From NCBI GenBank assembly GCA_965197745.1, contig CBDANS010000007.1, positions 1,952,001-2,016,000 on the forward strand: a stretch of DNA of 64,000 nt. The letters are read 5' to 3'. The notes beneath the pieces are model-generated. The model made no database searches and was not told the DNA's origin. It was given only the letters and a program-made list of their open reading frames with translations. This document shows positions 1 through 64,000 of the stretch, piece by piece (the first letter of the stretch is position 1; each line of letters begins with the position of its first letter). The DNA comes from Opitutales bacterium (lineage in GTDB: Bacteria; Verrucomicrobiota; Verrucomicrobiia; Opitutales; PNEW01). The translations under genes and the position numbers were made by a program.

Positions 1-353
1 TTGTCGATGTAGTATTTTCCGATCCGCTAAAGCCCTATGTCATGCTCGCCATGCTTTATTTATGCACAACCCTGCTCACCGAATTTCTTTCTAATAATGC
101 TACCATTGTCCTCATGGCCCCTCTTGCGCTTGGCATCGCAGAAACACTGGGAGTCGACCCCCGCCCTTTCATAATTGCCACCGCAATTGCTTCTTCTGCC
201 AGTTTTTCCACACCCATCGGATACCAAACCAATACTTTTGTTTATGGTGTGGGAGGTTACCGTTTTGCTGACTTTTGTAAAATCGGGCTGCCCCTTAATC
301 TTATTTATTTTACCGTGAGTGTTGTCCTGATTCCTCGTATATGGGATTTTTAA
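1..353 (+). CDS. SLC13/CitMHS-type permease, C-terminal part (gene starts before the window)
   Basis: Frame open from the window start; hydrophobic helices with TEFLSNNAT and [14 protein letters not shown] motifs typical of SLC13/DASS permeases. Confidence 0.85.
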
Positions 354-615
354 AGGACCCAGACCATGGCAATGAGCTAAGCAACATTACGTGTTAAGGA
401 TCGACTGTCATCCCGCGTTAATGGGAGTCTTCATGGAAGGCATACCTTCCCCTTAATCTGTTAATCTATTTAACTTACACCCTTTTCCTGAACTTCTACT
501 GCTTAATCCTGTCTTATTATCTATCTAACCATGTTTCCCATGATTTAGCTGTTTACTCAAAAGTGTTTGCTAAAGTTTATATAAAAAATAGGATTTTGTC
601 ATACCCTTAATTAAT

Positions 616-1539
616 ATGCGTCACAATAGATTCACATTTTTAATTTTTCTAGCAGTTTGTCCTTTTTCGCTTTCCGCTCAAATTGAAGAGAGCGATGGGG
701 TCACCGATGAGAATGATTACGAATACGATGAGGCATTTGAAGAGGGCGATGGGGAATTCGACACGTTCGACGGGACAGAGTTGGATGATGAAACAGCCGA
801 TGAAAAAAAAGCGGAAACGGGTCCCCAATCGACCGATGCAAACTCAGCAAAGATTATTGATCTGCATATAGATGCGCTGGGCGGGTTGGAGAAAATAAAA
901 ACGCTAAAAACCATAAAGCTGACAGGTTCCTTTCGAGAAGGGAAACAAAGTTGGAAAATGACATGGTACCGAAAAGCGCCGAACATCTATCGTGTAGAAC
1001 GATACCATCGACTTTTGGGTAGAGACTACCTGACAATCAAAGCCTTTAATGGGAAAACAGGATGGGTCAGAGAAGCATCCCCCGAATTGAAACCCCCTGA
1101 AGAGATGTGGAAAGGTGAATTGGATTCATTTTTGAAAGAAGCTGAATTTTATCCTCCCCTCGTCGACTGGCGCGAAAAAGGGCACCATTTTGCCTATAAA
1201 GGTGAACTCAAAATTCTCAGAAAACCGACTTATTTCGTTCAGGGTAAATTAGAAGATGGGCGGGATATTTACTACTATTTCAACACTAATAATTTCCTTC
1301 TTCGGCAAGTTGGTTTTAAAGATAAATTTGCGGGCGCCACTGCCGATGCTGATTACAGACCCGTTAAGATGAAAAAAGTGAATGGGATTTGGATGGAAGA
1401 AATAATTCAATATGTGGTTCAAGGGCGGGTATACAAAGAGATTGTCTATGACACTATGCTCGCCAATATTGATATGCCTGATTCACTTTTTGAAATTCCT
1501 GAAGTCAAGGAATTCATTCTTAGACAGAAGAGTAGATAA
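616..1539 (+). CDS. Secreted protein, LolA-like / outer-membrane lipoprotein-sorting-like fold, acidic N-terminal linker
   Basis: Signal peptide, D/E-rich linker, 'IIDLHIDALGGLEKIKTLKTI' start and 'NIDMPDSLFEIP' end resembling LolA-like proteins. Confidence 0.5.
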   Translation: MRHNRFTFLIFLAVCPFSLSAQIEESDGVTDENDYEYDEAFEEGDGEFDTFDGTELDDETADEKKAETGPQSTDANSAKIIDLHIDALGGLEKIKTLKTIKLTGSFREGKQSWKMTWYRKAPNIYRVERYHRLLGRDYLTIKAFNGKTGWVREASPELKPPEEMWKGELDSFLKEAEFYPPLVDWREKGHHFAYKGELKILRKPTYFVQGKLEDGRDIYYYFNTNNFLLRQVGFKDKFAGATADADYRPVKMKKVNGIWMEEIIQYVVQGRVYKEIVYDTMLANIDMPDSLFEIPEVKEFILRQKSR

Positions 1540-1559
1540 CGCTTTCTTCTTAAGCGTAT

Positions 1560-3911
1560 ATGCGGCTTTCCTTAAACGAAAAAAAAGTATCTTTAAGTGC
1601 GGGGGAATTTGCAGAGTTTCGCCTGGGACCGACTGACATCAGATACGGACGAACCGGGCGTTGGCGTCTGGAACTGGGTCAAACCTGGCACCAAGAACTG
1701 CGAGCTCAATCCGAAGCTGAATACAGCAACGCGACATTCGAAGTTCCTATTAAAGGCACGTGCCTGCATAAAGATTGGTCGGTATCAATACAGGGTCGCA
1801 TTGATCAGGTAATTCATCACGGCAGCAGTGTAACTCTCAAAGAAATTAAAACAGTAAAAGCAGCCCTTCCCTTACCGGAAGAGGAACTATTAGAGAATTA
1901 TCGTCCTTATTTTGTCCAACTGGCAGCCTATCTTGTTCTCGCAGATCTCGACCCCGCTTACCGCGATACATTTTTACACGGTGAGTTAATTTTTATTGAT
2001 ATAGCAGGGGGGGACACAGGGGGGGACACTCAATCAGTGCTACTCGGGCCCGAACACACGGCCCATTTTAAAAACCAATTAGACGTGCTTCATTCGTTTC
2101 TCGAGCAACGCTGGTTGGCAACCCACCGTCTGCGTCGCATAAAATATACCGCTCCATTTCCCAACTTGCGCCCCGGTCAAGAGCATACCCGTGAAATACT
2201 CGATCGCGCCGCCAACCAGTCAAAAGTAATACTATTTGAAGCCCCCACCGGTTTTGGAAAAACAGGCATTGTTCTTGAGTTTGCGCTTGCGCGTTTGCGC
2301 GATGGACATTTTGACCGCGTCATATTTCTAACGGGAAAATCTACGGGCCAAATTCAGATTCTTCGCCAGTTAAATACGATGCTTCTTGAAGATGGAGGTC
2401 TCCAATACTTTCAATTGCGCAATAAATCAGAGCATGCCCAGGATTGCGCGCTTCGCCATTGCGATTTTGGATACGGCTGTAAACGCGAGCTGGAAGAACG
2501 TTGGGAACGTGCTGGAATCTCTCCCATGCACTTATTTAATAACGGCTCTATCCCCCTTTCCCGGATAAAAGATATGGCGGAAAAGAATGGGGTATGTCCG
2601 TATGAAATTTCCCGATCTGCCTTACCCTTCGCCGATGTCTGGGTCGCTGATTACAATTATATTTTCAACCCGAATAATAACAGTGTCTTGTTTGAGCAAC
2701 CTGGTTTTGAGTCGAGCCAGACACTCCTCATTATTGATGAAGGTCACAATCTTCCCTCACGTGTCGCGGATGCCTACTCTCTAAGCTATGATCGATCAGA
2801 AGCTGAAAATGTTTTTAAAGAATTACAGTTTGCTAATGTCGCTCCATCCCTCCTCTTCGCTTATGAGCAATGGTTAATTTTTATAGAAAAGATAGAGAAG
2901 ACGGATCGAGTCGACGAAATAATAGAAAAAGAAGCGTCGATGATTATTGATAATCTAGTAAAGGAACTGCAACTAGACCGTATCGATCCCAATCTATTCT
3001 CGAATACCGCTTATGATAAACTCTGGTCTTGCCCCATGGTTAAAAACTTCCTCAACCAAAGTTCACTGGAAAAGCTTGTCTGGGCTCCTGAATCGGGATC
3101 CTTAAACTTCACTTGCTTAAGCGCAGCGACAGAAATCGGACGCCTTATCCAATCTTTTGGCCAAACCGTTATTATGTCTGCCACCCTTTCGCCGCGATCT
3201 ATTTTTATGGATGCTTGCGGGATTCAATCGGAAATGTGCCAATGGGTTGATGCTGAAGCTGAGTGGAGAAATGAAGCCTACAAAGTGGCTGTTGATACGC
3301 GTGTGGATACCCGTTTGAAATCACGCTCCCGTCATTACGCAACTACGGCCCAAACTGTCGGCTTGATGTCTCATTTAGCGATTGATCCCATTGTCGTTTA
3401 CTTTCCTTCATACCGTTACGCCCATACGATCGTAGAGTATCTTAAAGCGACCTATTCTGATCTCCGCATTGCAATACAACCGCGAAACCTGAATCTCGCT
3501 GAGCAATATCAGTTCATTGAGGATGCACTGATTTCTGCCGATACACTTTTTCTCGTCCTGGGAAGTGGCTTTTCTGAGAGCATTGATCTTCTGGGTGGGC
3601 GTGTAACCAGCGTCATCGTCGTCGGACCTGCATTGCCAGAGGTCAATGCCAACCAGCGGGCAAAAATGGAAGCGAATTGCTTTCTTTCCCGTGAGGAAGC
3701 ATTCTTCCAGGTCTATCAGGTGCCCGCTATGATAAAGATTAATCAGGCATTGGGGCGTCTGGTTCGCGCGCCGCGACAACACGCCAAGGTATTACTCCAT
3801 TGTCGACGCTTTAAGGAGGACTCTTATATGCAATTATTAGCACCTGAATATCGGCATGTATCTGAAATAAAATCCGAGGACGATTTAATTAAATGGTATC
3901 AGGATGATTAG
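1560..3911 (+). CDS. DinG/XPD-family Fe-S helicase with N-terminal PD-(D/E)XK nuclease-like domain
   Basis: Q motif RPGQ, Walker A EAPTGFGKT, DEGH box, Cys cluster ending in CPYE, motif VI QALGRLVR; N-terminus has GRID...EIKT...QLAAY. Confidence 0.85.
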   Translation: MRLSLNEKKVSLSAGEFAEFRLGPTDIRYGRTGRWRLELGQTWHQELRAQSEAEYSNATFEVPIKGTCLHKDWSVSIQGRIDQVIHHGSSVTLKEIKTVKAALPLPEEELLENYRPYFVQLAAYLVLADLDPAYRDTFLHGELIFIDIAGGDTGGDTQSVLLGPEHTAHFKNQLDVLHSFLEQRWLATHRLRRIKYTAPFPNLRPGQEHTREILDRAANQSKVILFEAPTGFGKTGIVLEFALARLRDGHFDRVIFLTGKSTGQIQILRQLNTMLLEDGGLQYFQLRNKSEHAQDCALRHCDFGYGCKRELEERWERAGISPMHLFNNGSIPLSRIKDMAEKNGVCPYEISRSALPFADVWVADYNYIFNPNNNSVLFEQPGFESSQTLLIIDEGHNLPSRVADAYSLSYDRSEAENVFKELQFANVAPSLLFAYEQWLIFIEKIEKTDRVDEIIEKEASMIIDNLVKELQLDRIDPNLFSNTAYDKLWSCPMVKNFLNQSSLEKLVWAPESGSLNFTCLSAATEIGRLIQSFGQTVIMSATLSPRSIFMDACGIQSEMCQWVDAEAEWRNEAYKVAVDTRVDTRLKSRSRHYATTAQTVGLMSHLAIDPIVVYFPSYRYAHTIVEYLKATYSDLRIAIQPRNLNLAEQYQFIEDALISADTLFLVLGSGFSESIDLLGGRVTSVIVVGPALPEVNANQRAKMEANCFLSREEAFFQVYQVPAMIKINQALGRLVRAPRQHAKVLLHCRRFKEDSYMQLLAPEYRHVSEIKSEDDLIKWYQDD

Positions 3912-4105
3912 ATGATGCTGTGCGTATGGGACAAAGACATTCTACCGGTTTTATAGAAAAGGTGATGTAAGAGCGTCACTGGCGAACCTCGCTTTCTTTT
4001 TCCTTAAACGCTTTTATATCTCACCTCGAACGGAAAACCTGCTTTCTCCTTATAATCAATTACAGCTTGCCCTATATCGATAAATATTACACAAGTAATT
4101 TTTTA

Positions 4106-4642
4106 ATGAGCGAAGTCTCAAGAATCGAAAGCGAGGAGCTCCATCAGTATATAGATAGTATTGCCAAAATCATCGCTCTTAAACATAGCGATAATAAAGA
4201 TTTGGTCATTGTAGGTATTGCCAATGGAGGCATTACGTTCAGTATTGTTCTTGGCAGGTATCTGAAAAAATATTTAGGCCGCCCGGTGCCATGTGGGACT
4301 GTCGATATCTCCTTTCACCGAGATGATATCGGACTCAAGCCGATCAAATCGATTGAAAACCCCACGGCTTTACCTGCTAATATTGAGGGCGCTACAGTTA
4401 TACTGGCTGACGATGTTATTTTTACGGGTCGAACCGCAAGAGCGGCTATTAATGAGATATTCGATCAGGGGCGTCCACGATCAATCGAACTGGCTATACT
4501 TTGTGATCGAGGCAATCGCCGCCTGCCTATCCAGCCCGACTATATTGGGTTTTCAAAAGATACAACCATAGAGCAGAAAGTTGCTGTGCATATAAACATA
4601 GACAAGTCATCGGAAGATTCCCTTCGCATTTTAAGCGCATGA
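4106..4642 (+). CDS. pyrR: Pyrimidine operon regulator / uracil phosphoribosyltransferase PyrR
   Basis: DISFHRDD, VILADDVIFTGRT and DRGNRRLPIQPDYIG motifs; ATG at 4106 preferred to the upstream TTG; precedes pyrB. Confidence 0.93.
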   Translation: MSEVSRIESEELHQYIDSIAKIIALKHSDNKDLVIVGIANGGITFSIVLGRYLKKYLGRPVPCGTVDISFHRDDIGLKPIKSIENPTALPANIEGATVILADDVIFTGRTARAAINEIFDQGRPRSIELAILCDRGNRRLPIQPDYIGFSKDTTIEQKVAVHINIDKSSEDSLRILSA

Positions 4643-5589
4643 AAAAAGAATTTAAATGGTCTCGCAAAGATCTGCTCACCATTGAATCATTGAGCAAGGA
4701 AGAATTAGAAACAATATTTTCGGTAGCCAATTCGTTTAAAAACACGCTCAAGCGGTCGCAAAAGAAATTACCTTCCCTGCGGGGTAAAACGATTGTCAAT
4801 CTCTTCCTTGAACCAAGCACGCGCACACGCATTGCTTTCGAAATAGCAGCTAAACGCCTGAGCGCCGATGTTATCTCAATAACCTCCAGCGCCAGCAGCT
4901 TGACGAAAGGAGAAACCCTGCGTGACACCGCACGCAATATCGAAGCATTAAATGCCGATCTCCTCGTGATTCGCCATTCCGCTGCAGGATCCCCCCAATA
5001 TCTCAGTCGTATAGTCGATATTCCTGTAATTAATGCTGGCGATGGTTCCCATGAACACCCCACTCAGGCTTTACTCGATACCTTTACTTTACGCGAACAC
5101 CTGGGTGACCTCAGCGGTAAAAAAGTCACCATCCTCGGTGATATTCTCTTCAGTCGCGTGGCGCGTTCCAATATCTGGGCGTTGCAGAAACTCGGAGCTG
5201 ATGTCACCTTGGCAGGGCCCTCAACCCTTGTTCCAGAACGCTTAACTGAACTCAATGTTAAAGTCACACACTCCCTGAAAGAGGCTCTCGCAGATGCTGA
5301 TGCTATTATGCTTTTGCGCATTCAACACGAGCGACAAACCTCCACCCATTTTCCCTCGATTGGGGAGTACACGAGTATGTTCGGGCTCAATATGCAACGT
5401 GCATCCTGGCTTAAACCCAATGCCATCATTATGCATCCTGGGCCTATTAATCGTGGAGTAGAAATCGACTCCAAACTCGCGGATTCCAAACGCTCAGTTA
5501 TACTCGAACAGGTTACCAACGGTATTGTCTGCCGTATGTCTGTCCTCTTCCTTTGCGCCAGCGCAGTCGCCCAGACAAAGAATAAATAA
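4639..5589 (+). CDS. pyrB: Aspartate carbamoyltransferase catalytic subunit
   Basis: FLEPSTRT, HEHPTQALLD and MHPGPINRG motifs. Confidence 0.97.
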   Translation: MKKEFKWSRKDLLTIESLSKEELETIFSVANSFKNTLKRSQKKLPSLRGKTIVNLFLEPSTRTRIAFEIAAKRLSADVISITSSASSLTKGETLRDTARNIEALNADLLVIRHSAAGSPQYLSRIVDIPVINAGDGSHEHPTQALLDTFTLREHLGDLSGKKVTILGDILFSRVARSNIWALQKLGADVTLAGPSTLVPERLTELNVKVTHSLKEALADADAIMLLRIQHERQTSTHFPSIGEYTSMFGLNMQRASWLKPNAIIMHPGPINRGVEIDSKLADSKRSVILEQVTNGIVCRMSVLFLCASAVAQTKNK

Positions 5590-5594
5590 ATCAT

Positions 5595-6905
5595 ATGAGT
5601 GACATAATATGGATATCTGGAGGACGGGTTGTCGATCCGGGAAACGATCGCGACGCATCAGATGACATTTACGCAGTAGATGGTAAAATAGTATCGGAAT
5701 TAAGTGATAGCGAAAAAAAACAGGCTCAGCGTATTAGGGCTGACGGAATGGTAGTTTGTCCGGGGCTCGTAGATATCCATTCGCATTTGTGCGAACCAGG
5801 AGAGACCCATAGAGAGTCAATAAAGACGGGCACATGGGCTGCCGCGGCTGGTGGGTACACCACTATTGTCTGCATGCCCAACGCCCTGCAGCCCAGTGAT
5901 AACGCGGGAACGATACAACAAATTAATGATGCCATTAACCGAGATGCCCTCGTAAACGTCTTCCCAACTGGAACAATAACTATGGGTATGGAAGGGAATG
6001 AACTCGCGCCAACCGGATCGTTGACACGATCCGGTGTCGTCGCCATCACCGATTCGCATCGCAGCGTGCAGAACAACGAAATCATGCGTCGCGCTGTTGA
6101 ATATGCGCATATGTTCGATCTAGTCGTATTGGATCATTGTCAGGATATGGCCCTTACCGAAGGCGCTGTTATGCATGAAGGGATCTGGTCAATACGGCTG
6201 GGACTGTGCGGTTCGACCAGTGCTGCGGAAGATATTTTTGTCTCCCGAAATGTTATCCTTTCAACCTACACAGGAGCGCACATCCATCTTCAGCATATCA
6301 GTTCTTCAAATGCTGTCGAAATTATCCGTAGGGCTAAGCAACGCAAAGTTAAGATCTCCGCTGAAGTAACCCCCCATCATCTTCACCTTTCGGATGCGTG
6401 TATTCAAACCTACGACACAAATTTTAAAACAAATCCACCCTTACGCACCAGAGAAGATCAGGAAGCGCTTATCGATGGGCTGCTCGACGGCACCATTGAC
6501 TGTATATCCACTGATCACAACCCCCATACGGATTACGAAAAAAATATTGAGTTTGATTATGCCCCTTTCGGTGTCATTGGCCTGGAAACCGCGCTGGCCG
6601 TTTCTCTTGAAGTCCTGATCCACAGTGGGCGTTGTGAACTCCCTAAACTCATCGAGTTGATGTCATATAATCCCTCAAATCTACTCGGATTGGGAAAAGG
6701 AATACTCAGCCCGGGATCCGATGCTGATATCATCGTCATTGATCCCAATGAGGAATGGGAAGTGGATCCGGATATGTTTCTGAGTCGCTCCAGCAATTCA
6801 CCCTGGATTGGCAAAAAATTGAGAGGAAAGGTGAAACGGACTCTAATTTCCGGTCGTACTGTTTGGGATGGCCATCGCATCATCGTGCCCGAAGTCGGTG
6901 GTTAA
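5595..6905 (+). CDS. pyrC: Dihydroorotase (type I)
   Basis: DIHSHLCEPG, CMPN, KTNPPLR and STDHNPH motifs; follows pyrB. Confidence 0.92.
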   Translation: MSDIIWISGGRVVDPGNDRDASDDIYAVDGKIVSELSDSEKKQAQRIRADGMVVCPGLVDIHSHLCEPGETHRESIKTGTWAAAAGGYTTIVCMPNALQPSDNAGTIQQINDAINRDALVNVFPTGTITMGMEGNELAPTGSLTRSGVVAITDSHRSVQNNEIMRRAVEYAHMFDLVVLDHCQDMALTEGAVMHEGIWSIRLGLCGSTSAAEDIFVSRNVILSTYTGAHIHLQHISSSNAVEIIRRAKQRKVKISAEVTPHHLHLSDACIQTYDTNFKTNPPLRTREDQEALIDGLLDGTIDCISTDHNPHTDYEKNIEFDYAPFGVIGLETALAVSLEVLIHSGRCELPKLIELMSYNPSNLLGLGKGILSPGSDADIIVIDPNEEWEVDPDMFLSRSSNSPWIGKKLRGKVKRTLISGRTVWDGHRIIVPEVGG

Positions 6906-7080
6906 TATATAAACGGACCAGAGATCGAGCGCCACCGAAAATAACCTCGTAATTTTCCTCCTCATTTATTCGATTACGAATATAAGGAAGAGGAGATCCG
7001 TTGCCACCTATAATCATAGCCCTGTGCGATAGGTTGTATTTTCGTTTTTCCTGAACCACATAAATTATTATAACCTGATT

Positions 7081-7983
7081 ATGAGCGAAGCAGAGGCCAT
7101 AGAAGTTTTCCAAAATAACAGGGGGTTCCTCATTTATTTCTATCTCCTTCTTGGATCAGGTCTGGCTTGTCTCATTTCATTAGCCTACAGCCAACATCGG
7201 GTCAAACACACGCATCGCTTGAAAGGAAAAGTCATAGGTTGGCAAATTGGGTGGCTCGACTTTGGACTCTTCATCTGGGTGATGATTTGTGGCATTTTAA
7301 TCGCCCAATTTATAGCTCCTCTCTTCGTGCATGAGTCTGACAGTCCAGAGACTTCCCCTGAAGTGTGGACTATCATAGCGGGGAGTTTTATAATGCACCT
7401 GGGGATCATCTTTGCCTTCTTCTTATACCGCTATCTCCAACCCCATCTGTTTCGTCAGACTATTAATGCTCAGGAAATGTCCTTTATAAGAGCGATGACA
7501 AAAGGTCTTTACTTCTTCTTAGCCTCTTTTCCCCTGGTCTGGTTGGCAGGATTATTGTGGATCTTAATCTTGAAATTTTTAATCAATGCTGGCTGGGGAA
7601 TTTCCCTTGAGCCCCAGTCTTTAATCAACATTTTTGAAAATCAGAATTCATATTCTTCATTGTTCTTACTCTTTATATTGGCTATTATTATTGCTCCCCT
7701 GGCCGAGGAGTTAGTATTTCGTGCCATCGTTTACCGTTTCATTAAAAATCGGGCACCGGCATTTTTAGCAATGCTCTTAAGTTCCATTTTATTTTCTCTC
7801 CTCCATATGAATGTCGTCAGTTTTTTCTCCCTTGTAATTGTGGGTATCTCACTTTGCCTGGCCTACGAAATGAGTGGAAATATTATGGTCCCTGTATTTT
7901 TTCATTCCGCTTTTAACTTGAACTCTATTATCCTTATTTTCTTTCGTCCCGATCTTCCCGGATTAGCTATTTTATTTAATTAA
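7081..7983 (+). CDS. CPBP (CAAX/Abi) family intramembrane metalloprotease
   Basis: Multiple TM helices, APLAEELVFR, FSLLH and HSAFN motifs. Confidence 0.88.
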   Translation: MSEAEAIEVFQNNRGFLIYFYLLLGSGLACLISLAYSQHRVKHTHRLKGKVIGWQIGWLDFGLFIWVMICGILIAQFIAPLFVHESDSPETSPEVWTIIAGSFIMHLGIIFAFFLYRYLQPHLFRQTINAQEMSFIRAMTKGLYFFLASFPLVWLAGLLWILILKFLINAGWGISLEPQSLINIFENQNSYSSLFLLFILAIIIAPLAEELVFRAIVYRFIKNRAPAFLAMLLSSILFSLLHMNVVSFFSLVIVGISLCLAYEMSGNIMVPVFFHSAFNLNSIILIFFRPDLPGLAILFN

Positions 7984-7987
7984 GTCT

Positions 7988-8968
7988 ATGCACCCGTTTA
8001 CTGATAATCCCCCGGAATCGATTGCTGAATTAGGCGAGCACGCCCTATTGGGAAAATTCCGTCAATGGCTTGGTGACGTTTCTCCTCCTTCACCCCACGG
8101 GATGGGCGACGATACAGCCGTGCTCCCTCCTGGGGCCAATCATTTTAATCTCATAACTACCGACACACTTGTTTATCAAAGCCATTTTAACGATAAAGCA
8201 TCACCCCAGCAGGCAGGTGGTAAATTACTGAAACGCAATATAAGTGATATTGCTGCTATGGGTGGGACACCCCATAGCGCAGTAATCGGACTCTTTCTTC
8301 CTCCAAATCTGCGACTGGATTGGTTGCGTGATTTTTACCGTGGTATTCGCGATGAAGCGATTAAGTATAATGTAAATATAGTCGGCGGCGATCTTTGTGA
8401 AACGGATGGCTTTCTCGGCAGCCAACTTACTCTTTTGGGAGCTGCGGCCCGTCCCCTTAAACGCGATGACGCCGAAAAAGGTGATTTTATTTATGTCAGT
8501 GGTTCGCTTGGAGGCAGCAGTCTTGGCAAGCATCTGGATTTTACACCGCGGTTAGTTGAAGGTAGATGGTTGGCAGATCAAACTATCGTCCATTCGATGA
8601 TCGATGTGACGGATGGCTTGATGAAGGACTTGCCGGCACTTATTCAACCAGGTTGCGCAGCAGGGCTACAGATAGATTCATTACCGATAAGTGAAGCTGC
8701 GCTCCAGCTGTCAGCAATAAGTGCTCTCAGCCCCCAGCAACACGCTCTTAGCGACGGGGAGGACTTCGAGCTGCTATTCACGGTAAGCGAGAAAATCGAT
8801 CCGGAGCAGTTCATTAAAGAATGGCATGAGCACTTTGATCTTCCACTTACCCATATTGGCCAGATGATCGACGACTCTAAACATAACGGCCTGCCCCGAA
8901 TCATTAATTTAACTACCGGCGAAGCATGCATCAGCCCAAGTGGATATGAACATTTTAAAAAGACTTAA
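7988..8968 (+). CDS. thiL: Thiamine-monophosphate kinase
   Basis: GMGDDTA, NISDIAAMGG, IVGGD, IDVTDGL and GEDFELLF motifs. Confidence 0.95.
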   Translation: MHPFTDNPPESIAELGEHALLGKFRQWLGDVSPPSPHGMGDDTAVLPPGANHFNLITTDTLVYQSHFNDKASPQQAGGKLLKRNISDIAAMGGTPHSAVIGLFLPPNLRLDWLRDFYRGIRDEAIKYNVNIVGGDLCETDGFLGSQLTLLGAAARPLKRDDAEKGDFIYVSGSLGGSSLGKHLDFTPRLVEGRWLADQTIVHSMIDVTDGLMKDLPALIQPGCAAGLQIDSLPISEAALQLSAISALSPQQHALSDGEDFELLFTVSEKIDPEQFIKEWHEHFDLPLTHIGQMIDDSKHNGLPRIINLTTGEACISPSGYEHFKKT

Positions 8969-9377
8969 ATCGGGCATGATTTCTGCCTCAACTCAGGAAA
9001 CCGAAACGCTGGCAACCGAAATGGCAACGGTTATCCCGGAGGATCAAATCTTAGCATTGTACGGTGAACTGGGAGCAGGTAAAACAACCTTCGTCCGAGG
9101 ATTGGCACGTGCCTGGCGAATCATTGACCCGGTAACCAGCCCAAGCTACAATATCCTGGCAATATATCGCGGGGAGCGAACGCTGCTCCATCTCGATGCT
9201 TACCGCCTGGAAAGTGAAAAACAAATAGAAGACCTGATGTTAGAGGAATTTTTTACTTCCCCCTATTGCCTGGCTATTGAGTGGCCCGAAAACCTGGGTG
9301 ATTGGCTGTCCCCTCACTGCTGGAAACTTCGCCTCGAAAACCATGACGAAAACCATCGTTTTATCCAGCTCGTTTGA
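8946..9377 (+). CDS. tsaE: tRNA threonylcarbamoyladenosine biosynthesis ATPase TsaE
   Basis: GELGAGKTT, VTSPSY, HLDAYRL and IEWPE motifs; ATG at 8946. Confidence 0.95.
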   Translation: MNILKRLKSGMISASTQETETLATEMATVIPEDQILALYGELGAGKTTFVRGLARAWRIIDPVTSPSYNILAIYRGERTLLHLDAYRLESEKQIEDLMLEEFFTSPYCLAIEWPENLGDWLSPHCWKLRLENHDENHRFIQLV

Positions 9378-9491
9378 GGGGTAAAATAGTTGGGGAGTTA
9401 AGTGAGACCTGATCAAAGAAACTTGGGCACATGCCCCACTGGACCCCGTTTATGACTTACCTTATAAACCTTACGCTTACCCCTCAACTCC

Positions 9492-10748
9492 TTAAAGGGC
9501 GTTGAGGACAATACTGGCATTGTGACCTCCGAAACCTGAATTGTTACTCATAGCTACTTTAACAGGTGCGGATTTTTTTCGGTTAGGAACATAATTCAAG
9601 TCACAATCCGGATCAGGGTTTTCGTAATTAATAGTGGGGGGGATATCACCGGTCTGGATTACTTTTGCCGTCGCGGCCGCTTCGATACCGCCCGCTGCTC
9701 CAAGGAGGTGTCCCGTCATCGATTTTGTCGAGCTGATATTAATATTGTAGGCATGATCACCAAATACGTTTTTTACGGCTAAAGTCTCAACTTTGTCATT
9801 TGGTCCTGTCGATGTGCCATGAGCATTGATATAATCAACTTCAGAAGGATTCACCCCGGCCGCTTTAAGGGCGTTATTCAAACAGAGGATGAGACCTTTG
9901 CCATCCAAATCAGGAGTGGTAATGTGATAGGCATCACAGGTCGCTGCGTAACCCGTTAATTCACAATAAATATTTGCTCCACGTGCCTGTGCATGCTCCA
10001 GCGTCTCAAGAATGACGACCCCCGATCCTTCCCCCATGATAAAACCATCTCTTTTCATATCAAATGGGCGGCTGGCACTTTCCGGTGCATCATTGTAGGC
10101 CGTGCTCATCGCTTTCATATTGCAGAAACCGGCATAGCCTAATGGGGTAACAGCAGCTTCACTCCCTCCCGCCACCATGACATCGACAGCACCACTCTGT
10201 AAGTGAAGCATGGACTCACCTATCGCATGTGTCCCGGTGGCACAGGCACTGACTACGCTAAAATTGGGCCCTAGTGCACCGATCTCCATGGCGACAATTC
10301 CCGATGCGGAATTGGCAATTAATGAGGGGATCATAAAAGGCGAGACTTTTCGAGGGCCTAAATCATACATTCTGAGTGTTTGTGTTTCGATCGTATCCAT
10401 GCCGCCAATACCCGAGCCAATGATGATACCCATGCGCGTTTTATCCACTCTTTCCATATCTAACTGACCGTCGGCAAGGGCTATTTTTGTAGCCGCTAAG
10501 GCAAAATGAGTATAGCGGTCATTGCGCCTCACTTCTTTAGGATCCATGTAATCCTTGGGATCGAAATCCAGTACTTCGGCACCAATCCGGGTGGGAAATA
10601 CACTGGGATCCCAACGTGAGATCGTTTTTATCCCACTGCGGCCCGCCAATAGGTTATCCCAAAAAGACTGAATATCATTACCCAATGAATGAATTATTCC
10701 AAGACCGGTAATTACAACCCGTCGCTTTGGCAAATGAGTTTCCATTGC
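9492..10748 (-). CDS. fabF: Beta-ketoacyl-ACP synthase II
   Basis: RVVITGLG, SACATG, NAHGTST, KSMTGHLLGAAG and GFGGHN motifs; exact start uncertain. Confidence 0.96.
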   Translation of the reverse strand, partial: AMETHLPKRRVVITGLGIIHSLGNDIQSFWDNLLAGRSGIKTISRWDPSVFPTRIGAEVLDFDPKDYMDPKEVRRNDRYTHFALAATKIALADGQLDMERVDKTRMGIIIGSGIGGMDTIETQTLRMYDLGPRKVSPFMIPSLIANSASGIVAMEIGALGPNFSVVSACATGTHAIGESMLHLQSGAVDVMVAGGSEAAVTPLGYAGFCNMKAMSTAYNDAPESASRPFDMKRDGFIMGEGSGVVILETLEHAQARGANIYCELTGYAATCDAYHITTPDLDGKGLILCLNNALKAAGVNPSEVDYINAHGTSTGPNDKVETLAVKNVFGDHAYNINISSTKSMTGHLLGAAGGIEAAATAKVIQTGDIPPTINYENPDPDCDLNYVPNRKKSAPVKVAMSNNSGFGGHNASIVLNAL

Positions 10749-10811
10749 AAAATTGGCAGCCTCAAGCCACAACCAAGCTAACCTGGCACGCTATGATACT
10801 CCCACGGGTAA

Positions 10812-11069
10812 TTAAGCACCCGCTTTATCCTCAATATATTTAGTGACATCACCAACTGTCTGCAGCTTCTCTGCTTCCGATTCTGGGATCTCACCTTGGA
10901 TCTCATCTTTAAATTCCTCTTCAAAGGCCATTATAAGTTCAACCGTATCCAAGGAATCGGCTCCAAGATCATCCAGAAAGGAGGCTTCGGCTGTAACTTG
11001 CTCATTATTTACATTGAGCTGGTTGACAATAATCTCCTGCACGCGACTTTCGATAGATTTATCTGCCAT
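10812..11069 (-). CDS. acpP: Acyl carrier protein
   Basis: [11 protein letters not shown] phosphopantetheine site; lies between fabG and fabF. Confidence 0.97.
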
Positions 11070-11108
11070 AACTGTTCGACTGATTTTTGAAAAGTGTATT
11101 ATTTCGCA

Positions 11109-11861
11109 TCACATCACAAGCCCGCCGTCAATGGAAAAAACTTTACCGGTGATATATGCCGCTTCCTCAGAACAGAGAAAAGCGACTAATCCGGCAACAT
11201 CTTTCGGTTGGCCAAGCCTCTTTAAAGGAATCATTTTTGTTATCATTTCGGAAGCTTTTTCGTCCATATTTGAGGTCATATCCGTCTCAATAAATCCCGG
11301 CGCTACGGCGTTTACAGTGACCGTCCGGCTGGAAAATTCTTTAGCTAAGCTCTTCGTCAGCCCAATCATTCCCGCTTTTGACGCGGCATAATTAGCCTGA
11401 CCGGCATTCCCCATAAGCCCCACAACGGAGCTAATGTTGACAATCCGGCCCCAACGCTTTCGGGCCATCGGGTGAGCCAGAGCCTTTACCCAGTAGAAAC
11501 AGCTGAATAAATTCGTCCGCAACACCGATTCCCAATCATCGTCTGACATCCTCAGGATAAGTCCATCACGTGTAATTCCGGCATTATTTACCAATATATC
11601 TATATTTTCATATTCCTTAAGCAGAGATATAGCGGCCGTTGCCACTGCTTCGCTGTCCGAGACATCAATGGCATAGGCCTTAGCAGTGCCCCCGGCTTTA
11701 GTGATCGCGTCCGCTGCTGCACCGCAACTATTTTCCGATTTACTTATACAAATGACCGTAATTCCACTGTTGCCTAATACTTCTGCTACCGCTCGCCCTA
11801 TCCCTCGACCGGCACCGGTGACAAGGGCTACACGATTTTCATAAGTCAACTGCATGGGCAC
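11109..11861 (-). CDS. fabG: 3-oxoacyl-ACP reductase
   Basis: TGAGRGIG, NNAGITRD and YAASK motifs. Confidence 0.96.
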   Translation of the reverse strand: MPMQLTYENRVALVTGAGRGIGRAVAEVLGNSGITVICISKSENSCGAAADAITKAGGTAKAYAIDVSDSEAVATAAISLLKEYENIDILVNNAGITRDGLILRMSDDDWESVLRTNLFSCFYWVKALAHPMARKRWGRIVNISSVVGLMGNAGQANYAASKAGMIGLTKSLAKEFSSRTVTVNAVAPGFIETDMTSNMDEKASEMITKMIPLKRLGQPKDVAGLVAFLCSEEAAYITGKVFSIDGGLVM

Positions 11862-11934
11862 ATGTCTTCAAAAATTGCTGGGTGAGGCAAGATTTATCGT
11901 TTTCTCTTCTCTTACCAGCGTTAGGGTATGCGCT

Positions 11935-13098
11935 TTAGTAGATGTCGCGCAGGTAACGTTTGTCCTTTTTCATTTGCTTCACATAGGCCTGGCTCTCCTC
12001 TTCACTCATTCCCCCGTCATTTTGGATGATTTCGTGAAGAGCAGCATCGACATCGGGAGCCATGCGCTCGGCGTCACCGCATACATAAAAATACGCCCCC
12101 TGACTGATCCAGTCCCACAGACCAGCGGCATTCTCACGCATTTTATCCTGAACATATATTTTAAAATCCTGATCCCGGGACCAGGCGAGATTGAGGTGCG
12201 TCAATTGTCCCTTAGCCAGGTAATCTTCGAATTCTTCCCCGTAAAGGTAATCCGTGGCTTCATGCTGATCCCCAAAAAACAGCCATGTCTTACCCTGGGC
12301 GCTCCGAATAATGCGCTCCTGGATAAAGGCACGAAAGGGGGCAATACCGGTCCCGGGGCCAACCATGATAAGATTAATATTGTCATCCTCAGGCAGACCA
12401 AAATGTGACTTGGCAACAAAAACGGGGATTTTTTTCTCAAAGATATCAACACGATCGGAAAGATAAGTGGTGGCGACGCCCACCCTATCACGCCCATTCG
12501 TTTCATAGCGCACAATGGCCACCGTCAGGTGAACATCATCAGGATAAAGACTGGGTCCTGAGGCTATAGAATAGAGTCGGGGAACCAGTTTGCGCAGGCA
12601 CTCGACAATTTCTTGAGCTTCAAATTTTGCGCTGGGAAATTCTTCAAGCAGATCGATGAATTCACGGTTTACAAGATAGGTTTTAGTAGTTTCTTTCGCC
12701 TCCTCGGAAAGCAGTTCTTCCAGTTGTCTTTTTTCCTCTTCGGATCTTACTTTTTCCGAAAGTTTTATTAAAAATTTTTTTGTCGGTAGCGCTAAAGAAA
12801 CCCTGCTGAAAAGTGCATCTCGCAACCTTATATCTTCAGGATCGTTTTTGAGACGGACTTTCTCATCACCGCTCATCCCCAAGACCTTGAGCAAGGCATC
12901 TATTTCCTCTACACGGTTTGTGGGGTATACACCAAGAGAATCTCCGCAGGTATAGGTCATACCGCTCCCTGAAATATCGACAACATAATGTTGAGTGTCC
13001 TTAGCCGACCCCTCTTTGCACAGCATACGTTTTTCCGTAAGTTGGGCAATAAAGGGATTTTTTACCGTGTATTTCTGTTCAATTTTTACTTCACTCAT
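11935..13098 (-). CDS. Sulfite reductase flavoprotein-like FAD/NADPH oxidoreductase (no flavodoxin domain)
   Basis: RLYSIAS, GPGTGIAPFR, YVCGDAERMA and RYLRDIY motifs of the CysJ/FNR family; only 387 aa. Confidence 0.85.
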   Translation of the reverse strand: MSEVKIEQKYTVKNPFIAQLTEKRMLCKEGSAKDTQHYVVDISGSGMTYTCGDSLGVYPTNRVEEIDALLKVLGMSGDEKVRLKNDPEDIRLRDALFSRVSLALPTKKFLIKLSEKVRSEEEKRQLEELLSEEAKETTKTYLVNREFIDLLEEFPSAKFEAQEIVECLRKLVPRLYSIASGPSLYPDDVHLTVAIVRYETNGRDRVGVATTYLSDRVDIFEKKIPVFVAKSHFGLPEDDNINLIMVGPGTGIAPFRAFIQERIIRSAQGKTWLFFGDQHEATDYLYGEEFEDYLAKGQLTHLNLAWSRDQDFKIYVQDKMRENAAGLWDWISQGAYFYVCGDAERMAPDVDAALHEIIQNDGGMSEEESQAYVKQMKKDKRYLRDIY

Positions 13099-13197
13099 GC
13101 TCTCAGAAAATTGATGTTATTCTTTAATAAATCTTCAATAATTTAAATATATTTCTACCTGTCTTCATTTCTAATAGCAGTTATTAATCATATTACA

Positions 13198-13932
13198 ATG
13201 CGGAAAAAAGAGGAATCCATACGTATCCATAAATACCTTTCCGAGCAGGGCGTCTGTTCGCGTCGCCAGGCTGAATCTTTAATCAGAGAAGGTTTGGTCA
13301 AGGTAAATAGAAAAGTCGCCGAGCTAGGCCAAAAAATAGATCCTGCTAAAGATCATCTATCCGTTCAAGGCAGGAGCATACCCACTAAATCAAAAATAGA
13401 ATTAACACTTGTTCTGAATAAACCAAGAGGGTTCATTTGCAGCAACCGTGATCCTCATCACAGTCAAACCGTCTTTGATCTATTACCTAAAGAGTTTCTT
13501 AAGGAACGGCTCTATTGTGCGGGCAGACTTGATAAAGACAGTGAAGGGCTACTTATTATAACCAATAATGGATCGCTGACCCATTCTATTACTCACCCCT
13601 CAAGGGAAGTAATAAAACGCTATGAGCTGATCTTAAATAAGCCTTTTGATTTAAAAAAAATACCCTTGTTAAAACGCGGTTTGTTTGTCGATGGGGAACG
13701 CTTACACGTGGATAAAGTCGTTCCTCTTAAAAAAGGTCCCAACCCTGAATGTTGTCTCGAAGTTCATCTTAAACAGGGACGCAAACGCGAGATCCGCCGC
13801 CTCTTTGAAGCGCTGGGCTACCCTGTGAAAAAACTCTACCGTTTCCAGATCGGTGGGCTCACCCTGCGGGGCATCAAACCCGGTAATTTTCGCGTTCTGA
13901 ATGCCAAAGATATTAAAAAGCTATTTGTATAA
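13198..13932 (+). CDS. rRNA pseudouridine synthase, RsuA/RluB family
   Basis: S4 domain CSRRQAE, LNKPRG, GRLDKDSEGLL and GRKREIRR motifs. Confidence 0.93.
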   Translation: MRKKEESIRIHKYLSEQGVCSRRQAESLIREGLVKVNRKVAELGQKIDPAKDHLSVQGRSIPTKSKIELTLVLNKPRGFICSNRDPHHSQTVFDLLPKEFLKERLYCAGRLDKDSEGLLIITNNGSLTHSITHPSREVIKRYELILNKPFDLKKIPLLKRGLFVDGERLHVDKVVPLKKGPNPECCLEVHLKQGRKREIRRLFEALGYPVKKLYRFQIGGLTLRGIKPGNFRVLNAKDIKKLFV

Positions 13933-14007
13933 TAGAGGATTAAGGGTGCGCCTTAAGAAGATCTGCCGTAGCCTTAGAATTTACAGTTTAACCTTTTGCC
14001 GCAATCA

Positions 14008-14895
14008 TTACGCCTCTGAAAGTGATTTATTATAGGCCTTCAGTGTATTGCGCATGAGGGTCGCAACCGTCATCGGCCCTACGCCACCGGGTACGGGGGT
14101 AATTTTAGAAACGAGCGGCGCTACATTATCAAAATCGACATCACCGACGAGGCGGTAACCCCGTTTCTTCGAATCATCTGAGACACGATTTGTTCCAACA
14201 TCGATGACTACAGCCCCTGGTTTAACCATCTCAGCAGTGATAAATTGTGCTCTACCCATAGCGGCGATAAGAATATCGGCCTGTTTAGTGATTTTCGGTA
14301 AATTATGTGTATGTGAATGGCATATTGTTACCGTAGCGTTGCCGGTTCTACTTTTTTGCATAAGAAGCAGTGCACAGGATTTTCCCACAAGCAGGCTCCG
14401 CCCCACCACTACCGCGTGTTTACCGTCAACCTTTACATTCGATCGCTGGAGCAACTCAATAATTCCCGCCGGGGTGCATGCCACAAAAGCCTCCGGATCC
14501 TCCTGACAAAGGCGCCCGATATTTATGTTATTCAGTCCGTCAACATCTTTATCGGGGTGGACGCGATTAAACGCCGTCTCTTCGCTGATGTGCTCAGGCA
14601 AGGGGGATTGAACAAGTATTCCGTGGATGGACACATCACTATTCAGAGAATCAATTTTTTTCAGTAATTCCTCTTCACTCGAATCTTCAGGCATCGTATG
14701 AACCTGACTCTCGATACCTATTTCCTTGGCAATTTTTTGCTTTTTATTGACGTAGTATACAGAAGCGGGATCATCCCCCACTCTGACAAAAGCGACGCCA
14801 GGTTGAGCGCCTTTTATCGTCGCAATTGCATCCTTTATTTCATCAAGAATTTGCCGGGAAACAGCGTTGCCATCAATTATTTTTGGATCAGACAT
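14008..14895 (-). CDS. folD: Methylenetetrahydrofolate dehydrogenase/cyclohydrolase
   Basis: KDVDG, CTPAGI, GRSLLVGK and TPVPGGVGPMT motifs. Confidence 0.97.
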   Translation of the reverse strand: MSDPKIIDGNAVSRQILDEIKDAIATIKGAQPGVAFVRVGDDPASVYYVNKKQKIAKEIGIESQVHTMPEDSSEEELLKKIDSLNSDVSIHGILVQSPLPEHISEETAFNRVHPDKDVDGLNNINIGRLCQEDPEAFVACTPAGIIELLQRSNVKVDGKHAVVVGRSLLVGKSCALLLMQKSRTGNATVTICHSHTHNLPKITKQADILIAAMGRAQFITAEMVKPGAVVIDVGTNRVSDDSKKRGYRLVGDVDFDNVAPLVSKITPVPGGVGPMTVATLMRNTLKAYNKSLSEA

Positions 14896-15266
14896 TTACT
14901 CTAAGGAAGATAAACGCAGGTTATACCAATGGCACAAGAAAATACTGTGTAGTGCATATGAATTAATCAAATAACTTTGTATTTTTCGGTTACATTAATG
15001 AAGACCATCGTCGTCCCATGACAGAGAACCAGGGCTCGATTAGCATTGAAAAGAACGGTTTTTACTTCCATCTGATAACTTATAGCTTCAAACTTAAACT
15101 ATATCCACTTACTTACCTCCTCTTCCTCATACCCATATTCTAATTTTACATAAAATGTAAATTAATTGTGAATTTATAAATATAAAAGTGGGACAAGCAC
15201 TGAATGCTTGAATTTTTAAGTTCAACTCCGATACTGAGGTTGAATTTTTAAACCTGTTTACAATCC

Positions 15267-16397
15267 TTGAATTCTTCACCGAAAATACTCGTTGTTGACG
15301 ACGAACCCATCAATGTAAAGCTGCTTCAACGTAAACTGGAGCATGTGGGTTTTGAGGTAAGTGTAGGCTATGACGGAGAAACAGCCTTAGAAAAAGTTTC
15401 CAAGGTTAAACCTGACCTGATTCTACTCGATATTATGATGCCGGGCCTCGATGGTATTGAAGTCTGTAAGCGTCTGAAAAAGAATGACACCACCCACACA
15501 ATACCTATCATCTTCATAACCGCCAAGACTTCTAAAAAGGGGAAACTTTACGGTCTAAGTGCCGGGGCAATTGACTATATCACTAAACCCATAGACCTGG
15601 ATGAGACTGTAGCACGTATAAAAACACAATTGCGGATTCAGGATATACACCGTCACAATCTTGACCTTCAAGCCCGATTAAATGAAGCCCGGCAGTCTGC
15701 CGCGATTGGAGCAATTACTCAGGGCATTGCCCATAATCTTAATAATTTGCTTGGGGTAGTCGTAGGGTATCTCGATCTTATTGATACCTGTTCAGATAAA
15801 CCCGATATGGTCAAACGCAGTGCGGGGCTGATGAATCAAGCTATAAAACGTATCATTAATATCGTCCAACAGCTCAGCCTTTTTGCGACAAAGAAAAAAG
15901 TTCAACTTTCTTTGATTTCGCTCGACCCATTGATCAAAAACAGTATCGAACGTTTTTGCGAGGAGAATAAAGTAAAAGCTAAGGTTAATGTTGAAAACGC
16001 AACCCCGGACACCAATGTAAACGCCAATGCCGAGGTCTTTGAAAATATTATGGGGCTTCTGCTCATCAATGCCTGGGAAAGTTATCCGGAGGGCACCACG
16101 GATGAACGTGATATCCAAATTCATACGGAAATCATTAACATTCGGGGGGAAAAGCAACTCCAGCTTACAATATCGGATCAAGGTGAAGGAATCAATTCGA
16201 AGATAGCGGATCATGTCTTTGAACCTTTTATCTCCTCAAAGACTTCAGTGGGGCGCGGAATGGGTTTAACTATCGCCCGTCATAGCATACGCAATCTCGG
16301 TGGCGATATTTACCTTAAAGATAACCTAACCCCCAAGGAGGCACTTCTGTTGTCTTCACCCACCCGATTTAGGGGTGGCCATACTCACCAGGGTTGA
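15267..16397 (+). CDS. Hybrid response regulator-histidine kinase; last ~14 codons frameshifted
   Basis: Receiver domain (VDDE, LLDIMMP, KP), H-box GIAHNLNN, N-box, DQGEG, GRGMGL; a 5-bp duplication at 16322-16331 shifts the final strand. Confidence 0.88.
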   Translation: MNSSPKILVVDDEPINVKLLQRKLEHVGFEVSVGYDGETALEKVSKVKPDLILLDIMMPGLDGIEVCKRLKKNDTTHTIPIIFITAKTSKKGKLYGLSAGAIDYITKPIDLDETVARIKTQLRIQDIHRHNLDLQARLNEARQSAAIGAITQGIAHNLNNLLGVVVGYLDLIDTCSDKPDMVKRSAGLMNQAIKRIINIVQQLSLFATKKKVQLSLISLDPLIKNSIERFCEENKVKAKVNVENATPDTNVNANAEVFENIMGLLLINAWESYPEGTTDERDIQIHTEIINIRGEKQLQLTISDQGEGINSKIADHVFEPFISSKTSVGRGMGLTIARHSIRNLGGDIYLKDNLTPKEALLLSSPTRFRGGHTHQG

Positions 16398-16536
16398 CGC
16401 CTGTAAGGTTGAGTAGCATTCTGCCTATCAGTCAAAATGTCACTCTGTATTACTACTGAATCTTTCACCTTGCATCTGGTATCTTGGATCATGCATCCTC
16501 TTTGCCGTACATAGCGCACCGCTTGTCTCAGACACC

Positions 16537-17340
16537 ATGATTAAAGTATCCTTTCTAGGCGCGGGTAAAATGGCCTCCGCGATGATAAACAGTTTGCTCG
16601 AAAACAAATTGTTCAGTTCAAATGATCTCGCTTGTACCAGTGCTGCGGATGGAACCGGAGAAGCCCTATCCGCTCAGACAGGCATCCTTCACACGGAAGA
16701 CCTGGAGAAACTTCTTACTGAGGCTGAAACCGTAGTTCTTGCCTTTAAACCCCAACAATTAAATGAAATTGGTGAGGATCATCTGCGTCTTACCGCGGGT
16801 AAACTTATTATTTCAATTCTTGCGGGCATCAACATTGAAAAACTGGAGGTAACCTTTTCCCAGGCGGGTAACATCGTTAGAGCCATGCCTAACACTCCCG
16901 GTCAGATTGCCGCGGGTATTACCTGCTTCAGCTCAAAAAAATCCTTGCCAGCCGGGGATCAAGCGATGGTGGAAAAAATTCTCGGATCCTTGGGGCCGGT
17001 AATTCCCGTCCCCGAAGAGTATATGGATGCCGTAACGGCCGTAAGTGGCAGTGGTCCCGCCTACCTTTTTGAGTTTATCGCCGCCCTCCGGGACGGTGGC
17101 ATTAAAGCAGGATTAGCTCCTGATCTGGCATATAGACTGGCATTAGAAACAACACTGGGGTCCTCACGCCTTCTTGCCCGCACCGGGGAAATGCCTGAGA
17201 TCCTGCGCGACCGCGTTAGTTCACCCGGGGGAACTACCCTGGCGGGGTTAAAAGTAATGGACGATCGAAATTTTCGGAAAATCATGGAAGACACGGTAAT
17301 TGCTGCTAAAAAACGCTCAATTGAGCTTTCTGACGCATGA
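16537..17340 (+). CDS. proC: Pyrroline-5-carboxylate reductase
   Basis: GAGKMA, RAMPNTP, SGSGPAY and SPGGTT motifs. Confidence 0.96.
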   Translation: MIKVSFLGAGKMASAMINSLLENKLFSSNDLACTSAADGTGEALSAQTGILHTEDLEKLLTEAETVVLAFKPQQLNEIGEDHLRLTAGKLIISILAGINIEKLEVTFSQAGNIVRAMPNTPGQIAAGITCFSSKKSLPAGDQAMVEKILGSLGPVIPVPEEYMDAVTAVSGSGPAYLFEFIAALRDGGIKAGLAPDLAYRLALETTLGSSRLLARTGEMPEILRDRVSSPGGTTLAGLKVMDDRNFRKIMEDTVIAAKKRSIELSDA

Positions 17341-17421
17341 TTACGTGGATATGAGCCTATGTTTGTCAGCACTTAATTAGAGGCAGGAGATCGATTCAAC
17401 CGGACAATCAATTAAACCGCC

Positions 17422-18426
17422 ATGACCTTACTGGAGAAAGGAAAAATAGTTGTTACTGGTGGTGCCGGATTTATTGGCAGTGCGCTCATATGGGCTTTAA
17501 ACCGACGCGGTCTTAATAATATTCTGGTGGTGGATTTTCATAGCGATGATGAAAAGTTTAAAAATTTAGATCTATTGCAATTTGATGATTATCTGGAAGC
17601 AGATCAGTATATAGATAAAATTCACGCCAACTCTTACTTATTTAAAGAAACCCAGGTGATTTTTCATCTTGGCGCCTGTTCCAGTACTACGGAACGCAAT
17701 GTCCGTTATCTCTTCGAAAACAACTATGAATATACTAAGCGTCTCGCTCATTGGGCATTGAATCATGACACCCGCTTTATCTATGCCTCATCGGCGTCCA
17801 CCTATGGCGATGGCTCCCACGGGCTGATCGATCATGCCGATCAACTCGATCAGCTTCAACCGTTGAACCTTTATGCCTATTCAAAACATCTTTTTGATGT
17901 CTACGCGCATCAGCAGGGGTTGCTCGATAAAATTGTTGGCCTTAAATATTTCAATGTTTTCGGCCCTAACGAATATCACAAAGGAGATATGCGAAGTGTC
18001 GTAAATAAGACCTTTCACCAAATCCGAGAGTCCGGCATAGCAAAACTTTTTAAAAGTTATCATGCGGACTATAATGACGGCGAACAGAAGCGCGATTTTC
18101 TCTATGTTAAAGATGCCGCGAATATGACGCTGCATCTTGCGGAAAAAACAGAAGCATGCGGTATTTTTAATATCGGTAGCGGTACCGCTAATACCTGGAT
18201 TGATCTGGTCTCTCCCCTTTTCCCCGCTATGGGTTTGCCCAGAAAAACAGAATTTATCGATATGCCTGAGCCTCTGCGGGCTAAGTATCAATACTTCACC
18301 CAGGCCGATATTTCCCGTCTACGTTATACCGCTTATGATCATCCTATCACGGATTTATCATCAGCCGTCACCGATTATGTAGAAAATTACCTCCTTCAAA
18401 ATAAATATTTAGGGAGTGTGGCGTAA
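17422..18426 (+). CDS. hldD: ADP-L-glycero-D-manno-heptose 6-epimerase
   Basis: TGGAGFIGS, GACSSTTE, YAYSK and YFNVFGPNEYHKG motifs. Confidence 0.95.
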   Translation: MTLLEKGKIVVTGGAGFIGSALIWALNRRGLNNILVVDFHSDDEKFKNLDLLQFDDYLEADQYIDKIHANSYLFKETQVIFHLGACSSTTERNVRYLFENNYEYTKRLAHWALNHDTRFIYASSASTYGDGSHGLIDHADQLDQLQPLNLYAYSKHLFDVYAHQQGLLDKIVGLKYFNVFGPNEYHKGDMRSVVNKTFHQIRESGIAKLFKSYHADYNDGEQKRDFLYVKDAANMTLHLAEKTEACGIFNIGSGTANTWIDLVSPLFPAMGLPRKTEFIDMPEPLRAKYQYFTQADISRLRYTAYDHPITDLSSAVTDYVENYLLQNKYLGSVA

Positions 18427-18641
18427 TCGTTATATTATAAATTATAATGGACGCGCGATATACGTCCTCGGAGTTTCTGCTTCTAAATCGTGCGCGACCC
18501 CACCGTTATACGCTGAATCATAGATCACACATCATATCCGTTTATACTTATGAACTTATCACTTACTGCTTATAGCTTACAGCAAACCCAATTTTTAGCT
18601 TTTCATCAGGTCTTTTATTTTAAAAACTTCAGGCCATCAAA

Positions 18642-19445
18642 ATGGCAGCTACAGATGTCACATTGAAAAAAACTTCTTTCGGTCAAACCATGCGCCCAGA
18701 CACCTGGTGGGTGCAACCCCTTATTATTTTTCTCGGTTTGTCATTATTCATTGTCTACGCAACGTGGGCGGCATTTCAGGGTGAACACTATAGCTCGGGT
18801 CCTTATCTTTCACCCTTTTATTCACCCGAGTTTTTTGGCGACTCCTCTCACAGCTGGTTTGGTCCCAAACCTGGTTGGTGGCCACTCTGGCTTCCATGGT
18901 CGCCGGCATTTCTAATTCTCTGGGCCCCTGCCGGATTTCGCCTGACCTGCTATTATTACCGCGGAGCTTATTATAAGGCTTTCTGGGCAGATCCTCCATC
19001 CTGCACCGTAAGTGAACCAAGAAAGTCCTACCGCGGTGAAAATTCCTTGCCCCTCATATTGCAGAATGCGCACCGCTATTTTCTCTATCTCGCTCTCATC
19101 TTTCTCATTATTCTTTCCTATGATGTATGGAAGGCGCTTTGGTTTGTCGACCCACTTAGCGGGGAGGTTTCTTTTGGAATCGGGCTGGGTACTGTTGTTC
19201 TTGCCATTAATGTTATTCTGCTCAGCGGCTACACCCTGGGCTGTCACTCCCTGAGGCATCTCGTCGGTGGCTTCCTCGACCAAATATCCAAGTCCCCGGT
19301 TAGACAACGCGCCTACGGCTGTGTGAGTTGCTTGAATCGACAACATATGTTTTGGGCCTGGCCAAGCCTTTTGTGGGTCTTATTCGCCGATGTTTATGTT
19401 CGTTTATGCTCTATGGGGATTTGGGCCGATTGGAGGTTTTTTTAG
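18642..19445 (+). CDS. Succinate dehydrogenase membrane anchor, actinobacterial Sdh1 (Rv0249c-like) type
   Basis: YLSPFYSP, FRLTCYYYRGAYY, QNAHRYF and GCHSLRHLVGG motifs; stop overlaps the flavoprotein start. Confidence 0.85.
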   Translation: MAATDVTLKKTSFGQTMRPDTWWVQPLIIFLGLSLFIVYATWAAFQGEHYSSGPYLSPFYSPEFFGDSSHSWFGPKPGWWPLWLPWSPAFLILWAPAGFRLTCYYYRGAYYKAFWADPPSCTVSEPRKSYRGENSLPLILQNAHRYFLYLALIFLIILSYDVWKALWFVDPLSGEVSFGIGLGTVVLAINVILLSGYTLGCHSLRHLVGGFLDQISKSPVRQRAYGCVSCLNRQHMFWAWPSLLWVLFADVYVRLCSMGIWADWRFF

Positions 19446-21268
19446 TGACTGAGTTCCAGACATTTGAACATGATGTCCTGGTAATCGGAGCTGGGGGGGC
19501 GGGGTTGAGAGCTGCGATCGAGGCCTCAGCCAGTGGTGTATCGGTAGGATTGATTTGTAAATCACTACTCGGAAAAGCGCACACCGTAATGGCTGAAGGG
19601 GGCATTGCCGCAGCTTTGGGAAATGTAGATAACCGCGATAACTGGAAGGTTCACTTTTCTGACACAATGCGAGGGGGCCAGTATATAAACAATTGGCGCA
19701 TGGCGGAGCTGCATGCGAGAGAAGCCCCTGAGCGTGTTCGCGAACTGGAGGCATGGGGCGCAGCCTTCGACCGCACGAAGGATGGCCGTATTCTGCAAAG
19801 AAACTTTGGAGGCCATAAATACCCGCGATTAGCGCATGTCGGGGACCGCACAGGATTAGAGATGATACGCACCCTTCAGGACCACGGAATTCACCAGGGG
19901 TTTGAAGTCTACATGGAATATACCGTTCTAAGCCTCCTCCAGGAAGGCGGTCATATTTCTGGCACTGTTGCCTACACCCGTGAACGCGGGCGATTTATCG
20001 TTTTCAAAGCTAAAGCCGTCATCTTAGCCACAGGTGGAATTGGAAAAGCCTATAAAATTTCCAGCAATAGTTGGGAATGTACAGGAGATGGCCATGCCCT
20101 CGCTTATCATGCCGGCGCTGAATTAATTGACATGGAATTTGTCCAATTTCACCCCACTGGTATGGTTTGGCCTCCAAGCGTGAGTGGAATACTCGTTACC
20201 GAAGGCGTTCGGGGCGAAGGCGGCATTCTCCTTAATAATGAAGGGCGGCGTTTCATGTTCGATGAAATCCCCGAAAACTATAAAGCCCAAACCGCAGATA
20301 ATCCTGAGGAAGGTTGGCGCTACACACAGGGTGATAAATCCGCACGCCGCCCGCCGGAGTTGCTTACCCGTGATCACACCGCTCGCTGCATCGTAAAAGA
20401 AATCAAGGAAGGCCGAGGGAGCCCTCACGATGGCGTCTACCTGGACATCTCATGGGTAAAAGAAAAACTCTCCAATTCAAGCGAGCACATAATGAGAAAA
20501 CTTCCCAGCATGTATCATCAATTCAAACAATTGGCCGACATTGATATCACGCAGGAAAAGATGGAAGTCGGGCCCACTACCCATTACGTGATGGGAGGAA
20601 TCCATGTCGATGCGGAATCCCAAAAATCTTCCGTCCCCGGTCTCTTCGCCTGCGGAGAATGCGCAGCAGGAATCAACGGGGCCAATCGTCTTGGGGGTAA
20701 CTCCTTATCAGATCTTCTGGTCCTCGGTAAACGAGCTGGTGAATTCGCCGCAGAATATGCTAAGGAAAATAACCTTGGGGCTATCAACCCCCAAGAGGTA
20801 GAGGTGATTACAAAGCAGGCAGTAGAACCCTTTGAGCGCGAAGTCGGCTCGGAAAATACCGAAAACGCCTATTACATTCAAAATGATCTCCAGGAATTAA
20901 TGCAGAATCTCGTAGGCATTGTGAGAAATGAAGAGGAGATGGTCAGCGCCCTTGAAGGGATCGAAAACCTTTGGCATAGAACGAAACAAACTGCCGTAAG
21001 TGGCAACCGGGATTACAATCCCGGCTGGCACACCGCTCTCGATTTACAAAACCTGCTCACTGTCTCTGAAACGATCACCCGGTCTGCTATCGAACGTAAA
21101 GAAAGCCGTGGGGCTCACTTCCGGGAAGATTATCCCGAAAAAGAGGATGCCTTTAGCAAATTCAACATCGTCGTGCAAAAAGCAGAAGATGGTTCGATGC
21201 GAATCAGCCATAAACCCATTATCGAGATGCCGGATAATCTTAAATTAATTATCGGGGAGATGAAGTAA
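19445..21268 (+). CDS. sdhA: Succinate dehydrogenase/fumarate reductase flavoprotein subunit
   Basis: GAGGAG, KAHTVMAEGG (FAD His), QFHPTG, HYVMGG and GANRLGGNSL motifs; GTG start at 19445. Confidence 0.95.
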   Translation: MTEFQTFEHDVLVIGAGGAGLRAAIEASASGVSVGLICKSLLGKAHTVMAEGGIAAALGNVDNRDNWKVHFSDTMRGGQYINNWRMAELHAREAPERVRELEAWGAAFDRTKDGRILQRNFGGHKYPRLAHVGDRTGLEMIRTLQDHGIHQGFEVYMEYTVLSLLQEGGHISGTVAYTRERGRFIVFKAKAVILATGGIGKAYKISSNSWECTGDGHALAYHAGAELIDMEFVQFHPTGMVWPPSVSGILVTEGVRGEGGILLNNEGRRFMFDEIPENYKAQTADNPEEGWRYTQGDKSARRPPELLTRDHTARCIVKEIKEGRGSPHDGVYLDISWVKEKLSNSSEHIMRKLPSMYHQFKQLADIDITQEKMEVGPTTHYVMGGIHVDAESQKSSVPGLFACGECAAGINGANRLGGNSLSDLLVLGKRAGEFAAEYAKENNLGAINPQEVEVITKQAVEPFEREVGSENTENAYYIQNDLQELMQNLVGIVRNEEEMVSALEGIENLWHRTKQTAVSGNRDYNPGWHTALDLQNLLTVSETITRSAIERKESRGAHFREDYPEKEDAFSKFNIVVQKAEDGSMRISHKPIIEMPDNLKLIIGEMK

Positions 21269-21270
21269 TC

Positions 21271-22011
21271 TTGAAAGCAACCTTCAGCATCTGGCGCGGA
21301 GACAAAAGTGGTGGTAAGTTTATCGACTACGAAACTGTGATCTCAGAAGGGATGGTCGTTCTCGATGCTATTCATCAAATCCAGGCAGAACATGCCAATG
21401 ATCTCGCCTGTCGCTGGAATTGCAAAGCCGGTAAATGCGGGTCATGTTCTGCTGAAGTTAACGGCATGCCAAAGTTGATGTGTATGACACGACTTAATGA
21501 TGTCCCCCTCGATAAACCCGTTACTGTTGAACCGATGAAAGCCTTTCCCTTAATAAAAGATTTGATCACTGATGTGTCATGGAATTTTCAGGTGAAAAAA
21601 AGTATAAGAAAATTTAAACCCCGCTCCCCTGATGATGCGGATGGCACGTGGCGTGTTGCGCAAGAAAACATTGACCGCGTACAGGAGTTTCGCAAATGTA
21701 TCGAATGCTTTCTTTGCCAGGATGTATGTCATGTCTTGCGAGAGCATACCCTGCACGATGAGTTTATTGGCCCACGAGCCCTTGTCTACGTGGCTGCTCT
21801 TGAAATGCATCCGCTGGATACCGAAAAGAGAACTGAGGAGTTAAAAAAAGCTCATGGTATCGGTTACTGTAATATCACAAAATGCTGCACCCATGTCTGT
21901 CCTGAAGAAATAACAATTACCGACAATGCCATCATTCCCCTCAAAGAACGTGTGGTCGATGAATTTTATGATCCAATCACCCGTTTTTTGAGTCGCTTCA
22001 GGTCTGAATAA
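21271..22011 (+). CDS. sdhB: Succinate dehydrogenase iron-sulfur subunit
   Basis: CKAGKCGSC, CIECFLCQDVC and CNITKCCTHVCP cluster motifs. Confidence 0.95.
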   Translation: MKATFSIWRGDKSGGKFIDYETVISEGMVVLDAIHQIQAEHANDLACRWNCKAGKCGSCSAEVNGMPKLMCMTRLNDVPLDKPVTVEPMKAFPLIKDLITDVSWNFQVKKSIRKFKPRSPDDADGTWRVAQENIDRVQEFRKCIECFLCQDVCHVLREHTLHDEFIGPRALVYVAALEMHPLDTEKRTEELKKAHGIGYCNITKCCTHVCPEEITITDNAIIPLKERVVDEFYDPITRFLSRFRSE

Positions 22012-22029
22012 TCAATATATATAAACCCG

Positions 22030-22533
22030 ATGTCAGCGTTAAAGCTAAAACCAATAAGTAGAGATTCTATTCCCTCCGCATTAAAAAAAGTAACGCGGTA
22101 TCGCTTGCTCAATGAATCAGTTGCCGCAGAAAGTATTTGCCTCGATGTTTTAGAAATTGAACCCGAAAATCAAGAGGCGTTGATTCTTCTCTTACTGGCA
22201 ATGACCGATCAATATCTTGAGGGATACAATGTCAGTAAAAAACGCATTCAAGAAGTCCTTGACCGCATAAGCGACAACTATGAACGCAACTATTACGCGG
22301 GGATTGCTTGTGAAAAACGCGCCAAGGCACAGCTTGATAAAAATTCTCCCGGTTCAAATTTTGTCGCATATGATTTATTTCACGACGCCATGGATTGGTA
22401 TGATAAAGCCGAACCGCTGCGCCCCACCGGGAACGATGATGCTGTCCTTCGCTGGAACACCTGTGCCCGTTTAATTATGCGCCATAAACTCGTCCCCAAA
22501 ACGGAAGAAAAGATTATAACCCTTTTAGAATAA
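22030..22533 (+). CDS. Hypothetical helical (TPR-like) protein, likely co-transcribed with sdh
   Basis: 167-aa ORF 18 bp after sdhB; AESICLDVL and LRWNTCAR motifs. Confidence 0.7.
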   Translation: MSALKLKPISRDSIPSALKKVTRYRLLNESVAAESICLDVLEIEPENQEALILLLLAMTDQYLEGYNVSKKRIQEVLDRISDNYERNYYAGIACEKRAKAQLDKNSPGSNFVAYDLFHDAMDWYDKAEPLRPTGNDDAVLRWNTCARLIMRHKLVPKTEEKIITLLE

Positions 22534-22873
22534 AAGGGTTACGCTGTAAACGAATAGCTAATCTCCCGATCCCCCGAACACTATTCTACAGCCATAAACT
22601 TTATCTTATGGGGTGCAGAGAGAAAGGCATTAATGTACCCCATGATGTCTCTCCCACAAGGTGACAGCGGAAGCGAAGCTTGGCCATCCAGAGAACTTTG
22701 GTAAAACCTGTGGTATGAATTAATGAAGGTTCGGCCACACCATAATCACACACTTCTACTTAGCTGCCCACTATAAATAAACAAACTCCGGATTTTCATT
22801 CGCTATAGCTGACCCCCAAATCTTCACCTTCAAGGTTATCGCTTACCGCCAGATATGACATATCGCTTATGCC

Positions 22874-23152
22874 TTACTTCATGCTAAATCCATTTAGCTC
22901 TGCAGGACGATGCGCATTCCTTTTTTCTACATCTCTAATAAACACATCCATCTGGTCTATAATTTCAGCGATAAACTTTTCAACCTCCATTTCACTCCCC
23001 TCAGCTTCAAGTAAAACACGTCCATCGGGAAGATTTTCAACGAAGCCACAGACTTCAAATTCACGGGCACTTTTAATACATTGATAGCGAAATCCCACCC
23101 CCTGTACTTTACCCTTAAAATATACACGACAATGAAAAACGTCCATATTCAT
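22874..23152 (-). CDS. acyP: Acylphosphatase
   Basis: GKVQGVGFR and GFVENLPDGRV signatures; start uncertain. Confidence 0.92.
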   Translation of the reverse strand: MNMDVFHCRVYFKGKVQGVGFRYQCIKSAREFEVCGFVENLPDGRVLLEAEGSEMEVEKFIAEIIDQMDVFIRDVEKRNAHRPAELNGFSMK

Positions 23153-23326
23153 TGGTGCAAAGAGAGTTACCTTCTTATTAACAAAAGGCCAAACAATTTT
23201 CACTTGACGGGCTTAGACCTTTTTCATGCCATACGTGCAGCAATTAGAAAAGCGTTTGTCACCTGCTTTTGATCAATTTTTTAAACATTAACATAAGGTT
23301 CCTGGAACCTGAGGCCGATAAGACCT

Positions 23327-24040
23327 ATGAGCAACTTTGATTTTGAAAATTACTCGGAAGGTGAATGGGAAGATCGCGGTGAAACTGTGTGGAGCGAATT
23401 CGATTGGCAGCAATACCTCCAACAAAACGACCGGGATATCGAGAAGTTTCGTTCCTGTTATGATAAGGTTAAAAAAAAATCTGATCCAGTAACCGAGGCC
23501 GCTTCTTTAATGGGATGGGACCTTGAAGACTGGTCACACATCGATCTTACTTACGATGACCCCAATAATGGCTTGGGTGATATCAGCGGAAAAATGCGTG
23601 AAGATGAAGAATCAGAATATGATGACCTGGATCCCTATACTCTACATAGACACCCTGTTTTCATCGTTACACGAGGGCTTCACCTCGACTTGAAAAAAAA
23701 CTGGGAAGCATACATGAAACAATATCCCCGTGCATTCAGCCCGGATTTATCCTGGCAATACAGCAATGCCATTCATCACGGGGAAATAAATGCAGTCCTT
23801 TCAATCCAGGCAATTGACATGGGAGATTACTCACTCGCGATCTGTCTTCTCAAATCAGCCTTAAGCGCTCTCAATCAGTTGATTAGCATAATTCAGCAGT
23901 TGCCGGATAACAGTCCTGAAGTAGCAGCATATTTTAAAAAAGATTCTTTAAAACGCCTTTTTGATTTACGTGAAGTGTGGTTGCGAATGATGAGCGAGTG
24001 TCGTGAAGAATTGCAGCGTCGTTACCAGGACGGGGAATAG
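23327..24040 (+). CDS. Hypothetical protein with acidic, Trp-rich N-terminus
   Basis: 237-aa ORF with ATG start; followed 11 bp later by the next gene. Confidence 0.7.
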   Translation: MSNFDFENYSEGEWEDRGETVWSEFDWQQYLQQNDRDIEKFRSCYDKVKKKSDPVTEAASLMGWDLEDWSHIDLTYDDPNNGLGDISGKMREDEESEYDDLDPYTLHRHPVFIVTRGLHLDLKKNWEAYMKQYPRAFSPDLSWQYSNAIHHGEINAVLSIQAIDMGDYSLAICLLKSALSALNQLISIIQQLPDNSPEVAAYFKKDSLKRLFDLREVWLRMMSECREELQRRYQDGE

Positions 24041-24051
24041 TTGTCTTAGTC

Positions 24052-24867
24052 ATGTCACTCTGGAAAGAAATTCGTCAGCTTTTATCGCGCAATGCGCATC
24101 CTCGACCGACTCTTCGCAAGCAGTTGCGCCTAGCGGCACGAGGTGACCAGACCGCCTACCTCCATCTCGTAGACCATTATTTGAACTTCACCACTGAGTA
24201 CATTTACCTCAATGGGGTAACTCCTCCCTCAGAAGTTTACAGCCAATCGATAAAATTGTTTTTTACTCTCTGGGAACGACTGCCTTTTACTTCACGATTA
24301 TCTGATTTTGAGCGAATGCTTGCACTTTCCCTGATTAAGGAGAAATCAACTTTGGCCATTCCGAAAAGCGCTTTGGACGGGAATATAATGAAGACCTTAC
24401 CCCTTTTTCGATTTTTACTTATTACCCATGAAATGGAAAACTGGCAACATCATTGGATAGGTCTGGCCTGTCGATTGAAAAGAAAAGATTTAGAGGATCG
24501 TCTATTGTCGATGCGTTGTGAATTTTGTGGGATCAATGCTACCTTGCTGGAAGAGGATGAAAAACATTGCCTCGAAGCAATTGTCCGAGATTTGGACTCC
24601 GCTATCGCCCTCAAAGAGCGGGCTGCCCTCTGCAAAAAAATCAAGCGCTATCCCAAAATAAAAAATTTTAAATCTGATTGGCTCAACCTCAGATGTGAGA
24701 TCGTCGAGCTTCGGCAGGAAATTAGATTATCCAATGAGGATCGTGATCGATTTTTAATGGAACTCGGAAATAACCTGCATTCAGCAAAAATACTCCAGCC
24801 TCAGTGGGTTGAACGCATGTTTAACAGCATCCATTTCGAGAGCTTTCCCGATGTCAGAGCTGGCTGA
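24052..24867 (+). CDS. Hypothetical protein, possibly a degenerate ECF sigma-like protein
   Basis: AARGDQTAYLHLVDHY resembles the ECF region-2 start; the rest is divergent. Confidence 0.45.
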   Translation: MSLWKEIRQLLSRNAHPRPTLRKQLRLAARGDQTAYLHLVDHYLNFTTEYIYLNGVTPPSEVYSQSIKLFFTLWERLPFTSRLSDFERMLALSLIKEKSTLAIPKSALDGNIMKTLPLFRFLLITHEMENWQHHWIGLACRLKRKDLEDRLLSMRCEFCGINATLLEEDEKHCLEAIVRDLDSAIALKERAALCKKIKRYPKIKNFKSDWLNLRCEIVELRQEIRLSNEDRDRFLMELGNNLHSAKILQPQWVERMFNSIHFESFPDVRAG

Positions 24868-25027
24868 TTTTCAGCGATAAAGCAGTCTGTTCACTGATAC
24901 CGCTTATCATATTCAGTAATCTACTTATTGGCGATTTCAAATAAGCCTTCCGCTATAGGCTTTTCTTGAAATAATAAATCATTTATGCCTCCAAGAGCGA
25001 TTGATTAGGGACCCTGCGGCTTATCCC

Positions 25028-26482
25028 CTAATCGCTACTTTGAAGTGGCTTCAGCTTCCTCGCCATCTCCTGACGCAGGTCTTTAATTTGATTTTCGTAA
25101 TTCTCACGCGTTCTCGCGAGATTTGTGGATAAGTTTTCGTAGATACGCCGGTTCGACTCATGAAGCTGCCGTTCCGCCTCTTTACACAGCGCATCGATTT
25201 TACTTTCTTGCAGCGCTTCTGTTTCCTTTACTTTGGATGACAACTCCCTTCTCAATGTCTGTGCCTGTTGTCTCGCATACTCTTTCAGGGAATCATATCC
25301 GTTATCGCTATTGCCGTGCTTATAAGTCCGGAGTCGGGACATTCCACTTGCTAAATTATCCTGCATGTGCCGGTTCGATTCATGAATACGCTTCTCCGCT
25401 TCTTTACGTAAATCTTCAATTTTAGTGTTTTGTACTTTTCCAGCTTCTATAATACTCGCTGATAATTCTTTTTTTATGACTCGCGTCTGTTCTTTTGTAA
25501 ATTCTCTCAATGCCTCAATCTCTTTATCTTCGAGATTTCGAGATCCCGCGCTCACGGTTGCAATATTTTCCTTTAAGCGGCGCATACTTTCAGCAAGTTT
25601 TCGGGCATAATCATGGCGGATATTTTCTAACTTTTTATCCTGAACACGGTTCATCTGTTCGATGACTTGCAAAAGCTCATTCCGCATTCTCTTATCACCT
25701 GTATCCAACTTTTCCGCCGTTGTATTTCTTAACTGTTCACATTCAGCAATCAACCGATGTTCCGTTTTTTCCAGAATTTCTCGGGTGATTCTCTCGCTGC
25801 GGCTCTCCATCTTTCCAGTAATAGACGAGGCCATTAAATTTAAAGCCCGGTGATTTTCTCGGCGTATGTGATCTTCATGTTCCCTTAAGTCTTTAATCCC
25901 TACCCCATATTCCTCCTGTTTTTTAGAGACAGCGTATACCGCTTGCAATCTTGTATCTAACTCCTTGATCGTTTGATTTATATAAGTGTCTAACCGCTGG
26001 CGCAATTGACTATTGGTCTCTTCCAGGTGCTGGGTTGATTGACGGCGAAAATTATCCACACTGCTGGCAAACATACGCCGCGTAGATTTTGTTATACTCT
26101 CTCTCTCCGTCTGCACTTTTCTGCTAATATCATTAATCTCTCTTCGGCTTTCCAGACGATGTTCGTTTAATCTCAAATTAAATGCTTCCTCAATATTCTC
26201 TACCGCTTCCTCAAATCCATGATGAAAGTGATAGCCCTGGGCCCGCTGATCATCGTCATAGCGCCGTCTCTCCGTCATTATTTGTTTTTCAAAGAGCTGA
26301 ATGGTCCTGGCTGTTGTATAGATCAAGAGAAAAACGGCTATGGCTGCGCCACCCGCCATATAGGCCCAGTTATACCGTATATCAAGTAGAGACATGCTCA
26401 GGAGCACAGGCACCGAGAAGGCAAAAATATACGCCCATGCGGGAAATAAATCCGCTAAATAAACAGAGATCTTCTTATTCAT
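25028..26482 (-). CDS. Membrane-anchored (2 TM) long coiled-coil protein, copy B2
   Basis: MNKKISVYLAD start, two hydrophobic segments, then a charged helical region with ~70-aa internal repeats. Confidence 0.75.
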   Translation of the reverse strand: MNKKISVYLADLFPAWAYIFAFSVPVLLSMSLLDIRYNWAYMAGGAAIAVFLLIYTTARTIQLFEKQIMTERRRYDDDQRAQGYHFHHGFEEAVENIEEAFNLRLNEHRLESRREINDISRKVQTERESITKSTRRMFASSVDNFRRQSTQHLEETNSQLRQRLDTYINQTIKELDTRLQAVYAVSKKQEEYGVGIKDLREHEDHIRRENHRALNLMASSITGKMESRSERITREILEKTEHRLIAECEQLRNTTAEKLDTGDKRMRNELLQVIEQMNRVQDKKLENIRHDYARKLAESMRRLKENIATVSAGSRNLEDKEIEALREFTKEQTRVIKKELSASIIEAGKVQNTKIEDLRKEAEKRIHESNRHMQDNLASGMSRLRTYKHGNSDNGYDSLKEYARQQAQTLRRELSSKVKETEALQESKIDALCKEAERQLHESNRRIYENLSTNLARTRENYENQIKDLRQEMARKLKPLQSSD

Positions 26483-27296
26483 TAATATAAAGTATTTTAC
26501 CCAGCAGGAATGGCTTGCAGAGTGACCCATGGGTCACCGCCACCCATTTTTTATTTTCCAATTGTGCTTCTATGGTTATGGCCGTAGTTCCTTGCGAAAT
26601 CTTCAATGAGAATTCAAATCCGGAATGGAGAATCTCATCCTCCTGCTCAAACATATAATCTAATTCTCTTCTTTCGATAAAAAATCGGCTGTCAAATAAT
26701 TCTTCGTCAATTTTGCAACGTAAGTTTCGAATCTTAGAACGATCTTTTGAAAAGCACCACCCGCGCAAACGGGTATTATTTCCGTTGGATTTATAATTCT
26801 CCGGCTCATCTATTTGAAAACAAAATCCGTGATTTACTCGATAGCTTCTCCCATTTTCAGTTTTATTTATAATACTGCTGCCCCCCATCTCTTCGGGGTT
26901 CATAAAAGCGATTTCTACAATGGCGAGCCATTCGTCAGTATCTGCTTTTTGGGCTTCGAGGATAAATGTCGATTTGTCACTGGAGGTGGGTACCGAGACA
27001 TCAAAACCTGAATGGATAATCGCTAATTCTTCTCCGAGCACTAACAATTCGGACCTTTTAATCCCGTAGTTACCATTGTATTCAGAGTCAGATGTTCGGT
27101 AACGGATTGCCGATACTTCGGTTAAGTTTTTATCAAAGCACCACCCGCTAATATTTACTATCCCCTCTTTAAGGGTTGATCTACGCACCCATTCAATCTC
27201 GAAAATGAAATCGTTATCTCCTTCGTACCCGATGCCTTTTGGAGTCATCGGTACATTCGGGCTTAACCTGGGTAACAATATATCTTCACCATGCAT
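26475..27296 (-). CDS. Hypothetical protein with two GWCF/HSGF beta-rich repeats, copy A2
   Basis: Two repeats of F-x-I...GWCF...R-x-EL...HSGF...EAQ...W. Confidence 0.75.
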   Translation of the reverse strand: MHGEDILLPRLSPNVPMTPKGIGYEGDNDFIFEIEWVRRSTLKEGIVNISGWCFDKNLTEVSAIRYRTSDSEYNGNYGIKRSELLVLGEELAIIHSGFDVSVPTSSDKSTFILEAQKADTDEWLAIVEIAFMNPEEMGGSSIINKTENGRSYRVNHGFCFQIDEPENYKSNGNNTRLRGWCFSKDRSKIRNLRCKIDEELFDSRFFIERRELDYMFEQEDEILHSGFEFSLKISQGTTAITIEAQLENKKWVAVTHGSLCKPFLLGKILYINE

Positions 27297-27469
27297 GAGA
27301 GCAACAGATGGAAAACCTCACAGGCTATCATATATAACATTATTATTTCAATGCTTAAATTAAACCATGGATAATTGCACCCTGAGGTCTAAGATAAAAT
27401 AAAGTTATCCTGCCTTTCTTCTCCTTTTTAATCTCTTTTTTGTTATTCTTTTTAAGCCGGTGCTTTTTT

Positions 27470-28465
27470 TCACAGTTGTATTTTTTCTTTTTTTGGAAAG
27501 TTTCGTCTTTTTACTCTTAGCTCCAGTTTTTTTGGAGATTGTTTTTTTCCCGCTTTTTTTAATCTTTGTTTTCTTTTTTTGGCGCTGACTCCGCTCTTTA
27601 ATCTCTTCTCTTCTTTCAGGACCATGTCTTCATTTATTTTTTTCTGCAGCTCATTTAGCTTAGTATTCTGCTCGGCAGTGGCATTATCAATGGCCGTTTG
27701 GATCTCCGCATGAAAAATACTTTCAGATACTTCAAGATCTTTTTTCGACAAAGTCCCTTCAAATTTTTCCTGGGTCCCTGCCAGGAATGATTTTAATTGT
27801 TCGTCATACTTTTGTAGTCTTCTTTTATAAGTTGATTCTAAATCTTTTCGCGTTGAAACCAGTTTCTTTTCCCAGAGTTTACTCATATCATTATTCTGAC
27901 TCTCAATTTTATGCAGGGAAGCATTGTAAACAGATAATGACTTATCTATTGATTTTTGAAATTTTTTTAGGAGTCGGTCCCCATGATTGGTAAGATCTTT
28001 TTTGAATACTGTTTCCTTAATCTGTTTTTTATTGACCTCATAGAGGGATTTTAGCCTTTCCTCCGCGGTGCCGACCATCGCCCCTATTTCATTATGAAGT
28101 ATTTTCCTCGAAGCTTCATTTTCTTCATTAATTTCCCGCTTGAAATCTTTTAATAGGGCTGAATTTACTGAACAATTTTCTTCTAACAGGCGCTTAAATT
28201 CCTTTCCCAGGTTGTATTCAAAATCTCTTAAATTCTCTTTGTATCGACGGTTTAAAGTTTCGAGCTTAGATCCACGCAGCTGTGTTGCTCTGACCGCAGT
28301 AAAACCAATTAAAAATAAAGTTATTAAAGTTGCGCCAACGACCAATACCCAATCAAAGAGGACACCGGTAAACGCCAGGCCGAAAAGAACCGGAACTGAT
28401 GAGGCTAAAGCTATTATCCAATACGGATAACAATCCGCCAATAGAATTGAAATATTCTTATTCAT
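27470..28465 (-). CDS. Membrane-anchored (2 TM) coiled-coil protein with Lys-rich tail, copy B1
   Basis: MNKNISILLAD start paralogous to B2; coiled coil; basic C-terminus. Confidence 0.75.
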   Translation of the reverse strand: MNKNISILLADCYPYWIIALASSVPVLFGLAFTGVLFDWVLVVGATLITLFLIGFTAVRATQLRGSKLETLNRRYKENLRDFEYNLGKEFKRLLEENCSVNSALLKDFKREINEENEASRKILHNEIGAMVGTAEERLKSLYEVNKKQIKETVFKKDLTNHGDRLLKKFQKSIDKSLSVYNASLHKIESQNNDMSKLWEKKLVSTRKDLESTYKRRLQKYDEQLKSFLAGTQEKFEGTLSKKDLEVSESIFHAEIQTAIDNATAEQNTKLNELQKKINEDMVLKEEKRLKSGVSAKKRKQRLKKAGKKQSPKKLELRVKRRNFPKKEKIQL

Positions 28466-29264
28466 AAGTGAAATGGATTCTCCGAGGAAGTAATGGGCGA
28501 CAGAGTGTTCCCTGCACAACGGTCAACCATTGACCATCATCTACATATGCTTCCAGGGTAATGGGAGTTGTTCCCGGTCGCGGGCTTACCGGTATTTCAA
28601 ACCCTGAATGGAGCATGGTATGGTGTTCGCCGAATAAATCTATCAGTTCTATTCTCTCCAATTTATACCTTCCTTCAATATATGCCCGGTCAGTCCTGCA
28701 ACGAATGCTTTTAATTTCCGCTAACCTATCGGTAAAACACCAGCCTCGCAGGAAATAATCAAGGCCATCCGCTTTAATATTTTCTGATTCATAGAGATTA
28801 AAAAGAAAACCATTTTTTACACGATACTGATCTCCATTAGAATCAATACGCTGGTAAAGTTCCTCAATAGCTTCTTTCCCGAGAGAACTACTGAGCGTGC
28901 CTTCTGTCACTTTCAACCACTTCTCACTATTATTTATTTGGGCTTCCAGAGTAAATCGGAATTCACTCTGTTGCGCAGGTACCATGATTTCAAATCCTGA
29001 GCTGAGAATTCCTTTATTCTCTCCGAACTTCGCAGATTCATTTCGTTCGATACCATAACATCCGATAAATTCCCGGTCTTTTATTTTAATGCGGACATTG
29101 CTCACCTCGTCTAAGTTTTCAGAAAAGAACCACCCGCTGATATAAATGTTGTTATAATCCGTGGAAAAGTTGCGAACTTCATCTATATCGAATCGAAAGC
29201 CATTTTTGCCAACAATCCCTTTTACTATTTTAATATGGGGATTCTCTGTGGTTTCTCCCGCCAT
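28458..29264 (-). CDS. Hypothetical protein with two GW(C/F)F/SGF beta-rich repeats, copy A1
   Basis: Paralogous to 26475..27296 along its length. Confidence 0.75.
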   Translation of the reverse strand: MAGETTENPHIKIVKGIVGKNGFRFDIDEVRNFSTDYNNIYISGWFFSENLDEVSNVRIKIKDREFIGCYGIERNESAKFGENKGILSSGFEIMVPAQQSEFRFTLEAQINNSEKWLKVTEGTLSSSLGKEAIEELYQRIDSNGDQYRVKNGFLFNLYESENIKADGLDYFLRGWCFTDRLAEIKSIRCRTDRAYIEGRYKLERIELIDLFGEHHTMLHSGFEIPVSPRPGTTPITLEAYVDDGQWLTVVQGTLCRPLLPRRIHFTYE

Positions 29265-29622
29265 AATCGAGTGAGAATAATATTTAGAAAGTGCAAATAT
29301 TATTATTACTTATAATCTAAGCAATATTATTTTAGGGTAAATGGTTATATCAAAGAGTAACTCCTTGAGACTTTATTTTATATCACTCTCATTTTATTGA
29401 AAAACTTTAGGAGTGATGAACATTGAAATCCGTGGAACTCCAGGTCCAGTTCTCAAAAATTCTGACTGATCTCATCAATTCACTTTACCTTTCCGCGCAC
29501 ATTAGGTTTAACTATCATAAAATATTATTAATTTATGATAGAACCGATAGGGATTTGAGGATATAATACTGAAGACAATGTTTTAGTATTAAGCACGGAT
29601 TTGGAAAGAGAGGCGCATTGAC

Positions 29623-29952
29623 TTGGAAATTCCTAAATTAAAAATTCCAACTGTGAAGTTTGAAAAACTATTGGAATCCTATGCTCCCTATCTGACCAAG
29701 ATTGGATTGGGTGGATTCGCTGCCATGATAGGGATTGGCATCGCAAGTCTTAAGAAATTGGGTTTAACCCTAATCTCAGTCCTGCCATTGTTTTTTCTCG
29801 CCACCTTTTTTGTCTTCATTTGGATTATCGGGCATCATATAGAAAAAGCCTTAGAAAAGAGAAGTGTCTCAGAGATCGATGAAGAGAAAATGTCTGAATT
29901 CAGAAAAAAACTGGAAGCCAGAAATTCTGAAGATGAGTTTGTCGATATATGA
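29623..29952 (+). CDS. Small membrane protein
   Basis: Two hydrophobic segments and a charged tail; AGAGAGG upstream of the TTG start. Confidence 0.55.
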   Translation: MEIPKLKIPTVKFEKLLESYAPYLTKIGLGGFAAMIGIGIASLKKLGLTLISVLPLFFLATFFVFIWIIGHHIEKALEKRSVSEIDEEKMSEFRKKLEARNSEDEFVDI

Positions 29953-30166
29953 GGGATGACCGATGCTTCAGGTTGTAAGGATGAATACCATCTATTTGGC
30001 ATGCGCTCCTCTCTCAGCCCGCATCAAGTCGGGGAAGACTATGAGAATGATTGTCAGATCAAATCCATCTCCTCCACAGCAATAACTTGCTGGAGAGAAG
30101 GTGTGGTGGATCGCTTCGTTTGCCTCATATTCACCCAAATAATCCTGGTGCTTATACTTGCCGCTC

Positions 30167-31203
30167 TTACAGCGGCAATTGAACGAGCCGGTTGGTGTGT
30201 GAGGATTGGAGACTGGCGAGGCACATTTCAATGGCCATGCGGCCGTCTTTCCCTGTAACCGAAGGTTCACGGTCTGCACGGATACAGTCGATATACTCTT
30301 GTAGCATGGCCGCATAGGCCTCAAGTCGAACAGGATCTGCTGGATTCGTAATTGTCAATGCCGGTTGCTCCCAAATTGTCTCCCAGCCCTTATTCGTTGA
30401 TAAATTCAGTTTGCCTAAACCATCGAGATTGAGAAGTCCTTTCTCTCCCATAATCTGCACGCTCATACGGGTTCCCGGGAAAGTGTTACCTGGCATTTCA
30501 CCCGAAGTCCACATTTGGGCAACCCCTCCATTATCGAAATTTATTTCAGCCATTGCACTCATATCAGAGACTTGATGCTCACCATAACTCTGCACCTTGC
30601 CATATATACTGATCGGCTCACTGCCCATAAGATAGCGTATGAGGTCAAAGGTGTGAGAGCAGAGCCCCATATACATGCCCCCTCCCGCTGGATCGAGATA
30701 GAATGGCCGTGTTGCTATTTCCTCCAATGACGCGTTGAGTGGGACGTGGCAAATAATTAATAGCTGGCAAACTTTGCCGATACGGTCTTCATCCAATATT
30801 TTTCGTGCCTGTTTAAAGACTCCACGGAATCGCCAGTGTTTTACCTGCATTAGCTTAATTCCGGCATTGCTACAGCCTTCAATCATAGCGTCACACTGCT
30901 TCAGGTCGGGTGCCATGGGCTTCTCAACGAGGACATGCTTCCCCGCGGCAGCGGCTATCAAGGTCTGCTCGTGATGAACCTGTTCCGGTGAAGTAATGAC
31001 AATCGCCTTGATATCTTTCCGTGAAATTAACCTTTCAATTGACTCCTCGTGATCGATTCCATATCTTTCGCAAGTTGCGGAGATCTTTTACCACAGGCCA
31101 CCGCGACGAGACGCGCCCTATTCGTGTATTTAGCTATGCATTCCGAGTATGTGCGGCCCATAAAACCCGCGCCTATCATGCCAACCCCTATTTCGTCAGT
31201 CAT
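30167..31203 (-). pseudogene. Gfo/Idh/MocA oxidoreductase, frameshifted near 31061-31068
   Basis: N-terminal GMIGAGFMG in one frame; YGIDHEESIERL...HVLVEKPMA continues in another; a single base is missing. Confidence 0.85.
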
Positions 31204-31380
31204 GAGAAAGGAGTAATGGGCTAAAGGTTCAATGGCCAACAAATTTTTTCCTCTATCGCGCTCGTCATGAATCCCCTCGGAGTAATGGTATTTTATCTCC
31301 AGACTATTGCTTGAGCTGCTTCATTCTTATCTAAAATAAGTGTAGGAAAATATTTTATTTTCATCTAAGTTCTTAGTGTT

Positions 31381-32760
31381 ATGAGAACTGAACACGATTC
31401 CATGGGTAAAATGCAAGTGCCTGATGAAGCCCTTTACGGGGCATCTACGCAACGCGCGGTATTAAATTTTCCCATCAGTGACCGACATATGCCTGACGGT
31501 TTTATTAAAGGTTTAGCACTGATTAAATCAGCCTGTGCAACGGCGAATGAAGAGCTGGGTAAATTAAGCGGGAAAAAGGCTGAACTCATCAGGGAAGCAG
31601 CACAGGAGGTTGCTGAAGGAAAGCATATGGATCAATTCCCCGTTGATGTATTTCAAACCGGCTCCGGGACCTCTTCTAATATGAATATCAATGAAGTAAT
31701 CGCGAACCGCGTCAGTCAATTAGCGGGAAATTCGATTGGATCCAAGGAACCCGTCCACCCCAATGATGATGTTAATATGGGTCAATCGTCTAATGACATT
31801 GTGCCTTCAACCCTCCATGTCAGTGTTGCCGTCGCGATCAAGGACAATCTGTTGCCGGCCCTTGAGCACCTCGCCACAGCACTCGAGGTAAAAGCCCAGG
31901 CATTTGGTGACATCGTAAAGATTGGACGCACGCACCTCATGGACGCTACTCCATTGACTTTAGGTCAGGAGTTCTCCGGCTATTTATCCCAGGTGCGTAA
32001 AAGTATTAAACGCACAGAGAGCTGTCTCCAGCCCCTCGGCGAACTTGCTATCGGTGGCACCGCGGTGGGTACGGGAATTAATTGTCATTCGGATTTTCCC
32101 GGTAAAGTTTGTAAAATTCTCTCAGACTATACGGGGATCAATTTTCGCGAAGCCGAGAACCATTTTGAAGCACAAGGCGGACGTGACGACACCGTCGAGG
32201 TTGCAGGTATGCTAAACACCATCGCCGCAAGTTTGACAAAAATAGCCAATGACATTCGTTTGCTCAGCTCTGGTCCAAGATCGGGGCTCGGTGAAATCAC
32301 GCTTCCCGTCACACAGCCGGGCTCATCGATCATGCCCGGAAAAGTTAACCCCGTAATGAGTGAGATGCTGGTGCAAGTATGTATTTATGTACAGGGCATG
32401 TGCAACGTGGTATCGATGTGTGGACGCGATGGGCATTTTGAGCTCAACGTCACCATTCCTCTCATTGCTTATTCCCTGCACGATTCTATTCGCTGTCTGA
32501 GTAACGGCGCCCGCACTTTTGCAGACAGTTGTGTTACGGGTATTGAAGCCAATAGCGAAAGATGCCAGGAGCTCGTCGACCGCTCACTTATGCTCGTCAC
32601 CGCCTTGAATCCATATATCGGCTACGACAAAGCGGCAGAAGTGGCAAAAACGGCATTCTCTGAAAATAAGACCTTGCGAGAAGTGGTCCTCGAAAAAGAA
32701 CTGCTTGATGAAAAAACTCTCGATAAGGCCCTCAATCCCCTGGATATGACCAAGCCGTAA
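31381..32760 (+). CDS. fumC: Fumarate hydratase class II
   Basis: QTGSGTSSNMN, KIGRTHLMDATP and GSSIMPGKVNP motifs. Confidence 0.96.
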   Translation: MRTEHDSMGKMQVPDEALYGASTQRAVLNFPISDRHMPDGFIKGLALIKSACATANEELGKLSGKKAELIREAAQEVAEGKHMDQFPVDVFQTGSGTSSNMNINEVIANRVSQLAGNSIGSKEPVHPNDDVNMGQSSNDIVPSTLHVSVAVAIKDNLLPALEHLATALEVKAQAFGDIVKIGRTHLMDATPLTLGQEFSGYLSQVRKSIKRTESCLQPLGELAIGGTAVGTGINCHSDFPGKVCKILSDYTGINFREAENHFEAQGGRDDTVEVAGMLNTIAASLTKIANDIRLLSSGPRSGLGEITLPVTQPGSSIMPGKVNPVMSEMLVQVCIYVQGMCNVVSMCGRDGHFELNVTIPLIAYSLHDSIRCLSNGARTFADSCVTGIEANSERCQELVDRSLMLVTALNPYIGYDKAAEVAKTAFSENKTLREVVLEKELLDEKTLDKALNPLDMTKP

Positions 32761-32834
32761 TATTCTTATAAACTATATCGTATATGTGATTGCCGAACGG
32801 CTGGCTTCGCTGCTTATCGCACATGGCACTTAGC

Positions 32835-33257
32835 TTAAGCTCCGTTGAAAGCTAAGACAATATTGCGCTTATGCGGAGCGGTGCGGTGCTCCCATAAATA
32901 GACCCCCTGCTAGGTGCCGAGACAAAGTCGGCCGTTGATAAAGGGGATGACTTCTGCTGTTCGAGTAAGCGCCATCTTGATATGACTGGGCATGTCGTCG
33001 GGCCCCTCCTGGGTATGAGTAAAGTCCGGATTATTCTCTGGAACGAGCTTATCAAAATACAGTTCCAAATCACTTCGCACCGAGGGGTCGGCATTCTCCA
33101 TGATGATCAGACTGCAACTGGTGTGCTGACAATAAACGGTAACTGCACCTTCCCTTAAGCTACTCCGTATTAAGGTATCACTAATCGCGTCAGTAATCTC
33201 ATAGGTGCCTTTACCTCTGGTCCTCACGGTGATTATTTCATTGTATACCGTCATCAA
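32835..33257 (-). pseudogene. yjbQ: YjbQ/UPF0047 family protein with in-frame TAG
   Basis: HTSCSL, EGPDDMPSHIK, then LGT*QGVYLWEHR where the family has LGTWQ; the frame continues to TAA at 32835. Confidence 0.88.
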
Positions 33258-33322
33258 TAAAGAGGCACAGATTTGAAAATGTCAGTTGCCGGCATCAAGC
33301 CACACTCCCTATGGATTCCAGC

Positions 33323-34504
33323 TTAACCTTTGTCACCAGCACCAACGACTCTCGAGTTGGGATTCAATTCCTCTATTTTGGACTCTGGAGTGATTTCTAA
33401 CAATTCACCAGGCGCTTCACTTGATAGCTCGGAAGATTCTTCAGGGGATACTATCTGTACGATTTCCTCTTCGGCAGGTTCCTCAGGGATGAGGGGGTCC
33501 TCCACAAGCTCTTCTATTGGTTTTGCTATGACACGCACATTATATCCCATTTCCTCCCCATCCCGATTAACCTTAACGCTAATAAACTGACCTTCTCGGG
33601 CATAGAAGAAGGCGTTCCGCACATCACTGACTTTAGAAATACTGTTACCATCAATGCTGACAAGCACATCTCCGGGAAACATTCCCGCTCTCTCGGCCGG
33701 CGTATTCGCATGAATTTTTTTGAGAACAATCTGTATACCGTCCTTGATTGTATTTTGCTCTTCAGAGTCAAACCCGATCCAGCCATAAGTAACTTTTCCG
33801 GAAAAGAGAAGGTCATCCCTCACACGCAATGCCGCGCGGGCGGGCAGAATATAGGATGCCTGCAATTCTCTCAATACACCTATCTGCACACCGACCAGTT
33901 TGCCATTGAGATCAAGTAGAGGAGCTCCGTCTTCACCTACCGCCCGAGGGATGGAAGCACGAAGGTATGTACAAGGAAACATACTCTCTCCAAACCCACT
34001 TTCCTGTCCCCCAATAATTCCCAGGTAAGGCGTTGGATCCAATTCAAAAGGGGTGCTTAACCGCACCACCATTGTCCCAATAGGGGGTAATCCGGTAGTA
34101 TCAGTGAGGTGAAGATAATTAAATTTCTCCGGTAGAGTACTGACCTGAAGCAGAGAAAGGTTGTTCGTTATATCATCGCCTGCGGTCTCTGCCAGATATT
34201 CGATCCCACGATGGACGACCCATACACGATCCGCATCTGAAGCGAGCACCGCGTTGGTCAGAATATGACCTTCACGACTGATAAAAAACCCGGTGCCCAT
34301 CCTGACTTCAATATCCGGGTCTCCCATTTCCGTAACACCTTCATAGGCAGCCTTTACATGAACGATGGCATCTTTATTCTCTTCAAAGATACCGACAATT
34401 CGTTTTTGAAGGCTTAAAAAATCCCCATTTTCTATGGCCGATATGGAGAGCGGTAAGGCCAAAAAAAAACAGACAAGCGGCAGGTAATCAAAAAGGCGCC
34501 TCAT
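33323..34504 (-). CDS. HtrA/DegP-like protease-PDZ protein lacking the catalytic triad
   Basis: Signal peptide, GTGFFIS, ILTNAVL (no His), GEDGAPLL (no Ser), PDZ motif TPAERAGMFPGDV, acidic tail. Confidence 0.82.
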   Translation of the reverse strand: MRRLFDYLPLVCFFLALPLSISAIENGDFLSLQKRIVGIFEENKDAIVHVKAAYEGVTEMGDPDIEVRMGTGFFISREGHILTNAVLASDADRVWVVHRGIEYLAETAGDDITNNLSLLQVSTLPEKFNYLHLTDTTGLPPIGTMVVRLSTPFELDPTPYLGIIGGQESGFGESMFPCTYLRASIPRAVGEDGAPLLDLNGKLVGVQIGVLRELQASYILPARAALRVRDDLLFSGKVTYGWIGFDSEEQNTIKDGIQIVLKKIHANTPAERAGMFPGDVLVSIDGNSISKVSDVRNAFFYAREGQFISVKVNRDGEEMGYNVRVIAKPIEELVEDPLIPEEPAEEEIVQIVSPEESSELSSEAPGELLEITPESKIEELNPNSRVVGAGDKG

Positions 34505-34514
34505 CTGCTATTTT

Positions 34515-35090
34515 CTAACGGCCGAAGGTTGCAGGGATAACGTGAAGATCAGTTTGGGATTTATTCTCGAATAATTCATTGCCCAGTCTGGAGCTGTAAT
34601 CAGGAGCATGGCTGAATGTTCGAGTGGCCATTACTTTTCTAAATTTATCGCTTTGCTCTTTAGGTTTCGGCGTTATATCGATGACAAAAAATGCGTGAGA
34701 CTGCTTTTTGGGGTCGTTTTTTGCGAGATCGAGAGCGGCTATATCAAGGCTTGTCAGATTTTTTTCAAAATTGGCTGAGGATGACGTTTCTGCGGCAAGA
34801 GTAGTTTGTTCTGTTTCATTTGTCGTAAACCAACCGTAATGATAAATAGCAAAGGTGATGGTAAAAACAGAGGCAACTGCTATGGGGAGAACCATCTGAA
34901 GGTGAGTTTTCAAAAAATGATAGCAATCGGCATACCAGGGCTCGGGATGGACAAGCGCCTGCAGGGTCTTCTGCCGTAACTCACGGTCAAACTTATCCCA
35001 GAATTCCTTGCTCGGTTTTTCTTCCCTTTTCAGAAGCAACAAGGATTCCAGGCTGATTTTTTGAACTGTATTATTATTATCTAATGCCAT
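34515..35090 (-). CDS. Putative anti-sigma factor (single TM)
   Basis: Directly downstream of the ECF sigma; short N-terminal domain (LLLLKREEKPSKEFWDKFDREL) plus one TM helix. Confidence 0.6.
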   Translation of the reverse strand: MALDNNNTVQKISLESLLLLKREEKPSKEFWDKFDRELRQKTLQALVHPEPWYADCYHFLKTHLQMVLPIAVASVFTITFAIYHYGWFTTNETEQTTLAAETSSSANFEKNLTSLDIAALDLAKNDPKKQSHAFFVIDITPKPKEQSDKFRKVMATRTFSHAPDYSSRLGNELFENKSQTDLHVIPATFGR

Positions 35091-35107
35091 TGATAATCGT
35101 GGATAGC

Positions 35108-35740
35108 TTAATCTAAATAATCATGAAGGTAAGCTTGTAACTGTTGCTTTGCGTAATGCAACCGTGATCGCACTGTGCCGACGGAGCATTTCATGACCTT
35201 GGAGATGTCATGGTGGCTAAGCCCTTCTATTTCATATAAAACCACAACTGTTCTATGTTTATCAGACAGTTTTTGCAGTGCTTCGTTCAATTTTTCCTGC
35301 AGTTCACTCATAAGCGCCGATTTTTCAGATTTAACTTTTACGGACAGCGCTTCTACAATTTCTGAGGAGCTTACTTCTTCATTAATGTTTTCAAAACTAA
35401 AAAAGCGCCGCATGCGGTTACGCTTAAGATGACTGAAGGTGGCGTTTACGGCGATGCGGTAAAGCCAGGTGTAAAAGGAAGATTTTCCTTTAAAACGTTT
35501 AATCGAACTAAAAGCCTTTATGAAGGTCTCTTGCGTAATGTCCGCAGCGTCTTCGCGATTAGAGCATAAATTGTAAATTATGGAATAAAGCCGCTCCCGG
35601 TATTTTAAAATCAGCTGATCAAAGGCAGCGACATCACCAGACTGTACACGGCGCACCGTTGCCAGATCACCATCTGCTTTGCTATGCTCTTTGAGTGCAC
35701 CTGGAGCCAGGGTATCTTCAACTGCATTAGTTAGAGCCAT
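35108..35740 (-). CDS. ECF RNA polymerase sigma factor (RpoE-like)
   Basis: GDVAAFDQL, DAADITQETF, FYTWLYRIAVN and SVGTVRSRLHYA motifs; start uncertain. Confidence 0.93.
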   Translation of the reverse strand: MALTNAVEDTLAPGALKEHSKADGDLATVRRVQSGDVAAFDQLILKYRERLYSIIYNLCSNREDAADITQETFIKAFSSIKRFKGKSSFYTWLYRIAVNATFSHLKRNRMRRFFSFENINEEVSSSEIVEALSVKVKSEKSALMSELQEKLNEALQKLSDKHRTVVVLYEIEGLSHHDISKVMKCSVGTVRSRLHYAKQQLQAYLHDYLD

Positions 35741-35845
35741 GACTATATAATAACTTATATTTCTCCCTCGAGAAATCAACTTTATTTCTTTATGCGGTTA
35801 GTAAATTAAGACTTAGAACTCAATCCCACAAAAAGAGGCTAATTT

Positions 35846-36874
35846 TCAATAAACCAATAGTTTATTTATTTGAGCCCTGAAATAGGTACTTAGTTCCTTT
35901 AAAAGTGCAACCGGCGGTTGATCCGCATAGTCTTCAATTGATTCTTCCGCTGCCTGGAGCTCATTTCGAAAGTAATTTTCAACCGCTTCAAACACACCAT
36001 TTTTTGCCATGTGTAAATTTAAACTGTTAATGTCAACCTTGCTGGAATTTTGAATTTCAATAAGGATTTCTTCGCGTTCCTTACCCTTTGCGCGCTCTAA
36101 AAGTAAAATAATTGGAAGTGTATATTTGCGACTATTTATATCGGTGCCCAATGTTTTCCCAATGGCTTCTTCAGAGCCGATAAAATCAGCGAGATCATCG
36201 TATATCTGATAAGCAATGCCCAGGTGGCGTCCAAAAGATCCAGCCGCTTCTACAAAATCATCTTCATAATTGCTTAATTTCGCTCCGAGATGGCATGAGA
36301 CATGAAATAATTCAGCGGTTTTTAAATTAATAACCCGAAAATAATCATTAATACTTACAGTAGGATCACCCTGTTGAAATGTCTGTCTGATCTCACCGGC
36401 ACACACTCTCCGCGTTGATTCGGAGACCAGACGGCAGACGTCAATAACTGGAAAGTCAGAAGCTAACCTTAAAGCTTGAGAAAAGAGTGCATCGCCAAGG
36501 AGAACAGCAATGCTCGAGCCAAATTTCTCGCTCGCCGTAGATTCATTTCGCCGAATTATTGCTTTGTCGAGGACGTCATCGTGCACAAGGGTAGCCATAT
36601 GCACAAATTCAATAACCGCAGCAGCTTTGACGAGCCCCGCGGAAATACTTTCGTCCAACGTCCAGCCGCTGTAAAAAACCAGCAAGGGTCGAAGATGTTT
36701 ACCCCTGTTATTGAGGCAATACTGAACGAGATCTTGTATTTCCAATTCGAATTCCCCACCCTGTTTATCCATAAAAGATTCCAGCGCCTGTAAATGCGGC
36801 AATGCCGGTTTCTCGATATCATTTAACTCTATATAACTGGAATTATTCACATGGTTTTTGGTGGTCAAAAGCAT
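35846..36874 (-). CDS. Polyprenyl diphosphate synthase (IspB/HepT-like)
   Basis: GKHLRP, LVHDDVLD, AVLLGD, KTA and YQIYDD motifs. Confidence 0.92.
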   Translation of the reverse strand: MLLTTKNHVNNSSYIELNDIEKPALPHLQALESFMDKQGGEFELEIQDLVQYCLNNRGKHLRPLLVFYSGWTLDESISAGLVKAAAVIEFVHMATLVHDDVLDKAIIRRNESTASEKFGSSIAVLLGDALFSQALRLASDFPVIDVCRLVSESTRRVCAGEIRQTFQQGDPTVSINDYFRVINLKTAELFHVSCHLGAKLSNYEDDFVEAAGSFGRHLGIAYQIYDDLADFIGSEEAIGKTLGTDINSRKYTLPIILLLERAKGKEREEILIEIQNSSKVDINSLNLHMAKNGVFEAVENYFRNELQAAEESIEDYADQPPVALLKELSTYFRAQINKLLVY

Positions 36875-36933
36875 GAATTGAACTTAAGTGACCAAACCTT
36901 AAAAGCAAGATTATAGAAAATAAAGATTAGGAA

Positions 36934-37578
36934 TTGTTCACAGATAAAATAAGCTTCATGAATCAAAATCCACTGACCATTCTATTAATAACCGGATTAA
37001 CCGCTTACCTTGCAAAAAGTTGGTGGAATGATTATAAGCTGAATAGGATCGGAAGACCTAACACCAGAACACTTCCTGGCGCGCGTCCGACAACTTTCAA
37101 CATAGTGATAATTGCTATCGCTGGCTCCCTCTTGATTCTCGCTGTTGAAACCAGCGGTGAAATCATCTTGGGAATCGCCCATGAACAGTCTACCGTCAGC
37201 TGGCTATTTCTCCTGGGGATGATCTCGGCGGGCTTTTACGAAGAACTACTCTTTCGTGGTTTCTTTGTCATTAAGGACAAAGGGGGAAAAGTATTGATTG
37301 CCAGCATTGTCGGATTTTCTGCGCTCTTTGCGCTCATTCATTTTCACTGGATTGATTGGACAGGGATGAAAAATGGCTGGTTTGTGCTGAACTTGCAAGT
37401 GGGCCCATGCTTTTGGACGGTTATCCTTTTCATCAATTCCCTGTGGTTTTACACCGTCCGTTTCTTTGCTTTAAATAAAACACAATCGCTTATCCCCTGC
37501 ATCGTCGCTCACGTCATAAGCAATGTTGGGGTATTTATTATCAAGTTAGCTCAAGGCCATGTCTCGGGAGTATATTGA
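36934..37578 (+). CDS. CPBP (Abi) family intramembrane protease
   Basis: YEELLFRG, FALIH and HVISN motifs; start uncertain. Confidence 0.82.
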   Translation: MFTDKISFMNQNPLTILLITGLTAYLAKSWWNDYKLNRIGRPNTRTLPGARPTTFNIVIIAIAGSLLILAVETSGEIILGIAHEQSTVSWLFLLGMISAGFYEELLFRGFFVIKDKGGKVLIASIVGFSALFALIHFHWIDWTGMKNGWFVLNLQVGPCFWTVILFINSLWFYTVRFFALNKTQSLIPCIVAHVISNVGVFIIKLAQGHVSGVY

Positions 37579-37621
37579 GAATGCCTCCCCCCTCTTAGAG
37601 ACATACCCATCAGCCATTTAT

Positions 37622-39631
37622 TCAGGCTAAAGCGGGTTCGGTGTCGGGGCCAAGCTCCTCACCTTTTTTATCATCTTTGGCCTCTGCCTTTTCCTCATCA
37701 GGGGTCTCTTCAACTGCCGGTTTCGGCGTTTCCAGCTTTTTAAATACAGGAGAGCGAATTTCTCCAAACTCGAGAATTTCATTTACGTGTTTGCCTTCAA
37801 TGGTCTCGTATTCAAGTAGTGCCTGAGCTACTTTTTCCAAGGCTTCGCGCCGCTCTGTAATAATTTCCGTGCACCGTTTGTACTGCCCCTTAATAATTTT
37901 TTGTATCTCTGTGTCTATCTCCTGGGCCGTTTTTTCACTGTAGTTCTGGTCTCTTGTTATTTCCTTGCCAAGAAAGATATGATCCTGATTTTCCCCATAG
38001 GCGATGGGTCCCATATCACTCATCCCCCAATCACAAACCATATGGCGTGAAATCTCTGTTGACATTTTTATATCTTGAGAGGCACCGCTGGTGATATCAT
38101 CAAAGATAATTTCTTCAGCTACGCGTCCGCCCATGAGGGTACAAATTTGATTAATTACGCGTTTCTTTTGCTGATTAAGAATATCTTTCTTCGGAATGAA
38201 CATAGTGCTGCCCAGACTTTGGCCACGAGGGATAATGCTTACTTTATGAACGGGTAAATTATCATCACCGATAATCGCTGCCACCACGGCATGACCAGCT
38301 TCATGGTAAGCTGATAATTTCTTATCTTCGTCGTCCATGAGACGGCGGCGCTCGCGTCCAAATGCTATCTTATCCCGCGCCTCGTCAATATCAGTCATCT
38401 CTACTTCATTCTTTCCATAACGCGCCGCAAGCAGCGCTGCTTCATTAAGCAGATTTTCCAAGTCGGCGCCGCTAAAGCCGGATGTATTGCGTGCAACTAT
38501 ATTGAGATCAATCTCCTTCTGCATCGTGATTTGTTTCGCGTGAACTTTAAGTATTGCTTCACGTCCAACGAGATCAGGCATATCAATAGTAATCTGGCGA
38601 TCAAAACGACCGGGGCGAAGAAGAGCACTGTCGAGCACGTCGGGTCGATTGGTTGCCGCCATGATAATTACGCCTTCATGCGATTCAAATCCGTCCATTT
38701 CTGCGAGTAAAGAATTGAGTGTCTGCTCGCGTTCATCGTTACCACCGCCCAGACCGGCTCCCCGTTGGCGACCCACAGCGTCTATTTCATCGATAAATAT
38801 AATACAAGGGGCATTTTTTCGGCCCTGTTCAAACATATCGCGCACGCGCGCAGCGCCAACGCCAACAAACATCTCCACGAAGTCAGAACCACCAATGCTA
38901 AAGAAAGGCACATCGGCCTCACCGGCTACGGCACGAGCGAGAAGCGTCTTACCAGTTCCGGGTGCACCAACCAGCAACACACCCTTCGGTATGTGACCGC
39001 CAATTTTTTGAAACTTCTTCGGGTCCTTTAGAAATTCGACTATTTCATGGACATCTTCTTTTGCTTCTTCACAGCCGGCCACATCAGCAAATGTTACTTT
39101 TTCACGTTCGCGAGTAAGCATCTTCGCCCTGCTTTTGCCGAAATTCATCGCTCCTCGACCAGCAACGCGCAATTGACGCACAAAGAGAAAATAAAGGATA
39201 CCAATAATGATAATAAAAGGTAAGAGGGTCAGAATCACTTCCGTAAGCAGGGTGCTCGCTGGAACTTCTTTAAAGAGCCCCGTAGCTTGCAGACGCTCCA
39301 GATTTTCGTCCGTCAATCGTCCGCGCGCAATCACTCGCTGACTGCCCTCGGTTTGCATGTCAGCAAGAACCACATGTATTTCCGACCAATTCTGTCCCCC
39401 TGTTGGTTCAGCTTTTATCGTTCCCTCTTTTATGCGCCCCTCATCCACCGCATTCAGGACTTCATTAATCGTCCACTCCTGGCTTTTCTGACCCTGGGGT
39501 TCGCTAAAAAAGTAGAGGCTTAAAATTGCTCCGATAATGACAAACCAGATGATAAGCACTTTTGGTTGAAAGCGCTCGGGAGGAGCATTACGCAAGGGTT
39601 TATTGCGTTGTTCTTTTTCTTCTTCAGACAT
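37622..39631 (-). CDS. ftsH: ATP-dependent zinc metalloprotease FtsH
   Basis: Two TM helices, [14 protein letters not shown], second region of homology, HEAGH. Confidence 0.97.
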
Positions 39632-39659
39632 AGTAAATCAATTGTATTCCAACGTAAGA

Positions 39660-41123
39660 TCACGCGTAAGTCAACCTCAGAGCGTGGTTTGTAAATCTGT
39701 CGATTTTATGGGAATCCGCAGGAGGCAATCCCGGGATCCATAAAATTGTATCATTATCAACGCAGACAACAGGCAATTGATTTCGTTCCTCGGGAGAGAT
39801 TTTTCGATTAGTAAATATATCCTGAAGTTTGCTTGTCCCGGGTGAACCAAGGGGTCGATAGCGATCACCAGGTTGCCACCGGCGAAGATCAAAGCCGAGA
39901 ATGGGATCTTTCTCCTCTTTTCTTAAAAACGCATAGTGGTTTTCATCATAGGCTCCGTTAATTATGGAATCGCGAAGGGCACTATCGATTTGTACCGTTT
40001 CTGCCATGAAGCGTGTACCCTGCGGCAAAAACACCTCGGCATTGATCGGAGCAAACACAGGGGGCCAATCCGGTTCTTCAGCTGTCGATACTACGCTCAA
40101 CCATCCCCCTTTATATTCAATAAAGTTCTTATTACCGGCGCTCATGCGCAGATCCTGATGATTTAAAATACGGCTCAGCAAATTTTCTATCGCTTCACGT
40201 GAAAACACGGGCATTAAGTTTTGCGCATCAAGCCAATGGTATAATGCGCGCCGTATGATAGCAGTAGGTTTTTCAATTATCCGACCAATAGCGTAGGGCT
40301 GACCCGGACCAAAATTCTGTTCTAATTCGGCTAGCCAGGTTTCCAAAGCTTTATCGTCTTCTTCCAGCAAGAGGCGGGCGTGTGCTGCCCCCTCATCTAT
40401 ATTACGATCTTCTGCATTACGCCAGGCGGGTAATACAGAGTTACGCAGTCGGTTGCGCAAAAAGATGTTTTCAGAATTACTTTTATCATCACACCAGGGT
40501 ATATTCTGCTCTTCCAGGCATGCCTTGATTTCAGTTTTGGTAATGTCTAAAAGAGGACGAATGTGGACAATATTATTCTGATGATAATGGACGGGCCGAG
40601 GGGCCGCGAGGCCGGCTGAACCACTTCCCCGTGCCAATCGCATAAGCATCGTTTCCGTTATATCTTCTTTAACATGACCTGAAAATAACGCCCGGCTATC
40701 GATCGTATCCATTATCTCGGTGAAAAAATTATACCGTGCCTCACGCGCTTGAACTTCGTTCACAATTTCCTTTTCCCCTCGATCCATGGTCCCCGAGTGA
40801 CAGAGGAGATCCAATCCATGCGCTAATTTTTTTACAAAATCCGCATCGCTATCCGATGCCTCACCGCGCATGCAATGATTGAAGTGTAAAATGTGCAAGT
40901 CGCCATGACGGTGTGCATAGTGAGCGTAAAGAAGTAACAACAGACAAACAGAATCTGGCCCCCCGGAACAGGCGATCGACCAGGGGCGATCTTCCGTTTG
41001 TTTCTCTATCCAACTAGTCACCTCGGAATTAAAACGATCGTGTGAAAACTTTGCACTCAAGCTCTCAGCTAAAGAAGGCCAATCCAAAGGGCTGTGTGAT
41101 CTGTTTGAGATGTAATCCGACAT
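39660..41123 (-). CDS. tilS: tRNA(Ile)-lysidine synthetase
   Basis: SGGPDS, AREARY, IRPLL and RNRLR motifs, C-terminal domain; upstream of ftsH. Confidence 0.94.
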   Translation of the reverse strand: MSDYISNRSHSPLDWPSLAESLSAKFSHDRFNSEVTSWIEKQTEDRPWSIACSGGPDSVCLLLLLYAHYAHRHGDLHILHFNHCMRGEASDSDADFVKKLAHGLDLLCHSGTMDRGEKEIVNEVQAREARYNFFTEIMDTIDSRALFSGHVKEDITETMLMRLARGSGSAGLAAPRPVHYHQNNIVHIRPLLDITKTEIKACLEEQNIPWCDDKSNSENIFLRNRLRNSVLPAWRNAEDRNIDEGAAHARLLLEEDDKALETWLAELEQNFGPGQPYAIGRIIEKPTAIIRRALYHWLDAQNLMPVFSREAIENLLSRILNHQDLRMSAGNKNFIEYKGGWLSVVSTAEEPDWPPVFAPINAEVFLPQGTRFMAETVQIDSALRDSIINGAYDENHYAFLRKEEKDPILGFDLRRWQPGDRYRPLGSPGTSKLQDIFTNRKISPEERNQLPVVCVDNDTILWIPGLPPADSHKIDRFTNHALRLTYA

Positions 41124-41345
41124 AAGATGAAATAGTATGAAGATCTTTTAATTATAAACTGTAACTTTCGGTGGTTCTATAATATTATTCAGAACTTAAT
41201 TATAAAACCCACGCGAAGCTGAATTACATTTTCACCGATATATCCATATCTAATATACTACAGGACAAAGACCGTTAAGGATAATGGGGCGTAATCTGTT
41301 TCCTCTTTATAAATAAAAGATCGAATATATATTCATAACTGATAA

Positions 41346-41756
41346 ATGAAAAAGTCATTAATCATATTGGTCATAATCGTCGTTTTCGTCTGGTTGAAAA
41401 TTAAATCTGATAATATGGATGCGAATGAATTCTGGAATGATGCCATCACCCCGAAGAAAGATAACACTCTTAAGAATGCCAGAGAAAAATCAGTCCGTGA
41501 AGGATATGTAAAAGTCATTTTAAGAAATCATATCGGTATAAGCGCAACTGTAATTTTAAAAGGGAACGGTAAAGAGTATAAAAAGTCACTCGGCCCAACT
41601 GAAATTACCGTAATCGAAATTCCGCAAGGAGATTACACGGGATACTTTTATAATCACGACGATCGTTCAAACCATGTGAAAATATCGGGGCTGGGTAAAA
41701 CCAGTGATTATAAGGAAATGGAAATAAAACTGGTTATGCGCCTTCCGACACCGTAG
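41346..41756 (+). CDS. Hypothetical exported or membrane-anchored protein
   Basis: 136-aa AT-rich ORF with an N-terminal hydrophobic segment. Confidence 0.6.
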   Translation: MKKSLIILVIIVVFVWLKIKSDNMDANEFWNDAITPKKDNTLKNAREKSVREGYVKVILRNHIGISATVILKGNGKEYKKSLGPTEITVIEIPQGDYTGYFYNHDDRSNHVKISGLGKTSDYKEMEIKLVMRLPTP

Positions 41757-41758
41757 CT

Positions 41759-43021
41759 TTAAGGGCCAATAGTATCTATATCTATCCACGACATTAGGGC
41801 GTCCGGGATTTTAATCTTCCCATCTGCGCCAAGATTATTTTCAAGGATGGCCGCGATGACACGCGGGATCGCCAGTCCTGAACCATTGAGAGTGTGCACA
41901 AACCGTGTATCTCCACTTTGATCGCGGAAACGAATAGCAGCACGGCGGGCTTGGAAATCAGTAAAATTACTACAACTGGATACCTCCAGCCACCGTTTCT
42001 GTCCGGGTGCCCAGGCTTCTATGTCATATTGTTTGGTGTGTGGAAATCCTAACTCACCTGTGCACATAAGCAGAATGCGGTAGGGTATCTTTAATTTCGC
42101 GAGTAAGTTCGCTGCATGATCACGCAACTTTTCCAATTCCTCGAAACTGGTTTCCGGATGTGCCCATTTAACGAGTTCTACTTTATCAAACTGGTGAACG
42201 CGATTGAGACCTCTCACTTCCTTACCATAGCTGCCCGCTTCACGACGAAAACAAGGGGTATACGCACAGTGATAAATAGGGAGGCGATCTGAATTGATTA
42301 TTTCATCGCGATAAAAATTTGTTAAGGGGACTTCGGAAGTCGGAATGAGGTAAAATTCACCTCGTTCGGTCTGATACATAAGCCCCTCTTTATCGGGTAA
42401 CTGCCCGGTTGCAGTAGCACTGTCAGCATTGACGAGAAGGGGCGGTATCAACTCGACATAACCGGCTTTGTTCGCCTCATCGAGAAAAAAGCTGACCAGC
42501 GCCCTTGAAAGTTGCGCCATCTCTCCGTAAAAAAAAGGAAACCCGGCACCGGTAACTTTTACCCCACGCGCAAGATCGACATGTTGTTTAAACCAGGGAA
42601 TGTCGTAATGGGGTATGGCATGAGGAACAGTCTCCGATTCTCCCAAGGTTTTTACGACCTCATTGTCACCTTCGTTATCACCCTCAGGAACAGAATCGTG
42701 GGGCAGGTTGGGAATTGTCATCATAGCTTCCTGCCATGAAGATTCCGATTTCTGTTGTTGCGATTGCAGCTCTTTAACCTGGGTTGAAAGAATTTTAAGT
42801 TCTTTTACCTTTTCAATGAATTCAGGCGACCCTTTGTCCAGCTTGGCCATTTCGCTATTCGCTGCTTTTTGGCCGGCGCGCGTAATCTCCGCATCGGCGA
42901 TTATCTTACGACGCTTCTTATCAAGAGAGAGGATATTATCCAGGTCACATTCAAATTTTTTTTTGCGAACACCTTCACGAACTAGATCCGGATTCTCCCT
43001 TAGCAACTTAATATCGATCAT
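41759..43021 (-). CDS. serS: Serine--tRNA ligase
   Basis: LIPTSEVP, FRREAG, EVSSCSN and HTLNGSGLA motifs. Confidence 0.97.
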   Translation of the reverse strand: MIDIKLLRENPDLVREGVRKKKFECDLDNILSLDKKRRKIIADAEITRAGQKAANSEMAKLDKGSPEFIEKVKELKILSTQVKELQSQQQKSESSWQEAMMTIPNLPHDSVPEGDNEGDNEVVKTLGESETVPHAIPHYDIPWFKQHVDLARGVKVTGAGFPFFYGEMAQLSRALVSFFLDEANKAGYVELIPPLLVNADSATATGQLPDKEGLMYQTERGEFYLIPTSEVPLTNFYRDEIINSDRLPIYHCAYTPCFRREAGSYGKEVRGLNRVHQFDKVELVKWAHPETSFEELEKLRDHAANLLAKLKIPYRILLMCTGELGFPHTKQYDIEAWAPGQKRWLEVSSCSNFTDFQARRAAIRFRDQSGDTRFVHTLNGSGLAIPRVIAAILENNLGADGKIKIPDALMSWIDIDTIGP

Positions 43022-43101
43022 AGTTTATTCGAATAATAGCGTCTAATGATGAAGTCGAAATTGTATTCTACCCAAGGTCAAGGAAACTATAGAAATGCTC
43101 T

Positions 43102-44046
43102 TTATTGCCTCAGTGCTTTAAGAACGGTTTCACATACAACATTTACCCCTACCTTCTTCAAATTACCTTCAGGGGCTTGAACCAGATGGTGACCAGGATA
43201 GTCAAGGGGATAGGGCCCAAACCGCTCGGGTGGTGTTGGACCGTATAGCCCTACCAGGGGGATACCCAGAGCTGCGGCCAGATGAATAGGCCCGCTGTCA
43301 TTGGCAACGATGAGTGCTGCCTTGGAGATTAATAGAGCCAACTCGTCAATCCTGGTATCACCCCTGATGTTGTAACATCGATCATTTAAAACCGTCGTCG
43401 GTGTATCCCCTTTGGAAGACCCGCAAAATATTATAATCCTATCGTCTTTTTCTTTTAATAATACTTCCGCGAGCGAATTAAACCCGCCCCACTCTTTTTC
43501 GGCTCGTCGGCTTTCAGGAAATAAGAGAATAGGATTTTCTTCGAGCAACTTCTGAGGAATATTTATCATATTAATATTTTTAAATTGTAATTTCCCTTTT
43601 AACTGTGGCTCGCAATTTAGAAGGGGAAGAAATTGCAGAAGAATTTCAATGGCATGGGCGTTTCTACCTCCCACCGGTAAGGAAGCCTTTTTACTATAAG
43701 CAAAATGAGCAAATTCCCTTGCGTCGCTGCGACCGAGCTTATGTTTGGATCGCGAAAAATAAGTCATCAACCCTGACCGCGCTAGACCCTGGAGATCGAT
43801 CACTGCGTCATACTCACGACTCCGAATTTCTTTGAGGAGGCCGATAAATTTCCGCCAACCACCGTGCCGTTGATAAATAATAGTCTCGTCAACAGTACTG
43901 CAAATATTCACTAAAGGAGCGAATATGTCACGCACTACCCAACTTATGCGACACCCTGATACTTGTTCACGCAAACTTTGGACCACCTGTAGTCCATGCA
44001 CTATATCACCCATAGATGAGGGCTTTATGATTAGAATATCTGGCAT
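43102..44046 (-). CDS. LPS heptosyltransferase (GT9, WaaC-like)
   Basis: IKPSSMGDIVH, DLQGLARS and NDSGPIHLAAA motifs. Confidence 0.9.
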   Translation of the reverse strand: MPDILIIKPSSMGDIVHGLQVVQSLREQVSGCRISWVVRDIFAPLVNICSTVDETIIYQRHGGWRKFIGLLKEIRSREYDAVIDLQGLARSGLMTYFSRSKHKLGRSDAREFAHFAYSKKASLPVGGRNAHAIEILLQFLPLLNCEPQLKGKLQFKNINMINIPQKLLEENPILLFPESRRAEKEWGGFNSLAEVLLKEKDDRIIIFCGSSKGDTPTTVLNDRCYNIRGDTRIDELALLISKAALIVANDSGPIHLAAALGIPLVGLYGPTPPERFGPYPLDYPGHHLVQAPEGNLKKVGVNVVCETVLKALRQ

Positions 44047-44175
44047 CTGGAGTGTTTTCGTGCTAAAGAGCAGCTTTTATTATATGAATTGTGATCCGCG
44101 CTTGATATTATTAAATGACTGCGGAATCTAGAATAAACTCATCTTAACTCAATTGTCTTTTTCGAGTTAATTATA

Positions 44176-46077
44176 GTGTTTCTGCTTATTTTAAAAACTG
44201 TGGGCTGGATCCTGGCCTTCCTTCCGGAAGGTTTTGTCCGGATAATGTGCGCGTTCTTGGGAAACTTCTTTTTTTTTACCGCTTCCGGGAAGCGAAAAAT
44301 AATCCTCTCTAATCTCCACCATGCTTATCCCCATAAACCATCGTCATGGCACCGTAATATCGCCCTTGAGAGTTGCCGCAGGATGATTGAAATGGGGGCA
44401 TTTGCCCTCGCTTCTCCCTGGTTTGATGAAAAACGCGTAGCCAGAATATTAACCGTCCCGGAGGCGTCATTAACGATTTTGAATCAGGCAAAAGGATCTA
44501 TGCCGAGAGGTGTCGGCTATATCCCCCATTTCACATTGACTGAAAGTCTTATTATGATTTCTGTTGTCGTCCCCGGTCTTCCCTCCAGGGGCGCAATATT
44601 TCGGCCACTGGGGAATAAAACATTGGACGATTGGATTAAGAGAACCCGTGAACGGTTTGGTTTTAATTTATATTCACGGAAAAAAGGATTCCATCAGGCT
44701 TTACGATTAATCCGCGAAGGGGGATGGGTTAATGTCCTATTTGACCAGAATGCCGGGCTCAGCGGTGCGGTTATCACCTCATTTCAACGTGTTGCTTCAG
44801 CCACTATACTGCCGGGTCTGATGGCAAAAAAGCTGCAGGTACCCATGGCCGTTTTTTATGCTAAGCGGACCGCATTTTGGCGAGCACAGTTTCACGCTCA
44901 ACTTTTGACCTGCGATAAAGAACCCATAAACGCCACACTGGAAGCTAATGCCTGGCTGGAAAAATATTTAAGTAGCTCCGACGATGCCTGCGCCGACTGG
45001 CTATGGGTTCACGATCGTTGGAAAAATCAGGACATGCCGGCCAGGCGATTTGGCCTCACGCAGAAAAAAAACTGGCTTCAAAATAGCCTCAATTATTATG
45101 GCTGGTCATCCCTCCCACGAAAAACACGTTTCTGGGTACGAATGCCAAACTGGTTGGGGGATGTGATAATGGCATTGCCGCTCATTCGGGCATTAAGGAG
45201 AGGACGCCCAGACGCTGAAATTACCCTCGTTGTAAAAGCGGATTTCATTCCCTTGCTTAAAAAATTTAAAGTGGGAGACAAATTCATTGCCCTTCCTCTC
45301 AGAAAGGATCTCTATTTCTCATATTTCAAGTCACTGCGTAATTTTTACGCGGATACTTATATCCTTTTTACCAATTCTCTAAGGGGAGATCTCGAAGCGT
45401 ACCTGACCGGATGCCCGCAGCGTTTTGGCATGATTCGACGGGGGAAATGGCGCCCTTTTCTTACCCATGCCTGGAATATTCCTCAGGATATTGACGAAAC
45501 CCAACATCATCAGACACGTGTATGGGAAAAGTTTCTGCACAATTTTGGCCTGAATGAACAATTGGATTATACCCCCTTTGACGCAAAGCTAACTAATAGT
45601 GGTGATGATTTTAATGTCGGATTAATCTGCGGGACAGAAAACGAACCACAAAAACGCTGGCCCTTAAAATATTGGCGTGAGCTGGCAGAAAAATTACTTG
45701 GCGATTATCCCAAAGCAAAAATATATCTTTTTGGCACCGATCGCGACCGGCAGTTAACACAACCTTTAGCCGATGGATTATCTACGGACCGGATTACGGG
45801 TCTCGCTGGTAAGACAAATTTAATAGAACTTACGGATAAAATGCGGGAGTGCAGTCTAATCGTCTGTAACGATACCGGAGGCATGCACCTGGCAAATGCT
45901 CTCGGTGTATCGTTAATCGCTCTATTTGGCCCAACCAACCCCTTAAGGACAGGTCCCATTTATGACACGCCTTTTCACATCCAACAACCCCCAAACTGCC
46001 TGCCCACAGGGGGATCTCCGCTTGAAAAAATAGATCCTGCGCGTGTAATTTCTCTCGTTCACAGCACCCTGGATTGA
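44176..46077 (+). CDS. Fusion of lipid A acyltransferase (LpxL-like) and heptosyltransferase II (WaaF-like)
   Basis: N-terminal half HFTLTE, FDQNAG, WLWVHDRWK; C-terminal half RMPNWLGDVIM, KRWP, NDTGGMHLA, FGPT. Confidence 0.88.
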   Translation: MFLLILKTVGWILAFLPEGFVRIMCAFLGNFFFFTASGKRKIILSNLHHAYPHKPSSWHRNIALESCRRMIEMGAFALASPWFDEKRVARILTVPEASLTILNQAKGSMPRGVGYIPHFTLTESLIMISVVVPGLPSRGAIFRPLGNKTLDDWIKRTRERFGFNLYSRKKGFHQALRLIREGGWVNVLFDQNAGLSGAVITSFQRVASATILPGLMAKKLQVPMAVFYAKRTAFWRAQFHAQLLTCDKEPINATLEANAWLEKYLSSSDDACADWLWVHDRWKNQDMPARRFGLTQKKNWLQNSLNYYGWSSLPRKTRFWVRMPNWLGDVIMALPLIRALRRGRPDAEITLVVKADFIPLLKKFKVGDKFIALPLRKDLYFSYFKSLRNFYADTYILFTNSLRGDLEAYLTGCPQRFGMIRRGKWRPFLTHAWNIPQDIDETQHHQTRVWEKFLHNFGLNEQLDYTPFDAKLTNSGDDFNVGLICGTENEPQKRWPLKYWRELAEKLLGDYPKAKIYLFGTDRDRQLTQPLADGLSTDRITGLAGKTNLIELTDKMRECSLIVCNDTGGMHLANALGVSLIALFGPTNPLRTGPIYDTPFHIQQPPNCLPTGGSPLEKIDPARVISLVHSTLD

Positions 46078-46135
46078 TATTCCTTACCTTATTTTCATCT
46101 TAATATCTGAGCACCCTTCGAATATGCGTTAACCA

Positions 46136-46966
46136 ATGTCGGAGTCCATAAAAGGTAAAGAAGAAGTCATGATTCGATCATGCTTGCTATGCGGCGCAGA
46201 TAATCATACCTGCGCACCTGGACCTTATTCGCATGATACCTGGATGGTTAAGACCTGTCCGCAGTGCTCATTTACCTACCTTGAAAATGCACCTTTCTAC
46301 CAACTGCTGGATAAACAGTTAGCATGGGAGAGAACCTCCCATATGGAATCAGACCGACGGGTAATAGCCCGCCCCCGCGGAAGACGAATGAGCGAGTATA
46401 TGAAGCAATTTCGCAGACAGGTTTTGAAAAGAGATAAATTAGGCTCCTGGATAAAACAGTATATTCTTCCCGGAAATGTTCTGGATATTGGCTGCGGAAC
46501 CGGACACGTCTTGGAAATGTTGCCTGAATCATACCAACCTTATGGCATTGAAATTTCCGATCACCTTGCCCAAAGCGCCCGGAAAAGGTTAGCGAATCGC
46601 GGTGGTAACATCATTCACGACAACGCTATTGAAGGCGTAAAAATGTTTGCTCATGACTTTTTTACCGGAATTTTAATGAGCGCATTTTTGGAGCATGAAT
46701 CGAATCCCGCAGAGCTCCTTAAGGATTTATATCCTACCTTAAAAATGGGCGGCAGAGTAATCATCAAAGTCCCTAATTTTGCCTGCTGGAACCGCAGGGT
46801 TATGGGTAAACATTGGTGTGGGTTCAGATATCCTGACCATGTTAACTATTTCACCCCGTCGACGCTTAAACGTTTAGTCTTGGATACCGGATATCAAATT
46901 CTACGGTTTTATTTTTTGGATCGGTTTCCATTGAGTGATAATATGTGGATGCTTCTCCAAAAATAA
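46136..46966 (+). CDS. Class I SAM-dependent methyltransferase with N-terminal zinc-ribbon-like cysteines
   Basis: CLLC...CPQC, LDIGCGTG, LEH and VPN motifs. Confidence 0.85.
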   Translation: MSESIKGKEEVMIRSCLLCGADNHTCAPGPYSHDTWMVKTCPQCSFTYLENAPFYQLLDKQLAWERTSHMESDRRVIARPRGRRMSEYMKQFRRQVLKRDKLGSWIKQYILPGNVLDIGCGTGHVLEMLPESYQPYGIEISDHLAQSARKRLANRGGNIIHDNAIEGVKMFAHDFFTGILMSAFLEHESNPAELLKDLYPTLKMGGRVIIKVPNFACWNRRVMGKHWCGFRYPDHVNYFTPSTLKRLVLDTGYQILRFYFLDRFPLSDNMWMLLQK

Positions 46967-47104
46967 GAACCGCGGCCAAATCACAAATTCAAGAGCCCTT
47001 GAATGCCCGCTTAATCGCTCATCTAACAGGGGTTTGTCAGCTTTATAAATGCGTGACAATTAACTGATTCAGCAATTATAGTGTTTGCTTAAATTATTCG
47101 ATCA

Positions 47105-48823
47105 GTGAAAAAACTGCTTCCTTATTTCTCCTTACTTAAACCGGTAAAATGGCATTTTATAGGCGCGCTTATATGCGGGCTCATTTATGGAATATCCAGT
47201 GGTTTTGGCCTGCCATTTATGAGTCATAAAGTTTTTCCCCTTATCTTTGGCGATAATCCTCCCTCTGATAAGATGCTATTTTTCGCGGTTGCTTATCTTC
47301 CTGCTGTTTTCCTCATTCGTAATACGAGCGGATTTTTCAATGCTTACCTCATCGGTTACTGCGGAGTGAGTGTATTAGAAGCTATTCGACTGAAGGTATT
47401 CACCAAACTTCAATCGCTATCTCTGGATTTTTTTGAAAATCATAAACCCGGTGATCTTCTCAGCCGAACAATGATCGATACTAACCAGGTTCAAACAGCT
47501 GTCGTAGGCGTTTCAAACGATCTCATAAAACAACCGGTTACTTTTCTTGGCGCCATGGGTGCGCTTTTTTATCTTTCCATTCAAAACAGTCAACTGATCT
47601 TTATATTTTTCAGTCTAATGATTGTTCCCATTGTTGTTTTCCCCATCCGTTTTATCGGACGAAAACTTTATATGAAAGCATTGGCCATGCAGGAAGAAAT
47701 GGGATCAGTGACTGACCTCGTAAGCGAAAACTTAAGCGCGGTGCGTGAAGTGCGCGCATTTTCACTGGAGAACAGACAGATTGAATCTTTTTTAAAAACT
47801 ATCCGATCTTTGTTTAAAATGCAGCTCAAAGTAATCAAATATGCGAAGTCATTATCGCCTTCCATTGAATTCGTCAGTTCACTCGGTGTCGCCATCGCTA
47901 TTATTTATGCCGCTAAAATGCGCATCTCTTTGGAAGAGGTAATCGCTCTCATTTTCGCTCTCTATTTGTCTTATGATCCCATTAAAAACATTGGGGTAAT
48001 TAACAACGAATTAAAGAAGGGGCTGGCTTCATTAAGACGAATTGAAGATATCATTAATACTCCAGACACCGTTATCGATCGTCCCGGGGCTCAAATGATC
48101 GAAGCCATTACCGGACAGATTTCATTTGAAGTAGTCAATTTCAGCTATAGTGAAGAATTGGTTTTGCGAGACATCAGTTGTCAACTGGAGCCGGGAAAAG
48201 TCCACGCTTTAGTGGGGCCTAGTGGCGCCGGTAAAACAACATTCGCTAACCTTGTGCTCCGTCTTTACGATATAGAAAAAGGTTCTATTACCTTGGACGG
48301 GAAAGACTTGCGCGATATAAAAATAGCCGGTTTACGCAGGAATATCGCCCTGGTTCCGCAAGATCCCGTGTTATTTAATGATACCGTATATAATAATATC
48401 CTTCTTAGCCGACCCGACGCGGAAAAAGAAGAAGTGCATGAAGCGGCGAGAAAAGCTTACGCTCACCTCTTTATTGATTCATTTGAGCGCGGTTATGATA
48501 CCATTGTCGGGAGCCGTGGAACACGTCTGTCGGGAGGACAGAAGCAGCGCGTTGCCCTGGCCAGGGCTTTTCTTAAAGACGCCCCCATCCTTATCCTTGA
48601 TGAAGCGACATCTTCACTGGACACGGAGAGCGAAAATAAAATTCAGCAGGCACTCGAACAACTCGTGCGCGGAAAGACCGTTATTATTATTGCCCATCGA
48701 TTCAGCACAATTCAAATGGCAGACCGCATTCTGGTCTTTGATCAAGGTCAATTGATCGCCACCGGGAGCCACGATATTCTTATAAAAACTAACGATCTTT
48801 ATGCCAATCTATACGCCCGGTAA
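47105..48823 (+). CDS. msbA: Lipid A export ABC transporter, MsbA-like
   Basis: TMD plus NBD (GPSGAGKT, LSGGQ, ILDEATS); LPS gene context. Confidence 0.8.
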   Translation: MKKLLPYFSLLKPVKWHFIGALICGLIYGISSGFGLPFMSHKVFPLIFGDNPPSDKMLFFAVAYLPAVFLIRNTSGFFNAYLIGYCGVSVLEAIRLKVFTKLQSLSLDFFENHKPGDLLSRTMIDTNQVQTAVVGVSNDLIKQPVTFLGAMGALFYLSIQNSQLIFIFFSLMIVPIVVFPIRFIGRKLYMKALAMQEEMGSVTDLVSENLSAVREVRAFSLENRQIESFLKTIRSLFKMQLKVIKYAKSLSPSIEFVSSLGVAIAIIYAAKMRISLEEVIALIFALYLSYDPIKNIGVINNELKKGLASLRRIEDIINTPDTVIDRPGAQMIEAITGQISFEVVNFSYSEELVLRDISCQLEPGKVHALVGPSGAGKTTFANLVLRLYDIEKGSITLDGKDLRDIKIAGLRRNIALVPQDPVLFNDTVYNNILLSRPDAEKEEVHEAARKAYAHLFIDSFERGYDTIVGSRGTRLSGGQKQRVALARAFLKDAPILILDEATSSLDTESENKIQQALEQLVRGKTVIIIAHRFSTIQMADRILVFDQGQLIATGSHDILIKTNDLYANLYAR

Positions 48824-49297
48824 TATTAGAAAAATGTGCTCGGCAAAAATCAGATTGGGAGAATTATGATAAATAGGTAGGATTTCGATCACTCCCTTCG
48901 GTATAATCTCAATTCATATCGCTGCCGTATCTCAATCTGCTCCGCCTGAAGCCTGGCGCGTAAAGTTTGCCCTCCATATTTCAGATTAGTGTCCGGCAAG
49001 TCACTATTTGATCGGTCTTTGACTCCCATAAACCTTGTAACTTCAGCATCGGGAGTTATTTCCGTTGCGACCATCGAAGAAGAATTCACTCCGATGAAAT
49101 TATTCCAAGAGTGATCGGCCCCGGCGACAGGTTTTCAATAAAAAATAAAGCCATTAAATAATTTATCCAAAAATAAATTTATACTTCATGAAATTTTCTA
49201 TTTTTTTATGCCTCATAAAATAATATTACGCATAAAGTTTATTTGACAAGAAATTGTCAGGATAGTTTTCCAACTAGAATAATTAACCCTTAATAAT

Positions 49298-51279
49298 GTG
49301 AAGATTGTGTCTTTCACAAATTTGTTAGAATTCTTAATTGTCTCAATTTTATTTCCTGCTCTCCTCACTGCCATTCCTCAAGATCTGGAAGTGTTCACAG
49401 ATTTCGAGGACATCAGCGGCGATGGAGATTTTTTTATCGGACAGGAACCCAACAGGGTTAGGCTGGTTGGTTTCACGGTCGAGATCTTAGAGGATTCTGC
49501 ACTACTGCACTCCGGAACCAAAGCGATAACCCTAGGGCCCGGACAAGAAGGGAGGATTATCTCAGAAAGAGGAATTCAATTTATCGAATTCTATGCGGGT
49601 GAGAGCACGGGGGCTGGCAGAATAGAGCTCAGAGGTGTGCTCAATCTCATTGATTTTAATAAAGAATCCAATGTAGGAGAGGGAGCAGACCGTCAAGCGA
49701 TCACCCTCATTGGCGACGAAGGTGTTGTCGAAGGATTGCCAGCAGATATCCACCCCGATGCCAATCCCCCCCTCTATAGCTTTGTTGCCGACAGCGGTAT
49801 TTTTCTTGATGAAGATGATTTTAATTTCCTGGGAGGAATCACAGAAGTGAAGGTCTTGAATGTAACAGGAAAATTCTCCCTCGATGATCTGGGCTTCACC
49901 CTGACTGACTTCCCGTCAAATAACACAGTTTACAGCACGTTTAGCGAATTCGGAGTAGGGGAAGGAATGTCAGAGCCATTTGTTCTTGGGACCTCACCTC
50001 ATACGGCTTCTTTTCAAGGAGGGTTTATCATATTTGTAGGTTCTGGTAACGCCGAATATGTGCGATCGCAACCTCATTCTTATGCCGTATTTAATGGGGG
50101 AGAAGCAACCATCACCTTTGAAACACCCGCTTATGAAATTGATTTTTTTGGAGCCACGGTAGTGGCTGCAGGAAGCACTGATCCCGATGGCTCAATTGAA
50201 GTATATGATACAAACGATACCTTACGCGCAACTTTTAGGAATCTAGAAGGAGATATAAAAGCTGAGTTCAAACCCGACTTCATCACCATAAATGCAGATG
50301 ATATAGGAGCTCCGGGCGGCATCAGCAGGATAGTGATAAAGGACGATCCTAATATCAATCCAAGTTTCAGTCGTACTTCAGTCGACGATTTTGGTTTTAC
50401 TCCTATCGGTTTTCCGGGCACAGGGTCTGAGAGCCCCCTCTCCGTGCCTCTTGTCCTCAATGGATCAGGTCTCATTGCCGGAGAAAACATTCAACATCCT
50501 AACGGAAACATATTCGACCAGGTACTGCTCACAGGAGAATCTATTCAGCTTCAGGCAAAACCGGGGCAGATTACCCGTGTCTCCTTCATGGATGAAAACG
50601 AGGACATAGTGCAGGTAGAGTTTTCGGGTGCCGGCACCTTTACCGTAACCCTTGACCCGGCCACTTTCTTACCCTCGGCTCTCCCCCCGCGTTACAACCA
50701 GGAAGTGATGTATGTGACAGGCAAACCGAGTGTGGTCATCGAAGAAGCGGACTCGAGTACTTTTTTCAGCATCTTCACGGTGGGTAAAATCAACGCCGTA
50801 AACCAGGCACTGTTCCCCGAGGGACAAGTCTACGATGCCAAGGTGGACGCCACCCTGGTGCAGGTAATCAACTCCACAGGTATGGGGGGATGCAACTATC
50901 GAACACCGTCTTTAGCGGAAGCACCGGGGAGATAGGCGTGGATGCACGTGGAGTCGCGATCGCAGTACGACTAACGATAGGAGACATCGATGCCAGTGGC
51001 GATGCAGTACCACACCTTATATTCGAAGAGGGTTCCTTCACCGTACCTGCCGGCAACCCCGGGTTGAGAATCACGGGAGGAGATCTGGAACAATCTAATG
51101 GTGCTTCGATCGTAGTCGCGGAGAGCGGATCGACGACTCCAGGATTCGAGACCATAATTACCCAGAACAACTTCAAATCCGACAACACCCCTCAACCAAC
51201 ACAGATTATTGATGCAACATTCACCAATGAGGATAATGAGGTGATTTTTGTTTCGGTGGATCCAATAACCATCGAGTAA
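49298..51279 (+). pseudogene. Secreted acidic beta-rich surface protein split by a frameshift in a G6 run (50884-50889)
   Basis: Signal peptide; ORF 49298..50935 and ORF 50890..51279 join seamlessly (GMGG-MQLSN) if one base is added. Confidence 0.7.
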
Positions 51280-51414
51280 TCCTCTAAAGGGTTCCAGGTT
51301 ATACCCTGGCTAATCAAAACCCTCCGCGTTTCAGAGCAATCTATAATACTAAGCTCAACCTGGGTTGGTATTAAAATCTCCTTGCAGAAGAAATTTCCGT
51401 ATTACCCATACAAG

Positions 51415-52677
51415 CTAAATCCCGCTGAGACGCTGGATGATACCTATGATAGGTAAAAAAAGAGCAACTACGATAAACCCGATGACCAGCGCGAGAATGA
51501 TTATCATAAGTGGCTCGAAAATCGCAGTAAGACTAACCACTTTGCGGTCCACATCTTCATCGTAATTGTCAGCTATACGGTTCAACATCGCGGGGAGATC
51601 ACCTGTTTCCTCTCCCACCATTATCATTCCAGATACCACGGGCGGAAAAACGTTTACCTCTTCAAGTGCCACCGCGATGCTCTCGCCATCAAGCACACAG
51701 TCATGAACATAATCGAGAGAGTCTCTGATGAATTGATTCTTAATAACACTGCTGGTAAGAGTAAATGATTCGATAAGCGGGACCCCGCTGGAAAGAAGGG
51801 TTCCCAATGTCCGGGAAAATCGAGCAATAGTAATTTTACACAATAGATCGCCAATATAAGGCACCCTGAGACTGAACATATCGATAAAACGAGCGATAGA
51901 ATGAAACGTGATGATAACCTTTATCGCTATCATCACCGTGGCAATAATTACTGATATCAATACAAAATAATTCTGAAAACAGCTACTCATGTCGATCACG
52001 AATTGAGTGGGCGCCGGTAGTGGCGCGCCGTTTAACAGTTCCTGGTATATACTTCGAAATCTTGGAACAATAAAACCGATGAGCAAAGTCACAATGAGAG
52101 TAGCTATTGTTAATACGATCACAGGGTAGATCATGACGGTAATTGCCGCATGCTTGAATCTTCGACTTTTTTCCATAAAAAGTGAAAGCTGCATGAGGAC
52201 TTTATCCATAGCACCTCCAGCTTCACCTGCTTTTATCATATTAAGAAACAGGTTATCGAATATTTTAGGATAATGCGCCATACTCTCCGCAAGGGTAGAA
52301 CCCGAACGAATGTATTCGGCGAGCTCCCCAATTGTAGTACGCAACGCACCATTACTTTCCTGTTTATATATCAATTCCAAACTGCGTAACAACGGCACCT
52401 TAGCTTGAAGGAGCGTGGCAAGCTGTCTTGTGAAGACACTCATATCTTCACGACATACCGAATTGCCGTAGATCATTCCTCTTTTTTGTCGCTTTTTTAT
52501 TCGTTTGTTGAATTCACATGTCTCTTCTCCATCACTCTTTTTTGCAGGAGTAACACTCGTGGGAATCAGATCCATACTGGAGACTCTGCTTCGAGCTTCA
52601 TTTTGTGAAGATGCTTCTAATCTTCCCGAAAGATACTTCCCCTGCTCGTCTATCGCACTGTAAATATACCTGGTCAT
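51415..52677 (-). CDS. pilC: Type IV pilus/T2SS platform protein PilC/GspF
   Basis: FTRQLATLL, AGEAGG, YP, FSRTLGTLLSSGVP, GEETGDL and FEP motifs. Confidence 0.92.
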   Translation of the reverse strand: MTRYIYSAIDEQGKYLSGRLEASSQNEARSRVSSMDLIPTSVTPAKKSDGEETCEFNKRIKKRQKRGMIYGNSVCREDMSVFTRQLATLLQAKVPLLRSLELIYKQESNGALRTTIGELAEYIRSGSTLAESMAHYPKIFDNLFLNMIKAGEAGGAMDKVLMQLSLFMEKSRRFKHAAITVMIYPVIVLTIATLIVTLLIGFIVPRFRSIYQELLNGAPLPAPTQFVIDMSSCFQNYFVLISVIIATVMIAIKVIITFHSIARFIDMFSLRVPYIGDLLCKITIARFSRTLGTLLSSGVPLIESFTLTSSVIKNQFIRDSLDYVHDCVLDGESIAVALEEVNVFPPVVSGMIMVGEETGDLPAMLNRIADNYDEDVDRKVVSLTAIFEPLMIIILALVIGFIVVALFLPIIGIIQRLSGI

Positions 52678-52690
52678 GCGATAGAAGTAT

Positions 52691-53971
52691 TTAAGTAGCT
52701 TTTAATACCTCTTCAACGGTAGTAATGCCATTTATTATCGCACGAATCCCCTCTTCACGAAGTGTTATTAATCCCATTCTTTTAGCATGTTCCCTCAGGT
52801 CCTTGGTCGATTTATTCATACCTGTCATTTCTCGCAGGGAATCATTTAAAACAAGCATTTCAAAAAGTCCCGTGCGACCTCGGTATCCCGTGCTATTACA
52901 TTCTAAACACCCAGCTCCATAAGTAAAATTGCGGTCTATAAACTTATCCCCACCCAACTCGAGCAGACGCATGAGATCCGGACGTGGGGAATAATCCTTT
53001 CTGCATTCCGGGCAGATAGAGCGGATCAATCTTTGAGCGAGAACGGATTCGAGGGAAGCCGCAACGAGATAGGGTTCCAGACCCAAATCGATTAACCGGG
53101 TAATCGCTCCTACCGAGTCTATGGTATGGAGCGTACTGAGAACAAAATGGCCCGTAAACGATGCTTGAACCGCGATACTCGCCGTCTCCAAATCTCGAAT
53201 TTCACCAACCATGATTATATCCGGATCCTGGCGTAAAAATGATCGAAGTGCTCGAGCAAAGGTTAAATCAATGAGTGGATTTATGGTCACCTGCATAAGA
53301 CCTTCAATTTGATACTCGACTGGATCCTCTGCCGTAAGAATCTTCTTTTCCTGTTCATTTACTTCCCGCAAGACACTGTACAAAGTCGTTGTTTTTCCGC
53401 TTCCAGTAGGTCCCGTTATGATGAATATTCCACTGGGACGCACTGCGAGACTCCTGACGTTTCCCAACACTTCTTCGGGCATGCCAAGCTGATTAAGGCT
53501 CAAGTTTACTAAAGATTTATCCAAAACGCGGAGGACCAGGCTTTCTCCAAACTGCGTGGGTAATGTTGATACACGCAAATCCACGGATCGTCCATCAACG
53601 GTCATCATATAATGACCATCCTGTGGTATTCGTTTCTCCGCGATATCGAGGTCAGCGAGTACCTTTATCCGTGAGATTACCGGTAAGGCCAAATGTTTTG
53701 GGGGTGGGGCCATTTCGTAGAGAACGCCATCTATACGAAATCGAATGCGAAATTCATCTTCAAAAGGTTCAAAGTGGATATCGGATGCCTTCTCTTTGAT
53801 CGCCTCTAAGATAACAAGATTTACATAATGAATAATGGGCTCCTCGTTCGCCACCTCGATCAATTCTTCACGGGTCGCTCTCTTCCCTGACCCTTCTTTA
53901 AGCTCAGGAAAGGTTACAGACAATGGCGACTCATTCCTGGAATCCATTGTGCCATCGCTGGCTTCGATCAT
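52691..53971 (-). CDS. PilB/GspE-family ATPase, short form lacking the N-terminal domain
   Basis: [29 protein letters not shown] and tetracysteine motifs; 426 aa. Confidence 0.88.
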
Positions 53972-54017
53972 CTTATATAGATAATCGGGTTAAAGACGAA
54001 ATTATTAATAGCTAAAG

Positions 54018-54180
54018 AGGGATAAGCTCTGTGTGTAAACAATGAGGGTTGAACACGCTACCTGCCTGTCTTCAGTAGTCCCGAAAATACGGGACGAAAG
54101 CTGTTCCCGAGCGGTTCTTTAATTTAGCAGCTACGAGAAAGAAGAAGCGTGCCGGGGAAAGCTCTCTCCTCCATATCCCT
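54018..54180 (-). ncRNA. Candidate structured RNA of unknown class between pilT and pilB
   Basis: Nested complementary segments AGGGATA/TATCCCT, CACGCT/AGCGTG, TCTTC/GAAGA, GTCCCG/CGGGAC, AGCTG/CAGCT; strand inferred from G-U extension. Confidence 0.4.
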
Positions 54181-54194
54181 AAACTTGATAACCC

Positions 54195-55283
54195 TTAATA
54201 GGTCGTGACCTCAGCACCAGTCTCCAGAAGCCTTTTTCGCATTTCTTCAGGATCCTGGGCCTTTTCTATAGCTTGGTCAGCGTCAATTTGATCGGTATTG
54301 ACCAGGCTCATCAGATGCGCGTCCATGGTTATCATTCCCAATTGTGAACCGGTTTGAATATCCGAAGTAATACGATAAGTTTTGTTATCACGGATAAGGG
54401 CTCCGATCGAAGTCGTAGCTACCATAATTTCAAACCCGGCAATACGCCCTCCCCCATTCTTTTTGCAAAGGACCTGTGAAATAACGGCACCGATAGACGA
54501 TGCAAGTTGGGTGCGTATCTGGTCCTTTGTATGAGAGGGAAAAGCATCAACGATTCTATCGACAGTACGAGCCGCGCCGGTAGTGTGCAGGGTCCCAAAA
54601 ACAAGGTGATCCGTTTCAGCAGCGGTAACCGCGGCTTCAATCGTTTCCAGGTCGCGCATTTCACCGACCAGGATGATATCCGGATCTTGACGTAAAGCGC
54701 CACGTATAGCATCAGAAAAAGACATCACATCGGTGCCTACTTCGCGCTGAGTAACAATGCATTTCTTGTGCCCGTGATAGTATTCAATAGGGTCTTCAAT
54801 AGTAATAATATGCCCATCGCGATTTTCATTCACCCAGTTAATCATCGAGGCGAGGGTCGTTGATTTTCCTTAACCTGTAGGTCCGGTGACAAGAATAAGT
54901 CCGCGCGGACGAACCAGCAAATCCTTCACCATGTCAGGTAACCCTATTTGTCGTAAGCCAAACATATCGTTGGGAATCTGCCGTAGGACAATCCCGTAAT
55001 TACCTTTTGCTTTCATCACGCTCACGCGAAATCGAGCTTTATCGAGGAAAGCAAACCCAAAATCTGCGCCACCGTCGGTTTTTGCTTTTTCCTGATGAAA
55101 ATCAGAAGCGATGGACTGCATCAGCGCTTCTGTATCCGGTGGCGTAAGATTGGGGCCATCAACCGGTGTCATCCCACCTGACATGCGAAGAGTTGGAGAT
55201 TGTCCCACTTGAATATGAAGATCAGAGGCCCCCTGATCCACCATCAATTCCAAAAGTTCATTCATCTCATAACCATTATCCAT
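54195..55283 (-). pseudogene. pilT: Twitching-motility ATPase PilT with a nonsense codon in Walker A
   Basis: GASDLH, RFRVS, GPTG*GKSTT (TAA at 54870-54872), [19 protein letters not shown]; both ORF pieces are in the same frame. Confidence 0.92.
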
Positions 55284-55430
55284 GACTTCAACTCCTCTTT
55301 GATTATTTTATCATCACCAGCTAATAAAGAATCGTTTTAATATAAGCCCCTATTGAAAAAGCGCAAGCTTGGAAATAATGTTGAAACATCCTGGATCAAA
55401 GAGCCACTCCATCGGGTTTATTAAGTTAAA

Positions 55431-56963
55431 TTAAGTGTCGTTAACAACCGTAGCTGAGAGCACTTCTTCAAAGGTGGTTATTCCTGCTCTAACCTTTCCT
55501 TTCCCGTCTTCACGCATGGCGCGCATTCCACAGGCTAGTGCTTTATGTCGAAGATCCGCAATTGTCGCCTGCTCATAGATCATCTGTTGAATGGCTTCAT
55601 CCACTACCATTATTTCGAATATTCCGCTACGGCCATAATAGCCAATGCCATGGCAATGGGTACAACCCGTTCCTTTCATAAAAACAGCCGAAGGAATGCG
55701 TCTCTCCATCAATTCAAGCATGCTTAATTCCGCATCAGTTGGTTGATATTGTGCCTTGCACTCTTCACAGTTTAGACGCACCAGTCGTTGAGCCACAACT
55801 CCATGTAAAGAAGCTGAAACAAGAAATGGTTTTATCCCGAAATCTAAAAGCCGCGATATGGCGCTCGGTGCATCATTTGTATGGAGTGTAGAAAATACCA
55901 AATGCCCGGTAAGCGACGCGTTTATGGCAATTTCCGCAGTTTCCATATCTCGAATTTCTCCTATCATGATGATATCAGGTGACTGTTGCAGGATTGCGCG
56001 TAAGGCTGTGGAAAAGCTTATCCCCGTCTGGGAAGCCACTTGGACCTGGTTGACGCCTTTCAATTGGTATTCGACAGGATCTTCTATTGTAATGATCTTG
56101 CGATCGGGATGATTAATGAAATGGAGACAGGAATAAAGGGTTGTCGTTTTACCCGATCCTGTAGGACCGGTAAGCAGGATTAAACCATCGGACTTAGTAA
56201 TAAGGCCTTCAAGTATTTCCCGGTCATCACTGAATAAACCAAGTTCAGAAAGATCAAGACTTTGTCTTTCTCCATCGAGAACACGCATTACCATACTCTC
56301 TCCGTTTGTGGTAGGAATAGTAGAGACACGCAGATCTATTTTTTTACTACCCCTTTTAAATTGGATACGTCCATCCTGCGGAACTCTTTTTTCCGCAATG
56401 CTGATTTTTGCCATGATTTTCAAATGCGCAATAATCGACAACTGGAGTCGTTTGGGCGGGCTTTCTATTTCCCTTAGCACCCCATCAATTCGTAATCGGA
56501 CGCGGAAACGTTTTTCTAATGGTTCCAGGTGTATGTCAGATACCCGCCGTTTAATAGCCTCTGAAATCAGCCAATCTACATATCTGTTAATCGGTGCCGC
56601 CTCACTCTCGAAGTTATTCCTCTCATCGATGTTAATCCCGGTATCCTTATATTGGTCAATGGCTGCAACTGAGACCTTTGGGGAATAAGATCTGCTATTA
56701 CTTCCCGATTGATAACCCCTATAATATTTTACTATGGCTTCATTGATTGCGTGCCTGGGGGCAAGTACCGGCTCAACGGCAACACCGGACAGGTAACTGA
56801 TACTATCCAGTGTTTCGAAATCTATTGGATCGCTAATTGCTATCTCCAGAACCTGCCCCCGTAATCGCAGGGGGAATACACATAATAATTCCGCGAGGTG
56901 GCGAGAAATTAATTGTAATGTCTCGGGAGATGGATCCCATGCTGAAAGATCGAAAACACTCAA
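55431..56963 (-). CDS. pilB: PilB/GspE-family ATPase; 5' end probably disrupted
   Basis: [22 protein letters not shown] and tetracysteine motifs; the in-frame ATG at 57077 is separated from the body by two stops. Confidence 0.85.
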   Translation of the reverse strand: MSVFDLSAWDPSPETLQLISRHLAELLCVFPLRLRGQVLEIAISDPIDFETLDSISYLSGVAVEPVLAPRHAINEAIVKYYRGYQSGSNSRSYSPKVSVAAIDQYKDTGINIDERNNFESEAAPINRYVDWLISEAIKRRVSDIHLEPLEKRFRVRLRIDGVLREIESPPKRLQLSIIAHLKIMAKISIAEKRVPQDGRIQFKRGSKKIDLRVSTIPTTNGESMVMRVLDGERQSLDLSELGLFSDDREILEGLITKSDGLILLTGPTGSGKTTTLYSCLHFINHPDRKIITIEDPVEYQLKGVNQVQVASQTGISFSTALRAILQQSPDIIMIGEIRDMETAEIAINASLTGHLVFSTLHTNDAPSAISRLLDFGIKPFLVSASLHGVVAQRLVRLNCEECKAQYQPTDAELSMLELMERRIPSAVFMKGTGCTHCHGIGYYGRSGIFEIMVVDEAIQQMIYEQATIADLRHKALACGMRAMREDGKGKVRAGITTFEEVLSATVVNDT

Positions 56964-57082
56964 GTCATACGCTTCTGCTAATACTTCATTCGCCGCCTGA
57001 GAATTAATATCGTCATTCTCAAAACATTCCTAAGAGCCCAGCTGATTTATGACTGAAGTTCTTATTTATGACCCCATAGCTA

Positions 57083-58933
57083 TTAGCGATTCATCGACAT
57101 CAGAAACTCTGCGTTCGATTTTGTTTTACGCACGCGCTGAATCAGCATTTCAACTGCCTCATCTGAAGGCACCCCTTTCATCGCTCTACGCATGGAGTAA
57201 ATTTTTCCTAATTCATCAGGGTGATAAAGCAGCTCCTCCTTGCGAGTGCCACTTCTCTCCATACTGAGTGAGGGAAATACCCGTTTGTCAACGAGTCCAC
57301 GATCGAGATGCAACTCCATGTTTCCTGTTCCTTTGAATTCTTCAAATATGACTTCATCCATTCTGCTGCCGGTATCGATTAGAGCGGTCGCAATTATTGT
57401 CAAGCTACCCCCTCCCTCTATGTTGCGAGCAGAGCCAAAAAAACGTTTTGGTTTTTGGAGAGCGCTGGCTTCAACCCCACCGGATAGTATTTTTCCGCTG
57501 CTGGGCATGAGTGTATTATAAGCGCGGGCGAGACGTGTTATAGAGTCAAGTAGGATTACCACGTGTTGTCCCACTTCTACCAATCGCCTTGATTTTTCTA
57601 TGACCATCTCAGCCGCATGTACATGACTCCAGGCGGTTTCATCAAAAGTTGAACTGATAACTTCCCCCTTAACCTGGCGCTGAAAATCGGTTACCTCTTC
57701 AGGGCGCTCATCAATAAGAAGAACGATAAGATGAACATCCGGATTATTTTGAGCGATGGAATTAGCAATTCCCTGCAGTAATACGGTCTTTCCGGTGCGG
57801 GGCGGAGCGACAATGAGTCCGCGTTGTCCCAATCCGATAGGGGTAAGCAAATCCACAACGCGCATTGAAATATTGTCCCAGGAGACATCTGGATTTGTTT
57901 CAAGGAAAAATCGTTCCAGCGGATAATAGGGAATAAGATCCTCAAAAGGAGTCACTTTACTATTATCTTCCGGGTCTCGACTCATGATTTTATTGATCCG
58001 TAAAGTAAAGGGGCAAGTTTCGTCCTCACGGTGTGGATGCACCTGGGCTTCAACCATATGCCCGCGCAATAATCCGTAACGTTTGATTATAGAAGGCGGG
58101 ACATAAACATTGTGCTGCCTGATTTGGTAATTCTCGTGCTGATACGTGATCAGGCCGTAACCCTCTTCCATGAGCTCAAAGCATCCATTCACGTAGAGCG
58201 GTATCTTCTTTTCGAATCTGTCTTTGAGAATCTCATCAACAAGGAGGGTTCGGTTTGGTGCAGAATCCTGCTCAATGCCTGATGCGCGAGCCTCATCCAC
58301 TAATTGCAGCAAAGGAATTTCGAATAAATTATTAATGAATATAGGTTCGACTTTGCTTGTGGACTGTTCAGCCAGTGCCTCAAGTTCTGTTAAATCGTTA
58401 AATAACTCATACTCGGGCAGACTCCCCACTTTAGGTCCGGCACCACCGTCATAATCATCAAAACTGCCTATTTTACCCCTTCTCTTTTTATTTTGCTTTT
58501 TCGAATATGTCCTGTGTCTTCTGTGCTGGTTCCTTGAAGAATCTTTTCTCCGATCTGATCGCCCCCCTCGTCCATCACTGCGTTCATCATTTCCTCGGTT
58601 TCCACGCTCTTCTCTTGTATTTAAACCACCGGAACGACGACCATGGCTCGAGTCTTCATCGGTTTCACGATTGTTTGACTGCGATTTCCCATCTTTCATT
58701 GGGGCTTCACCCGCAGTGCTAGCCGAATGATCACGGTTATAATCATTTGCAGAATCCGAATCCCCTTTGCCGTCACCAGGGTGCTTATTAGAATTTTCAG
58801 TACCCTGCCTTTCCTTAGTCCTGCCGGCGACGACTTTTTTACGAACATTCGATGGCCTTATGGATGCTTTCACTTCGCTGGCACCCGGATCGTCGGACTG
58901 AGCGAGAGAATCTTCATCTTCAGTATTGGACAT
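57083..58933 (-). CDS. rho: Transcription termination factor Rho with long low-complexity N-terminal extension
   Basis: [37 protein letters not shown] and FKGTGNME motifs. Confidence 0.97.
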
Positions 58934-59012
58934 GACAGTGGACTTTGTGAAATACCCCTATTTATCACTAAGAGAAATTAAAGACCTGGTATGGGGTGTA
59001 AGCGAAAATAAC

Positions 59013-59594
59013 TTAGGGATGGTTGAGGTGATGGCAGAGTCTGTTAACCTGCTTATGCAGAAAATCTATGTTTCCGTTATTGGTAAGAACAAAATCAGCG
59101 CGTTCGATTTTATCAACCGTTGGTAATTGATTGGCAATTCGGGCTTTTGCATCGCCCTCATCGAAACCACGCTCCCTTAATCTTTTGACCTGAAGCGGAA
59201 TACTCGCACTTATACAAACAGTAAAATCGAAGCGTTTTTCAAGCTTTTTTTCAAAAAGCAGCGGAATTTCGACCACCCACAAAGAATCGGGTTTTTCATC
59301 CATCAGGGATTGACTGATCGCTCCTACTCTTGGATGGAGCAGTTTTTCCAACCAAGCCAGTTTTTCGGCGTCATTAAAGACAATTTGGGCAAGGCTCTTT
59401 CGATCAATTTCACCCCCATCATTGATCACCCCAGAGCCAAAATGACCACGTATAGCATTTTGCACCTCTTTATCGCTTTTAAGGAGGTCTTTAACCAGGC
59501 TATCGCTATCTATGACTTCGGCGCCGTTTTCTTGAAAAAACTTCAACGCCGTTGATTTGCCACACCCTATAGAACCTGTTAACCCAAGACGCAT
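59013..59594 (-). CDS. coaE: Dephospho-CoA kinase
   Basis: GLTGSIGCGKST, IDRKSL and EIPLLFE motifs. Confidence 0.95.
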   Translation of the reverse strand: MRLGLTGSIGCGKSTALKFFQENGAEVIDSDSLVKDLLKSDKEVQNAIRGHFGSGVINDGGEIDRKSLAQIVFNDAEKLAWLEKLLHPRVGAISQSLMDEKPDSLWVVEIPLLFEKKLEKRFDFTVCISASIPLQVKRLRERGFDEGDAKARIANQLPTVDKIERADFVLTNNGNIDFLHKQVNRLCHHLNHP

Positions 59595-60014
59595 AATAAA
59601 GGAATCTCTAAAATGGTAATAATTGATCTCATAGAATCACGGGTGGGGAATTGAAAAGGGTATTTATTGTTATCAATAAAAAGAAAAAGCATCGATAGTC
59701 TCTTTACAAAGAGCCACCCGATTAATTATTGCCTCTTAACAATAATTCTCTGAATTTAAGCAATAATTTCGTAAAATATAGCTTAAGTAGCCAGGTATCG
59801 TCAAGGGCTTTCACCCGTTTGCATGGCTCTGGCCAGAGCAAAAAACATAAAGGAAACCTCAAAGAATAGCGGTATTTAAATTAAATTAATTTCGGTCAGT
59901 ATAGATTAATCGACACTAATTGTTTTCTATAAGTAAAAGTTTTCAAATAACGCTATTTCTAAACCCATCATCAAGCAATAACAGCTACATACGGTTGCAT
60001 ATTATAAATTCAAA

Positions 60015-60236
60015 ATGAGTAATCCAAATCCAAAACCCGGTTCATTACGCCAGCTCATTCACGATCTCAACGGTCAATTATTTCTCATTCGCGGCAACCT
60101 GGATTTAATTCATCTACAAATAAAAGACACCCCTCTGATAGGTGATAACTATGAAAAGATTCAGGAGGGTTTAAATGAAGTGGAAGCTATCTCAAAAAAG
60201 ATGCGTGTCCGACAACAGGAGTTGGAACCTTCCTGA
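60015..60236 (+). CDS. Small stand-alone HisKA/DHp-like protein
   Basis: LRQLIHDLNGQLFLIRGNLDL H-box-like helix plus a second helix; 73 aa. Confidence 0.55.
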   Translation: MSNPNPKPGSLRQLIHDLNGQLFLIRGNLDLIHLQIKDTPLIGDNYEKIQEGLNEVEAISKKMRVRQQELEPS

Positions 60237-60323
60237 GACATAACCCTCTATCCAGGAAACGCTTCTAACGCATATTTTATAATCGGGTCCCTTGTTCACG
60301 CACAGCCAATAATCGTTTATTGT

Positions 60324-62243
60324 ATGAATAAAAGAAAAAGCAGTTCATTGTCTGAAGCAGAACAATTTGAAAAAATTAAAACAAGGGTATACGCCAGCGC
60401 TAATTTGGCCTGCCGGGGGATTGCTAGAGAAATTGAAACCCTCATTCGTGATAAAACGGAAAAAGGAAAGTCGACCGTCCTGGGGCTGGCCACCGGTTCG
60501 ACACCAGTCTCTCTATACCGGGAGTTGATAAAACTTCATACAGAAGAAGGGTTGAGTTTCAAAAACGTGCATACTTTTAACCTCGATGAATATTATCCCA
60601 TCGAGAAGCATCATCGGGAAAGCTACTTTCGCTATATGCATGAGCAGTTTTTTAAACATCTCGATATACCGGAAAGTAATATTCACATACCTGACGGCAG
60701 CATGACACGCCAGGCGGTCTTCGAAACCTGCCAGGACTACGAAAACACAATTACCTCCGTTGGAGGTATTGATTTGCAGATTCTCGGTATTGGACGCACC
60801 GGCCACATCGGATTTAATGAACCGGGTTCGATGCGCGAATCAGTAACCCGCCTCGTCTCGATCGACCGCATGACCCGTCTCGATGCGGCACGTGATTTTC
60901 TAGGTGAAGAAAGTGTTCCACGCTATAGCATCACTATGGGTATAGGGACTATCCTTAAAGCGCGTAAATTAATCCTCATGGCTTGGGGCGAAGCCAAATC
61001 CAGAATCATTGCCCGGGCAGTGGAAGGACCGGTTACCGAGACTTTGCCCGCTTCATTTATTCAAGAACATCCCAATGCACGATTCATAATCGATGAAGCC
61101 GCTGCTGCAGAATTAACACGGATACAGCATCCATGGTTAGTGGGAAACGTCTCTTGGACACCATCGCTGGCACGCCATGCGGTGGTATGGCTCAGCCATA
61201 AAGTTAAAAAACCTGTTCTCAAGCTGGTTGATGAAGAGTACAGTGAAAATGGAATGGCAGAATTACTCACTGAACAGGGCCCTGCGTATAATCTCAATAT
61301 TCGAATCTTTAATGAGTTGCAGCACACCATTACCGGTTGGCCCGGTGGCAAACCGAATGCCGATGATTCGAGTCGACCGGAACGGGCTCAACCATTCCCC
61401 AAACGAATTGTAATTTTCAGTCCCGAACCACAGGATGATGTATTATTTATGGGCGGCACACTGCACCGCTTAGTGCAACAAGGGCATAAAGTTGAAGTTG
61501 TTTATCAGACCTCAGGAAATCTCGCCGTTCCTGACGAGGAAGCGATTAAATTTGCGGAATTCCTAATCGACAGTGACGCTAAACCCAAATCCAGTGGACA
61601 GGGAAAATTTGCCCACCAGGTTCTTAAGGCATTGGAAGAAAAAGGAGATTTCGGCATAGATCCACCTGATTTGCGGCACATTAAAGCCATGATTAGACGG
61701 GGAGAAGCGCGTGCCGCTTGTCGCGTATGTAACCTGCCGCCGAAAAATATCCATTTTCTTGATATGCCGTTTTACGAACAGGGGCGTTACCGTCAGTTCA
61801 CCCTTAACCAAAAAGACAACGAGAAGGTGTTAAAATTACTCAATAAAATTAAACCGCATCAAATTTATGCAACAGGGGGGCAAGCTGATCCCAATTCCGT
61901 TCAATATCTTTGTTTTGAATCTATTTGTCAGACCTTTAATCACCTTTCTCATTCTGAATGGGTAGACGAATGCTATGTATGGCTTTATCGGGGGCCAGAC
62001 AAAGAATGGTTGATTGATGAAATTGAAATGGCTGTACCCTTAAGTCCTGATGAACTGGCAACGAAAATAAAAGCCATATACCAGCACGAATCACAGAAGA
62101 GCCAATCGCCACACTCTGAGGAAAATCTGAGAGAATTTTGGCAGCAGGCGGAATCCCGCAATCAGGCAACCGCTCATATATACGATAGTTTAGGGTTCGC
62201 GGAATACGAAGCCATCGAAGCTTTTAAACGCTGGCATCCTTGA
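60324..62243 (+). CDS. nagB: Glucosamine-6-phosphate deaminase fused to a PIG-L-like domain
   Basis: LGLATGSTP, FNLDEY, GIGRTGHIGFNEPG, ITMG; C-terminal domain FSPEPQDD...HESQ. Confidence 0.93.
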   Translation: MNKRKSSSLSEAEQFEKIKTRVYASANLACRGIAREIETLIRDKTEKGKSTVLGLATGSTPVSLYRELIKLHTEEGLSFKNVHTFNLDEYYPIEKHHRESYFRYMHEQFFKHLDIPESNIHIPDGSMTRQAVFETCQDYENTITSVGGIDLQILGIGRTGHIGFNEPGSMRESVTRLVSIDRMTRLDAARDFLGEESVPRYSITMGIGTILKARKLILMAWGEAKSRIIARAVEGPVTETLPASFIQEHPNARFIIDEAAAAELTRIQHPWLVGNVSWTPSLARHAVVWLSHKVKKPVLKLVDEEYSENGMAELLTEQGPAYNLNIRIFNELQHTITGWPGGKPNADDSSRPERAQPFPKRIVIFSPEPQDDVLFMGGTLHRLVQQGHKVEVVYQTSGNLAVPDEEAIKFAEFLIDSDAKPKSSGQGKFAHQVLKALEEKGDFGIDPPDLRHIKAMIRRGEARAACRVCNLPPKNIHFLDMPFYEQGRYRQFTLNQKDNEKVLKLLNKIKPHQIYATGGQADPNSVQYLCFESICQTFNHLSHSEWVDECYVWLYRGPDKEWLIDEIEMAVPLSPDELATKIKAIYQHESQKSQSPHSEENLREFWQQAESRNQATAHIYDSLGFAEYEAIEAFKRWHP

Positions 62244-62457
62244 TATCATCTGTGACGCAACGCGGTATAAGGGACAGCTGGTTCAAAGCATAAGGTTGAG
62301 CGCCGGAGCTGGGAATTAAGTGAGTCTGTTTTATGTCGTATCAAATATACAGGAAAATTTAGACTCATGACGCGAAATGTAAGGCACAGGGGCAGCTCAA
62401 CCCATTAACCACTATCCGCTTAAAGCTTAGTATATTGCGCTTTGAGCCTATCCATTT

Positions 62458-63180
62458 ATGAGCGAGTCGTACCCCTCTCCGCTGCGGCTGAGAGATATAG
62501 CAGTAAGTGAACGCCCACAGGAACGTTTAGAGAAATATGGCGCAACTTCACTGAGTGATACAGAATTATTAGCGATGATCCTGCGTAGTGGGAGTAAAAA
62601 CAGGAATGTTCTGGCCCTGTCCACCCACATTATTGCAGAGGCAGGATCACTTGCCGGTCTTCTCACCTGGAGGGAATCCGATTTTAGTAAAATGACCGGT
62701 ATCGGCAAAATTAAAGCTTTGCAATGCATGACAGTTATGGAAATTGCGCGTCGAATCCTTTCACATAATCCTAATACAGAGCCAACTTTCAATTCTCCCG
62801 ATGCGGTCTTTGAGCATTTTCGACCTATTACCGCAGGTATAGAAGTCGAGAAATTCTGGGTCCTTTGTCTGAACCGTAAAAACCGCCTTATCAAACGCGT
62901 GGAAACAACTTCAGGCACCGCTAACAGCAGCCTTGTTCACCCGAGGGAAGTCTTTCGTGAAGCCATATATTATAGTGCCTCTGCCATTATTTGTGTGCAC
63001 AATCATCCCAGTGGTGACCCTTCGCCGAGCAGTGCCGATATTCGCATTACCCGCCAACTCAAAGAAGCTTCAAAAGTCCTCTCCATTGACTTGCTTGATC
63101 ATATTGTCGTTGGGCAAGTAGCTGCGGATCCTAACGGAAACGGATTTTATAGCTTTGTTGAAGCAGGTCTTATTTCATAA
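62458..63180 (+). CDS. radC: RadC (JAB domain) protein
   Basis: ERPQERL, LSDTELLA, HhH motif GIGKIKA, VHPREVF, HNHPSGDPSPS and LLDHIVV. Confidence 0.95.
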   Translation: MSESYPSPLRLRDIAVSERPQERLEKYGATSLSDTELLAMILRSGSKNRNVLALSTHIIAEAGSLAGLLTWRESDFSKMTGIGKIKALQCMTVMEIARRILSHNPNTEPTFNSPDAVFEHFRPITAGIEVEKFWVLCLNRKNRLIKRVETTSGTANSSLVHPREVFREAIYYSASAIICVHNHPSGDPSPSSADIRITRQLKEASKVLSIDLLDHIVVGQVAADPNGNGFYSFVEAGLIS

Positions 63181-63269
63181 CCCTCTGCATAATCCTGCAC
63201 CAAATTAAATAAAAAATCTTCGTCTGCCTCTGCCTCTTGTAGGTTACCCCGCGATGATAAGACAACCTT

Positions 63270-63544
63270 TTGAGTCCTTCCGAGAATGGGTCATCGTAAC
63301 ACGTCGGAGGAAGGACTGGAAAAAGCTTTCAACAGTGTCTACGGTTGAGAGTGCCAGGAACTCCCGACTCCTAATAAGAGGAGCCGGGAGCAAATCGGAA
63401 GAGTTCATTCTGCCTCTGGAACCCGCGTTAGCGGAGTTCAAGACGAAGCCTGGGAACTTCCGATCTAACCTGGCTAATCTCAAACAATTGAAAGAGCCCG
63501 GATTATACCCCCGCGAGCTCATCTTGACAAGACCGAGATAGCCA
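63270..63544 (+). ncRNA. Putative IS110 bridge RNA (target-binding and donor-binding loops)
   Basis: 5' hairpins followed by two stem/internal-loop/hairpin modules; loop sequences TCTGCCTCT and ACAAG match the element junction; 5' boundary uncertain. Confidence 0.75.
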
Positions 63545-64000
63545 TGAATGAAAAAAAACACACCCTCATCGCCATAGATATAGCCAAAAACACCTTGCAA
63601 GTGCAAAGTGCAGAGCAAAGTTACGCTCTAAGCAACGACAAGTCGGGACTCAAAGAACTGCTCAAAGCCATAGGAAAGATGGATGCCCCCTTTGTGGTGT
63701 GCGAAGCCACAGGAGGCTACGAGCGCGCCTTGTTGAGCGCTTTGCATGAAGCGCAGATTGTGGTGTGCCTGATTAATCCTGCGCGCGTACGGGCCTTCGC
63801 CACGAGCGATGGCATCCGTGCAAAGACCGATAAGATCGATGCCAAGGTATTGCTGCGCTTTGCTCAGCAAAAGCAGTTGTCCCCAACAGCTCCCCCGACA
63901 CCCGAACAGCAACAGATGACTGCTTTACTGGATCGACGCCATCATCTGAGCGAACAGCTTGGCCGCGAGAAGAACCGCTTGCAGAACAGTCCCAAGAGCA
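63544..64000 (+). CDS. IS110-family recombinase/transposase, N-terminal RuvC-like DEDD domain (partial; absent from the ORF track)
   Basis: Manual translation [18 protein letters not shown]...[10 protein letters not shown]...[10 protein letters not shown]...[11 protein letters not shown]..., open to the window end. Confidence 0.95.

Follow-up and report, generated by a model that had tools for sequence, protein, structure and literature searches.

The insertion sequence and its recombinase

The window, the whole 64,000-nt stretch of DNA that was analysed (G000:C7:1952001-2016000), closes inside an insertion sequence, the right part of which was read beyond the window end. On the plus strand the element occupies 63238 to 64000 of the window and continues to window-equivalent position 64486 (G000:C7:2015238-2016486), a full length of 1249 bp that is set by four 1249-bp genomic copies, eleven empty sites, and a single 1256-nt contig of run X1 spanning 63236-64491. 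That contig is broken at both ends, as is expected at the boundaries of a repeat. The element lies between radC (62458-63180; PF04002) and a convergent gene, and is organized as a left end of 306 nt (63238-63543), a recombinase gene coding for 310 aa, and a right end of 10 nt (64477-64486). At the left junction, on the plus strand, the left target (LT) TCTGCCT and the CT core occupy 63229..63237, with the flank reading TCTGCCT-CT-TGT at 63229-63240; directly 3' of the recombinase stop codon, this copy reads C-ACAATTG-CT-TCGTCC.

The recombinase gene (P0001) begins with the ATG at 63544 on the plus strand and is cut by the window end (63544..64000; full ORF 63544-64476). Its 310-aa product matches DEDD_Tnp_IS110 (PF01548; residues 5-148, E 2.4e-23, 83 bits where the cut-off is 29) and Transposase_20 (PF02371; E 2.6e-19, residues 189-273). 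Matches among solved structures extend over residues 8-300 and are to ISCro4 (E 5.1e-38) and IS621 (E 1.3e-37), with no other solved relatives found. Residues D12, E54, D96, D99, S234, and G235 align with D11, E60, D102, D105, S241, and G242 of IS621 (residue numbering was counted by hand, and the PDB chain was taken as the native numbering plus 2), and mutation of any of D11, E60, D102, D105, and S241 is reported to abolish IS621 recombination (PMC11208160, PMC11208158). Relatives recovered in a metagenome scan share at most 44% identity with this recombinase, and the close lineages used here come from genome collections only.

Predicted bridge RNA of the left end

The left end carries a series of stems, hairpins, and loop strands, many of which had been named in a preliminary description made from the letters of the window, and every string named there is present in the sequence where it had been placed. 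Upstream of the bridge RNA proper are two extra 5' hairpins (63273..63352, plus strand; ~63273-63317 and ~63325-63352), which are predicted in a 309-nt fold and whose sequence the L006, L016, and G040 lineages have retained. The bridge RNA 5' stem-loop CTCCCG...CGGGAG follows (63361..63390, plus strand); it folds, and one of its pairs has changed on both sides among three close lineages. The target-binding loop module (63394..63464, plus strand) is built on the stem ATCGGAAGAGTTC (63394-63406) / GAACTTCCGAT (63454-63464), and encloses on its 5' side the LTG strand TCTGCCTCT (63409-63417), then the inner hairpin GAACCCGC-GTTA-GCGGAGTTC (63419-63439), the RTG (right-target guide) strand AGACGAAG (63441-63448), and the handshake bases (63449-63450). 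The donor-binding loop module (63471..63544, plus strand) has the stem TGGCTAATCTC (63471-63481) / GAGATAGCCA (63535-63544) with a bulged A63477, the LDG strand ACAATTG (63484-63490), an inner hairpin (63494-63520), the RDG strand ACAAG (63527-63531), and handshake bases at 63532-63533.

The loop strands correspond closely to the ends and flanks of the element. As had been proposed, the 5' strand of the first loop is identical to the left flank (63409-63417 and 63229-63237), and the 64-kb window contains three occurrences of TCTGCCTCT, one in the loop and two that overlap each other in the flank, where 0.36 would be expected; none of 100 shuffles reaches three. The LTG matches LT plus core at 9/9 positions in all four genomic copies, and the reverse complement of the RTG matches the core plus the right target (RT) at 7-8 of 8. 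On the donor side, the LDG repeats the 7 nt that directly precede the CT at the right terminus (64478-64484) and covers these 7 non-core bases only, the loop having AA where the core CT would pair. The RDG is the reverse complement of CTTGT at 63236-63240 and is complementary to the CT-TGT of the left end, with pairing limited to TGT and the core. The handshake bases pair with neither of their own cognate DNAs (C63449 not with target T7, and A63532 not with donor G7); their complements are donor position 7 (G) for C63449 and target position 7 (T) for A63532. This is the rule reported for IS621, by which, in each 3' strand, the base that follows the complement of the core pairs with the other DNA at position 7 and not with its own (PMC11208158).

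A fold of the 207-nt RNA reaches -79.5 kcal/mol (z = -5.66; 0/200 shuffles are as good). The minimum-energy structure recovers the first module and both inner hairpins without the basal stem of the second module, TGGCTA pairing instead with an upstream GCCAGG (63353-63358 with 63469-63474); the donor-module basal stem has the support of covariation in relatives and not of the single-sequence fold. We note that the GCCAGG/CCTGGC helix and the donor-module basal stem TGGCTA/TAGCCA are mutually exclusive, and that both are invariant across three close lineages save for one G-U pair in L016; on these models the two may represent a conformational switch. The 3' strand of the donor stem (63535-63546) contains the Shine-Dalgarno-like bases GAGA/GAGG and ends on the recombinase ATG, an arrangement in which folding of the guide would be predicted to hide the ribosome site; a donor stem ending on the start codon is also seen in G040 and in 9 of the 21 distinct covariance-model matches listed. 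An RNAalifold structure of three close sequences that paired the two guide strands with each other was rejected because those columns vary with the flanks. Against Rfam 15, neither 63100-64000 nor L001 1-4000 gave a family whose score reached or approached its gathering score.

Genomic copies, empty sites, and the host repeat

The genome holds four copies of the element by BLAST, each of 1249 bp, with 1-2 differing positions inside the element and all ORFs intact. TCTGCCT-CT precedes all four, including each of the three copies other than the one in the window, where the preliminary description had expected further insertions to lie, and the right flank is TCGTC[C/T]; in wider context, all four read TCTTCGTC[T/C]GC[C/G]TCTGCCT-CT, then the element, then TCGTC[C/T]TC. 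The same description had anticipated the right end, which it could not see, as a heptamer starting in ACA, followed by CT and the flank TCGTCT. The heptamer (ACAATTG) and the CT are exact, and the flank agrees at 6/6 positions in copies C and D and at 5/6 in the window copy, which has TCGTCC. The target is TCTGCCT-CT-TCGTCT and the donor ACAATTG-CT-TGT(AGG), much as the preliminary description had inferred. A bridge RNA can thus be legible enough in the bare letters for an unseen element end to be predicted from it.

The reconstructed empty site TCTGCCTCTTCGTCT (TCTGCCT-CT-TCGTCT, a 15-mer) is present without the element at 11 exact genome sites, and at 49 when up to one mismatch is allowed; about 0.008 exact sites are expected by simple arithmetic (8.9 Mb, two strands). 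A check of empty sites had been suggested, and comparison of the occupied form LT-CT-[element]-CT-RT with the empty form LT-CT-RT at these 11 sites reveals no target-site duplication beyond the core CT.

The empty sites sit in hexamer runs with the consensus aTCTTCG TCTTCG TCTGCC TC[T/C]TCG TCTTCG TCC, of which there are at least 109 loci in the genome and none in a shuffled 0.51-Mb contig. The target is one 'word' of this hexamer-run repeat, which lies in many of the intergenic spaces of this Opitutales genome. The repeat, (TCTTCG)2 TCTGCC (TCTTCG)2 TCC and its variants, is represented in the window at 63217-63237 and elsewhere at, for example, C7:1455760-1455800. After a hexamer run there often comes an AT-rich stretch of ~25-30 nt with a GGTGGAACGCGCTGCC-like motif behind it, the ctattgtcattgcgag motif trails many of them, and in the sister genomes a hexamer run and a GGTGGAACGCGCTGCC-like motif are likewise paired beside the insertions.

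Several other features of the surrounding DNA were observed. Copies A and B have a common right flank over ~90-100 nt (window-equivalent 64487-64580; G000:C7:1407530-1407620), with 91 of the first 100 nt identical and random similarity beyond, and their left flanks are unlike, which puts the target word on the border of a larger, repeated unit of intergenic DNA. A stretch at window-equivalent 64642-64708 (L001:2642-2708) that contains TATTGTCATTGCGAGCGGAGCGTGGCAATCC reaches, in runs X1, X3, and X4, a summed contig depth of 12,000-38,000, where other stretches have tens, depths that are not taken as copy number; it is a very abundant short repeat, possibly common to other organisms in the samples. 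At G000:C7:1372248-1372309 (L005) there is a solo left-end fragment of ~75 nt that is nearer to the L006 lineage, has TGCCT-CT-TGT at its 5' side, and stops after GAATGGGTC; we read it as a relic of another bridge-RNA insertion sequence, with a truncated left end.

Guides and flanks change together in sister lineages

Sister elements (L006-L015, L016, L167, and G040) have 71-90% nucleotide or 74-83% protein identity to the element described here. They share its RNA scaffold, the right-donor (RD) sequence TGTAGG, and the handshake bases, or nearly so, and are unlike it in their target guides, which are TCATCGT, TCTTCGT, or CGCATGT as against TCTGCCT. In G040 the LDG and the corresponding donor sequence (LD) differ as well, both having changed from ACAATTG to ACAGTTG.

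Loop strands and junctions were extracted from 19 copies representing five lineages in Opitutales genomes. The LTG matches LT plus core at 7-9 of 9 positions in all 19 copies, and the RTG matches core plus RT at 5-8 of 8 in the 18 that can be scored, L014 being excluded for a deletion. Besides the four copies of the own genome, L167 has the same guides and sits at TCTTCCA-CT (7/9). The ten L006-L015 copies have the LTG TCATCGTCT and flanks TCATCG[T/C]CT or TCTTCGTCT (8-9 of 9; RTG 5-8 of 8), and L016 has the LTG TCTTCGTCT and the RTG-derived sequence CTTCCTCA at a site reading TCTTCCT-CT-TCGTCT (8/9 and 6/8). The G040 target is wholly different, CGCATGT-CT-CACTA: its guides (loci L169, L173, and L177) are the LTG CGCATGTCT and the RTG-derived CTCACTAA, and its flanks are CGCAT[G/A]T-CT and CTCACTAC (CT-CACTAC) in 3/3 copies (8-9 of 9 and 7/8).

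Cognate pairs of guides and flanks agree at a mean of 11.44 of 13 non-core positions. For non-cognate pairs, made by setting G040 guides against the flanks of the other lineages or their guides against G040 flanks, the mean is 2.47 of 13, and no pair exceeds 4. Cross-scores among the hexamer-run lineages discriminate less, since their targets are related and two of the lineages have guides in common. The handshake rule for the donor (G7 with C) holds in 18/18 scorable copies, target position 7 is T in 13/19, and several natural insertions are at sites with 1-3 mismatches. The left ends of L012 and L014, two of the ten L006-L015 copies, show minor insertions or rearrangements; part of the inner hairpin and RTG linker is missing from L014, whose guide is probably defective.

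Covariation in distant relatives

A covariance model was built from three lineages with an IS621-like structure that was written by hand, and it finds full-length matches at 14/100 and 13/54 of the loci of relatives in two sets, with recombinases of mostly 33-43% identity. All but one of these matches (26/27) end at or just 5' of the recombinase start on the same strand. The exception, L118:1198-1326, is the sole match 3' of its recombinase ORF (173-1102), and could reflect either a second element in tandem or another arrangement. The other 127/154 loci have no model match at E <= 1, many of them being short contigs or distant elements.

Covariation in the stems had been proposed as a check on the structure, and it is found in both sets. 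In the first (11 distinct sequences), 92.5% of cells are paired and 24/36 pairs have changed on both sides; in the second (also 11 distinct sequences), 91.4% of cells are paired and 29/37 pairs have changed on both sides, figures that come from alignments fitted to the model structure and are biased in its favour. In the controls for both sets, none of 500 shuffles reaches the observed values, and sliding the partners by 1-3 columns leaves 27-44% paired. The left ends of these relatives are ~170-255 nt long and of different sequence. Their first-loop strands are variable and their second-loop strands conserved (GAACA[A/G]T... and ...ACAAG), which agrees with what has been reported for the family (PMC11208160).

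The relatives also carry matches between guides and DNA. An LDG heptamer (with at most 1 mismatch) lies beside a CT or AT core just 3' of the ORF in 14/14 matches of the first set, as judged by eye. The 3' loop strand has at least 6 contiguous matches to the core plus right flank in 6/9 distinct elements, and the 5' loop strand at least 6 matches to the left junction in ~7/9. L040 has an AT core, which is matched in three guides. We also note that in a Syntrophobacteraceae MAG (L058:1005-1215) the insertion is at the end of a long array of an 8-nt repeat (CATTCACC / TACTCACC) and the loop strands match those words, so that by its sequence L058 appears to be another bridge-RNA insertion sequence that targets tandem arrays.

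Comparison with IS621 and other RNA-guided elements

The anatomy parallels that of IS621 of E. coli (PDB 8wt6), as the preliminary description had recognized from the order of the parts, the CT core, and the donor of the form ACA...CT-TGT. By comparison with the two IS621 reports (Durrant et al. 2024, PMC11208160; Hiraizumi et al. 2024, PMC11208158), the likeness extends to the order of 5' stem-loop, target loop, donor loop, and recombinase gene; to a long left and a short right end; to the CT core and the donor form ACA....-CT-TGT; to 5' loop strands that match the top strand and 3' loop strands that are complementary; and to the handshake rule, the DEDD residues, the Ser-Gly catalytic residues, and a target within a genomic repeat. 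The segments of the target module (stem, linker, LTG, linker, hairpin, linker, RTG, linker, stem) measure 13, 2, 9, 1, 21, 1, 10, 3, and 11 nt here and 13, 3, 9, 1, 12, 2, 9, 4, and 12 in IS621 (PMC11208158). Those of the donor module are 11+2+8+2+27+2+11+1+10 here and 11+2+8+2+22+2+11+1+9 in IS621, and the bulged A at position 7 of the donor stem (A63477) corresponds to the flipped-out A116 of IS621 (PMC11208158).

There are also differences. By the alignment, the protein is identical to IS621 at only about a third of its residues (E 1.3e-37). The left end, 306 nt long, carries two additional 5' hairpins. In the target loop the inner hairpin measures 21 nt as against 12 nt and the RTG is longer here (6 non-core nt); in the donor module the LDG stops short of the core and the stem terminates at the start codon. 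The target of IS621 is a REP palindrome, unlike the word of a hexamer tandem run that is the target here, and the host here is an uncultured-type Opitutales genome. Elements of the IS1111 group, with their seekRNA, likewise have recombinases of the DEDD family and an RNA-guided choice of site. They are named in PMC13604230. According to PMC11208160, the long end of such elements is the right one and the short end the left, and there are subterminal inverted repeats of 7-17 bp; the end layout is opposite to the one found here (left 306 nt, right 10 nt). The best match among solved structures, the ISCro4/IS622 bridge recombinase (PDB 9t56; E 5.1e-38, residues 8-300; bioRxiv 10.1101/2025.05.14.653916), is a distant orthologue, compared with this one by protein sequence.

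The preliminary description had spoken of a new RNA-guided recombinase. It was right in that the element is a bridge-type member of IS110, and it overstated the newness, as the kind has been known since 2024 (PMC11208160). Since thousands of bridge-RNA orthologues were predicted in that year (PMC11208160) and the field is an active one, this is one more bridge recombinase of the IS110/IS621 kind and no new system; the orthologue may already be listed in the supplementary tables of that report. The known mechanism is left unchanged. What the element adds is a compact Verrucomicrobiota orthologue (310 aa, 1249 bp) with natural target and donor fully specified, and with several useful traits: the right-target guide is longer, the copies are four and nearly identical, cognate sites stand empty in large number in its own genome, and the guides of its sisters are naturally reprogrammed. 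The series is also a data set for the specificity of bridge recombinases, in particular the tolerance of mismatches at LT position 7, RT position 6, and the handshake positions.

Proposed mechanism and alternative explanations

The element is, we think, very likely an IS621-type insertion sequence of the IS110 group, autonomous and with a guide RNA for the target and for its own ends. The left end would encode a bridge RNA of ~185 nt comprising the 5' stem-loop, a loop that binds the target, and another that binds the donor, and the donor loop (ACAATTG and ACA-AG) would specify the joined ends of an excised circle (ACAATTG-CT-TGT). A tetramer of the 310-aa DEDD/Ser recombinase, together with the RNA, would then exchange strands at the common CT core, and the 1249-bp element would enter TCTGCCT-CT-TCGTCT without target duplication. 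For RNA production, the pairing of RNA with DNA, the circular intermediate, the junction promoter, and the chemistry, IS621 is the model from which we infer these steps.

The identities between loops and flanks could instead be by-products, with the site chosen by the protein or by DNA-DNA homology, the left end being composed of site copies or CT-rich DNA, and its structure serving as a translational leader. The target is indeed low-complexity hexamer-run DNA that is common in this genome (at least 109 loci), and the donor stem overlaps the Shine-Dalgarno-like GAGA/GAGG and the ATG, with 9 of the 21 distinct matches listed ending exactly on the start codon. We regard such an origin as extremely improbable, however, as guide and flank have changed together in five lineages, including the unrelated and non-repetitive G040 target in 3/3 copies; the identities fall on the unpaired strands of two covarying loops in the orientation and register of IS621, and the handshake bases fit; and the homologous IS621 requires its RNA for recombination in vitro (PMC11208160). 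It is also very unlikely that the left end codes for a small protein instead of, or besides, an RNA guide. An ORF of 95 aa (63254-63541) stops 2 nt before the recombinase ATG, its frame is open in 4/5 lineages including the 71%-identical G040, within the range of 71-90% nucleotide identity, and peptide stretches such as FESFREWV...TRRRK are kept. Against its being a gene, there is no Pfam family at E <= 0.01, and the substitutions are spread without third-position bias (27, 40, and 38 at codon positions 1, 2, and 3 in comparison with G040, and 10, 11, and 12 with L006). The frame is moreover broken by a 1-nt indel in L016, its bases also belong to stems with covariation in relatives, and the relatives' left ends are of other lengths (~170-255 nt) and unlike in sequence. 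The ORF was rejected as a gene on the even substitutions, the L016 frameshift, and the lack of a Pfam match, with some residual doubt.

An RNA guide in the left end is also compatible with copies that moved recently and are now immobile relics, in which the match of guide and target records past activity only. No circle junction or empty-site joint was found among the contigs of four runs, but contigs drop rare variants, so the missing joints say little. The hexamers of the candidate junction promoter (below) are weak, and the truncated left end at G000:C7:1372248-1372309 is read as the relic of a related element. The four copies, on the other hand, differ at 1-2 positions, their 310-aa ORFs are intact with all catalytic residues, and sister genomes carry 10 and at least 5 copies, which makes immobility of the own copies unlikely. 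We conclude that the bridge-RNA insertion sequence is genuine and, judging by these sequences, has probably been active recently.

A broader reading joins the target words with the start-codon arrangement: the bridge RNA of this clade would have been naturally retargeted to fast-changing intergenic tandem-repeat 'words' of its hosts, and its transcript would toggle between guide and messenger. We put this forward tentatively, as a possibility that we rather doubt. The words are TCTGCC/TCTTCG here and TCATCG/TCTTCG and TCTTCG/TCTTCC in the sisters, with an unrelated and unique-looking site in G040 and an octamer array in a distant relative, and the toggle is proposed because the donor stem holds the Shine-Dalgarno-like bases and the start codon and competes with the GCCAGG/CCTGGC helix. 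If true, the clade would be a natural series for the co-evolution of guide RNA and host repeat, and for RNA folding that gates recombinase synthesis.

Candidate promoters

A junction promoter has been reported for IS621 (PMC11208160, PMC11208158). When the ends of the present element are joined in silico, TTGCTT-17 nt-TAGGTT is formed across the junction, a weak match with 3/6 positions for each hexamer, in which TAGGTT (63240..63245, plus strand) would be the -10-like half of a candidate circle-junction promoter. Relatives have TTGACT-17-TATGAT or TATGTT in equal register at the junction. In a sigma-70 scan of the linear sequence, the sole promoter-like site is on the minus strand opposite the donor module (63530-63502, TTGTCA-17-TATAAT, 11/12 matches), and could drive an antisense transcript.
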